A DNA stretch of 64,000 nucleotides from Chiloscyllium plagiosum. Its lineage: Eukaryota. The notes beneath the pieces were generated by a model that was given only the letters and a program-made list of their open reading frames with translations, was not told the DNA's origin and did not search any database. The stretch is from positions 67,596,408 to 67,660,407 of the forward strand of contig NC_057718.1 of NCBI RefSeq assembly GCF_004010195.1, given 5' to 3'. Positions 1-64,000 of the stretch are shown piece by piece. A program made the position numbers and the translations under genes. Position 1 is the first letter of the stretch; every line of letters starts with the position of its first letter.

Positions 1-97
1 AATGTTTGGAGGGATATGGACCAAGCATAGGCATGTGGGACTAGTTTCGTTTGGGATTATGGTTGGTAAGGACTGATTGGACTTAATGACTCTATAT
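1..97 (+). mobile_element. CR1/HER1 LINE 3' end
   Basis: gagggatatggaccaag...gggactag...gactctat matches the CR1 tails elsewhere in the window. Confidence 0.7.
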
Positions 98-639
98 AAT
101 TCTATTAATTAAAATTCTAATTACCTTCAGACAGGGAAAAACACATGGATGGAGGGGGAAAGTACTGGAGAGACAATTCAATAGTCTTTGCTCCTAAGTT
201 CTGCTGAGTTGGTTCTTGCTGATTCGAACGTTTTTTCCTGACTTCCATTTTTCAGCAATTCTACTAGTTCGCGAGAGGCACAGGGTGTTGGTTCCCTTTT
301 AAGATACTTGTGATCTATCTATTAAAAATCACAGCTTACAGCAATTGCTAAAGGTAATATTATTTTTTTCTGGTTTGAAGTGAGTTTTAGTTGCAAAGAA
401 CAGACAAACCTTTCAGTGATTTTAAATGTTACTGTCCAATCTACATATAACCTGGTCACTTGAATATGTTGTATCAATCTGGATTGTAATTAAAGGTGGA
501 CCTTGAATTGGCACATGGAACTTGTAGAGTGCTTGTACAGTTCAAAATGTCAGACTTCAGCAGTATTGTTTAGACTATAAATTTTGAGGAAAGGATATAT
601 AGAGTTTTAGGAATGTTCTCTTTGCCCAGTGGAGTGTTC

Positions 640-1445
640 TGAGATTGTTGACTGAGCTGGTAAGTTTGTTTGCAGATATTTCATCACCAAACTAGGTAAT
701 ATCATAAGTGCGCCTCCAGTGAAGCATTGGTGTTCTGTCCTGCGTGCTATTTATGTGTCCTGGTTTGCTGAGGTGGGTGGTATCATTTCCAGTTTTGTTT
801 CTTAGTGGTTGGTATATGGGGTCCAACTCTACATGTTCGTTAATGGTGTTCTAGGTTGAGTGCAAGGCCTCCAGGAATCCCCTAACATAGCTTTGTTTGG
901 CCTGTCCTAGGATGGATATGTTGTCCCAGTCGAATTGGTGTCCTTCTTTATCTATGTGTATGGACATAAGTGATTATTGACCATGTCTCTTGGTGGCTAT
1001 GTAAAGACTGCCAGAAACATTACATAGGGCAAACCAGAAGAAAACTAACCATCAGGGTACACGAACACCAATTGGACACTAAGAGATATGATCTACTATC
1101 ACTTATTTCCAAATACACAGATGAGGATGGACACCAATTCAAATAAAGACATGTACAGGAATTCCTGGAGGCCTGGCACACAACCCGGAGCTTCATTAAC
1201 AAAAATATAGAGTTATACCCCATATACCAACTCCAAAGAAACAAAACTGGAAATGATACCCACCTCAGCAAACTGGGACACATAAATAGCAAGCGGGACA
1301 GAACACCAATGTTTCATCGGAGGTGCACTGATGATGTTACCTAGAATGGTGATGAAACAACTGCAAATTAGCTTACCAACTCAGCAAGCAAATCAACAAC
1401 CTCATCCACAACCTGAGCTACAAATCTTTCCAAGAACTTCAAAGT
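640..1445. mobile_element. Penelope-like element family B, inverted arrangement (minus arm ~640-1000, plus arm ~1000-1445)
   Basis: Plus arm encodes C..C..HYIGQTRRKL..RVHEH and EFLEAWH (GIY-YIG C-terminus). Minus arm encodes HQFDWDNISILGQAK..DPIYQPL. The arms are diverged reverse complements. Confidence 0.85.
1325..1364 (+). ncRNA. Degenerate minimal hammerhead motif (family B)
   Basis: GCA-CUGAUGA-U-GUUACC-uagaau-GGUGAU-GAAA-caac-UGC; reverse copy at 672-711. Confidence 0.6.
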
Positions 1446-1788
1446 TTCTGGGTCATAGAGTCACAGAGATGTACAGCACGGAAACAGACCCTTCGGTCCA
1501 ACCTGTCCATGCCGAGCAGATAGCCTAACCTAACCTAGTCCCATTTACCAGCACTTGGCCCATATCCCTCCAGCCCCTTCCTATTCATATTCCCATCCAG
1601 ATGCCTTTTAAATGCTTTAATTGTACCAGCCTCCACCACTTCCTCTGGCAGCTCATTCCATACACGGATCACCCTCTGCGTGAAAAGGTTGCCCTTTAGG
1701 TTCCTTTTAAATTTTTCCCCTCTCATCCTGAACTTATACTCTCTAGTTTTGGACTCCCCCACTCCAGGGAAAACATCTTGTCTATTTA

Positions 1789-2024
1789 GAGCTGAAAATG
1801 TGTTGCTGGAAAAGCGCAGCAGGTCAGGCAGCATCCAAGGAGCAGGAGAATTGACGTTTCGGGCATGAGCCCTTCTTCAGGAAGAAGCCCTTCCTGAAGA
1901 AGGGCTCATGCCCGAAACGTCGATTCTCCTGCTTCTTGGATGCTGCCTGACCCGCTGCGCTTTTCCAGCAACACATTTTCAGCTCTGATCTCCAGCATCT
2001 GCAGTCCTCACTTTCTCCTAGAAG
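1789..2024. mobile_element. Short PLE-derived (family A) inverted-repeat element with two hammerhead motifs
   Basis: Arms ~1788-1883 and 1891-1986 are near-perfect reverse complements. 14-bp TSD atcttgtctattta at 1775-1788 and 2025-2038. Confidence 0.9.
1891..1925 (+). ncRNA. Minimal type I hammerhead motif (family A)
   Basis: UUC-CUGAAGA-A-GGGC-ucau-GCCC-GAAA-CG-UC-GA; predicted cleavage after C1921. Helix I is only ~2 bp; activity untested. Confidence 0.65.
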
Positions 2025-4361
2025 ATCTTGTCTATTTACCCTTTCCATGCCTCTCATGATTTTATAAACCACTGTAAAGTCACTCTTCAGTCTTCAACAC
2101 TCCAGGGAAAACAGCCGCTGTAGCTTAAGTCCTCCAACTTTGGCAACATCCGTGTAACATATAAAGGTACAAAATTGTTAGACTCTTTTCAATACATAAT
2201 TATGTGATCATGAATTATTTTATGAAGTTTGCACTTTTCTATGTTATAACACAATTTATGTAGCCCAGACATCCAAAAATGTATTAATAATCTAATTTGG
2301 GATCACTTTTTTTTTAAATCAAACAAAATATGAGATCCGATACTTACTAAGAGGACTGCATGGTCTTGAACAAGTAACGATAACATTTATTATGTAAAGG
2401 GGAACAGTAATATAAATACTATATACAATTTATGTTCTAACATTTAAAATTAACCAGAGGTAAATATGGGTAACATCTCATAAGGCAAGTAGCAAATGCA
2501 ATGAGGACAGGTGACATGATTTCTCAGTAACCCCTCCACATATCCGTGATACTGTGGGCCACCAAATCTCATTAGAACTTTATAAGGAATTCCAATTCTT
2601 CACTAATGAAGACCTAATTTTGTAACTCCCTCAAGTGCTGCTCTGTCATGTACTGCCTCAATTATGGCTCATATTCTGGTAATTCACTATCCTCACTGGA
2701 ACTGTGTACCCCAGATTCTGAAAACTGCATTCCAGCATCTACTCAGAGGCACAATTTCAGCTTGTATGCAGACAGATGACTTCATGAAGTTTTTATCATA
2801 TTGTTTCTCTGAACTCTAATCTTGCTTAGTTGCACAAAGTGAATTCTGCTTGTGGTCTTTCTTTACTCTGACTCCCAGTTGCATTGACCTGGCGTGGTGA
2901 TGTGCTTCACAGTGGTGGCTTCAGTGACAGGTGAGTCCATGAAGTGACGACTGCAGCAAATTTGGCTGCATGGTGGTCAGCTTGGGATTCAGCAGCTTCG
3001 AGGTTGGCATTTTGCAGTGGTGGAGAATATGGTTCCTGTCTTTTCCTCAACATTGGAAACCGATGAATTGTAAATTGAACAAGGATAAATGTTGTCTTTT
3101 TTGTAATATATGATCTCTATTATTAATTTAGGTATCAGAATATAGCAACTTAAACACTTTTCACTGTATTTTTGTAAACATACAAGTGATAACAAATTAT
3201 TATTCAATTCTATTAATGGTACATGACTTTTCCTGAACCCTAATCTTCACACTCCACTACATCTCCTGGCTCCCCAGACTTCTCCTGAGTCTGACAGTGT
3301 TCGAGACTAAAACATTAGTATATTTTTAGAATAGAGCCTCTTAGAACCCAAGTCTGATTCTCTGTGCAACTGCCTAAAATTCAGTAACCCTTGAACTTTT
3401 CTGAGTGATCAATTGCAAGACCTACAAGGGATTGAATTTAGCAACTCAACAATCAAATGTAGCAACCCCTTGAAACTATCTGTTCCCTTAATGTTACAAA
3501 TCACAGATTGCTGGCTCCTACACAGATCAAATGGATACAACAAAAAAATGAATTCACCATGTCCTATCATCATTGTTGTGCTATTTGACCTACTTTGATT
3601 CCTAGTCAGGCAATGCCTTGAAGTTAAAATTGTTGTTCTTGTTTTTAAATCCCTCCAAAACTTCACCTCTCCTTATCTCTGAAACTCATCCAGCCATTAC
3701 ACTGTCCAAGATCCCCAGATTCCTCTAATTCCATTCTCTTGTGCATTCCTTACTTCCATTAGTCCACATTCATGGAATCATACAGTAAAAAAAGACCCAT
3801 TGAGTCTGCGCTGACAAAAAGCTACTCTAAATCTATACAGTCCCACTTTCAAACACTTGACCCATAACCTTGAATGTTTCAAATGCTCATCCAAGTACTT
3901 TTTAAAGGTTGTGAGATCCCCTGCCTCTACTACCTGCCAAGGCAGTACATTCAGATTCCCACCATCTCATGTTTGAAAATCTGTTTCCTTCAATCTCCTC
4001 TAAACCTCCTATTTTTCACCTGAAAATTATTCCCCCTTGCATTGATCCTTCAACTAAAGAGAACAGCTGTTTTCTATCCATTCTGCCCATGCATATCATA
4101 ATCTTCTAAACCTCAATCAAATCCTCTCTCATCCTTCTCTGCTCTGAAGAAAGCAACCCCATCTTATCCAGACTGTCATCAGAACTAAAATGCTCTATCC
4201 CAGGCACCATCCAAGAGTAACTCCGTTGCATCCCCTCCATTGCAATCGTATCCTTCTGATGGTTTGGAGACCAGAAATGCACACAGCACTCCAATGTCTG
4301 GTCTCCTTCTAACTGAACTCCTATACAGCTCCAACATAACCTCCTTGCTCTTATAATTTAT

Positions 4362-5200
4362 AGGCAAAAGTGAAGACTGCAGATGCTGGAAAACAGAGTT
4401 TAGATCAGAGTGGTGCTGGAAAAGCACAGCAGGTCAGGCAGCATCCGAGGAACAGGAAAATCAACATTTTGGGCAAAACCCCTTCATCAGGAATAGAGGC
4501 AGGAAGCCTCCAGGGTGCAGAGATAAATGGGGGGACTGGGGAGAAGGTAGCAAAGAGTACAATAGGTGAATGGGAGTGGGGATGGAGGTGATAGGTCAGA
4601 GGGGAGGGTAGAGCGGATACGTGGGAAGGGAGATTGGCAGGTAGGACAGGTCATGAGGACTGTGCTGAGCTGGAAGGTTGGAACTGGGGTAAGGTAGGGG
4701 GAGGGGAAATGAGGAAACTGGTGAAGCCCACATTGGTGCCCTGGGGTTGAAGTGTTCCGAGGCGGAAGATGAGGCGTTCTTCTTCCAGGCATCGGGTGGT
4801 GAGGGAGCGGCGGTGAAGGAGGCCCAGGACCTGCATGTCCTCGGCAGAGTGGGAGGGGGAGTTGAAATGTTGGGCCATGGGGTGAATGTGGTTGATTGGT
4901 GCGGGTGTCCCAGAGATGTTCCCTGAAGCACTCTGCGAGAGGCGTCCAGTCTCCCCAATGTAGAGGAAACCGCATTGGGAGCAACGGATACAATAAATGA
5001 CATTCACCTATTGTACTCCTTGCTACCTTCTCCCCAGCTCCCACCACCTCCCCACCCCCCCACCACCACCATTTATCTCTCCACCTTGGAGGCTTCCTGC
5101 CTCTATTCCTGATGAAGGGCTTTTGCCTGAAACATCAATTTTCCTGCTCCTCGGATGCTGCCTGACCTCCTGTGCTTTTCCAGCACCACTCTGATCTAAA
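4362..5200 (-). mobile_element. Penelope-like element family A, 5'-truncated, with an inverted terminal copy (~5003-5200)
   Basis: NVIYCIRCSQCGFLYIGETGR (GIY-YIG endonuclease). 14-bp TSD ctcttataatttat at 4348-4361 and 5201-5214. Degenerate hammerheads at ~4462-4494(-) and ~5105-5137(+). Confidence 0.92.
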
Positions 5201-5609
5201 CTCTTATAATTTATGTCATGACCGATAAGACAAGTATCTCACATGCCTTCTTAAGTACCCTATTAATTTGACCTGCCACTTCAGGGATCTGTGGACAAGC
5301 ATCCCAAAATTCTTCTGTTTCTCTGAACCTCCTAGTATCCTGCCATTCATGAACACTCCCTTGTGTTCTTACCTCTTTTAAAGTGCATCACCTCACATTT
5401 ATCGGGGTAAAATTCCATCTGCCACTGGACTGCCAATCTGACCAATCTGTCTATATCTTCTTGTAACCTAAGATCTTCTTCCTCATTGTCAATCACCCAG
5501 CCACCTCATGTCATCCACAAACTTACTTACCACCCGCCCACATTTTCCCATATATATCATGAACAATAAGGGGGAACCTGCACTGATCTCTGTGGTAAGG
5601 TAAACTCTC

Positions 5610-5805
5610 AAAAGCTCTATCAGTCCACAGGAGTGTTTCGAGAGAGATGGTGGTTTAACCTGTGGGTCATCTCACCTCAGGCGAGGGGAGATGTTGAGAA
5701 GGAGAGACTTTCATGGTAACCTCAGCCAATTTAGGAATTCAACCAATACTGTTGTCATCATTCTGCATTACAAGCTAGCTATATAGTCAACTGAGCTAAC
5801 CGACA
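5610..5805 (-). mobile_element. tRNA-derived SINE (second copy ~14216-14420)
   Basis: Minus strand starts ggttagctcagttg (A-box-like); both loci share ggtggtttaacctg. Confidence 0.6.
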
Positions 5806-6107
5806 ACACCTCCCCGCCCCGAACTCCCTGGTGCTGCACTGTACACTGGCCTCCAGTCACACAAATAGCGTTCTCCCACTATCCTCTGTCTCCTACCATA
5901 AGCCAAATTCGGATCGGTCGCAATTTGCTCTAAATCCCATGTATTTACCTGTTTCATCAGTTGCCTACATAGGATCTTGTCAAAAGCCTTTCTGAAGTCC
6001 ATATATACTACATCAACTGCATATTGACAGAAATGCCTTTAGCTGCCCAAGGCCCTATAGGTATGTTCTAATCATACTGTTGAACCAACCTGTTCAGAGA
6101 TAGAATT

Positions 6108-8050
6108 GTAGTGGACAGCGAAGAAGATTACCTCAGATTACAATGTGATCTTGATCAGATGGCCGCAATTTCCCCACCCATGTGGTTGAAGATGCCCTCC
6201 AATGCATCTCATCCATGTCCCGCACCTCCGACATCAAACCCTACCCCTCTAACCGCAACAAGGACAGAACCCCCCTGGTGCTCACCTTCCACCCTACCAA
6301 CCTCTGCATAAACTGCATCATCCACCGGCATTTCCACCACCTACAAACAGACTTCACCACCAGGGATATATTTTCCTCCCTACCCCTATCCGCTTTCCGC
6401 AAAGACTGTTCCCTCCGTGACTACCTGGTCAGATCCACGCTCCCCAACAATCCACCCTCCCCTCCTGGCACCTTCCCCTGCCAACGCAGGAATTGCAAAA
6501 CCTACGCCCACACCTTCCCCCTCACTTCCATCCAAGGCCCCAAAGAAGCCTTCCACATCCATTAAAGTTTCATCTGCACTTCCATAAATGTCATTTATTG
6601 CATCCGTTGCTCCCGATGCGGTTTTCTTTACATTGGGGAGACTGGATTCCTTCTCGGAGAGCGCTTCAGGGAACACCTCTTTGACACCTGCACCAATCAA
6701 CCCCACTACCCCGTGGCCGAACATTTCAACTCCCCCTCCCACTCTGCTGAGGACATGCAGATCTTGGGCCTCCTCTACTGCCATTCCCTCACCATCTGCA
6801 CCTGGAGGAAGAACGTCTCATCTTCAATCCCAGGGCATCAATGTGGACTTCACCAGTTTCCTCATTTCCCTTCCCCCCCACCTTTCCAATGTTCGAAACT
6901 TCCGGCTCAGCCGCATCTTTATGACCTATCCCACATGTCAATCTTCCTTCTCACTTATCCGCTCCACCCTCCTCTCTGACCTCTCACCTTTATCCCCACC
7001 TCCATCCACCTATTGAACTCCCAGTTATGTTCTCCGCAGCCCCACACCCTCCCATTTATCTCTCCACCCCAGAGGCTTCCAGCCTCATTCCTGATGAAGG
7101 GCTCCTACCTGAAACATCGATTTTCCTGCTCCTCAGATGCTGCCTGACCTGCTGTGCATTTCCAGCACCACTCTAATCTTGACTCTAATTTCCAGCATCT
7201 GTGGTCCTCACTTTCGCCTCTTGATCAGATGGGCCAATGGGCTGAGGAGTGGCAGATGGAGTTTAATTTAGATTAATGTGAGATGCTGCACTTTGGAAAA
7301 ACTTATATACTTCATGGTAAGGTCCTCATGAGTGTTGCTGAACAAAAAGACCTTGGAGTGCAGGTTTATTGTCCCTTGAAAGTAGAATTGCAGGTAGATA
7401 GGATAGTGAAAAAGGCATTTGGTGTTTTCCTTTAATGGTCAGAGCATTGAGTATAGGAGTTGGGAGGTCATGTTGCAGTTGTACAGGGCACTGGATAGGC
7501 TACTGTTGGAATATTGCATGCAATTCTGGTCTCCTTTCTATTAGAAGGACGTTTTGAAACTTGAAAAGGTTTAGAGGAGATTTTTAAGGATGTTGCCGAG
7601 TTGGAGGATTTGAGCTATAGGGAGAGGCTGAATCGGCTGGGGCTGTTTTCTCTGGAGTATTGGAGACTGAAGGGTGACTTTACAGAGGTTTATAAAATCA
7701 TGAGGGGCATAGATAGGATGAATAGACAAAATCTTTTCCCTGGGGTCGGGGAGTACAGAACTAGAGGGCATAGGTTCACGGTGAGAGGGGAAAGGTATAA
7801 AAGAGACCTAAGGAGCAACTTTTTCATGCAGAGGGTGATGTGTGTATAGAATGACCTGCCAAAGGAAGTAATGGAGGCTGGTACAATTATAGCATTTAAA
7901 AGGCATCTGGATGGGTATATGAATAGGAAGGGTTTACAGGGATACGGGCCAAGTGCTGGCAAATGAGACTAGATTGGATTAGGAAAACTAGTCGACATGG
8001 GCGAGTTGCATCTGAAGGGTTTGTTTCCATGCTATACATTTCTATGACTG
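6108..8050 (+). mobile_element. CR1/HER1 LINE 3' ~0.9 kb with a nested PLE
   Basis: DSEEDYLRLQ.DLDQ and LSYRERLNRLGLFSLE..RL.GD..EVYKIMRG motifs; ctctatgac tail. Confidence 0.92.
6163..7218 (+). mobile_element. Penelope-like element family A, 3' ~1 kb
   Basis: RTPLVLTFHP..PGTFPC.RRNCKT and frameshifted VIYCI.C..YIGET. 14-bp TSD tcttgatcagatgg at 6149-6162 and 7219-7232. Degenerate hammerhead at 7087-7120. Confidence 0.92.
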
Positions 8051-9186
8051 TCATTACAGGTCTTAAAGACCCTGCTAAATAGATTTATCCTTTTGCTCTT
8101 TTTCCACTTCAAGGTGTTTCTTAAAACCTATCACTGATAAAACTTTTAGTTACCATCCCTATTATCACCTTATGTTTCTTGATGCCAAATTTTGACTGAT
8201 AACACCCCTACGGTATGTCTTAGGATATTTTAATATGCCTAAAGTGTTATAGACTTCCAGTAAGCAACAGTTAAAAATGTTATACAAATTTATGAAAAAG
8301 TTGATATATTAAGAAGAAATCTGCCAAAATATAGAGATATTCCAATTTACAATGGATTTTTTCTTTCATTCTTTGACCTTTTGACATTATTAATTTTGTT
8401 TTTACAAAAATGTCATGGACATGGAAGAAATTGTTTGTTTGTTGTTTTATACTTCCTGAAATGTATTCTGTAGCAAAAGGCTGTTTTTTGTATAGCAGTA
8501 TGAGCAATGACAACTTGCAAGCTGTCGGAGTAACGAGAATCTCTTTAAATGCCTCATATCAGCGAGGGACAGAAGATGTTAATGATTATTGACTGTAAAT
8601 AATGTATGATTTAAATGTATTCAGCTTTAAATTGCATTGGAGAGTCCGATACAAGAAGATGTTATTTTATTTTTATGATCTTTAGAAGTTAAATTGTGCT
8701 GTCTAAGCAATTACTTCCGCGCTGCAGCCAGAAGTACACAGCAAACCATAATGTGGTTGTTTGAAGGGATTAGTTTCCTCCCTCCGAAAAGATACTACCC
8801 GTCTTGTTGTTAATTTCATTATTTGTTTAAATTCAATGAAATCACTGCGCACCTTATTTAGAATAATGTGTATGAAACATTTGTGCGCGTCATCAATCCA
8901 TCGATTTGAATTGAAATGCCTTTTCTTTGCCCTTTGCCTCTGTTGATCGAATTTCAGATCAGCCAGGATTTGCAACTAACCTTCCGGCATAACTGAACCC
9001 AACTGACGCTGAGAGACATAAAGATCAAAAAGACTGCTACATCTATTTTATTTCGTACAAAAGCTCGCTGGGTCATTATTGCAAACTTAAAAAAATTGCA
9101 ATAAGTGTTTCTTTTGCAAACGCCTGAATTGTTTGATTACAAATTGGGAAAACGAAGAACAAAAGGGACATATCTTTTACACAGGG

Positions 9187-9196
9187 CTGACGTCAG
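9187..9196. promoter_or_regulatory. Palindromic CRE (CREB/ATF) site CTGACGTCAG
   Basis: Exact TGACGTCA at 9188-9195 in repeat-free DNA 1.5 kb upstream of the ATG. Function untested. Confidence 0.4.
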
Positions 9197-10699
9197 TTCG
9201 AATTTACTGACAACTATTGATGCGTGTGAAGCAATTGCAAGCAACTCCCTTTCATTAGGTAAATGAAAAAAACTGATAGGATCTCAGTGAAAACTTCTGA
9301 AATGGGATTCAGTATCTGAATACACCAAATGGAAATAAATAACACCAACCATTTTCAGATTAAAAATAATGCAATTTCAAATTTGTTTTCAATGTAAAAA
9401 GCCCTCCAGAGGGAGTGTATAGGAACAGCAAATAGGCACTGAGCAGAGTAGAGAATGCTTCAACCTAGGAATGTTGTTCATTACACTGAAGGAAAGGACA
9501 CATTAGAGAAAATAGTCCGTGCTATTTTTCCTTGATTTTTCTTAATCCTCATCCTCAGATGTGAGTTGCCACACAAGTCGGGGATAAGTGGTTTTTGTAG
9601 GAATTTTTTTTGCTGGCTGAGTTTTGATTCGGATGCTGGGTGATGTGTATAAGTTAATAGCGTAAGGATCCAGTGATCCTGTGATTATGTCTAACTCTGA
9701 GGCTAGAGAGAAATAGATTGAACCCGGGGCAAGGAGAGAGGCAAGAACTGGACTGGATCATTATGGCACACCATGAAAGGAGACACAGGTCATGCTTGGA
9801 AATGAAATAATAAAAAGAAATTGGTCTAAAACAATATTTTACTAATGTTACTTGCAACAAGTATTGAGAGTATGTAATAAACCTATTCGATTGTTTTCAA
9901 AACAAAATAGGTTAGGTAGGTAATCAACTACCATATGAAGACAATGATGCTTTTTAAAATGGGAAACTAGTTTTGAATTAGTTGATAACAAGAGCATTTT
10001 GTTTGATGGGTCAATTTTATAATATTTCAACATTAAGATACATTTAACACAAGTTATTTTTACAAAATTAAAATAAATAGCAACATAAGATACATTTGTT
10101 ATTCTTTGGACAAATAAATAGGATTGCCATATTAAAAGTTGAAAATTGCAATGACTTAAAATATACAAAAACGCTCTGTACAATTTTATGGTGTTATAAA
10201 TATTAACAGGTTAGGAAATTAGAACTCATGTTTTTAAACGAGATAGAAAGTAAAACATCATTTTAAAGGCCAATACATTAGATTGTGGAGTAAGTGAGAG
10301 ATATAGGCTCCAGCCCGTGTTTTCGTGTTGATGTGCAGTAATCAGAGGAATGGATAATAGTTGTTGGAGTCCTCATGCCATGCTGGGCCAGAGGCTCAGC
10401 TAGACATGTATTTACCCATATCCGGGTTAGAGAGGAAAGGAAAGTTTGATTTTTAAAACAGATCTGGAGAAACTTTTCTACCTATTTAAAAAAGAGGAAT
10501 AGAAAATAGAATTTAATATATTATTATAATCACCATGCAACAAAAGAAAGTGTGAGCCTATTTTTCTTTTGCTTTCAAACTGGAGGAGGACAAGTTTTTT
10601 TTCCCCTTTTAATAATATTTAATGATCGGGTGTAAAAGGAAGAGAAGAAGCAGACGTGTCTGTCTCTCCCTGCTCTCTGACTGATTTTCTGAGAGATGA

Positions 10700-12320
10700 T
10701 CATGGCCGCTCAAGTAGCAGCAGCTCCGGCCAACAGTAGCAGCAACGGTAGTAGCCCCGGCCTGAGCAGCCGCGACCCAGACAGTATCAACAACGGAAAA
10801 CCGGCGGCGGCGGCTCCGGGAGGAGGACTCGGCGGTGACGGCGGAGATCCCAGTGGCGGCGGCTTGAGCCTGAACAGCGTTGATCATCATCACCATCCTC
10901 GCCACCACCATCACCACCACCACCATCACCTCCACCTTCCCCACCAGCAGCAGCACCACCACGGCGAGCTCAACATGGCCAACTCCTCGGGGCCTGGCCC
11001 CGGTCCGGCTAACAACAACAGCGGCGGCGGCGGCGGCAGCGGCACTGCTGGAGGCTCGGGGTCGGCCTCGTCCAACCCCAACCCTGAGCCAACGCACAAA
11101 GAACCCGCCTCGGCCTCGCCTTCCTCGGCGTCCACCGCCTCCTCCTCATCTTCGGCCGCCAGTGAGGCGGGGATAATTTCTAATCACAAACTGAAACCCA
11201 CCGGCGCTGAGTTGTTGCTTCCTCCCCATCACCAAGGAGAAGGAGGCGGCGGGGTAGAGACTCAACATGGAGGCGGTGGTGGTGGTAAAGACAACATCTT
11301 GTTAACCGCTGACAACCAGGGAAACAACAAGGCCGACGACCAATTGCTCAAAATGGGTGATCAGCGATATGAGCACCCGGCAGCTGCGGGCTCCAATACC
11401 CAAACGGAGCCGGCTCCTGGCCTCCCCGATTATAATCATTATTACCGGGCGGCGGCAGGAACAGGCCCCGGTCCCGGACCCTACTTCGATCAACATGGCG
11501 GACAACAAAGCCCGGGGCTTGGGCTTCATCCTTCCAGCAGCTTGGAGTTAAGCGCCAGCCCGCTACACAACTCTCACGACAGCTATTCAAACAACTACAA
11601 CCATTACTCGGGCTACAGGCCGGCCTACAGTGGCCCTGGCTACAGCTTGATGAACTCGCCCAGGGCCAACAATATGGGATCCGGTGGGGCCACCAACAGC
11701 GGCCACCATCATCACCATCACGGCAAGCAACAGCCGCCTCTGGCCGGGGCATTTCAGCGCTACTCGAGCCAAAACCAGCATTCGGGGGCCACACCAACCC
11801 TCAACCAGCTTCTGACCTCCCCCAGCCCCATGAGGGGATATGGCTTTTCGGACTACAGTAATCCTGGTCCTTCGCAGTCCTCGCTGAAAGGGAACGACAT
11901 GAGCAGTCAGTACGGAATAGGGAGCAGCCAAGCCTGGGGAGGCGGAGGAGGAGGAGGAGGTGGTGGCGGCGGCGGCGGTGGAGCAGCGGCAGGACAAGCC
12001 CGCAGCCACCCAGCCATGAGCCCTGGCAGCTCGGCGCAGCCTCTAGGCAGGACACAGGTAAAGCGGCCTGTGTGTTGGTGTCTTTCATCCCGGAGTGAGA
12101 GCAGAGCTGGCGTTGTGCGATGTGAAGACATTAGAGAGAGAGCCGTTGAAGTGCTGGTCAGGGACCTAGGCCGCGCTACCTTTCCTATCACTTCTTACTG
12201 GCAAGGAGAGAGTTTTAGCGACTCTTTTTCTTGGGATTCGCCGTATGCAGAGAGTTTGTGCCTTCTGCCCCTAATGATGGGTGTCCGCTGTGCGGATTTG
12301 TGCACTGAACTGATAACTTC
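10700..12320. promoter_or_regulatory. CpG island coincident with exon 1
   Basis: Dense CpG and GGC/CGG repeats against AT-rich, CpG-poor flanks. Confidence 0.8.
10702..12057 (+). CDS. ARID1B: First coding exon (452 codons) of ARID1B, SWI/SNF (BAF) subunit; low-complexity N-terminus
   Basis: ORF 10696-12327 carries motifs I recognise, in order, from ARID1B exon 1: LNSV-HHH, ELNMA, NHKLK, KMG..RYEHP, FDQHGGQQSPG, NSH..NHY.GY, FQR..QNQH.GATPTLNQLLTSPSPM, RSHPAMSPG..GRTQ. Start atcATGg at 10702 has a strong Kozak context (another in-frame ATG lies at 10696). Similarity ends at a phase-0 donor, CAG|GTAAAG, at 12057/12058. Confidence 0.92.
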
Positions 12321-13374
12321 CAATTAGATTACTTCTAGACTAAATAAATCAGTTAGGTTTTCTTTCGTTAATTTAAACTGCTATCTGGTATGTTTTTTTG
12401 ACCCCACCCATTTGTTGATTTTTTGTTTGATGGTGTCTGAACGCTGGTAGCTCCGTTCAGCTCGTACTCGAATCTCTTCACCTTTTGCAAGGTTTGCAAT
12501 TTGAATTATGGAGGTAAAAGGCCTGGAATCGAGTCTCCAGACAGCTGCCTCCGAGTTGACATCTAATCTGCCATCTGATTGGTTCTCACACTCACCACTG
12601 GGCATTTATCAGTGCTGATGTAAATACAAGTTGCTGAACATCGCAATCACAAGCCCACACTGCACATTTCCTAAGAATCCACAATTTACATAGCCCATGG
12701 ATAATTGAAAGAACTAACAACTGCTTCACCTTTCATTTCTGTCAACATTCCAGATGCATTTTAAAAAAATAAATATTCAAAATTTCCATTTTTTAAAAAA
12801 GCGTACTTGATTCAATAAACCGTTTTAAGTAAGGCACGTAAAACACTTGTTTAGTAACAAGTTGTTGAAAAATATCAAAATATTCTGGAATAACCAGCTT
12901 GTGCATATTTAGTAAAATCAGTCATTAATTTAAATTACTAATGTTTATAATGAAACGGTAGTAGATATTAAATATGGTTCAAATCCTTTTCTGGGTAATC
13001 GAGGGATAAACTATTGGATGAATTAAGTAAATTAAGGCAATTTCTCACTTTATAAAAATATCTATTAAGTGAAATCTATACAAAAGGCTATTGTAGTCCA
13101 GTTCATTTAAAAAAATTAACTGCTTCGTAAATATTGCCCAAAACTTACTGCATAAAGAGCAATTTACGATTGTAAAATACCATAAATGTTACTGCTTTTG
13201 ATTCCATGCCAATTATAGTAATGTAAAATACTAGAACTTTAATCTTGTTATGAACTACATTTCCTTTTTTATGATTGCTCATGGTAAATGATATTGTACA
13301 ACCATATAGACACATAAGTTTGATTCCATGTCAATGATTTGGTAGTAGTTGTAGCAGGGTTGATAAATGAAGGT

Positions 13375-13495
13375 GTGAAGGCTTTTATGTAATGGTGGTA
13401 GTGTATCTGCCTCTGAACCAGGAGGCACAGGCTCCCGTGCTCCCTGGTCCAGAAGTGTTTTATTAACATCACTGAACAGGTTGCTTATCAAAAAA
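13375..13495 (+). mobile_element. Short tRNA-like SINE (related minus-strand copy ~41165-41280)
   Basis: tggtagtgtatc.gcctctg..ccag head and aacaggttg.tta end are shared between the two loci. Confidence 0.5.
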
Positions 13496-15829
13496 AGTGA
13501 ATGGCTTCAGTTTTGTTGCTGAAAGAGCTGAAAATTAGTCAGCGTTTGGTTGCTGCTGTCGGACAGAATTGTACTGGGGTGTGAGTGCTTCCTTAATAGT
13601 TCATGAAACTTTGCAATTTGTACTGGCTCTGGATATAAATTGTGCAGTTCAGTGCAGGCATTGAAGAGTTGCTGGTGCCTGGAAACATACGCTACACAAG
13701 TTGCTCTCTTATAGGAGGCAGAAATATGCTTTTTTAAAATTGAAGCTCATTGAATTGAAGCTTGAAATGTGCTCATCTTAGGACAAGTGATTTGGATTTT
13801 AATAATTCCACAATGCAGTTGATCAGAAGTAGTAAACAGTTTGTGTAACATGCTTGGGTAAAATGAATGTGATCTATTTGAAAATAGTTCAAGCCGTAAG
13901 TTTATAACTTGTGCACTTGTTTGTAACTTCACCTTGTTTTTAAATCTATCACTAGGATTTCACTATAGTCTCATGAAAATGATTATTTATAATATCAATT
14001 TAATTACAAATTATTAATCGTTGCCAACTGAAACCGTGCTTGAAAAGATTATTTGTACCTATGGTCCTGTGCCTAAAGAAGTATTGATACGTGAGTAAAC
14101 AGTTAATTGGAAAAGTCTTGGATTTGTCATTAGTATCTTGATCAAATGAATATTGAGTTTGATTTTCTAGTATGTATAAATCATCTATCATTTGGTGTTC
14201 TTATAGCAGTTTGTGATAAAGTCACTGTAGTCCTTGTGGACTATAGGGGTTGGTCTCATTAGAGAGAGACGAATGGTGGTTTAACCTGAGGGTAACCATA
14301 TCTCAACGATTGAGAGAGAGATTCCTTTGTGATCTCAACCGGTGTGGGAATTGAATCCACTCTCTTGGTGTTACTGTGCTTTGTAGACCTGTCAGGCAGC
14401 CAATTGAGCCAAGTGAATCCCGTTGTTTCTGTGGGCTAGGGTGAAGGCAAGCTTCTATTTGCAAGAACTGAGTAGAGGCCTAGAAATATCTTGCCAATCA
14501 CACATCAAATATTGAGTTTGCTGCTTTTTGATTCCTTTTGGATATTATTGGTATCCATGTTACTTGGTTTGCAGGTTCTATTTAGGGCAAAAATAAATTT
14601 TCAGTGTCATTGTCACAAACTTAATTGAGCTGTTAACATTTTAAGGTATTGGAAGAAATCTCTTTGTATATGAGGCTTCTGAGTTAATCCTTTGATTTTA
14701 GACTTCACTTGTGATTTAAGGTTATTGCAGCATATTCCTTATTTAAAAGTTAAGTGCTAAGTCACCCTGAGACTGAGCATAATAGATGGGATATATTTAT
14801 GCATAGTAATTATGGAGTTTCTTTCCATGGAGTATACATTGGCTATAATTAAGGTCCTATGCCTGATTATGGCCAGTTTAAACAACCAACCGACCTACCT
14901 CATTCCTCTCTTCCCTTGGACACTACCTGAGTGTAATATATTTTTGAACCAAACCTACAACTGGATATTTTAGTTATCATACGTTTATGGTGGCCACTAG
15001 GTGGAGTATGAAAAAGACCAGGTTTAACTTATCTTTTAAATTATCATGCTAAAATGCTGCTTTTCCTCCCCTCTGGTACATCTACAAATGGAAATAGTGA
15101 GCATAACTCTCCTGGGATATAAATTTATATGGTTTTGGGACCCCAAACATCTTAGGACAGTGTGTAATCTGTAATTGTTGGAGCTGTACCAAAGCATTTT
15201 TTTTCCCTCGTGTTTAGCTTTTGCCCGGCTGTGTGGCCATGTTTCAAAGAATGCTGTGTAATAGCCACAAGCCTACATCCCTTTACCCTTGGCTTTGTGC
15301 ATTGGAATGCCAGCAGGCTACTTGGTTGGGCTGCAATTTAATTTTTAGAAATTGAGCTTTGTATAAATTATTTACATTTACTGTCGTCTTTGAAAGTGAG
15401 TATGACATGAAAAGTACACAGTTGCTATTTTCCCCATCCAGACCACTCTGCGTCAGAGCAGTATGTCTTTTACCATAATGTATCTGCAGTCATTGGAACT
15501 TCTGTGATCCCTGCGAGATGGTGCTCAACCTTTAGGCTTAATGTTGATTACTACCCCAGTTTCTATTATCTTCGATGTAATGCCCATTTTTCCTATGCCT
15601 ATCCAAATATTCCTGCGCCATTATTATTCAATAAATGCACAACTTTGTGGAACTGTTGTTCAGTGAATTTATTTTAATATTTGTCTCCATGATTTTGGTG
15701 CAGAGAAGTGGCTGGATCTTGTATCAAGGATAAACTTTAGAATTTTTGGGGAGTAATCAAAAGGAGAGTTAACATTCTAGTCATGTTTGAACAAAATTGG
15801 TTTTTGGTTTGAAGTAGTGACACTACATA

Positions 15830-15975
15830 CAGAGGAACCTTGACTATCCGAACGACACGGGTGGGGAGTACTTTGTTCAGATAATTGAATGCCGGATAAC
15901 ACAGTTAGCCAAGCATCAGAACCTTGTGATCTTGTTCAGATAATTGAATGCCGGATGACCTATATCAATAACTGT
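15830..15975 (+). mobile_element. Tigger/pogo-like MITE, partial
   Basis: TA-CAGaggaaccttgactatccgaa start and an internal repeat ttgttcagataattgaatgccggat; similar to 30117-30276. Confidence 0.6.
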
Positions 15976-16984
15976 CTTTTTAGGGAGGAAGAATCAAATG
16001 CACTGTTATTCTTTGCAGTGAGCTTTGGCAAAGTTGATGAGAGTATGCAATGGAATAAATATTTTTAGTTGCAGAGATGGTATTGTGCCATGAGACTGGT
16101 AAGTTTGATAGATTGGTGTGCTCTTGGGGTAGCTCTCCTGTTACCCCTTTCACATAGGGATGTTAATTCAAACTAAAAGTGCTATTTCTGGAGGGATAAG
16201 CATGAAAAATAATTTTAGAAATAGACCTTTTGTATAAATCATGCTCTGCTGATACTCTTGTGTGAAGAACATATTTTATAAGACTGAAAGAACCACTGTT
16301 ATGACTGTAGTAGACTAAGCTGTTAATACTTTGTGTTCCAACTCTCATATGAATAATGGTCACTTGAAAGAGGGGCTAACCTCAGAATCATATGTTCCTA
16401 TAATGATCAAGGGTAAAATCATAAACAGGACAGTTAATGGGTAAGTTGTGAAATGATTTCATTTCATGGCAGTTTTTGCTTCATTGTGCCATGATAGTTG
16501 TTAAATTTCCGTAAAAAGGTCTTGATGGCCGGTTATATCGTGAACATTTTCTTGCACAAATTACATGGTAGCTGTGTTTTTTTTATATTAAATGATAGAT
16601 CTGAGTTGGTTTTCATTCTATATACGAATTTCTACCAGCTTAGAAAGTGGCTTTGATAATTGTATAAAAGCGAAGCATGAATTGGGAGAAACACAATATT
16701 GCTCCATCTGATTTGCTTTCTGCTCTCTGGGAACTGGCTGCTTTTTCAGATGCAAACTGAAAAGAATAAAGTGAGAGTTAAAACATTTTTTTAAAGGAGA
16801 AAACTGTATCCAACTTTGTATAGATACAATATTTAAATGAGAGGTGAGGCAGTTATGGGAGATCAGGAATGAAAACACAGTGCCTGTCCTGGTCTCTCTG
16901 TCTCTGTCCCTGTCCCTGTCTCTGTTGTAGAATAGAAGCGTCAAATCTTTATAGTGTGGCCATTTGAGTCTTGTGCTGACCTGA

Positions 16985-17258
16985 AGAACAACCCACCCAG
17001 ACCTGGCACCCCACTCTTATCCTTGTAACCCGCATTTCCCACTGTTAATCCACCTAGTTTACAAATCTCTGAAAACGCTGGGGAAATTTAGCATGGCCAG
17101 TCCACCTAATCTGCACATATTTGGACTGGGAGGAAACTGAGCATCTAGTGAAATGTACACAGATACGGGAAAAATTGCAAACTCCACATAGGCAGTTGCT
17201 TAAGGCTGAAATTGAACCTGGATCCCTTGTGCAGTGCTAACCATTGAGCCACTGTGCT
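16985..17258 (-). mobile_element. HE1-type V-SINE
   Basis: tRNA-like head gtggctcaatggttagcactgc and V-domain tgtggagtttgca. Confidence 0.85.
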
Positions 17259-17259
17259 G

Positions 17260-17373
17260 TCTGTCTCTCTGTCGCGCTCTCGCGCTGTTGCCTGCTCGCG
17301 CGCTCTCTCTCTCTCCCGCTCGCGCGCGCTCTCTCTCTCCCGCCCGCGCGCGCTCTCTCTCTCTCTCTCGCCC
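17260..17373. repeat. Compound (CT)n/(CG)n microsatellite next to the gap
   Basis: Repeating gcgcgctctctctc units. Confidence 0.9.
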
Positions 17374-17873
17374 NNNNNNNNNNNNNNNNNNNNNNNNNNN
17401 NNNNNNNNNNNNNNNNNNNNNNNNNNNNNNNNNNNNNNNNNNNNNNNNNNNNNNNNNNNNNNNNNNNNNNNNNNNNNNNNNNNNNNNNNNNNNNNNNNNN
17501 NNNNNNNNNNNNNNNNNNNNNNNNNNNNNNNNNNNNNNNNNNNNNNNNNNNNNNNNNNNNNNNNNNNNNNNNNNNNNNNNNNNNNNNNNNNNNNNNNNNN
17601 NNNNNNNNNNNNNNNNNNNNNNNNNNNNNNNNNNNNNNNNNNNNNNNNNNNNNNNNNNNNNNNNNNNNNNNNNNNNNNNNNNNNNNNNNNNNNNNNNNNN
17701 NNNNNNNNNNNNNNNNNNNNNNNNNNNNNNNNNNNNNNNNNNNNNNNNNNNNNNNNNNNNNNNNNNNNNNNNNNNNNNNNNNNNNNNNNNNNNNNNNNNN
17801 NNNNNNNNNNNNNNNNNNNNNNNNNNNNNNNNNNNNNNNNNNNNNNNNNNNNNNNNNNNNNNNNNNNNNNNNN
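17374..17873. other. Assembly gap of exactly 500 N
   Basis: Run of N seen directly. Confidence 0.99.
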
Positions 17874-18045
17874 GACCCCAGGGAAAAGACTTTGCCTATT
17901 TATTCTATCCATGCCCCTCATAATTTTGTAAACCTCTACAAGGTCACCCCTCCGCCTCCGACGCTCCAGGGTAAACAGCCCCAATCTTTTCAGCCTCTCC
18001 CTGTAGCTCAGATCCTCCAACTCTGGGAACATCCTTGTAAGTTTT
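17874..18045 (-). mobile_element. CR1/HER1 fragment
   Basis: LEDLSYRERL.RLGLFTLERRR..GDLVEVYKIMRG. Confidence 0.9.
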
Positions 18046-18696
18046 GCGAATGTCAATAACACACCTTGCCTATTCGTTGTGACCTTCATGCTAATCAACA
18101 GACTATCCAGTCACAAAGTGCATCACTTCAACCAGTCCTATCTTTGACTCCAGCTTTAACTTATGGACTCTGAACAGTGAGTACTGAATTATGTGGCATC
18201 AAATGAGTCTAAGATTAGGACAGTTGAATTGGTTACTTCTGTCACTCTGTCCTGCTGAACAAAACTTCCTGTGAGATTCCCGACTGCCCAAACCCTGAAC
18301 TTGCTCTTTCTCTTCTTTCGTTTTGCCTCCAGACTATTTTAAATTTACCCTGCTCATGAGATCCAGCTCCTGCTCTCCGATTGTATTCAGAGTAAACTGT
18401 TTACCACCCACCTCTTCTCCTCAGGTTAGCTGCTTATTCTTAATAGTTTTCTCTTTCATGTGCTGTCAGCTTTAAAATTACCATATTTGCCTCACTTCTT
18501 AAACAACTCTCTTGACCCCACTGCCTTGGAAATTCCAACCTCCCTTTCCTCTCCCAACTCCATGATATAATGTTGTCTCCCAAACCCATACTGAGTATTC
18601 CTGGAACTCCATGTTTGAAATGCTTGAATCAGATTTGCAGTGCCAAAGCAGCCTTGTTAAAGTTGCAAACAACTTCCCTCTCCCAATTTTGAGGGC

Positions 18697-18832
18697 GTAG
18701 TCAAGAGTGTGGTGCTGGAAAGACACAGCAGATCAGGCAGCATCCAAGGAGGTTGCTGCCCGACCTGCTGTGCTTTTCCACTGCCACACTCTCGACTCTG
18801 ATCTCCAGCATCTGCAGTCTTCACTTTCTCCT
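18697..18832. mobile_element. Short family-A PLE palindrome lacking the hammerhead
   Basis: Inverted arms around ~18750; TSD attttgagggc at 18686-18696 and 18833-18843. Confidence 0.8.
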
Positions 18833-18929
18833 ATTTTGAGGGCATAACTAGCAGAATGGATGATGGAGAACCAAAGATTGTGCTGAATATAATTTTTTTT
18901 GCAGCAAGATTTTGATAAATTTTAACCTA

Positions 18930-19960
18930 AAAGGTTAGTGTCTAAAATTAAATTGGGGTATCTTAAGCACTGGCATATGTTGAAAACAGCTTCACAGACA
19001 AGCAAAAGGAATAAATGATATTTTTTGGAGTGGAAGGTGAGAACTGGGGTTGTGTTGGGATCAGTACTTGAGCTCCAGCTATTTACAATATAGGTTAGTG
19101 ATTTCTCTATTTGTTGATAATACATAACTAGGTTTGAATGACGAGGAGAATGTAAAAAGTCTTCAAGCAATTTGGACAAAACGAGTGAGTGCGCAAAGAC
19201 GTGGCAGATGCAGTATAATGTAGATAAGTGCGAAGTTACCAACTTCAGTAGGTAAACCTGAATGGCAAGTCTTATTTAAATTGAGAAATGTTGATGTACG
19301 AAGGAGCCTACAATATTCACAGCGCAAGCATGTTGATGCAGCAAGCAGCTAAGAAGGCAGATGGTATGTTGGTCTTAATTGCAAGAGCAATGATGTCTTA
19401 CTGCAGGTGTACAGGTCTTGGTGGGAACACACTTGGAGCATTGTTTGCAGTTTTGATCTACTTACTTAAGAAAATAAATGCTTACCATGGAGGGAATGCA
19501 ACAAAGGTTCACCGGGCTAATTCCTAAGCTGATAGGAATGATATATGAGGAAATACTGAGTCTATGAGACCAATAATTGGAATTTTGAGGACTGAGTGGG
19601 CTCCTATTGAAATGTATAAAATTTTGGGAAGGCTGAACAGGCTGGATGTAGGATTGTTGTTTTTCCTGTCACAAGTGCCTCAAACAAGGGGTCTTGGGAT
19701 ACAGGGTAGGCCATTTTTGAGGTGAGAGAATTTCATCAGTCAGAACATGATGAATCTGTGGAAATCTTTACCACAGAAGATTGTGGAGGCCAATTGACTA
19801 TATTGAAGATAGAAATTTAGATTTGTAGACACTAAAGGTATCAAGGGATATGGGGACAGAGTAAGAGAACAGCATTTAAAATAGAGGATCAGCCATGATC
19901 ATATTGAGTGATGAAATAGGCTTGATTTGACTAAATGGCCTACTTCCTGCTCCTGTTTGC
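18930..19960 (+). mobile_element. Old CR1 LINE remnant
   Basis: Degenerate WQMQYNVDKCEV and ..KVHR motifs; tail ggcctacttcctgctcct. Confidence 0.75.
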
Positions 19961-20520
19961 AGCCTTAGTGTCATATTTGACTTACAGATAAGCTTCTCAT
20001 TCCTACCCCTCTAATATTACTTGATTCTGCCCTTCCTTCAGCTCCTCTGCTGAAATACTATCATACCATTGTCACTCCTAAAATTGGTTCTTCCACCACA
20101 CTGCTGGCTGACCTTCCACATCCTGCCCCTTCATAAAAATGAGGTCATTCAAAATTCTGCCTGTGTATGTATTTGCACCATGTCTCATTCACCCATCACC
20201 TATGCTTGCTGACTTATTTGGCTGACAGTCAAGCAATGCTTTGAATTCCAAATTTCTTTTCCCTATCTTCACTTTGTTCCTCTCAATAGCCTTCTGAAAT
20301 ATTTGGCTTCATGAGCATTACTGAATTTAATCACTCCATCATTAGTGGCCATGTTTTTAGCTACCAGGGCATTAACTCTGTAGTTCCTGCCCCAAACTTT
20401 TTTAAAAAAACCTATTTCTGATTGAGCTCTTGGCCATCTACTGTAATTTCATCTTTCAAGTCTTATATGAAGCTTCATCGAAGCACTTTGTGTATTTATT
20501 ATATTAAAGGTACTGTCGAG
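19960..20520 (+). mobile_element. L2-like LINE remnant (related pieces ~3540-3770, ~18050-18690, ~33550-34320)
   Basis: The segments ctggctgacct.cc and gaggtcattcaaaa are shared with 33.8 kb, and caatgccttgaa with 3.6 kb. Heavily decayed. Confidence 0.55.
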
Positions 20521-20612
20521 CTCCAAGTAGTTGTCTCTATTGAAATAACCCTTTACTTACCAGCTTCAGTTGATCATGACTGAACAGTATCAGAGGACTC
20601 TCAGGTACACAC

Positions 20613-21245
20613 TGTTATGGACTAGGTTAGACCACTCAAAGCATTCTTAAGCAGGCAGCCCAGACCGTAGCTTTGCTAATTGTTTCGGTAATTGTATAGT
20701 GAAAATTACCTGGAGTAACTTAGCTTGGTTGACTACCAGGTTTTAAAACAGACAAAAATATATTCACAAACTTACGGATTGAAACACAAATGACAGAATA
20801 CCCACAGAACTGTGTATCCAATCTAGACTTAATTATGCTGTTCTGAAAAATACATGCAACAGTCCCAATAAACAACCCCTTAAACACAGAGCAAAAATGA
20901 AACAAAGGCTTACAGGTCGAAGTGAGAAGGGCAGAAGGAGAGAGTGTCTAGCACCCTGTTTCCACTACAGCTGCACTGACTGAAACAAGATTTCAGCTTT
21001 CAGGACTGACCATTCCCCTTTCATTATACAGGTTACTCCTAAAACATGAAAACTGTGGCCTAAAGTCCCATCTGTTTACGTATTAACAAAAAGGCCTCCC
21101 AATACCCTTTTCATCTCTGAACTAACACAGCCAGTCTGGAGGCTGGACTGTTTCAAGAGCACTCCTTCAAAAAAAAATCAAGGACACAATATCCTTGTCT
21201 GTGAGAAAAGGAACAACTTTTAGGAAAAGGACCAGCTTTGTGACA
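20613..21245. mobile_element. Probable solo LTR (633 bp)
   Basis: Starts TGTTA, ends TGACA; flanks acac/ccac (4-bp TSD with one mismatch); non-coding. Confidence 0.55.
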
Positions 21246-21779
21246 CCACAGATGCAGGAAACCGAAAGTCAATGCTCAAGGAAGGGGTACAAAACAAGAG
21301 GATTGAAATATATCTTCCTTATTTTTCTGTCCCCAGATTTGCCTCTTGGATGATCAGAGAGGAAATAGTTTACTCAGTTTGGAAAGAGTCAATAATTTAA
21401 CAAGGGTTTTGATGCTGAATTTGAACTAAAGTTAATTGCTTCTAATTTTAGGCACTCCTAAAACTTCTGGAATTGTGTATCAGTGCTTTAGTTTAGTTTT
21501 ATTCATGTGAAGAACCAGAAGAGAAATGCTACACTTTCAAAACAAATGCTTTGATGTTTGATTGAATTAAATTTGGGGAAAATGTGTGTCATGGAAATTA
21601 TGTATTTTTGCTCCCCTGACAAACTCAAACTCCTTTTCACTTAAATTCTGAATTAAAAAAAAATGCTCTTCTGTAAGTCAGTATTTGGTCAGTGAACACA
21701 TTGGTGTACTTTCACTGTTGCACCGAGTGAGACAGTTTTGAAAGAAATTAATGTCAACTAAAACTTTACACACACAATT

Positions 21780-22560
21780 AGGAGCAGGAGAAGGTGCCTT
21801 GGCCATTCTAGCCTGATCTGCAATTCAGTGAAAGAGCCATTGAAATCTACGGCGAGAGAGCGGTCCTTTTACCCATCGTGCTGGTCAACAACAACCACCT
21901 AGATATTCTAGTTCCATTTTTCAGCACTTGGCCCACAGCCTTGTATGTCTTGGCATTACGTGTGAGTGTCTAAATGCAACTTAAATGTAGAGGGTTTTTG
22001 TCTCCACCACATTTACAAGCAATGAGTTCCACATTCCTATCACCTTATGCTCCTAGTCATTAATCCCTCCAAGGGGAAAGGTTTCTTCCTGTTGATCCTA
22101 TCTATATCACTCAGTTTTATATGTTTCAGTTATGTCCTCTATCTACTCTGCTGTATTAAAACAATTAGAGTCTGTCGAATCTTTCTTAACTGAAACTCAT
22201 CATCATGTTGTCTGGGCTGATAAGTTTCTCTGCACCCTCTCCGGTGCTATCATGTCCCTTCTTTAATGGGAATTCCAGAACTGACATAATGCTCTACTTG
22301 TGGCTTAAACAGCATTTTCCACAGTTCCAGCAGAGCCGTCCTGCTCTTGAACTCTTTGCCTTGACTAATAAAGACAAGGAACGGGTTGGACTGAAGGGTC
22401 TGTTTCCGTGCTGTACATCTCTATGACTCTATGTATATCATATGCCGCCTTAACCATTTTATTCCTCTGTCTTGATATTTAAGGGCCAGGTATATAAACA
22501 CACCAAGGCCTTTCTGATCATGGCTGATCTGAGTTTTAACATCCACTTCACATTTCTGCT
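21780..22560 (-). mobile_element. CR1 3' remnants, including a short plus-strand CR1 tail at ~22380-22432
   Basis: cagcacttggccca and aattccagaactg motifs, and gaagggtctgtttccgtgctgtacatctctatgac. Confidence 0.65.
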
Positions 22561-22679
22561 TACACCAAACAGCATTTCACTCCCTCTTACCCAGTTTATA
22601 TTATATGTAATGAGCAATGAATAAAGTGAGGCAAGGGATTCAGAAGTTACAGGAGCAAACCTCTACTTATGCAGGTTGT

Positions 22680-23100
22680 TATGAGGCCTTTGTGGTGCCA
22701 GGTGAAGTGTCACTGAGCATCAGATCATTCAGAAAGGAGCCTGAACAATCAGAGTTCATGGTCTGTGTTGACGCTAATGATTTACTTAAAGAGAGATGAG
22801 GCCCTGAAAGTAGAGTTTGGAGAAATTGAGAATTAGGGCCTCCAAAGTTGGTAATCTATCTATTACTACTGTAGCTATGTGCTAATGACTACAAAAATGG
22901 GAAGGCTGAGCTGAGGAATGTGTGAATATTGATGCGGGAAGGAGGCTTTAGATTCCAGAGACATTGGAGCTGCTTCTGGGAAAGTTAGGACCTGTACAGT
23001 CCAGATCGGTTGCATCTCCAGTCTGGTACGTGTTCTTATCGGAGGCTTTGTTCGTGTTCTTGGGAATGATTCAAACAAGCTTGGTAAGAGAATGGGAATC
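22680..23100 (+). mobile_element. CR1 ORF1 (SGNH esterase-like) remnant
   Basis: VPG...EQSEFMVCVDANDLLKER resembles the EQPEVVVHIGTNDIG motif of CR1 ORF1. Confidence 0.55.
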
Positions 23101-23720
23101 TGAGAGCAGATTCAAAATAGAGAAAAGCTTGAAATGGAAGACACTAAACTGATCTGTTTTTGAAGGTAGAGGAAACAAAGACTAGAAAATAGTTAACAAG
23201 GATGTTTAGCAGTGCGAGATGACATTCTTCAATGCAAGAAAGTAGTTAAATTTAGAATGTTATGGAAAGAGGGGAGGAATGAAAAATACCTCTGAGAATT
23301 CTTGAATGGGGAAAAGCTAATTTTCTAAGCTGAAATATGGTTTAGCTGATGTTGACTGGAAACAGATATGTGAAGGTAAATCATCTCCAGATTAGTTGGA
23401 GAAACCTGACAGATAATGAATGTATGGATTAAGTATGTTCCCTTAAGAAAGAAGGTAAGATTAAAAAATTTAAACCCCTCCTGGGTGTGGAAGGGCATAA
23501 AGAAGAAGAAGATAATAGAGTTTGTACAGAGGACTATGGAATTCAAATGGTAACAAAGCGTGGTTAAAGTAGCAGATAAGAATGAAGTAAGCACCTCTTT
23601 AGAACTTGAATATCTTCACTCTTCGGTCCAAAAAAATGTCTGTTTGGAAACTGTGCTTTTGTCGTGTGACTTCGGATGTGGAAATAAATCCAGCCTAATA
23701 CTCTGGTGACTGTTATAACC

Positions 23721-23850
23721 GGAGGAGAAAGTGAGGTCTGCAGATGCTGGAGATCAGAGCTGGAAATGTGTTGCTGGAAAAGCGCAGCAGGTCAGGCAGC
23801 ATCCAGGGAACAGGAGAATCGACGTTTCGGGCATAAGCCCTTCTTCAGGA
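23721..23850 (-). mobile_element. 130-bp family-A hammerhead-headed non-coding element
   Basis: 12-bp TSD actgttataacc at 23709-23720 and 23851-23862. Minus strand begins UC-CUGAAGA-A-GGGC-uuau-GCCC-GAAA-CGUC. Confidence 0.9.
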
Positions 23851-24229
23851 ACTGTTATAACCAAAGACTTAGGATGCAGCAAGTATTTTTAGTTTGTGCT
23901 GTTTACACTTTTTTTGTGTTGTTGAGGATAGGGAGGGTTAGCCAAATTATTTTATTGAAACGAGTGGTGAAAGTAATGATTTTGTAGCTTATTCTATTAT
24001 TTTAGGGTTTTCAATGTGGTTCAGCTATAAATTGCCATGCTTCTAATTATTTGAACTCAATTATAAAATAGTCCCAACATGATATAGAGGCTTGCATTAT
24101 AACCGGAAACATTTGAATTTTTAAAATAGTGTTTGTGAAATGTTAGTTTAGCTGCACACAGTCACCATATTCACATTAGTCATTTTCAGGTTTTGAACAG
24201 TTTATCAACATCAACTATTTTTGCCTTGA

Positions 24230-24600
24230 ATGTCAGTTGTGACTCAGTTTGAGGAACTCTCAACTCTGAGTCAAAATGAGAGACTTGACAGTGTTGAGAG
24301 ACTGCTACATTGTTAGATATGTTGTTTTGCAGACATGTTAACCTGTGGTCTCATCTGTTAGACTTGGAAGATCCCACGACAGTATTTTGAGGAAGAAGAA
24401 GGGAGTTACTTTGGTATCCTAGCCAGTGCTTATCTCTCCATCAATCACTCTCAACCAGATTATCAGTGTCTAGTTGCTGCTTGTGGGAGCTTACTGTGTG
24501 AAAATGGGTTGTTGTGTTCCCCATTGGTGATTACACTTTGTACTTCATCTGTAAAGAGTTTTGGGATATTCTTTGTTGAGTAAAAGATTACAGAAATTGA
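24230..24600 (+). mobile_element. Deu-domain SINE (SacSINE1/AmnSINE1-like)
   Basis: aagatcccacgacagtattttga..cctagccagtgcttatc..cagattatc..ttgtgggagcttactgtgtg..aaagagttttggga, recognised from the DeuSINE consensus. Confidence 0.7.
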
Positions 24601-24750
24601 AGCTAACCTAAATGCAGAAAATGTTGTTTTCTTATAATGAGATAAAACATTATTATAGTTTATTTTGAAATTATTGCTCTTTAGATTTTATGATGTATTT
24701 GAAACCTGATATTATTTTCCAGTTATACTGCACAATGGGAGTGGAACTTT

Positions 24751-25069
24751 GGGGCAACACGGTGGCTCAGTGGTTAGCACTGCTGCCTCACAGCGCCAGA
24801 GACCTGGGTTCAATTCTCGCCTCAGGCAACTGTTTGTGTGGAGTTTGCATATTCTCCCCGTGTCTGCGTGGGTTTCCTCCAGGTGCTCCGGTTTCCTCCC
24901 GCAGTCCAAAATGTGCAGGTCAGGTGAATTGGCCATGGTAAATTGCCCGTAGTGTTAGGTGAAGGGGTAAATGTAGGGGAATGGGTCTGGGTGGGTTGCT
25001 CTTCGTAGGGTCAGTGTGGACTTGTTGGGCCGAAGGGCCTGTTTCCACACTGTAAGTAATCTAATCTAA
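24751..25069 (+). mobile_element. Full-length HE1-type V-SINE
   Basis: A box tggctcagtgg, B box ggttcaattc, V-domain, tail gggccgaagggcctgtttcc..(taatc)n. Confidence 0.92.
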
Positions 25070-27617
25070 ACTGAGCAAAATTTGATAAAATCTGACTTTC
25101 AGTACTTGATGTAATCTTTGGTCAAAACTTGTAAAATGCTTTTAATGTTGCATTCAGTGAAAATACACTTTGGATTCTGGTTTGTCAACTCCACGATGTA
25201 TCGGATGTGGAATTCGATTGTTGTATGATGTGACTCTATGGGAATCTCTGCTTGCGGTCTAAATTTGTTTATTTCAAAAAGAAACAGCCTATAACTGGTT
25301 GAATTGCAAGATCTACTTGTGTGATCGGAATAAAATTGGCACTCTTAATTTGGCTTCCAGAAAGCACTTAAGTTGATTGAGATGTACGGACTGAGACTGA
25401 GTTGGTAACATTCTCATGTTCAACCTTGCTGGCAAATGATGGTATGGCTTGTATTTTGTTCAGCAAAACATAATTGCTGAACTGACTCTTGTACTACTTC
25501 AAGAATTTAGTATTTTGCTAAAATTGAATTATTTATGACGTGTTCTTTGTGGAATTTAAATCTGATAATATCTAAGATCCGTTTCTGAAAAGGAATAAAC
25601 TTATGTTTTCTTGCGTTACCATACTTTTTTAATGTTAGAAATAATGATAAATTTTTGTTTGTAATAGGTAGTTTGAGGTGCCAGTGTGTTATTACGTGGC
25701 AGAATTTCAATTTCTGAAATGGCAAAAGTCATGCAAGATATGGTCAAAATCTAAAGTTGTTAAGTGTGTAATCTGGGAAAAAAAGTTTTTTTTATTGTCG
25801 GCAAGAAACACAAATTAGGCTAACAGAAGTGAGCTTGAGTGGGTGATCATGTTAAATAAACATGCCCAAAATTTGCTTTCTACCAATAATCATTTATTCA
25901 GGTGTTTCCCTGGATTTAAGACAATTAAACACTTGGTAACATATATGTGCTTGTATTTTTTTAATCAAAGAATTATTATCGAATAGCCTCCAGAACTTGC
26001 TGTCCATAGACTTTCATATCCCACATATAATGAAATAATGCATAGTGGAAAAAGCGAATTATAAACGATTGTATTTTATAACTGTCACTAATCTGTTCAT
26101 GTAAATGATAAAGGAGAAGGCACAGCTAAGTACCAGGTGAAACCTGCTTTGTGAGCCTATCCTGGATTGAATCACATGGTCAGCTGTGTTGCTATTTTTG
26201 CTGCCAGAAGCTATCTATTGCTATTCAACAATCTCTCTTTTTTTATTGGGCACTAATCCAATATGTTTAAGACCACCCCCTATGTGAGCTGTTCCAAATT
26301 TAACCTCTGACTAAAGTGCCATGACCTTCACATATGTAGATTAGCCATGTGCTCTTTGAATAGAAACTTGCCCCAGGAAGAAAAGGCTTTTTACTTGTGA
26401 GAATTGACAGGCATTCATCTCTGACCTGAGGAGAAAGTGAGGAAAGGGAGATTAGGACTGACTGGAAAATATGGAAAATGGAATTGTGAGCAAAGATTCG
26501 CTGCTTCTGTTGTAATTTAACCCTGATTTTTCCTTAGTCCTTCAAAGCAAAAACAAAATTCATTTCTTTATAGCTTTAGTTTGGTTTTATATTTATTTAC
26601 TGTGTGAATGGATTTAAGGATTTTTTTCCCCTCAAGAAATAAGTTTATCCTATCTCCTGAAAATGTTAATTTCTTCCCTGCCCATGGTTGCGTGAACATT
26701 GTCTGGTACCTGTTCGATTTGACGGGCATTGAGAGATTTTTCAACCACTGGGGCAGGACATAGCCAAGCAAGATACTCCTCTCATCCTGTTTCCACTTGC
26801 AGATACTTTTCCGAGGGGGCTATTAGTGAATGATTGGGTGTTTCAGCTGATTTGGTTTAGGCGGAGAGGTGGTAAGGGAAACAAAAATGTTTCCTTTTTA
26901 ATATTGGAAATAATAGCTCAAAGTCTAGTTTGTTGGAGAACTGCTTTACAGAATACTTAACTCAGGGAATCTGAGTGAGATGTTTTTAAGGTTTTATATC
27001 ATTCTAAAGTTTGGTCAAGTTTTGCATTTCGTATTTAACTTTAATGCGTTTCTTTTGGTCTCAGTCAGCAAGACCATAAAACAAAATAGTAAAATACTTT
27101 ACAGGCACATCAATAAAAAAAAGGAATGCTGTGATGAGAATATGGTCATTGAGGGATAGAAAGGATGTTGCCAGAGGTAATGATGAAGACTGATCAGAAT
27201 ATCAAATAATTTTGCCTTGGTATTTATCAGGGAGAGAGAACAGGTAGACAAGACATTGATGTGATGAGTAAGAGAAAAATGCTTTTAAATAAAAGATGTT
27301 TTGAATAATCTAAACTAACTCAAAGTGGATAAAGACCCTGGTCTTGGAATTTAATCATGTATTTTGAAAGAATCTAGGGACAGCATGAATGCTCACATTA
27401 AATTTGTTTGGAAAGGGTTTAATGTAACTCCTGTATTTAGGAAGGGGGAATGAATGCGTTCAAAAATTATAGACCAATCAATTTGATATCAGTGATAGGA
27501 AAAATAATGAAATCCTTCTTATAGCAACAAACAGAAGAACATCTAGAAACGAGAGCGTGGGAGAAAAGGGTAGTTATTCAGAGTGGCAGAACTGGGGAAA
27601 TGATGTTCCACGAGAAT

Positions 27618-28515
27618 GAAGTCAGAGGTCACAGGCTTATTTGAAATCTGAAACTTCACTTGACAAAGAAGCAGCACTCTGAAAGCTTGTCATAGAGATG
27701 TACAGCACGGAAACAGACCCTTCAGTCCAACTCCTCCATGCCGACTAGATATCCCAACCCAATCGAGTCCCACCTGCCAGCACCTGGCCCATATCCCTCC
27801 GAACCCTTCCTATTCATATACTCATCCAGATGCCTTTTTAAATATTGCAATTGTACTAGCCTCCACCACTTCCTCTGGCAGCTCATTCCAAACTCGTACC
27901 ACCCTCTGCATGAAAAGGTTGCGCCTTAGGTCCCTTTTATCTTTCCCCTCTCACCTTAAACCTATGCCCTCTAGTTCTGAACTCCCCCACCCCAGGCAAA
28001 AGACTTTGTCTATTTAACCCATCCATGCTCCTCATGATTTTATAAACCTCAGCCTCCAACACTCCAGGGAAAACAGTCCCAGCCGATTCAACCTCTCCCT
28101 ATAGCTCAAATCCTCCAACCTTGGGAATATCCTTGTAAATCTTTTCTGAAATCTTTCAAGTTTCACAACATCTTTCCAATAGGAAGGAGACCAGAATAGC
28201 ACTCAATATTCCAACAGTGGCCTGACCAATGTCCTGTACAGCCGCAACATGACCTCCCAACACCTGTACTCAATACTCTGACCAATAAAGGAAAGCATAC
28301 CAAACGCTGCCTTCACGATCCTATTTACCTGTGACTCCACTTTGAAGGAGCTATGAACCTGCACTCCAAGGTCTCTTTGTTCAGCAGCACTCCCTAGGAC
28401 CTTACCATTAAGTGTATAAGTGATTTCAAATAAATCTGTTGGACTATAACCTGGTGTCACGTGACCTCTGGCTTTGTCCACTCCAGTCCACCACTGGCAC
28501 CTCCACATCATGTCT
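27618..28515. mobile_element. Family-C PLE-derived short element split by a CR1 insertion
   Basis: gaaagcttgt (to ~27690) rejoins gatttcaaataaa (from ~28422), as in the unsplit copy at 54890-54915. Confidence 0.75.
27689..28420 (-). mobile_element. CR1/HER1 LINE 3' fragment
   Basis: YTLNGKVLGS.AEQRDLGVQVH..LYRTLVRPLLEY; ctctatgac tail. Confidence 0.92.
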
Positions 28516-28799
28516 ACCACAAGATTGAGTGTGGAGGACTTTATTGTTCACAATGAGCATTAATGACATGCACATAAAATCAAAAATGTAATTTTTAAAT
28601 TTGTGGATGCTGCCAAATTGGAAGGAGATAGTCAGTCAATACTGAAGGGGATGGCAAACATTTACTGGAGAATATTAATAAATTTGTCAAATGGACAAGT
28701 CATTGTTGGGCTGAAGGGCCTGTTTCCACATGTAGGGAATTTGATATAAATCTTATCTCTTAATCTAATCTAAAAAGAAATCCATTGGGAAATTCAGAA

Positions 28800-29415
28800 G
28801 AAACTCGTACATCCCAAGTGGTTGGAATACTGTGTCCTGTTCTGGTTGCCCACTTATAGGAAGGATAATATCGAACTGGAGAAATTTACCAAGATGTTGC
28901 TGGGTATGGAAGGTTTGAGTTATAAAGAAAGGCTGGGACTTTTTTCATTGGAGTGTAGGAGGTTGAGAGACAATCTGATAGAAGTTTATAAAATAAAAGG
29001 GTGGCACGGTGGCTTGGTTAGCACTGCTGCCTCTCAGCGCTAGGGACTGGGTTCAATTCTACCCTCGGGCGACTGTCTGTGTGGCTTTCCGGATTTCCGC
29101 CTGGTGCTCCAGTTTCTTCCCACAGTCCAAAAATATGCAAATTAGGTGGATTGATAATGCTAAATTGTCCATTGTGTTCAGAGGTATGTAAATTAGGTGT
29201 GTTAGCCTTGGGAAAGTGTAGGGGGATGGTTCTGGGTGGGATGCTCTTCAGAGGGTTGGTGTGGATTTCTTGGGTTGAATGGCTTGTTTGCACACTGCAT
29301 GGATTCCAATCTATAATGAGATATATAAATAGAGTTAATAGTAGCTGTCTTTTCCCTCGGATGGGGGATTTCAAGACTAGGGGGACTTTTTTTAAGGTGA
29401 GAGGAGAGTTTTTTT
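28800..29415 (+). mobile_element. CR1 fragment with a nested HE1 SINE (~28998-29313)
   Basis: EYCVLFW.P.YRKD..EVYKI is interrupted at tataaaat and resumes at ataatgag. Confidence 0.85.
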
Positions 29416-30116
29416 GAACCTATAAGGAGGAAAGTTCACGAGAAACATAAATGCTGGAATGTTCTGGTTGAGATACACAGCCTATTTCTGTTCTCTGTAT
29501 CTTATGTAATTACCTGGCACAGACAAGGGATTAAATATAGAACATTCTTGCCACCTGGTTTGTAAAAGGGTGGGTGAGAAAATGAGGCAGGTCCACCAAA
29601 CACCTCAGTTGAAAGCTGAAAACCAACTGGATGTAGTGTTGTCATAGGAGCTTCTCTTGTGGACATAGGAAACAAGTGCCTCTATCCCTTTTTTTAACAG
29701 TACAGTCCTTTTTAACTTGTACAGTCTAGTTGTACAATCTCCATTTCATAACCTGGCGATGCTCCTGTAGAAATAGATCTTTTATCAATGTTCTTTCTAA
29801 ATTAATATTTTAAAACCATTACCAAAGTCCCTTTGACTATAATTTTGAGGTTGAGATCATTTTTGGGACTTTATTGACTTCAAGATATAACATCTCGCTC
29901 ACAGGATGTGTTGTGGAAAAGACAGCCAGTCAAAGTAGGCCTTGCCTCTGAAAATTTCAACAATAATTTTACTACAGTTAACACTTCTGAAAACCAAGAT
30001 GATTTGATTTCTGTGATTAAATGTCCCATGTATTGTGTTAAAGAGTAAAAATGTCCCATGTTTGATCCTGTTTGTGTGTTTAGAATTGTTGAAAGTGATT
30101 ATGCTATAACAGATTA

Positions 30117-30276
30117 CAGTGTAACCTTGATTATCTGAAAAACATAGGCAGGGAATATTTTGTTTGGATAATCAAATGTTTGGATAATACAGTTTATCCA
30201 AGATTGGGATCTTGAGGTTTTGTGTGGATAATCCAAAATTCGGATAATCAATGTTTGAATAACCGTGGTTGTTCTG
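30117..30276. mobile_element. Tigger/pogo-like MITE
   Basis: TA|CAGTGTAACC...GGTTGTTCTG|TA: imperfect terminal inverted repeats, TA TSD, internal ggataat repeats. Confidence 0.75.
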
Positions 30277-30723
30277 TAATGTGTTGAAGGAAGATCAGTT
30301 TGATTCCAGCTCTTAATCATTCTCCTATTGTTATTGCCGGAATATAGTGTTTGTGTGGATATCAGTTGAGGATAGGATCAGTCTGAATGCAATGTCCACC
30401 TGTGGTCAAATAATTTATAAGTACTCCAACTACACTTGTACATGACCAGTTGGGCAGCTGAGCAAGTGCCAGAACCACCAAAAGTGGTTTGAAAATAGGA
30501 AAAAATGAGAAAGTAGGTTTTATGTAAGTGTTTCAATAAGAACAGTAGTTGGATGTTCTCCGAATATCTCAGTTAGGTCATGAAGTCAGGGCACCATAGA
30601 TAGTTCCCTGTTCAATCCGCCATCTTGTACTGAATGTAACAGTGATTGTATTATTGGCATGTGCAACCCAGGATTTAGGAGGAAATGGTTGTTGGTTTGC
30701 TCGCTGAACTGGTGGGTCGCCAT

Positions 30724-30763
30724 GCAGATGTTTCATCACCATGCCAGGTGACATCATCAGTGT
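30724..30763 (-). ncRNA. Hammerhead motif in a family-B PLE terminal fragment (~30690-30800)
   Basis: ACA-CUGAUGA-U-GUCACC-uggcau-GGUGAU-GAAA-CA-UC-UGC. Confidence 0.65.
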
Positions 30764-31394
30764 GACTTCTCTGAAGTCTACTTCACTTGTTATTTACCTG
30801 TAACATTTTAGGTGGAAAATCAACCATACTTCATGATCTTGATCATTATCCGTCATCCCAGACCAGATTTAGTTTGGCCACAATTGTCGTCATCATCATG
30901 CTTAACGTATTGACCTCTTGGATAAATTATTGTAGGGTACATAACATCCACAGAGCTGCACCCGAGAAAACATTTGTTGCTGTCAGGAGAGAAAACGAAA
31001 TGACAAAACTCCTAATTAGTCAATGAATTAGACTGTTGATTGAGAGCTTTAAAATTTGAGATTCAGCTTCCTATTGATTATTGTACTCAGCAAGCTTCAT
31101 TTAACATTTAATTGTACACTCAGGCTTGCTCATTAAAAATAGACCAGTCCATGCTGAAACCAAGTATATAATAGAAGATGCACTAACTACCAATTGCTTT
31201 CAGAAAATGTTTGACTCAATAATTGTACATTTAAGTACTTGTTCTTTTTCAGCAGTGAAGGCAAAATAAACTAGTGTGCTGAGGAAAGGGATAAAGTAAT
31301 CAAATTCTGGACTAATGGTAGGGAGAAGAATGCTTCAACTTCAGGCATTGGTTCTAAGGATTAAGTTGTTTTGGGTCAGATTTTTTAGTTGTTC

Positions 31395-31660
31395 AACAGT
31401 TGTGGATATTGGTGGCTAGCACAATGTTTATTGCCCAGGGTTAACCATAATTCTGAGTGTCTGGAATCACATAGATTTCCGTCTCTGAAATAGATGGTTC
31501 ATTTTTTTTGGAAAAGCGGCAGTGTTTATTTGATTGCCATTAGACTAGGTTTTTATTTTCTTTTTATTTAATTCACATTTTACCATCAGCCATCCTGGAT
31601 GTGAACCCATGTATCTAGAGCATTAACCTGAGGTTCTGAATTACTGTTCCAGTGACATTG
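31395..31660 (-). mobile_element. tRNA-derived SINE, related to the fragment at 54178-54335
   Basis: Minus strand: aatgtcactggaacagtaattcag..catgggttcacatcc head and gggcaataaa tail. Confidence 0.55.
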
Positions 31661-33317
31661 GGAGTGGCGTAAAACAATGGTCCCCACCAAGCTGTGTGGT
31701 TACACATGTGCAGCTGCTTCGGTGTCCTGCAATCACCGTTGACGCACCATTTGTGGCATTCGCTGCACATGAACCTCAGAAGTCAGCAAAGCTGTTAAGA
31801 AAACTAGTGGGAACGCTGGCCACTGTCTCTCTGATGTTGTGAGATGTGGAGTCAAGTTTTCTCTCCACTTTGCTTCACTTAAAATCCTGAGCGCTAGTTT
31901 CAGAAGAACGTATATTGCATTACAAAATGATGAGAAAAAGAGGAGCTATTGTGTCCTGAAAAATAGACAGCCCATTGTGTCTGTGCAAGATTGGTGATTG
32001 GAATTATCCAGTTAGTCGCACTTCCTAACTTTTCTTTTGTGTAGTCATGTAAATTTTATTCTTCAGTATTTTATGCAATTCCCTTTTTGAAAGTTTAATC
32101 TGCTTCCATTACTCTTTTCAAGCAGTGCATTCCAGATCATCATAATTCCATGATTTTATTTTTAAAGAAGAGGTTTACTCATTTTACTTTTAAGTTTATG
32201 ACCTCTTCTATTACTGGAAATAATTTATTTGCTCTTTCAAAACTGGTCATGATTTTGAATGCTTCTTCCAATTCTACTATTACCTTCTTTGCTGAAGGCC
32301 GGATTCTCCAAATAACTAAGCCTTTTATCCCTGATACCATTCTTATAAATCACCATAACCTGTAACAACTTGACATGCTTTTTGAAGTCGGCTATCTAGA
32401 AATGAACACAATACTTCAGCCAATGCCTAACTAATGTTTTGCATAGATTTAGCATAATCTTTTGATTTTAAAAAAATATTCTATTCCTTTACTAAAGCTA
32501 TTCCTTTACTCTTTTTCTAACAACCTTCTCAGCTTACCCTGCCACCTTTTAAAGATTTATGTTTGCACCCCCAGAATTCACACATTCTGCATTCCCTTTT
32601 AAAAAAAAACCCACTGAGTTCATAGTATCCTTCTTTACTTGTCTTGTGTGCCTTCCCTATAAGTTTTAATTTCATTTGCTAATGTGAATTATACTACTTT
32701 CCATACATAATTTTGTGCTATGGCCATTCAGAACAAAATTGCCAGTTTTGTAGTTTGTGTTTTGGGGTTCAAAGACCACTAACAGTAGGCTGAGAATATT
32801 AAGATATTTGGAGCCAGTGTATGGGAGAATTGTTTGTATGTTTGCACTGGATTTATACTTAAATTCTAGAGGTGAAAGAGTAACTTGCTAACCCATGGCC
32901 ATACTCACTCATTTATGCATCTGTACTTGTTTGGGAATGGGGGATAATTATAGAGGTGTACAAGTTTATGACAGTCTAGACCAAGGTACGTAGAAGGAAG
33001 CTGTTCTCATGAGCTACCTATGAAGGTACTGAGGCAAAGGCAATAAATTTCAAAAGAAAATTGGATTGGCACTTTATGAAAATGAACTTGAAGGAATATG
33101 GAGTGGAAGAATTGGACTGACTAGATTGTTCCACAGAAAACTGGCATAGACCTGATGGGCTGGATGACAATTTATGCTTATAATTTGATGTTGAAAATTC
33201 CAGTGTGTACATATTTTTAGATGCTAATGTCCTCTGGAATGGTTTCTTAAATGTTATAACTCTGATATTTGCCAGTGACTGGTTTTTACAAGCTTAGTTA
33301 AAGCACATATGACTACG

Positions 33318-33533
33318 TTTAGATTTAGATTAGACTTCCTACAGTGTGGAAACAGGCCCTTCGGCCCAATCAGTTCACACTGACCTTCTGAAGAGTATCT
33401 CACCCAGATCCATTTCCCTCTGTCTAATGCACTTAGTACTATGGGCAATTTAGCATGGCCAATTCACCTGACCTGCACATCTTTGGATTGTGGGAGGAAA
33501 GCCATGCAGACACGAGGAAAATGTGCAAACTCC
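33318..33533 (-). mobile_element. HE1-type SINE, 3' part
   Basis: gtgtggaaacaggcccttcggccc..ggcaatttagcatggcc. Confidence 0.85.
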
Positions 33534-35454
33534 AATTGTACATGATAAATTATCTTTGCTTCCCTCCACAATCTCCATTCCTTACCTACTAACACCAACC
33601 CTTTTCACTGTCTTGATTTGAATCAGACGATTTGCATCATCGATATCAGATTTGCTTTTGAACTACCGACTACATATTTGTGTTATTAAGAAGACCTCTT
33701 GTTTCTGCCAGCTGACTCTGTCCCTACATCAGCTCACGTGCTGAAAACCCTGAATTTATAACTTTTATTACATCTAGACTTGACTATTCCAATACATTTC
33801 TGGCTGACCTCCTGAATTTGACTAGTATAAAATTGAGGTCATTCAAAACCCAGCTGCTCATGTTTCTTTCAATCACTTCCCATTCACTTATCACCACTCT
33901 AGTCATTAATTGTATTGGCTCCTGATGAAGCAGTGCCTTAACTTCATATTTCCTCCATATTTATACAAAATCCTTCTCTTGATGTCCTTACCCAGTGCCC
34001 GGTTCTATCACCTCGGCTCCATGAACTTCCAAGATATCTTCATCCACTAATTGTGGTCTCTTGCGTGGACTAATTTACTTGCTGCACTATAGGCAGCTCT
34101 GCATTCACTACCTTTTGCCTTAAGCTGTGGAATTTCCCCTTTGCCAAAAACCATATGTCTATCTCCAACTTTCTTTTTCAGACACTCATTTAAACTTGAA
34201 CATTTGAATTAGTTTTTGGTCTTCTGCCCATACTGAGCCCTTATGTGGCTCAGTATGTAACTTTGCTTATTAATATGGAAGTGCCTTATGATGCCCTTTT
34301 ACATAAAGATATGCAAGTTAAAGATATTTGGGATACATGTAAGCTCTGATGCCAGTTATTCAAAAGCTAATACCATTTTAACACTTAAAAATTAAAATGT
34401 TTCAAAAACCAAACAGCAATAAAGCATTCATTACATAATTGAAGTTTGTATTATAGATCCACATACAATAGAATATAAATATGAAAGTGTTTTTAAAGCA
34501 CACTGCAACAATGTTATTTTATAGGCTTGCTTGCCCGTTACTTTGGACATTTTCAGGTTGTGCATCTTAGCCAGAAATTATTGAATGCTCAAATTGAAGG
34601 TCTTGCATTGGATGATGTTGGGACCTGAGTTGTTTTGCAGCTTTCAGTTTCCAGTGAATTTTTACGGTGGGAAGAAGTCCACGGTCCAGAGAAGGAAACA
34701 GGTGTGACTGGGGGGAAAAGGCAAGGCTGGCTGCCCCTTGTGTTTCATGCCAATGTGGAACATAATCTTGGATGAAGGGGAGCTTTGCACAGACCTCACA
34801 TCTGTTCAGTTCAGTCCAGTCCAGTCTTTTTGATGCAAAGTCGCATGTTGCATCCAGCTTCAGGGATTTTTCTTTCTTGAAAGTATACTTTTACCTTGAA
34901 CTCTTGAAAATTCCATGACAAGTTGAATACCTACATGAATGGCTCATATTTATTTGTTACAGGAATTTTCTTAGATTGCAGACATAAGAAACTTCAGCTT
35001 TTTATCTTGTGACTGTATTCACTGTTTGTGACCTCAATTGGAGTTTGGAAACAGCTGCCAAATTTTGTTTTTAGATGGAGCACTAAGTAATGATTTAAAA
35101 TGAAACACTTCCTAATTTTTCTTTCTTTTTTTTTCTGATCCCACAAATGTAACCTGATTTAGGACCACCTAATATAGATTGTTGTTAGTTCAGTACAGGT
35201 TGTGTGCTTTTTGTGAACTTGTTTTGTATTATTTGCATAGAGAGTAGGAGCAGGTCATTTGGCCCTTTTTGAGCTTGTTCTAACAATATGTTCACAACTG
35301 ATCCTGTATCGCAATGCAATATTCCAGCATTTTCCCTCATACCTGTTGACGCCTTTTGATATCTATAAGTTTAATTATCTCTTCCTTGAGCACACTCAGT
35401 GACTTGACCTACATGGCCTTCTGTGTTGGAGAATTCCATTGGTTCACTACCAAA

Positions 35455-36245
35455 GAGTTCGGAAAACATTTAGAAGGATATTGCCAGATTATATTAGATT
35501 AGATTACTTAGTGTGGAAACAGACCCTTCGGCCCAACCCGACCTGCCGAAGCGCAACCCACCAAGACCCATTCCCCTACATTTACCCCTTCACCTAACAC
35601 TACAGGCAATTTAGCATGGCCAATTCAACTAACTGTGGGAGGAAACCGGAGCACCCGGAGAAAACCCACGCAGACACAGGGAGAATGTGCAAACTCCACA
35701 CAGGCAGTCGCCTGAGGCGGGAATTGAACCCGTGTCTCTGGTGCTGTGAGGCAGCAGTGCTAACCACTGTGCCACCGTGCCACCCTAGAATTGAAGGATT
35801 TGAACTATAGGGAAAGGCTGAATAGGCTGGAGCTGTTTTCCCTGGAGCATCGGAGGCTGAGGGTTGACCTTGTAGAGGTTTATAAAATCATGAGGGGCAT
35901 AGATAAGATAGGCAAGGTCTTTTCCCTGGGGTGGGGGAGTCCAGAACCTGAGGGCATAGATTTAGGGTGAGTGGAAAGATTTAGAAGAAACCTAAGGGGC
36001 AACGTTTTCATGCAGAGGGTGGTGTGTGCATGGAATGAGCTTCCAGAGGATGGGGTGAAGGCTGGTACAATTGCAACATTTAAAAGGCATCTGGATGTGA
36101 ATATGAATGAGAAGGGTTTAGAGGGATATGGGCCAAGTGCTGGCAAATGGGACTAGATTAATTTAAGATATCTGGTCGGCATGGACGAACTGGACCAAAG
36201 TGTTTGTTTCCATGCTGTACAACTCTATGACTTGATGAGTCTATT
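35455..36245 (+). mobile_element. CR1/HER1 3' fragment with a nested minus-strand HE1 SINE (~35494-35785)
   Basis: FMQRVV.AWNELPE..FKRHLD motif; full SINE head and tail. Confidence 0.9.
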
Positions 36246-36649
36246 TGAGTATTTGAAATGTATCCGCAATTCCTGTAACTCTAGCCCCTGGTTTCTGACT
36301 CCTGAACTATGGAAAACATTCGTCCAACACCTTGTCTGTCCCACCCTGTTAGAATTTTAAGTTTAAACCAGATCCCCTCTTATCCTTTTAAACTCTGGCG
36401 ATACACGCCTGATCCAACCAGACTGTCTCTTTCTAGCATAGTGTACCATCCCCGGTATCAGCTTGCATTCCGTCAATGCAAGATCAGAATTGAATACAAC
36501 ACTCCAGAAGTTATCCCATCAAAGTCTTATTTAATACAGTAAGACATCCCTTCCTTTGAACTCAAATCCTCTTGCAATGTTGGCCAGATTACTATTTTAC
36601 TTTCCTAATTGCTTGCTGTATTTGCCTTTCTACTTTCTAACATAACGTA

Positions 36650-38355
36650 ACAAAGTGTAGTCAACAGAATCACAGATAATGGCACATCCCTACATGAGGA
36701 CCTCAATGCATTAGACACTCAATTTGAACAGAAGATCAGTGGAACAATATCCACCTATTCCAACGGCCTCGTATGCACCTGTACCCACCATCACTATTGC
36801 AGATGTTAAATTGGCCTTTTCAAGAGTAATCTCAGAGAAAGCGAGTGGTCCAGAATGGAGTTCTGGCTCTGCAGTCATATCCTGTAATATTTACAGACAT
36901 CTTTAACATCTCCTTACTATGTTCTGAAGCCGCCATCTGCTTCAAGAAGATCACCATCATCCTAGTACCAAAGAAACATCATGCAGCGTACGTCAATGAC
37001 TACTGTCCGGTGGCCCTGACCTCCATAATTGTAAAGTTCTAAGAAAAGGTAGGCATGGCACACATCAACTCCAGCCTCCCAGTCTGCCTTGGTCCCTTGT
37101 AGTTTGCCTACGTGTGCAACAGATCCACAACGGAAGCTATTTCTCTGGCCCTGCACTCATCCCTGGAATATCTGGATAACAAAGATACCTATGGTGGCTC
37201 AGTGGTTACCACTGCTGCCTCCCAGTGCCAGGGACCCGGGTTTGATTCCAGCCTCTGGTGACTGTGTGGACTTTGCACATTCTCCCAGTGGCTGCTTGGG
37301 TTTCCTCCTGGTGCTCTAGTTTCTTCCCACAATCCAAAGATGTGCAGGTCGGGTGAATTGTGTTCAGGGATGTGTGGGTTAGGGATAAGTTACTATTTGG
37401 AGAGTTGATGTGGACTCTATGGTTCTATGTCAGGCTCCTACTTATTGACTACAGTTCCGCCTTTAACATCATAATTCCAAATAAACTCATCTTTAAACTC
37501 AGAGACCGAGGTTTTGGCTACCCCTTCTGTAACTGAATCCTCAACTTCCTGACCCATAGACCGCAATCAGTAAGAATAGGCATCAACACCTCCTCCACCA
37601 AAGTCCTCAGCACCGGCGCCCAGTAAGGCAATATAATCAACCCTTTACTAGACTTGTTATACACACAACTGTGTGGCCAAATTCTGCCCTGACTCCATTT
37701 ATAAGTTGGCTGATGATACCATCATTGTAGGTCGGAACAGTGACAAGACAGTCCAGGAAATAGATTGAGTGCTTAGTGGCATGAAGCAATGGCAACCATC
37801 TCTCCATCAATGTCAGCAAAATGAAGCTGGCCATTGACTCCAGGAAGCAGAGTGGAGGGCAAGTCTCTGTCTGCATCAGTGGTGCTGATATGGTCAAGAG
37901 TATCAGGTTTCTGCAAGTGATGACTACCAACAATCTGTCCTGGTCCACCAAGGTCGATGTGATGGTCAAGAAAGCAGAACAATGTCTATTGCCTCAAGAG
38001 GCTAAGGAAATTTGACATGTCCGCAAGGACTCTTGCCACTTTTACAGATGTGCCATAGGTTGCTTTCTATCTGGATGTTTCACAGTGTGGTACGGCAATT
38101 GCTCTTCCCAAGAAACTATAGAGAGTTGTAAACACAGCCCAGACCATTATACAAAGCAGCCTTCCATCCATTGACTCCATCTAACTGCCCACTGACTCAC
38201 GAATGCAACCAACATACTCAAAGACCCTTTCCAATTTGGTTTTATGCTCTTCCTCTCTCTCTTCTGTCAGCTAAAAAAGATAAAAGTTTGAATACACATA
38301 TGGACAGATTCAATAACAGCTTCTTCCCTGCTGTTATCAGACTTTTGAACCTCTC
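36650..38355 (+). mobile_element. Rex1/Babar-like LINE remnant with a nested HE1-like SINE (~37191-37425)
   Basis: KITIILVPKK..NDYCPVALTS, YKLADDT, VKKAEQCL and DRFNNSFFPAVIRLLN motifs. Confidence 0.8.
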
Positions 38356-38357
38356 AA

Positions 38358-38432
38358 ATCTCTCTCTCTGTTTCTGTCTCTGTCTCTCTCTCTCTCTCTC
38401 TCTGTGTGTCTCTCTCTCTGTCTCTGTCTCTC
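38358..38432. repeat. (TC)n/(TCTG)n microsatellite
   Basis: Seen directly. Confidence 0.9.
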
Positions 38433-39394
38433 AATCAATTCTTTGGTGTACAAGGAAACCCTGAGCGCTTTGAAAATCCACATTTTCCAATGTGACACCG
38501 TTAAATCATACACTGCCTTTCTTTTCACATCAAAGTGTGTAACTTTGTGATTAGATATGTTGTATTGCACCTGCCAGGTGTTTACCCACTCACTCAACTT
38601 GTCTCAACCACCTTGAAGCTCCTTGCATCCTCTCAATTTACAATCCCAACCAGTTTTTGTCATCAAACTAGGAAGTGTTGCATTGGTTCCCTCGTCCAGG
38701 TCCTTACCCTGAAGTCACTACTACCAGTTAGAGAAAGAACATTTTATTCCCACATATTGTTTCATGTCTACCAAATTCTCAATTGATGCCAACATATTAA
38801 CCCCTATCCTGTGAGCTTTAATTTTGCTCTCTCGTATGAGGGACTTTACCAAACACTTTGTGAAATTCCAACTGAAAGCTAGTGAGGTGACATTTGTGGT
38901 TGTTTGCTGACACTGATGCATGTGCTGCTTTAAATTGCATGTGTACAGATTGAGGGGTGGGAGAAGACATCAAATGGGAGTTTGGGTTGAGAAGACATCG
39001 GATGGGAGGCCGGGGAGGGAAGAGATTGAACAGGAGTGGAGCGAGAGTGAGATTGAGGAGATTGTGGAAGAAAGAAGAGGAGAGAGCCACTTGGCTTTTG
39101 GGTTATTCTTGTGAAATGTCTCATGATGACATCAGTGCTTGGAACCAGACTTTCCCAAGTGAGCATGCATGTGTAGTTGGCTGCAGTTGTCAGGTCAGCA
39201 AGCACTCTACATTTATCATCCTCCAATCTGTAGGAAGTGCTCCAGTCTGTAGAATTTTGGAAGATGATCACTATTTCTAGGACTGCTTTTAGTATTCCAG
39301 ATGTAGATTATCGTTAATTTCCTTAGCATTATTTCATTTATTCCTTAAGTTTTAAAGTCCAAAAAATGAGAAGTATGATACAAAGGATAAAGAG

Positions 39395-40710
39395 CAAGGA
39401 TCGGTGCTGGGTCCATTATTTTTCGTCACTTATTTAAATGATTTCATGTGACTGTAAGAGGTACAGTTATTAAGTTTGCAAATGACACCAAAATTAAAGG
39501 CGCAGTGCACAGCGAAGAAGGTTAGCTCAGATTACAATGGGATCTTGATCCGATGGGCCAATGGGCTGAGAAGTGGCAAATGGAGTTTAATTTAGAAAAA
39601 CATGAGGTGCTGCATTTTGGGAAACCAAATCTTAGCAGGACTTGTACACTTAATGGTAAGGTCGTAGGAAGTGTTGCTGAACAAAGAGACCTTGAAGTGT
39701 AGGTTCATAGCTCATTGAAAGTGGAGTCGCAGGTGGATAGGATAGTGAAAAGTGTTTGGTATGCTTTTGTTTATTGGTCAGAGTGTTGAATACAGGAGTT
39801 GGGAGGTGCGGCTGTACATGACATTGGGTTAGGCCACTGTTGGAATATTGTGTGCAATTCTGATCTCCTTCCTATCGGAAAGATGTTGTGAAACTTGAAA
39901 GGGTTCAGAAAAGATTTACAAGCATGTTGCCAAGGTTAGAGAATTTGAGCTATAGGGAGAGGCTGAACAGGCTGGGGCTGTTTTCCCTGGAGCGTCGGAG
40001 GAGCGTCGGAGGCTGAGGGATGGCTTTATAGAGGTTTGTAAAATCATGAGGGGCATGGATAGGATAAATAGACAAAGTCTTTTCCCTGGGGTTGGAGAGT
40101 CCAGAACTAGTTTAGGGTGAGAGGGGAAAGATATTTGTGGGCGGCACGGTGGCACAGTGGTCAGCACTGCTGCCTCACAGCGCCAGAGACCCAGGTTCAA
40201 TTCCCTCCTCAGGCGACTGTGTGGAGTTTGCACATTCTCCCCGTGTCTGCGTGGGTTTCCTCCGGGTGCTCTGGTTTCCTCCCACAGTCCAAAAATGTGC
40301 AGGTTAGTGACTTGGCCAAGCTAAATTGCCCGTAGTGTTAGGCGAAGGGGTTAATGTAGGGGGGAATGGGTGTGGGTGGGTTGCGCTTTGGCGGTTCGGT
40401 AAGGACTCGTTGGGCCGAAGGGCCTGTTTCCACACTAAGTTATCTAATCTAATATAAAAGAGACCTAAGGGGCAACTTTTTCATGCAGAGGGTGGTACGT
40501 ATATGAAATGAGCTACCAGAGGAAGTGGTGGAGGCTGGTACAATTACAACATTTAAAAAGGCATTTGGATGGGTATATGAATAGGAAGAGTTTGGAGGGA
40601 TGTGGGCCGGGTGCTGGCAGGTGGGACTAGATTGGGTTGGGATATTGGTCAGCGTGGACGGGTTGAACTGAAGCGTCTGTTTATGTGCTGTATATCTCTG
40701 ACTCTGTGTA
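39395..40710 (+). mobile_element. CR1/HER1 3' fragment with a nested full HE1 SINE (~40138-40452)
   Basis: QGSVLGP, KFANDTK and WQMEFN motifs; the SINE interrupts gaaagatat|aaaagagacc. Confidence 0.92.
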
Positions 40711-41309
40711 GACTGACTGAACAAGTTCTGATGGTTTTCTTTGGAGGAGATATCTGAGGAGATTTGTTGGAGCTATTTGAAATTGTGGGGTTTAGGCAAG
40801 AGTAAATAGGGGAAAATGGGTAAGATTAAGAGCAAAAGGGGATTGATAATTGGCAAAAGACGTTTTCACACAATGAGTGATTATGATCTGGACTGCTCTG
40901 CTTGAGTACGCTTCAATCTAACCATTCAAAAGAGAATTGAATTATTAACTGTAAAGGAAGAATATACAAGGCTATGAGGAGAAGGTTAGGGAGTGATACT
41001 ATGAATTACATCAGTGGAAAGTTAGCACAAACATGACAAGCTGAAAGTCAGTCTTTATGATTTTACCATTCTGAGATTTTAACATTTCTAGTCTAGAGGT
41101 TAAACCATGTCCTTTGGTGTGTATGCGTAATTTTAATACAGTATACAATGTCGAGATTCGAATGATATTTTTAATCAACTTGTTGAGATATTTTATAACA
41201 ACCTGTGGAGCAGGTGTGACTTGAAATTGGGGACTTTCTGGCCCAGAGGGTTTGGGATACTACCATGCTGTCACCAGAACCCAAAAATGTGAAATATGTT
41301 CGAAGATTG

Positions 41310-41755
41310 AGGAGCAAAAAGTCTCATTTACACACACCTTTCCCAACCACCAAATGTCTCCAAATATTATTCTGCCAATGAAATGTTTTTTGATGAGTTG
41401 TAACTTTTGCAGTGTAGGAAACAGCAGTCAATTTGTGCACAAGTTTCTACAAACAATGGCATAAAAATGATCAGATAATGTAATCTTATAGTGTTGTTTG
41501 ATTGAGAGATAAATGTTGGCCAAAGCACTGGGGATGTCAGCCTCAGCTGGGAGTCATGTTACAGGATCTTTTGCATTCACCTGAATGGCTGAATGGTACC
41601 TTAATTTAAGACTTTATTCAAAAATGGCAGCTCCAGTAGGCCAGCTCTCCTCCGGATTGAAGCATCAGTGAGATTGTTGTGCACAAGTCTTGGAGTAGAA
41701 ATTGAATCCACAACTTTTGATGCTGAGAAAAGAATGCGACCAGTTGAACCACAGT
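41310..41755 (-). mobile_element. Deu-domain SINE
   Basis: Reverse-complement similarity to 24230-24600 (gataaatgttggcca, ggatctttt). Confidence 0.65.
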
Positions 41756-41939
41756 TCAAACTTGCTAACACTGATTGCCACTATATCGGTACTATTGAAC
41801 AGCAGTCAGTGAGCTAATAAGTTGTAATAAGGTGCAGATTTGCGCATCTGAATCATCATTTTGATCGTTCTAATATTTTACTCCCTTTTGAAATACTTTC
41901 AAGTCAATCTACTGTTTATCTTGACGGTATTTTTAAGAG

Positions 41940-42068
41940 GAGAAAGTGAGGTCTGCAGATGCTGGAGATCAGAGCTGGAAATGTGTTGCTGGAAAAGCGC
42001 AGCAGGTCAGGCAGCATCCAGGGAACAGGAGAATCGACGTTTCGGGCATAAGCCCTTCTTCAGAGTTA
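41940..42068 (-). mobile_element. Family-A hammerhead-headed element, identical to the 23.7-kb copy over ~125 bp
   Basis: 11-bp TSD atttttaagag at 41929-41939 and 42069-42079; hammerhead at ~42032-42063. Confidence 0.9.
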
Positions 42069-42689
42069 ATTTTTAAGAGTTAATCACAAATCTTGGTTTC
42101 ACATGGCAATTGGATAGCTTAGTGGGATTTCACATTAACTGTAGTATATGCTGTATTTTATTAGTGAACAGTCCAGGTGTCCAGTGCTATTTTGCTTTGT
42201 TTTATTGTTTCCACCTATATCTACTTCTGTTCCTATTGAATGTGATATTTTGCATTTGGCATAAAATTGAACTTAACCAAGTACTGATCTAATTTGAATA
42301 GTATGTGTTCTGGTTCGGAACACAATTTCCCTTCAGCTGTTTGAATCAAACTCCTCCGATATTGCACTTGCAGATGAAAAGTGAACTTCCCTCCTCTCTG
42401 CTCCAAATTTGCTTGAAACTCAAAAACAAAATCTCCTTTTGTAATTGGGAACTTGATTTGTACAGAATTATAATTATACAAAAAAAGGCCATTTGACCCA
42501 TCATGTCTGCATGAGTGGCTTCACAGGAACTATCCTGTAACCATTGAGATTGAAATTATGCATTGGTAGTTCAAATCTATGCTTGCAGCTAAGTGGCACA
42601 GGATTGTTAACTGATTTCATTGAGTACTCTTGCAGGGAGTAGAAAAAAAGAGAGATTTTCAGTTCAGCGAGTTTTGTTAACATCCATTG

Positions 42690-43510
42690 CCTGCGTCCTT
42701 CCATCTGTGGAAAGTATCCAAAGCGCAACTATGTATTTCAGATAATGTCTGTATGATGCATCTTTGGCTGAAGAAACCATTCTTCTGCTGTAAGTGCTGT
42801 ACAAAAAACTGAGGTGATATTGTGGGTTGTTGTTTGAGGTGTTGGCATCACTTGTGCTGAGCAACTGTCACTACTGGTCATCCTGTTACAAGCCACTCTA
42901 CAGGAGATGTTACTATTTTCCTCTGTCGTCAGTTCTTCAGCAAGTGCATCACCTCAAGACATGCTTGCAAGCATTCTTGATATTAAGTCTGGGCATTCAT
43001 ATAAATGTACAACTCTGCCTCCCTCATTATACTGCAGTCCCTGTTAATGAGTGCCATCAAACTTGGGAAACACTGTTTTTGACTGAACTTCTGCGTTTGT
43101 GACTTTGTGCTCCTAGAATGTGCTGCAAGCAACGAAGGTTGAAATTGTTGACCTTTTCCTGATAACTGTAAGTGTCCATGTTTCAAGGTGTTGCAAACAG
43201 GCTATCAACTCAGCCGTAAGGGTGAGTGTGCAATTATTTTGTGAGATTTGTAAAGTAGCCAAACATGAAAGCTGTATTGAATAGTGCCTCAAGAGATGGA
43301 TCGCCTTTATGTCATTGTGGTTTTGGGGAGGCAGAATTTGCTAATTGTTTCCAGTGGGGCGTCATTTTGTATGATCAGAGGCTGAGGCATAGTACCCTGC
43401 CCACTATTATCTTGATCCTTATAGTCTGAGAAAACAGTTGATACGTTATTGCAGAGTACCTGCATTCTGGCACAACAACAGCATAAAGGAGTGCACTGAT
43501 CAGGATGTGA
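42690..43510 (-). mobile_element. RTE-like LINE remnant (related copy ~47230-47990)
   Basis: Both loci share ggagtgcactgat and ctga.gcat.g.accctg; LISALLY-like motif. Confidence 0.5.
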
Positions 43511-43885
43511 TATGCCTTTGCTCTTTGGTGATATTTTTGGTTGGAATACAGTGATCATTTGTATTCTTGTCTCTTAGCACCCGGCCCCCAGCTTCCTTAA
43601 ATATAACCAATGTATTTTCTTGGCCTTGGTATGTCAGTTTCCATTTGAACTGTAAAGCCAGTAATTGGAAGAACAATCTTCCAAGACTGGTAAAGTCTTC
43701 ACTTTTACTTTCCTTTATTGTTTGGCTCCCAACCTTGCCATCCCATAAAATTTACTCTCTGATCAAGGTGACAACTACTCACTAATGTGTTTCCATGCCA
43801 ATTCTAAATTCTTTGATTCAGAATTTCATGTAAACTTGTGTCCAAAACAGCATTATTTTGCACTGGGAATAACATTAAAACAAAT

Positions 43886-44233
43886 GGGCAGCATGGTGGC
43901 TCAGTGGTTAGCACTGCCTCACAACGCCAGGGACACAGGTTCGCTTTCATCCTCTGGTGACTTTGTGTGGAGCTTGCAAACACCCTGTGTTTGAGTGGGT
44001 TTCCTCCGAGTACTCCGGTTTCCTCCCACAGTACATATATCTGCAAGTTAGGGGGATTGGCTGTGCTAAATTGCCCATCTTGTCCAGGGATGTGCAGGCT
44101 AGGTGGATTAGCTATGGGAAATGCAAGCCTATGGGCATAGGGCAGGCGCATGGGTCTGGGTGGGATGCTCTTTTGAGGTTCGGTGTGGACTGGACGAGCC
44201 AAAAGGCTTGTTTCCGCACTAGGGATTCTATGA
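43886..44233 (+). mobile_element. HE1-type V-SINE variant
   Basis: gggcagcatggtggctcagtggttagcactgc head, V-domain and tail. Confidence 0.85.
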
Positions 44234-44279
44234 TAAACAGTCACTGTGATGAGGAGTAAATTGAGTAGCAACTCTTACC

Positions 44280-45240
44280 ATCTACAAAAATGGTGCTCTA
44301 ACTCCATCACACTGAGCACGGGAGCTCCCCAGGGCTGTATGCTCAGTGCACTGCTGTTCACCCTGCAGATGCACAGGTCGAATCACATCATCAAGTTTGC
44401 TGATAGGGCTGTAGTGGGTCTCATCAGCAAGAACGATAAGTCAGCATATAGGTGGTGCAGCAGCTAATGGACTCTGAATGTGGACAAGATGAAAGAGATG
44501 GTTGTTGACTTCAGGAGGGCATGGAGCAACCACTCTCTGCTGGACATCAGCACCCCTGTGGAGATCATGAAGAGCACCAAATTTCTTGGCATGCTCCTGG
44601 CGGAGAATCTCACCTGGATCCTCAACACCAGCTCTGTAGCCAAGAAAGCTCAGCAGAGTCTCTACTTACAGCGCAGACTGAGCAAAGCCCACCCCCCATC
44701 TTCACCACATTCTACAGAGGGTTCATTGAGAGTACCCCGAGCTGCTGCATCACTGCCTGGTTTGGGAAGTGCCCAGTCTTGGATCGTAAGACCCTACAAT
44801 GGATGGTGAGGACAGCTGAGAAGATCATTGAGGTCTGTCTTCCCTCCATTACAGACGTTTACTCCACATGCTGTATCGAAAAGGCTAATAGCAGTGTGGA
44901 AGACCCCACAAACCCCTCATTCAAGCTCTACTCCCTCTTGCCATCTGGCAGAAGATACTGGAGCTTACAGTCTCTCACGGCCAGACTGTGCAACAGTTTC
45001 TTCTCCTTAACACAATATAATCGGACTCTATTCCTCATCTGAAATTCTTTCCAATTGCTGGTAGAAAAATGTCTATCATTCATCATTCTTCTATTGCACT
45101 GTAACTTGCATGTTTTGCACTTCTTAGGCACTTCATGCCTTATACAATTGTGTATTTTGTGTTGTCAACGTACTGAAGGAATGCTGTCTCGTTTTTACTG
45201 TATCAGTTGTATATGGTAGAAATGACAAAAGCTGCTCTAC
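44280..45240 (+). mobile_element. Rex1/Babar-like LINE 3' remnant
   Basis: LSTGAPQGCMLS, IKFAD, KKAQQSLY, FYRG.IES, LLPSGRRY and RLCNSFF motifs. Confidence 0.85.
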
Positions 45241-45299
45241 TCTGGCACCTCACCAAGAGAGTTAACATGCCATGCTTCTCCACTAATTACCTAAAGGTA

Positions 45300-46640
45300 T
45301 GGGGAGCCATCCAACAAGAATAAAAGTGTTTCAGCTTTTCATGCAGTAAGGAAATTGGCAATCATGCCATTATCATAGATGTATTTCACTCCTCTCCATT
45401 GTAGGCAATAACTTGTCAATTTCCTTTAAAACTGCTTATTGCAACATCTTTATCAGGATTTGCTGCCAGAGAATCTGTGCAACTTCAGCGAAAGTCATGG
45501 GATCACTGATCTGCTGTTTTGATTTAGACACTCCGGGCAAAATGCCAAGAACAATACATGAACATTAACACCACTTGTTGACCTGGCCAAGGTCTTTGAT
45601 GCAGTCAGTTGTGAGGGGCCTTTGGGAATAATTTGCTTCCCCTGAAATTTCTCCACAATGGTTTGACAGTTCCATGAGCCATGGATGATATTGAGTTTCC
45701 TCATCCATTCCCAATCACTAATGGAGTTAAACAGAGCTGGCTGCTAATGTTAGTCCTCTTCATGTTTTTCCCTGCCATGCTCTGTCTTTTTGATGCCAAG
45801 TTCTCACAATCTGATATTGTGTGGATGGAACATAGTTCAATCTCTGATTACTTCAGGCAAATATCAAGATCTCCAAAGGCGTACTTTGGTTTCCTGTTTA
45901 GTAATGACTAGCTTCCATTTAAAAGTGGATATGCAATATGGCATCAACAGATTTTCAGTCCATGGTCAGAACCTGTCAGCAGTGGATAGGATTGCACATC
46001 TCAGCAACACATTCTTGATCTGTCTAATGTTGATGACAAGGCATGCAAGAATTGCCAAAGCAAATGTACCCTCTAACAGACTTCAAATATCAGTCTGGGA
46101 ATGAAACGAAGCAAGTCTGACTCCAAAGCTGAAAGTTTATAGAATAGTAGCCCTGTCTATGGTGCTGTACACAGGGAAGGTGTCTACCAGTATTGTCAAA
46201 TAAATCTCAACCATTTTTACTTCAGTTGCCTTCAGATGACAGACACTGGAGCTCATCTGAACTGGATTAGACATCCTCTCTGGCAAGAGTTCCACAATTC
46301 AGTTGAGTTGGTCATATTAACAAGAATGACTGACCCTTGCTTACCAAATCGTACCTTTTGTCATAAGTTTGAGTTTCTGGTGTGCTGTTCTGCCAGTTTA
46401 AAGCCAGGTGCTATAAGAATGTTCTGAAGGCTTCAGTTTAGAATTTGATATTTACTCATTCTGGATGGCTGCACCTGGTGCAACCAAATAAAAAAAATTA
46501 TTGCAGCCCCCCCCCACTGTTGAAGGACATGCACAAAAAAAATGCAAGGAAAGGAAATCCTGAGCCAGCAGCTCACCCAATACTCAATTGTCATTGGTAT
46601 TTTACTTAATTTGCAGCAGAATCTATGAGGCACAGATTAG
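45300..46640 (+). mobile_element. RTE-clade LINE remnant
   Basis: DLAKVFDAVS, FPITNGVKQ, RIAKA..RL..VW and KLKVYR motifs. Confidence 0.7.
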
Positions 46641-48159
46641 CCTTAACAATCATCTATGTGTGTTCCGAATATGTCAGATGACAAACATGGTCACTTTCAT
46701 CTCAAGACAAACCAGAGTCCTTTTGAAAACTGTCAGAAAAGGTTAGAGCTTGTCCTTCAGGTGTTTGAATTTTATAGCTTGATAAATCTTAATTACTTTC
46801 AAATAACCCCTAGCACTGCTACTTTTACAAGTCTTATTCTTTCAGGTAAGAATTATTGTTGGAGTTGTCATTTGCCTTTTTCTTAATCTCATTTTGCCTT
46901 CTATTGCTCTTTCTATGCATGTTACAGGTGAGTTAAATATTCAAACTTTCTGTTTGAATGTCCCCGTAAGGATTCATCAGGTGAAAACTTCAGTGATAAC
47001 TCTGGGAAGCTGTATGTGTAACAAATGATGCTTTTTTTCTGCTGACAGCAAGATCCAGATTCATGCAAGTTAGAAACTAGCTTGAAATGTTGTGCTTAGT
47101 GTGTAATTTTATGGTGCATAGCACTCATATTTGGAACATTTGACTTGGGTCGGTTAAAAACTACAGGATACAAGTAATGTGAGCTTCACAGTAGTATTGT
47201 TGCTTGATGAACTTCTTAAATATATTGTTGGCTCCCCTTGATTGGCGAATGGCATCTACTCAGGGTTGTAAGCTTCACCTGTGGATCTTCAAGTGATTAG
47301 AACAGGCTAATTCTCAACCCACAGATCTTTGGGCATGTGGGGCAGAATGTTCCAGGAGGCAGTGGGATCCAGAGTGTAAGATTTGCTGTCTGTCCTTTCC
47401 TGTGTCAGCACTCTGCCTCATGAAAGCTTTCAGACTGAAAGCATGTTTCAACATGAATAAGTTGTTGCCGTTTTGGATGATTAATTGCAAGCTCTTCCTA
47501 GTCATTAATGTTGATGTTGCTGTGTTTCGATGAGAGCTTGAATGTCTTTGTACCATTTTCTTTGTCTTCGAGAAGTTTTAACCACTTGTAAGGAAAAAAA
47601 GCAATGTAATGGGGCAAAGTCTTGGCATGTTTTTCTATCTGAACACTGTCTAGGTCGTCATAATTGATTTTCCAGTAGTTTTGTCTGACTACTTGTACAC
47701 TTGGCTTCGGCAAGAACACTGACATTTTACTCAATAGCTCTTCCATTGAATCAGGAGCTGAAGCATGGCACCCTGTCCCATGACCACTGTTGTCTTGACA
47801 TTTAGAGTCTGAGGAAACAACACGTGATAGGCATGAGTTCTGTGGGTGACTAGCACAACAACATAGAGGAGTGCACTGATTGGGATGAAGAATATGGTGG
47901 AAGCATTGCACTCTTGTGTATTGATGCACAGTGTTGCTGTATTACATAAGTGTGATAATGACAACTGCTGTGTAAATTGTGACTAGTTCACTTGCTGTCG
48001 TCAAACACTTTATGCCATATTTTGTAGGAGGGCGGGTTGGCACAGTTGATCCAGTATTGTATGTCCATGTCAGTTGGTACCTTTTTTTTTGTGAGAAAAG
48101 TAGTTGCTAAGGTATGGGAAGTGCTCAACATAATCCAGTGATTTTCTTTCAACACACAT

Positions 48160-49295
48160 AGGATGGATGTTGTTTACATGGACTTCAGCAAGGCCTCTGA
48201 CAAGGTCTGTCAAGGCAGGCTGATACAAAAGGTGAAGTCACCTATGATCCGCTGTGAGTAGGTAAGATGAATGCAAAACTGCTTAGTTATAGAAGACTGA
48301 GTGTCGTGATGTGAAGAGTATTTTTCTGACTGGAGGTCAGTGACCAGTAGTGTTCCATAGAGATCAAAGCTGCGACCCCTGATGTTTGCAATGTATATAA
48401 ATAATTTGGAGGAGAATGATTAGTACACTTGTGGACGATACAGATTGGGAGAGCTGTGGATAGTGAGGAGGATTGCTGGTGGAAACAGCAGGATGTACAT
48501 AAGATATCGATAGGATGGAGAAAAGACAGTGCTGTTTAATCTGGATAAATGCAAAGTGATGCATTTTGGAAGGTCTAATGCAGGACGGAAGTGCACAGTA
48601 AATGGCAGAATCCTTAGAAACATTAACATAAGGAGAGATTTGGGCATACAGTTCCACAGTTCTCAGAAAGAGGCAACATTTGGATAAGATGTTCAAGAAG
48701 GCATATAGTGTGCTTGCCTTTATTGTTCAGAGCATCGAATATAAAAATAAGCAAGTTGTGTTGCAGTTGCATTGAACTATAGTTAGGCTACATTTAGAAA
48801 CTTGCATACAGTTCTGGTTGCAACACTACCCAAAGGATGCGTAGGTTTTGGAGAGGGTACAGAAATGGTTTACCAGGATGTTGTCTGGTTTGGAAATTAT
48901 TAGCTATGAGGGGGGATTAGACAAACTTGGTTTGTTTTCAGTTGAACACTGGAGGCTGGAGGAGTATGAATAGAATGGATAGTTAGTCTTTTTGCCAGGA
49001 TAGAAATGTCAATTGCTGGGGCCATGGGTTTAAGAAAAAGAGGGAAAGTTTTTAATGGAGATAAGAGACAAGTTTTATTTTAACCCAGAAGGTGATAAGT
49101 GCCTGGAATGTTCTGCTAAAGGAGACAGTGGAAGCAGTTAGAATGGCAACATTTAAGTGGCACCTGATTGACGTATGAATAGGCAGGGAATAGAAGGATA
49201 TGGGCCACTGAGAGGCAAGGGACTGGTGGTTGAGAAAGGTGCCAGATGTCTGTGCAGCCTTCGTGAGCTAAAGGGCTTGATCCTGTGCTGTACTG
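48160..49295 (+). mobile_element. CR1 LINE remnant
   Basis: DVVYMDFSKA.DK through FN.DKCKVMHFG to the 3' tail. Confidence 0.85.
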
Positions 49296-49787
49296 TTCTT
49301 GATTCTTTGATTAGATGAAGGTTCATGAATACCTGATCTTCAAAGAATGATCTGTAAAGCCTGAACTTGCTGAATTGAAGTGTTTAGTCAGGTCAAATGC
49401 AGTGAAGAGTTCCTTCTGGTGTTGTAAGTATGTTCCTTGCATTTGTCTGAGGAAGGCGGATATATCCGATGTTGCTCTGGAAGTACTTAAAGGCACATTA
49501 TCTCAGGCAGGAATTTCTTAGCCATAGGAAGGGGGAATTTCAGGTAAGTGTGTGTCATGACTTTGCTTGCTATGGCAAACTGGGAAGTCCCTTCATTGTT
49601 TTCCATCATACGATTCTCCTTGAAGGTAGTTATAGTAATTGTACTCCTGTACTTCTTTCACCTCCCCAATCCTCTTAAATACATCAGTTTGAATTTTGCA
49701 GGGGGAGTAGCAAAAGAGCTTGACTATTGATTGTTAAAATAATGAAAGCAAGCTGGTGACTTAGGGGACTGATGATATAATTAATTC

Positions 49788-50975
49788 AGTCATAGAGATG
49801 TACACCTCAGAAACACCCTTCAGTCCAACTCGTCCATGCTGACCAGATATGCACAAAACCACCCTCTGTGTGGAAAAAGTTGCCCCTTGGGTCCCTTTTT
49901 AAATCTTTCCACACTTATCCTAAGTGTATGCCCTCTAGTGTTGGACTCCCTTACCTGAAGGAAAAGACCTTGTCCATGCCCCTCATGATTTTATAAACCT
50001 CTAAGGTCACTCCTCAGCCACCGATGCTTCAGGGGAAATAGACCAGACTATTCAACCTGTCCCTGGAGCTCAAGCCCTCCAACCCTGGCAACATCCTTTG
50101 TAAATCCTTTTTGAACCCTTTCAAGTTTCACTACACCCTTCCTTTGAGCAGAGAGACCCGAATTCCACCCAGTATTCCAAAAGTGGCCTAACCAATGTCC
50201 TATACAGCCACAACTCTTGTACTCAATGCACTGATGAATAAAGGCAAGAATTCTAAATGTGACCTTTATTATCTTGTCTTCCTGCGGCTCCTCTTTCGAG
50301 GAGCTATGAACCTGCACTCCAAGGCCTCTCTGTTCAGCAACACTCTCCAGGACCTTATCATTTAAGTGTACAAGTCTTACCCTGATTTGCCTTTCCAAAT
50401 GCAGCACCTCACATATTTTTCTAAAATAAACTGCTCGGCACATTAACCCATCTGTTCAAGATCCTGTTGTACTCTGAGGTAACCTTGGCTGTCTGCCAAA
50501 CCTCCAATTTTGGTGTCACCTGCAAACTTACTAACAATACCTCCTATGTTCACATCCAAATCATTAATGTAAAAGACGAAAATCAGTAGACCTAGCACCG
50601 ACCCTTGTGGGACACCGCTGGTCAGAGGTCTCCAATCTGAAAAGCAACCCTCCACCACCATCCTCTGTCGTCTATATATTGGAGCCAGTTCTGTGTCCAA
50701 ATGGCATGTACTCCCTGTATTTCATGTAATCTAACCTTGCTAATCAGTCTACAATGAGGAATCTTATTGAATGCTTTTCTAAAGCCCATATGGATCACAT
50801 CCACTGCTCTGCCCTCAGTCAATTAAGTTAGTGGGACGCAATTTCCCGTGCACAAAGCCATGTTGACTATCCCCAAACTGTCCTTGCCTTTCCAAATATA
50901 TGTAAATCCTGTCTCTCCGGATTCCTTCAAACAACTTGTCTGCTACTATCGACAGGCTTACTGGTCTATAGTTTG
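49788..50975 (-). mobile_element. CR1/HER1 LINE fragment with an internal deletion
   Basis: SDWRPLTSGVPQGSVLG..YINDLD..SKFAGDTK. Confidence 0.9.
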
Positions 50976-51679
50976 AGGTTGAAACTTTAGTTCGACTTGG
51001 CCTAAGCTGTTATCATTTAACACAGACATTACTTGTGTGTATTGTCATCAAAATGCTGACAAATAAAAATTCAGAACTACTCTTATGCTGCATCATCCTT
51101 CGTTCAATTGACCTGTCGCTCTGATTTCATTGGAACCTGTTAAAGTGACCAGGCCCAGGGCAATACTAGAACATTTAATACGCGTTTTATATCTGCGTCT
51201 ACCAAGGAAGAGGATTTGGAAGGAAGTTATACTTGCATGCAACGCAGCCAAAGTTCATTGGGTTGGACTCTGGGTTGCTAAAGTCTTTTTTTCTCAGCTG
51301 GCGAAGGGAGGGAGTCTGCAGAATGTGGGGAAACTGTCTCCGCATAATTGAGTGATCATTTGAGACTGAGATAAATAGAAATTTCTTCCTTTCGCTAAAA
51401 GGGTGGTGAATTCTTGGAATTCTCTATCCCAGAGAGTAGCGGATACCTCTGGTGAATAAATTTAGGGTTGAAATGAACCTAAAATCTCACTATATAGGAA
51501 TCGAGTCCCATGGAAAGTGAAGTTTGAGCCATTTCGGCTTCATGAGTCAGCTGTCATTGTAATGAATGGCAGAGCAAGGACGATGGTCTGTACGATCTAT
51601 TCCTTCTCCTAGTTCTTGTATCCTAAGTAAATCTAGTCATTTGCTGTAGTCAAACAGAGTAGGTTTCTTCATATTATCG

Positions 51680-52925
51680 AGTCATAGAAATGTGCAACAT
51701 GGAAACAGACCCTTCGGTCCAAGTCATCCATGCCGACCAGATATCCTAAATTAATGTAGTCCTATTTGCCAGCACTTGGCCCATATTCCTCTAAACCCTT
51801 CCTATTCATATACCCATCCAGATGCCTTTTTAAATGTTGTAATTGTACCAGTCTCCAACACTTCCTCTGGCAGCTAATTCCATACACGCACCACCCTCTG
51901 TGTGAAAAAGTTATATCTTGGGTGTCTTTTAAATTTTTCCTCCCTCACTCTAAATCTATGCCCTCCAGTTCTGGACCCTCCCCCCCCCCCCCCCCCCCCC
52001 CCCCAGGGAAAAGACCTGGTCTATTTACCCTACCCATGCCCCTCATGATTTTATAAACCTTTATAAGATCGCCCCTCAGCCTCCAACGCCCCAGGAAAAA
52101 CTGCTCCGGCCTATTCAACCTCTTCCTATAGCTCAAGTCCTCCAGCCATGGCCACATCCTTGTAAATCTTTTCTGAACCCTTTCAAGTTTCACAACATCC
52201 TTCTGATAGAGGGGAGACCAGAATTGTGCACAATATTCTAAAACTGGCCTAACTAATGTCCTGTACAGCTGCAACGTGACCTCCCAACTCCTACACTCAA
52301 TGTTCTGTCCAATAAAAGAATGCATACCAAATGCTGCCTTCATTAACCTATCTACCTGCGACTCTACTTTCAACGAAATATGAATCTGCACTCCAAGGTC
52401 TCTTTTTGTTTTTCCCCAGCACCTTACCATTAAGTGCATAAGTCCTACTCTGATTTGCCTTTCGAAAATGCAGCACCTCACATTTATCTAAATTAAATTC
52501 CACCTGCCAATCCTCAGCCCATTGGCCCATCTGATCCCATTGTACTCTGAGATAACCTTTTTGGCTATCTGCCGCACCTCCAGTTTTGGTGTCATCTGCA
52601 AACTTACTAACTATACCTCCTCTGTTCACATCCAAATCATTTATATTAATGATGAATAGCAGTGGACCCAGCACTGATCCTTGTGGCAGTCTGCTGGTCA
52701 CAGGCCTCCAATCTGAAAAGCAGTTCTGTACCACCACCCCCTGTCTTCTACCTATAAGCTAGTTCTGTATCCAAATGACTAGTTCTCCCTGTATTCTGAG
52801 AGATCTAACCTTGCTAACCAGTCTACCATGAGGAAACTTGTCGAGCACCTTACTGAAGTCCATATAGATCACGAACACTGATCAGTCCTCTTCGTTACTA
52901 CTTCAAAGAGCTCAGTCAAGTTCAT
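51680..52925 (-). mobile_element. CR1/HER1 LINE 3' ~1.2 kb
   Basis: PQGSVLGPLLF..SKFADDTK and LYRTLVRP.LEYC.QFWSP; ctatgac tail. Confidence 0.92.
51980..52004. repeat. C25 homopolymer
   Basis: Seen directly, inside a CR1. Confidence 0.9.
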
Positions 52926-54424
52926 GCTGCAAGAAATTCTGTGTCATCCAGTCTATAATATTGGGATAATCAGTCCCAAGACATTGCAGTTTCTTGGAAT
53001 CATTGGAGGCAATAGATAGTCATATGCTAATATGTTATGGTGCCTAGAGATGACAAGTTGGTGTTGCTAAAATGGCAGATACAACACAAACATAGTAGTG
53101 ACATATTACCGTGCGTTACCTAGCAGAATTACTTTGACGTTTTGGTACAAATGGCAGCTCCAGTCATGGATCATAGTAACATTAGCATGTGATTTTGAGT
53201 CACTTGCCTACAACCTGAATTGGGGAAGTTATTGGCTCTGAAATTTTCAATCCTGTATGGAAGGTCTGATTCAGAGCAGACTTTAAAATTATTCCTACAG
53301 TACATAGTGTCAGAAATACCTTGAATTGAATTGCACTGCAACATTTTTCCAGGAATTTATTTAAGTACATTTGTGGATGTTTTCGATCAATATTCATTAA
53401 CTTATTTGAATGGAATTCAATAATTAACATTTTGTGTGCAACAGTGATATTTGTTTGTCTGTGTGCACTGTGAAAAGTTAATAGGAATGTCATAGATTCT
53501 GTTCACTACCCAGGAAGAAATAGAAATCTTCAGGCTACCCTGTGTCAGTGATAATCCTGATTTTTCTTGTCAGTGTTTTTTTATTATTATGCTTGCTCTG
53601 TTAAATAATAGACTGACTTTTATTTTTCTTTTTGCCAAGAGTTCCCAAAGTAGTTTGCCACCAGTAAAGTACTTTGGAGGTTTAGTCATTATTTAAGGAA
53701 ATTGTAGCAGTCAATTTATATATGAATATGTTATTCTTTGAAATTTAAAAGGTTCAAGGATAATTTGACCAATGTTTTCAAATTATTCAGGGGAGTGGAT
53801 GGGTTGGCTTTTTAGAAACCACTTGCGATGCTAGCGAAGGTTAGGATTATGGACTATAGTAAAAAAAATTAGAACCGTATTTTTCAAGAGTAAAGTTACA
53901 TGCAAAGTGTAGAAGTTTGGAACGCTGTTGCACAAATGACAATTCATGTGGGATTGTTGTGATCCCTGATAATTTTAATCAAGATATTGAATTTCCTGAG
54001 AATTCCTGAAAGAATCGCACAATATTTCAAGTTTCAAAATTTAACACAACAAACAAACTTAAAATTTGGCTAAGCACCTGCTAAGCAACTTGTACTCTAA
54101 TTTAGAGATTTGTTTTCCCCATTTAACTTTTAAAATGCAGTAAATCTCCCTTCACAGTTTTATTGGTTCATTATTGCCCTTTTAGGGAAGGAAACTGCCA
54201 TCCTTACCTGGTCTGGCTTGCATGTGACTCCAGACCCACATCAGGTGGTTGACTTGTTAACTGACTTTTGGGCAATTAGGGATGAGCAATAAATACTAGC
54301 TAAGCTGGTGATGCCCTCATTCTGTGAATGATTTCTTTGAAAAAAATCACTCTGTCCTTTTCATTGGAAAGTTAATTTTACAGGAAGCACCCTGAAACTA
54401 TTCTTAGCTCCCGATGGCTTGCTC

Positions 54425-54552
54425 TGTTTAGAAGGTCGGTTAGAGCTGAAACATTGACTTCTGCACCACCTGATGCTGCCTGGCTTGCTGTGTTCTTCCA
54501 GCCTTCTGCTTGTCTACCTTGGATTCCAGCATCTACAGTTTTTTTTTGTCTT
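54425..54552 (+). mobile_element. Diverged PLE terminal fragment
   Basis: gaaacattgac..gatgctgcctggcttgctgtg..ttccagcatctacag resembles the family-A 3' end. Confidence 0.6.
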
Positions 54553-54619
54553 TAACTCTCCTTCCATTCTAGCTGGATAAGTTCTAATTCCTGAAATGAT
54601 TTTCACAATGAGGGTTACT

Positions 54620-56830
54620 GTGGAGCACACTAATGTATGAACTGGAAGCAGGATAAGACCACTTGACCCCTCCCATCCGGTTCTGTCATTCAGTGAAATG
54701 ATGACTGATCTCATTACTGTAAATCGCTTCAACTACCTTTCGATAACCTCTCAACCCCGTGCTTATCAAGAATCAATCTACATTTGCCTTAAAAATACGA
54801 TGTGGAGTTGCCATTGTTGGACTGGGGTGAGCAAAGTCAAAAGTCATATGACACCAGGTTATAGTCCAACGTGATGAAGGAGCAGCTTTCTGAAAGCTTG
54901 TGATTTCAAATAAACATGTTAGATTGCAACCTGGTGTTATGACTTCTGACTTTGCCTTAATATTTAAAGATCTTGCTTCTACTGCCTTTGTTTTGGAAAG
55001 ACATTGAGAAATAATTTCTCCTCTTTGTCTTAATTGTGTGAGACCTTATTTTGAAGCAGTGACTTGGTTCTCGATTTTTCATAAGAAGAAATATTTTTTC
55101 TAAATGCACTCCTGTCATGATCTTACCCACTCCTAACGAACTTATGCCCATCCTTAAAGAAGGAGATCAATGCAGTAGTCCAGGTGCAATCTTTCCAATG
55201 CCTTGTATAACTGAAGCAAAATTTCTACTTTTGTATTGATTTCTCTTTTGTTATAAATGGTCAACTTTTCCAATTACTTGCTGTACCTGCAAATTAGCTC
55301 TTTGGAGATTCATGCATGAGGATATCTAGATCCTTCTGCATCTTGGCCCTCGACAATCTCTTAACTGTTTCGATAATATGCTACTACTTGTTCTTTGTGC
55401 CAAAATGACAAGTCTCACATTTTTTGTGTTATACGTCATTTGTCAGATCTTTACCTAACCACTTAACTTATCCATATCCTTTTGTTCTCTTCACAACATG
55501 CTTTCCTATCTATATTTGTGTCATCACAATTTTAATAACCATACCTTCGATTCATTCCAGGTCATTGCTGTAAATTATAAACAGTTGTGGTCCCAGCTCT
55601 GATCCCTGTGGAACTACACCAGAAATGAACTTTTTATGCCTACTGGCTAACTAGTCTCTTATCCTTGCCAATTTGAGCTTTTACTTTCTGTAGTAACCTT
55701 TGTGGCTCTTTTATCTGGGTATCTAAGTGAAGTACTTCCAGTGGTTTGCCTTTATCCACATCACATTACTTCAGAGAAATCCAAAGAAACGTGATTTGCC
55801 TTTCAAAATACCATGTTCACCTCGATGTAGGTTTGCTCGCTGAGCTGGAAGGTTCAGTTCCAGACGTTTTGTCACCCTACTAGGTAACATTTTCAGTGGG
55901 CCTTTGGCGAAGCACTGCTGAGAATTCCTGCTTTCTACTTATATATTTGGGTTTCCAAACAGTGGTCTCCTTATCTGAGGAAGGATGTTCTGGCTAGAGG
56001 AAGTGCAACAAGAGTTTACCAGACTGATTCCTTGGATGGCAGGACTGACTAGGCAGCGAGACAGAGTTGATTAGGAGTATATTCATTGGTGTCCAGAAAC
56101 ATGCAGGAGGTTTTCATAGAAACCTGTGAAGGTCTAACAGGACTAGTCAGGATTAATGTGGGAAATATGTTCCCAATTACTGGGAATACCAGAACCAGGG
56201 ATCATAGTTTGAGGGCGTGCAATATGCCATTTAGGAGGGAGATGAGAAATTCCTTCAACCAGAGGGTTTAGATTAGATTCCCTACAGTGTGGAAACAGGC
56301 CCTTCGGCCCAACAAGTCCACACCGACCCTCCGAAGAGTAACCCACCCATAACCATTCCCTTCTGACTACTGCACATAACACTATGGGCAATTTAGAATG
56401 GCCAATTCACCTGACCTGCATATCTTTGGACAGAGTAGTGAACCTGTCGAATTCTCTGCCAGAGAAAGTGGTTGAGGTTCAAACATTGAATGTTTCAAGA
56501 GTAGTTAGATACAGTTCCTTGGGTTAAAGGCATCAAAGGGCATGTGTTAAAGTGGGTATAGAGTACTGAGTTGAATCATCAGCTGTGATCCTATTGAATG
56601 AAACTATTATCTTTAAGACCACGTGGAAAGGTGGTCTGAAAGATAAGAGCTCCTGGGGTCCAGTTGGTTTGCAAATTGGAGGGAAAGGGTGATGATGGAG
56701 AGTTATTTTTGTGATTGGAAGGCTGTGACCAGTGGGATACCACATGGATTGTTACTAGGATCCTTGCTCAGTTATTAATGACTTAACTGTGAATGAAGTG
56801 GGATAATTAGTAAGTTTGCAGATGAAAATT
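54620..56830. mobile_element. Old CR1 fragments on both strands, with a family-B PLE end (~55825-55960) and an HE1 3' part (~56266-56430, minus)
   Basis: Degenerate CR1 motifs; HE1 tail; hammerhead at 55860-55899(-). Confidence 0.7.
54799..54955. mobile_element. Family-C PLE-derived short palindrome inside an old CR1
   Basis: caaagtcaaaagtcat..acaccaggtt is inverted as aacctggtgt.atgacttctgactttg; the centre is tgatgaaggagcagc..gaaagctt. Confidence 0.75.
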
Positions 56831-57849
56831 AGCAATAGATATCCTAATTAGCTATCTTTGAGACGACTCCCCCAAAACTATCAATGGAATCAAATTAAGT
56901 ATAATGTATGACTGTTTGTTTATAAAAGCTAGAATTCATAACCTCAACTACAGGAGGGCCTTCAGAGTTATTTTAAACAAATCTGTACGTTTCCCTGTTT
57001 TACAGCTCTCAATGTCTCATACTTTTTTCACAGTAAGGTACTTAGGCCTATCTTAAGTTTTAACAACCAAGCCACTTTGTACTTCTTGCTGATCTGAATT
57101 TGTGCGTCTTCATTTTTAAATTTTACCTTCTGGAAGACAGTCAAATTACAGTTTTATGGCAGTTGTAGGATTTTTAACAATCAAATGTTAAATTCAAGAA
57201 TGAGAATGATTGATGTTGCCAATCAAAGTTACTAAGAGGTGTGTTACAAAGTCACGTGTGCAGAGTTGAATCACAGGTCAGCTATGGCTTCATTGAATGC
57301 CAGATGTTCTTGAGGAGTTAAGTGCCCCACTCTTTGTATTCTTCTATGTAGTGTTTGGCTAGATTCCAAAAAAATTAGTGAAATAAATGGCTGGATAATC
57401 TGATTTGATGTTGAATAAAGGAAAAATATTGGCAATATCTTGGTGTTGGAGTAGTGCAGTTGGATTGTTTTTGCTACCTGATTTGATAGTTTTGGGCATC
57501 CCATCCGTCTCATTTGGAAGATGGTACTTCTGACCATCCTTGACACACTCAATATTGTGTTGAATTGTCAGATTGTATTATGAGCTGAATTCTCTGAAAT
57601 GTGTTGTCAAGTTCAGACATCTGACTTAGGTGAGTGTTTCAACACTGAGATTAAATAGGGAAGCCTTTAAAGTATTTTAAAATACCATTTCTTTTTATCT
57701 TGGATTGCTTCTAGAATGCCCCATGTTGACTTTGATTTGAGAACTTTGACTGTGGCTCGAATCGCTTTGCTTTCCCTAAATAGCATTGCAAAAGATAGGC
57801 CAAAGCATTTGGTACCAACATTAGATACCAGTCTTCAGCTGAAGCTGAT

Positions 57850-60800
57850 TCAGTACATGATATCTAGAAAAGATCAAGATACTGGACCCTGGAAGATAGA
57901 GGCAACAGGCTTTGTCATCATTCTGGCCCTAAAGCTGAAGACTTATGCTCCTGATTGTATTCAATCTTTCCCATAACTCTATGACAATGGTATCTAACCA
58001 ACAGTGTGGAAATTTACTATGTCATAGCCGCAAAAAGCAGAAGAATTCCAACCTGGCCAACTTCCTTCCCATCACGCTGCTCTTGATCATCGTCAGTGTC
58101 ATCAACAGTGCTATCAAGTGGTAATTACTTTGAGCATTACTAGTTTGGTAATGCTCAAACTAGTTTGGTTTCTATCAGGGCAGTGTGGCACCTGACATCA
58201 CTGCAACCCTGATCCAAACATTGCGAAAATAATTAAATTCAGTTGAGGAAGTGAGAATGACTACTCTTGATGTCAAGGCAGCAAATAATTTTGTGCGGCA
58301 TCAAGCACCCCTGATAAAACTGAGGTCATTTGGAATCAGTGCGGAACAACTGTCCACTGCTAGCGCAATGGCAGATAACTGGTTGTTGGTGAATCATCAG
58401 TCATAGGATGTCACTGTTGTAATCCCTTTGGGTGATATCTTAGCCTGAATAATTTCAACTGCTTCATCAATGACCTCCCATCAATAAATGCTGTCCAGCC
58501 AGTGATGTCCATGAATGAATAAAAAGGTCAGAAATGCCCACCACTTTTGTCTCTGAATGATGCGTAGCTTATTTCTGTTTACCCTGGAAAGAGAAGATAT
58601 CTCAGGAATTTGAATAATGTGAAGCAAACTATCTTGCACTGCAACTTTACAGTAAACCCCCAACTCTACGAAGAAAGTGCTACTGTTGAATCTATTTGGC
58701 TTTTGAATCTATCATACAATTGAGTAATGTCATGAGTTTCAGTGCCAATGTGATGCAAGATATGTAGGTGTACGTCCCAACAACTGTATCAAGCAACACT
58801 TTTTTGGGCACCTTGCAGCAGAAAGCATGCCCATCTTGCTAATCCAGCCTATACTTGCAAGTCTCAGAATGATTAAATTCATCATTAGATGTGATTTATT
58901 TAATTTGGACTGTCCTAAGAATTGGACAATTTAAGATTATCAGTCAGGCTCTGTACATGCTATAAGCTACATGTATTAAGCACACAGGACACTAGTTTAT
59001 TTAGGCAAAACATTTCAGACCTACTCTGCACCTTATTCATTGGGGAAGAAGTTTATTGAGATTACCAATCTTAGCTTGGCCAGGGATTTGGCATGGGAAT
59101 GCAATCTGCTTGGTCTGAGAGTTGAGGTTGACTGTCGGTTGTTTCAAAGGGGCCCAACCATCTTCTCAAAATGGTGTCCCATTTTTCAAATCTGTTACTT
59201 GAATCCTAATTCTGACGGGTGAAAGTTGATAAGCTTCGACTTGTCTCCTTTTAGCAGTGTTGTGGTAGTGCAGATGTTCATTGATTTCACATTGTTAAGT
59301 ACCATTTACGATGACTCTGACACTGAAGCAGTTCTTGTCCATTTGCAGCAAGACCTGGACAGCATTTAGGCTTGGGTTGATTAGTGACATATAATATTGC
59401 ATGGCACTTGTGATATGAATGACCATTAATTCTTGTTGAATCTCTCCATGGTACTCTAAAGCATAATCATTGCAGAATCTCCCACTGTCAACATCTTAGT
59501 ATTGCCATTGACCAAAATCTGAACTAGACCAGCCATAGAAATACTGCGGCTACAAGAACAGATCAGTGTGGCTAGGAATTTTGCTGGCAAGCCTGCCATG
59601 ATCTACAAGATTCAAGTCAAGTATGTGCTGGAATAATACAACTCTAATAATACTCCAAAAACTCAATGCCACACAGGACAAAGCAGCCCACTTAATTGGC
59701 ACCACACCTGAAACATGTCCTTGCCCCGACTGTACGAATTAGGAGCAGGACTAGGACACTTGGGGCACATGAGTCTGCTTTGCCATTCAGTAAAATCACA
59801 ACTGATGCGCAGACTCCACATTTTTGCCTAAACCCAATAACTTTTCACCCTGTGTTTACAAGAATGTATTTACCTCGGCCTAAAAATATTTAAAGCCTCT
59901 ACTTTCACCATTTGAAAGATGCACAAACCTCAGATTTTAAAAATTCCCTGCGTATTTGTCTTAAATGAACATCCCCTTATTTGAAACAGTGACTCCCAGT
60001 CTGGATTGGCCTGCAAGAGGAAGCATCCTTTCTGCTTGCACGCTGTCAAGATCCCTCAGGATCTTCTGTGTTTCAATCAAATCACCTCTTACATTTTTAA
60101 ATTCCATTGAATAGGGGCTTAACCTGCTCAAAGCTTACGAGGAAGATAAGAGCTTTGGTATAAAGGGCAACATGTTAGCCTGGATAGATGATTGGCTGGC
60201 TAGTGGAGAGCAGAGTATGCATGATTTGGTCCTTGTCTAACTGGCAGAATGTGTCTAATAGAATCCTGCAGGGCTCTGTGTTGGGACCTCAAATGTTTAC
60301 AATTTACATCAATATCTTACATGAGAGGAGGAAAAACATAGTAGTGAAGACATCAAAGTAGATCGGAAATTATGTTGTGAGGAAGTCGTAGACGGAATAA
60401 GCGGACAATATTTGGCAGATGGAACGCAATGTGGGAAAATGTGATGTTGTTTACTTTAGTAAGAAGAATGAAAAAGCCGAATATCATTTAGATAAAAAAG
60501 GATTGCAGAATTCTGAAGTGTGGAGGGATTATAGGTGTTTTGATGCATGAGTCAAAAAAAAATTAGAATGCAAGTAAAGTATGTAATCAAAAAGCTAATG
60601 GGATGGTATACGGTGCTACCAAGCAGCACCTGTTCAGCAATAACCTGCTGAGTGACACCTAGTTTGTGTTCCACCAAGGCCATTCAACTCCTGACCTCAT
60701 TACAGCCTTGGTTCAAACATGGACAAAAGAGTTGAATTCCAGAGGTGAGTGGGAGTGACAGCCCTTGACATCATTTGATAGAGTGTGGATCAAGGAGCCC

Positions 60801-63800
60801 TAGCAAAACTGGAAACTATCCAGTAGTTGAGTCACACCTGACATACCTGAGATGGTTCAGGTTGTTGAAGGTCAATTATCTCTGCTCCAGGAAATCTCTG
60901 CAGGAGCTCCTCAGGATAATACCCTAAGCCCAACCATCAATGCTTCATCATAAGGTCAGAAGTGGGGATATTCTCAGATTTACACCATGTTCAGCACCAT
61001 TCGTGACTCCTCCGATACTGATCAGTCTGTGTTCAAACACAACAAGATCTGGACAGTATCCAGATTTGGGCTGACAAGTGGCAAGTAACATTTTGTGCCA
61101 CACAAATGCCAGCTGATGACCACCAATAAGAGACAATCTAACCACTGCCCCTTGACATTCAATGGTGTTACCATTGCTGAATCCCCCACTGTCAACATGC
61201 TGGGAAGTATAATTGACCAGAAACTCAACTAGACTCACCACAAGTCATTCATTATCTGACTTGGGAATATATCACCATTTCTTTACTGTCGCTGGGTCAG
61301 AATCCTGAATTCCCTCCCTAAGAGCACTGTGGGTCAACCCACAGCATGTGGATTGTAGTGGTTCAAGAAAGCAGCTCACCATCTCAAGGGCAACTAGGGA
61401 TGGGCAATAAATGCTGGCCAGCCAGCTATGCCACATCCTACAAATAAATATTTTAAAAATATCTTTTACTTCAAGAAGAATGGAACATGTAAGTAAGCCA
61501 ATGTGACACCTTTTTATTTAAGAACGCAAGGAGTCAAAAATCAGATAACTGTAAGCTAGTTGGGAAAATGTTGAGAATCTATTAGAAAGGAAACAGTAGC
61601 AGATCATTTGGAAGTACATAATATGATAAAGCAGAGTCAGGATGTGAAATCGTGCCTGACAAATATTGTATAATTCTTTTGAGGTAACAAGCAGAATAGA
61701 TAAAGGAGAAGCAGTGGATGCAATACATTTAGATTTTGATGTTTGGTAAGATGCCATGTATTAGGCTACTTTATAAGGTAAGAGTCTATAGTGTTGGAGG
61801 TATTGTAGTCAATATGTATGGTGGAATAACTAACTAAAAGGAGGCAGAGAAATAGGATAAGGGGGGCATTTTCAGGATGGTAACCTGTAATGGTGTGCCA
61901 CAAGATCAGTACATATTATTTACAACATGTATTCATGACCTGGATAAGGAAAGTGAATCTATTGTAGCCAACTTTGCGGATGACAAAAATAGGTGGAAAT
62001 GCATGTGGTGAGGACGATGTATGCAGATAGATATAGACAAGTTAAGTGAATGGCAGAAACTTGGCAGTTGGAGGTAAATGTGGGAAATGTGAAGTTATGC
62101 ACCAAGGTAGGAATAATAGAAGAGCTGAATATTATTTAAAAGGAGTAAGACTGCAGAAAGCTGTATAATAGAGGGATTTGGGGGGAATCCTCCATGAATT
62201 AGATAAAGCTAGAATCTAACTTCAGTGGATGTTCACTTTATTTCAAAGGGAGTACAGTATAAAAATATAGAAGTTTAGCTAAAACTACAAAGACACTTGT
62301 CAAATGACGCTAAGACTATGAACAGTTTTGGTTTCCTTATCTACGGAAAGAAATACTGGTTTTGAGGCAGTTCTGACAAGACTCACGAGGCTGATATCAG
62401 ATATGGAAAAGAAGTAGAGTAGGTTGGCCTATACTCATTTGTAAATAGAAGAATGATAGGTGACCTGATTGAAACATGCAGGATTCTTGAAGGAATTAAT
62501 AGGGTAGATGCAGAAAGGTTGTTTCTCCCTTATGGGAGAACCTAGGACCACAAGGCATAACCTCAGAATATGGTGTTGTACATTTAAGGATGAGGAGGAA
62601 TTTGTTCTCTGTGGGGTTGTGAATCATTGGAATTGTTTACCATTGGAGCTGTTCAGGCTGATTAAGTATATTCAAGGCTGAGCTACAGTATTTTAATCCG
62701 TAAGGGAATCCAGAGTTATGGGGAAAAGTAGGAAAGTGGAGTGGATTATCAGGTCAGCCATGATTTCATTGAACGGCAGATCAAACTGGATAGGCTGAAT
62801 GGCCGACTTCTCCCATGTTTTACGAACTTATGGTAAGAATGTAAGCTTCAGTTACACAGGGCATTGGTGAAACCGCATCTCAAATACTGTATGCAGTTTT
62901 GGTCGCCTCATTTAAGGAAAGATTTAAATGCAAAAAAGGTGGTTTACAAGGATAGGTTGGTTATGCTGAGCCTATTTCCATTGCTGTTTAGAAAAGTGAG
63001 GGGTGACTTGATACAAGTATATAAAATCTTGACAGGGTGGATGTGGAACGGATGTTTCCTCTTCTGGGGCAATCCAGAACAGGGAGCATTTAAAAAAAAA
63101 GTCATCCTAGAGCAGGGTAAAGGCTAGTAATACTGCAGTGAATAACTCCCCTCCTGACTCCCCAAAGCCTGTCCACATCTACAAGACACAAGTTGGGAGT
63201 GTGATGGAATATTGCCCACTTGTCTGGATGAGTGCAGCCCCAACAGCACTCAAGCTTTACACGATTCAGGACAAAGCAGCCTGCTTGATTGGCACCACAT
63301 CCAAAAGTATCCGTTCCCTCCACCTCTGCTGCATTGCAGTGGTGTGCACGATCTGCAAGATGCACTGCAGAAAGGTCCTCAGACAGCGCCTTCCAAACCC
63401 ATGACCACTTTCATCTGGAAGGGAAAGGGCAACAGATACATGGGAATGAACAGGGGGCATTTGGAAAAAAAAGTCATCCTTTGAAGACATGAGAATGTTT
63501 CCCTCTGAAGGTTGATAAATTTGGAACACTCTGAATCAGAAGGCTATGGATAAGGGGGTTATTGATATTTCTAATACCAACATGGATAGACTCTTTTTAG
63601 GCAGGGGAATCCAGGATTATTGGGGGTGGATGGAAATATGACATTCAAAAAACCAACCAAAACAACCATGATCTATTGAATTGCAGAATGGCCAAGGGGG
63701 CCAAATGGTCTACTTTCCCTATTTTGTGTGCTTGCGTAACCTTTCCTCAGAAGACAGCCTACCCATTTCAGTATTAGCCTAATAAATCTTCGAAGTTGCT

Positions 63801-64000
63801 CCGATACATTTACGTTTTTAAATAAAGGAAAACAATATTGTACAGGATGCACTGCAGCAAGTGACGAAGGTTCCTTTAACAACACTTTTCAAACCCATTA
63901 CGTCTACCACATAGAAGGACAAAACTAGCAGGTGCATGGGATGATTACTACCTGCAAATTTCTCTTCAAGGCATGCGCACACTGCTGTAGTACTTGAATC
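57850..64000. mobile_element. Nested cluster of CR1 and a second CR1/L2-superfamily LINE (ALD..AFDRVW.QG type)
   Basis: Second LINE family at ~57850-58490, 59320-59720, 60610-61440, 63109-63447 and 63838-64000; CR1 pieces at ~59740-60610 and 61460-63800. Confidence 0.75.

What the first reader, a model, noticed from the sequence alone, without database searches (positions are those of the whole stretch)
23721..23850. Young ~130-bp non-coding retroelement that begins exactly at a hammerhead core
Seen: 23724-23848 and 41939-42063 are identical by eye, lie 18 kb apart and have different TSDs (12 and 11 bp), so they are independent recent insertions. On the minus strand both begin within 0-2 nt of CUGAAGA-A-[GGGC uuau GCCC]-GAAA-CG-UC, and both arms of the 1789-2024 palindrome end at the same point. 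They carry variants (CUGAAGA, aaaagcgcagc, aatgtgttgct) that the GIY-YIG-coding copies at 4.4 and 6.2 kb lack (CUGAUGA, cacagc, gtggtgct). Known: Penelope-like elements carry minimal type I hammerheads, and non-autonomous ribozyme retroelements (retrozymes) exist in animals. Inference: four ends at one position suggest a defined-length, PLE-mobilised, ribozyme-headed element rather than random 5' truncation. The copies start upstream of the predicted GUC cut site, so simple self-cleavage does not explain the boundary. I cannot tell whether the family is already catalogued.
Basis: partly seen in the sequence, partly recalled or inferred. Interest (0 to 1): 0.75.

Follow-up and report, generated by a model that had tools for sequence, protein, structure and literature searches.

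The report
Penelope leader copied to its cap
These 130-base inserts are not a separate mobile element but the hammerhead-bearing front end of a very abundant protein-coding Penelope-like retrotransposon; most sampled copies begin within about 25 bases of one spot, often behind an extra G, which likely marks where the copying enzyme ran off the capped start of the RNA.

Summary
In detail: two 127-nt identical copies with different TSDs (12 and 11 bp) start at a minimal hammerhead core. The 130-mer has thousands of copies. The same sequence, with 0 mismatches in 125 nt, sits behind RT-coding DNA and in front of the ORF in other copies, so it is the leader/terminal repeat of a coding Neptune-type Penelope-like element, not a non-autonomous family. 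The boundary is real: 70 of 89 sampled copies end within -6..+20 of the A of ATTCC-CUGAAGA, and only 1 ends near the ribozyme cut site. A non-parental G precedes +1 in 37 of 100 copies (A 11, T 7), but not +2 (G 12, T 31). An Inr-like sequence lies at +1 and TTTATCT at -31. Best reading (0.7): internal priming at about +130 or +95 of a capped transcript, with run-off at its start; the ribozyme is likely a passenger. An older subfamily shows no G excess, and RNA reads did not show a start site. Eight paper searches found no description of this. The scan reported the same reading on other DNA.

The parts
23721..23850 (-). Copy 1: leader of a Penelope-like element, positions +3 to +131 (plus one extra base); a simple insertion with no inverted arm
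23821..23848 (-). Minimal type I hammerhead core (CUGAAGA, bulged A, 4-bp helix II with UUAU loop, GAAA, palindromic ACGU, predicted cut after 23821)
   Evidence: descriptor in PMC4209133; cleavage untested
23709..23720 (.). 12-bp TSD of copy 1, left
23851..23862 (.). 12-bp TSD of copy 1, right
41937..42063 (-). Copy 2: leader +5 to +131, identical to copy 1 over 127 nt; 5 extra bases (42064-42068) at its 5' junction
41929..41939 (.). 11-bp TSD of copy 2, left (last 3 bases also match the element's 3' end)
42069..42079 (.). 11-bp TSD of copy 2, right
1788..1883 (-). Palindromic insertion, short arm: +2 to about +97 (second 3' end site); UCAU-loop variant, 95% identical to copy 1
1891..2019 (+). 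Palindromic insertion, long arm: +2 to +130; the whole insertion is flanked by a 14-bp TSD (1775-1788, 2025-2038)
4367..5189 (.). Older CUGAUGA subfamily: head-to-head pair of 5'-truncated copies that read through the hammerhead into the 3' UTR (the minus arm on into GIY-YIG sequence)
   Evidence: (I12); GIY-YIG read by eye
6175..7220 (+). Older subfamily: 5'-truncated coding copy (decayed GIY-YIG region, 3' UTR, hammerhead at 7088-7120, tail)
   Evidence: the left boundary and the decayed frame were read by eye

Best explanation
The 130-mer is the hammerhead-bearing leader of a protein-coding Penelope-like retrotransposon, and the short copies are likely run-off cDNAs: reverse transcription is likely primed inside the leader and likely stops at the capped first base of the RNA. 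Shown: the same sequence lies behind the 3' UTR of RT/GIY-YIG-coding copies and in front of the ORF (first ATG of the frame at +167); 3' ends cluster at +129..+133 and +91..+98; 5' ends cluster at -6..+20; a non-parental G is enriched only before +1. Inferred: (1) Pol II starts at the A of TC-ATTCC, using a TATA-like box at -31 supplied by the upstream partial tandem copy, so the RNA begins with hammerhead helix I. (2) The RT-endonuclease nicks the target (TSD mostly 13-16 bp) and primes at about +130 or +95, as shown in vitro for the Anolis element. (3) The leader occurs at both ends of the RNA: priming on the rear copy gives long, randomly truncated copies, and priming on the front copy gives at most about 130 nt and copies the cap as an extra G. 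(4) When both nicks prime, two short cDNAs join head to head through microhomology, giving the palindromes with one 35-nt tail. (5) The template is uncleaved RNA. The window's copies have lost part or all of the 5' strand of helix I and the upstream promoter, so they are probably dead ends.
For: Coding link: L004 (GIY-YIG region, 3' UTR, 130-mer); L186 (gap-free YIDD, Cys linker, YIGET, 3' UTR, 130-mer with 2 mismatches); L202 gap-free and L184/L030 across a gap, 0 mismatches in 125 nt; L140 0 mismatches and runs into the ORF. RT family hit RVT_1 E=1e-8 on L197, found with the same RT 30-mer. 5' ends of 89 loci: 70 in -6..+20, 5 at +35..+61, 7 upstream of -6, 7 at assembly gaps. Base before +1 in the first 100 non-read-through matches, tallied by eye: C 45 (parent base), G 37, A 11, T 7; control before +2: C 57, T 31, G 12; Fisher test on G:T p=1e-7. 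In 63 junctions where the base cannot come from the inverted arm: G 25, A 5, T 6, C 27; p=1.6e-7 against flank composition. 4,426 G-ATTCC copies genome-wide. TTTATCT at -31 in three young subfamilies, two sharing an upstream spacer and one with a different spacer, and at -32/-33 in 3 old copies. All 8 of 30 ORF-start loci that reach a sense hammerhead stop there (read by eye). Inverted arms in 57 of 84 loci, 45 of them ending at +91..+98. In Anolis PAc, priming is internal, 111-118 nt past the start of helix II (here 116-120), both strands are extended, and uncleaved RNA is the dominant substrate (PMC11167929). A 5' G is attributed to cap copying in L1/SVA insertions (PMC3287187). The D. virilis Penelope start site lies in the pLTR (PMC2377424).
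Against: No direct start-site data: one poly(A) single-cell run of a same-label organism gave no place where many molecules begin, and its reads are mostly read-through of inserted copies; the second run laid 0 reads. About half of the clustered ends (33 of 70) lie at +7..+20 rather than at +1. The parental C before +1 is itself twice background (27 of 63), and 25 of 100 junctions keep the parental TC, so the edge is not one base. In the older CUGAUGA/UUUU subfamily the pile-up is weaker (5 of 30 loci end at -6..+1) and G is not enriched (4 of 33 non-parental junctions, by eye). Read-through copies are common genome-wide: 9,097 against 9,989 counted (about 12,000 estimated) that stop at -8..+1. 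Assembly gaps under-represent long copies. No intact full-length copy was found. The GIY-YIG Pfam score (22.4 bits) is just under its cut-off.
Confidence: 0.7

Rival explanations
1. Roadblock: all copies are primed on the rear leader of a long RNA, and the reverse transcriptase stalls at a hammerhead-protein complex, then adds a non-templated base.
For: 33 of 70 clustered ends lie at +7..+20, in and next to helix II. The Anolis hammerhead is protein-assisted (PMC11167929). Ends tail off to -6.
Against: The largest peak lies beyond the hairpin, not in front of it. The extra G is specific to +1. The older subfamily has the same fold but far more read-through. A TATA-like box keeps a fixed distance of -31.
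Confidence: 0.13
2. Capped short RNAs made in trans: the start site is right, but the templates are transcripts from 5'-truncated copies that kept the -31 box and read into flanking DNA, not the coding mRNA.
For: About 9,100 copies read through at least 9 nt upstream, many far enough to keep the box. All other signatures would be the same.
Against: The Anolis protein needs RNA about 55 nt beyond the priming site (first 172 nt of the ORF, PMC11167929), which such copies lack. Chimeras in which ORF sequence joins ATTCC show ORF-bearing templates in use. 3' transductions of shared flank were not seen in the 89 loci (by eye).
Confidence: 0.1
3. A separate non-autonomous, retrozyme- or SINE-like family that copies itself.
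For: Very young and abundant: 35 of 67 short copies match the window copy exactly over +21..+125. Length is nearly fixed. A true deletion-derived tandem unit exists in a sister subfamily.
Against: The same sequence is part of coding copies. No private shared variants: the commonest recurrent changes are at the CpGs of ACGUCG, at most 4 of 67. 5' ends are ragged and differ between copies. The window's copies are not tandem.
Confidence: 0.04
4. Ribozyme processing (linear or circular cleavage products) defines the unit.
For: The core letters and helix II are kept while the loop varies (UUAU, UAAU, CUGU, AUGU, UCAU, UUUU), which suggests selection on the ribozyme in master copies.
Against: The cut lies between +32 and +33; 1 of 89 copies ends within 3 nt of it. 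Tandem-like junctions land on ATTCC, not on the cut site. In Anolis no RNA reads begin or end at the cut (PMC11167929).
Confidence: 0.03

Closest known systems
Poseidon element of Anolis carolinensis, PAc (PMC11167929; parts 1-2 of 4 read; text search of supplements gave no hits, Fig. S2 not visible)
   Same: GIY-YIG/RT element with a hammerhead at the pLTR-ORF junction; two internal priming sites that bound the tail; priming about 115 nt past the start of helix II; both strands extended; uncleaved RNA used.
   Different: There the ORF starts at helix II; here the first ATG of the frame is at +167. The parts read do not map the RNA start or describe cap-marked short genomic copies.
EN+ PLE insertions with inverted pLTR and 30-40-bp tail (PMC8557442, PMC3846280; passages read)
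   Same: 5' truncation, inverted partner at the 5' end, tail on one arm only, TSD, solo pLTRs. The Cys motif between RT and endonuclease fits the Neptune/Nematis description.
   Different: PMC3846280 explains head-to-head palindromes by self-priming on an antisense template and solo pLTRs by recombination or deletion. Here solos carry TSDs and, often, an extra G at one position, which points to sense-strand run-off products.
Drosophila virilis Penelope promoter (PMC2377424; parts 1 and 3 of 4 and passages)
   Same: Transcription starts inside the pLTR formed by a partial tandem; 34-37-bp tail repeat.
   Different: It is described as TATA-less with a downstream element and a 5' intron; here a TATA-like box sits at -31 and no intron was looked for or shown.
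Minimal hammerheads of metazoan PLEs (PMC4209133; parts 1-2 of 4)
   Same: Core boxes, bulged base before helix II, G10.1-C11.1, palindromic helix III remnant, mostly dispersed single motifs.
   Different: That paper treats single motifs as probably truncated PLEs and proposes cleavage-derived circles as templates; the end map here excludes the cut site as the boundary.
Animal non-LTR retrozymes (10.64898/2026.07.22.740005; parts 1-3 of 5; supplements closed)
   Same: pLTR-derived, hammerhead-bearing, non-coding; monomers dispersed.
   Different: Defined as tandem repeats with a hammerhead in each unit. The window's copies are single or head-to-head and are not distinct from the coding element.
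Cap-derived 5' G of full-length L1/SVA insertions (PMC3287187; passages); minus-strand strong-stop DNA of LTR elements (recalled)
   Same: An untemplated G at the 5' junction marks copying to the capped RNA end; priming near the RNA front gives a short fixed-length cDNA.
   Different: L1 primes at the RNA 3' end, so the G marks rare full-length copies. Here it marks the shortest and commonest copies. No strand transfer was shown.

Membership tests
EN+ Penelope-like element (Neptune type) | RT domain with DKG motif in the parent element | tested here: met
   RVT_1 E=1.1e-8 and the ADKGG motif in L197; the same RT 30-mer lies 1.0-1.1 kb upstream of the 130-mer in L186 and L202. L197 itself is not shown to carry the 130-mer.
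EN+ Penelope-like element (Neptune type) | C-terminal GIY-YIG endonuclease in the same frame | tested here: met
   L186: YIDD to YIGET...RFREH in one open frame; Pfam GIY-YIG E=1.5e-4, 22.4 bits against a cut-off of 22.6
EN+ Penelope-like element (Neptune type) | Extra Cys motif in the RT-EN linker (Neptune/Nematis) | tested here: met
   C-x4-C-x2-C before the endonuclease in L186 and L197, read from the translations; definition from a PMC8557442 passage
EN+ Penelope-like element (Neptune type) | RT phylogeny places it in the clade | not tested
   No tree with named PLE references was built
EN+ Penelope-like element (Neptune type) | pLTR/inverted partner, 30-40-bp tail, TSD | tested here: met
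   57 of 84 loci have an inverted arm; 3' ends at +91..+98 and +129..+133; TSD of 9 bp or more found in 62 of 89, 51 of them 13-16 bp
EN+ Penelope-like element (Neptune type) | Intact full-length ORF copy | tested here: inconclusive
   None among 30 ORF-start and 30 RT loci; many have assembly gaps
Minimal type I hammerhead ribozyme | Core boxes, helix II, palindromic helix III remnant | tested here: met
   helix II is in the predicted fold, though the 131-mer as a whole is not unusually stable (z=0.05)
Minimal type I hammerhead ribozyme | Helix I of 4-5 bp | tested here: inconclusive
   Parent: AUUC/GAUU has 3 pairs and a U-U mismatch; the sister subfamily has a perfect AUUC/GAAU. Window copy 1 keeps 2 pairs and copy 2 has lost the 5' strand.
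Minimal type I hammerhead ribozyme | Self-cleavage (as a dimer or protein-assisted) | not testable with these tools
   Needs a cleavage assay; the predicted lowest-energy dimer fold was not the active fold
Non-LTR retrozyme | Head-to-tail tandem units, each with a hammerhead | tested here: not met
   The window's copies are single or head-to-head
Non-LTR retrozyme | Unit boundary set by ribozyme cleavage | tested here: not met
   1 of 89 ends within 3 nt of the cut
Non-LTR retrozyme | Circular RNA | not testable with these tools
   The poly(A) reads showed no listed back-joint on the 130-nt reference; such a library cannot test this
Non-autonomous SINE-like family | Own lineage with variants absent from the coding partner | tested here: not met
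   0 mismatches in 125 nt to coding-linked L184/L030, L202 and L140; no private shared variants in 67 short copies

The most novel reading that the evidence does not exclude
Penelope-like elements make a strong-stop cDNA as LTR elements do. The cap-ended leader cDNA is a normal intermediate that jumps to another RNA position (ideally the rear leader, whose end the hammerhead could cut) and so regenerates the pseudo-LTR and the promoter-bearing tandem. The thousands of 130-mers and palindromes would be jumps that failed. Chimeras in which ORF sequence joins ATTCC show that jumps from +1 happen. Against it, variants upstream and downstream of the hammerhead stay linked between subfamilies, so transfer between different masters is not seen.
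Probability: 0.2. Interest if true: 0.8.

Novelty: new member of a known kind. Interest (0 to 1): 0.5.

Why it matters
How Penelope-like elements generate their inverted and tandem ends is described as still undefined (PMC8557442), and the role of their hammerhead is unknown. This family leaves tens of thousands of dated products that map the two priming sites and, likely, the capped RNA start to single bases. If right, it extends the in vitro internal priming of the Anolis element to the genome, puts the ribozyme at the very front of the mRNA, makes uncleaved RNA the template, and replaces antisense self-priming as the source of head-to-head palindromes. Each point can be tested with the existing in vitro system. 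In practice it warns annotators not to file such stubs as SINEs, MITEs or retrozymes. The element class and the insertion layout themselves are known.

Tried and rejected
DNA search of the genome with the 131-mer returned nothing because common words are skipped; exact patterns were used instead. Rfam: no hammerhead family matched; only two weak microRNA-model hits, one on the palindrome. Folding: the 131-mer is no more stable than its shuffles, and the dimer fold gave no active conformation. The look-up of sequencing runs: no RNA holder listed; not evidence on expression. Laying reads: X21 gave 2,218 and 763 reads on two references, with no start or end pile-up listed; loose ends peaked at +1 (71 reads) with unlike flanks, which repeats the genomic boundary in transcribed copies and does not show a start site; X22 laid 0. 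Start at the ribozyme cut: rejected (1 of 89). Target preference or arm microhomology as the source of the G: the +2 control and the arm-independent subset argue against it. Generality: the older subfamily did not show the G. Strand transfer between masters: no mosaics. The first end map (ungapped) misplaced four copies with indels; the gapped rerun aligned two copies (L089, L093) up to or across gaps, and they were moved to the gap class. L015 was dropped from the 90 loci as the second arm of L014. A Drosophila-type downstream promoter element at +28..+32 does not match (by eye; consensus recalled). Dfam and Repbase are not available here, so whether the family is catalogued is open.

Full report
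Observation. The two stretches are identical over 127 nt (23722-23848 = 41937-42063) and have different TSDs of 12 and 11 bp. On the minus strand each starts at or just before CUGAAGA-A-GGGC-UUAU-GCCC-GAAA-CG-UC, a minimal type I hammerhead as described for Penelope-like elements (PMC4209133, parts 1-2 of 4 read). I number from the A of the parent's ATTCC-CTGAAGA as +1. Copy 1 starts at +3, copy 2 at +5, and both arms of the 1788-2019 palindrome (14-bp TSD) at +2. The predicted cut is between +32 and +33. An exact internal 34-mer has 4,646 matches in the 3.56-Gb genome and the reversed control has none.

It is part of a coding element. L004 carries a GIY-YIG region and 3' UTR that run directly into the 130-mer. 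L186 has one open frame from the RT motif YIDD through a C-x4-C-x2-C linker to YIGET...RFREH, then the 3' UTR and the 130-mer, without gaps; Pfam gives GIY-YIG at E=1.5e-4, just under the cut-off. L197, found with the same RT 30-mer, gives RVT_1 at E=1.1e-8 and has the DKG motif. The window's 125-mer is matched with 0 mismatches in L184/L030 and L202 (RT upstream) and in L140, where it runs on into an ORF whose first ATG is at +167. The 130-mer is therefore the leader and terminal repeat of a Neptune-type PLE (clade named from the linker motif per a PMC8557442 passage; no tree was built). The 4.4 and 6.2 kb copies in the window belong to an older subfamily. Short copies carry no private variants: 35 of 67 equal the window copy over +21..+125, and recurrent changes are CpG-type in at most 4. 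No intact full-length copy was seen among 60 coding loci, many of which have gaps.

The boundary is real. I took the first 91 listed matches of the 34-mer on contig C1, fetched 90 loci (the second arm at one locus was skipped) and dropped one more as the second arm of another, leaving 89. Gapped alignment to a natural copy puts 70 5' ends in -6..+20, 5 at +35..+61, 7 upstream of -6 (-12 to -517) and 7 at assembly gaps; 5 of the gap copies are shown to be long. One of 89 ends within 3 nt of the cut site. Copies that pass the hammerhead end at scattered positions from about -35 to -517 (30 loci, about half at gaps). Genome-wide, among arms with +1..+25 intact, 9,097 read through by at least 9 nt and 9,989 differ from the parent at -9. 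The latter is about 12,000 after allowing for chance matches, since 37 of 45 G-junctions in the same span were captured. A further 5,972 begin at +2. Read-through is thus 13-16% in my sample and probably higher overall; the anchor selects young copies with the long tail, and the assembly loses long copies.

The 3' side matches the known priming sites. 74 of 89 anchored arms end at +129..+133 (the anchor excludes ends before +101). 57 of 84 loci have an inverted arm, 45 of which end at +91..+98. TSDs of 9 bp or more were found in 62 of 89, 51 of them 13-16 bp. The 35-nt difference is the PLE tail. In the Anolis element the tail lies between two internal priming sites, the main one 111-118 nt past the start of helix II; both target strands are extended; and uncleaved RNA is the dominant substrate (PMC11167929, parts 1-2 of 4; supplementary figures not visible). 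Here the main 3' end is 116-120 nt past the start of helix II.

A cap-like footprint at +1. In the first 100 non-read-through matches, the base before ATTCC is C 45 (the parent's base), G 37, A 11, T 7 (tallied by eye; a few palindromes count twice). Before +2 it is C 57, T 31, G 12 (by eye); Fisher p=1e-7 for G against T. I fetched the loci of the first 88 rows (and earlier loci; one further locus from row 99 was fetched but left out of the count). In the 63 junctions where the base is not supplied by the inverted arm, G is 25, A 5, T 6 and C 27, p=1.6e-7 against the flanks. Where a TSD abuts +1 directly, the last base is G in 6 (two are one duplicated event) and C in 3, never A or T; L235 has a single G between TSD and +1. 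An untemplated 5' G is attributed to cap copying in L1 and SVA insertions (PMC3287187, passages). TC-ATTCC fits the initiator consensus (recalled), and TTTATCT lies at -31 in 46, 7 and 27 contexts of three young subfamilies and at -32/-33 in 3 old ones (the lead came from e1-8021554). All 8 of 30 ORF-start loci that reach a sense hammerhead stop there, and many short insertions are chimeras in which ORF sequence is joined to ATTCC (by eye), as expected if the enzyme runs off at +1 and jumps. The D. virilis Penelope also starts inside the pLTR (PMC2377424, parts 1 and 3 of 4).

Results against. No RNA start site was shown: run X21 listed no pile-up of molecule ends, its reads are mostly read-through of inserted copies of related subfamilies, and X22 laid nothing. 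33 of the 70 clustered ends lie at +7..+20; helix II microhomology between arms can explain many but not the simple insertions among them. The parental C and TC before +1 exceed chance, so starts may spread to about -6, or some ends come from the rear leader. In the older CUGAUGA/UUUU subfamily (20,271 matches) two thirds of 100 rows read through, 5 of 30 loci end at -6..+1, and G is 4 of 33 non-parental junctions, so the signature is not universal. Variants on both sides of the hammerhead stay linked between subfamilies, which gives no support to strand transfer between masters.

Mechanism. Most likely (0.7) a capped RNA begins at hammerhead helix I and carries the leader at both ends. Priming at +130 or +95 on the front copy gives run-off cDNAs of at most about 130 nt. 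One cDNA gives a simple insertion like the two in the finding; two, one from each nick, give a head-to-head palindrome like 1788-2019. Priming on the rear copy gives the long truncated copies. The end map, the G excess and the coding link are shown; the start site, cap copying and two-nick priming are inferred. Rivals: a roadblock at the hammerhead complex (0.13), capped transcripts of truncated copies used in trans (0.10), a separate non-autonomous family (0.04) and cleavage-defined units (0.03). The ribozyme's core and helix II are conserved while its loop varies across subfamilies, so it probably matters to master copies, but not for setting these ends.

Comparison and novelty. The element class, the minimal hammerhead, inverted partners, the tail and solo pLTRs are all described (PMC4209133, PMC8557442, PMC3846280). 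It fails the retrozyme tests (tandem units, cut-defined ends; 10.64898/2026.07.22.740005, parts 1-3 of 5, supplements closed). In eight searches and the texts read, I found no report that PLE stubs pile up at a capped start; most subscription papers, Dfam and Repbase were not searchable. This scan has noted the same reading in this and other genomes; I had reached it before those look-ups, and they are not independent evidence. Verdict: a new member of a known kind, with a testable and apparently unpublished clue to the replication cycle; interest 0.5. That the genome is a shark's is a resemblance recalled and echoed by earlier notes, not determined here.

Noticed in passing
L321-L340 (e.g. 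G000:C1:16163206, C1:26522131): In a sister subfamily (CUGU loop, perfect 4-bp helix I) a deletion joins the ORF start to -15 of the hammerhead, making a 224-nt unit. The junction has 40 exact matches genome-wide, and 6 of 19 distinct loci show consecutive hammerheads 224 nt apart. This looks like a true non-autonomous, retrozyme-like derivative.
   Followed up: partly
L040, L046, L050, L052-L054, L060, L125, L126, L128, L133, L135, L146, L148: Chimeric insertions in which 50-600 nt of ORF start is joined to ATTCC of a second leader, at a different ORF position in each locus, often with C or G before the A; these look like template jumps after run-off.
   Followed up: partly
window 30730-30760, minus strand: Another hammerhead-like motif (CUGAUGA, 6-bp helix II, GAAA, CAUC) of a different family; similar motifs occur in three fetched loci.
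   Followed up: no
L289 (G000:C2:117813000-117821000): A second PLE family with its own hammerhead (CUGAUGA-A-GGAGC-GUC-GCUCC-GAAA-GCUA); a palindromic insertion of the studied family sits inside its GIY-YIG region.
   Followed up: no
window 18708-18832: Small palindrome of an older subfamily whose two arms both end at about +45..+50, downstream of the hammerhead.
   Followed up: no
L291-L320; genome-wide pattern: The older CUGAUGA/UUUU subfamily is at least as abundant (20,271 matches) but mostly reads through the hammerhead and lacks the G excess; the balance between front and rear priming may have shifted between subfamilies.
   Followed up: partly
read-through copies, -15..-11 and +41..+45: GGACA (or GAACA in the sister subfamily) upstream could pair with UGUUC downstream and extend helix I only in the rear leader, not in an RNA starting at +1; seen by eye, one one-sided change only, not tested.
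   Followed up: no
window 24737-25051, 40124-40436, 29056-29296, 37169-37349, 43892-44220: A family of SINE-like repeats with a tRNA-like head (families D4, D6, D10, D15); the label is recalled, not tested.
   Followed up: no
window 645-1391: Inverted repeat pair (I20, I24), about 82-84% complementary; not examined.
   Followed up: no
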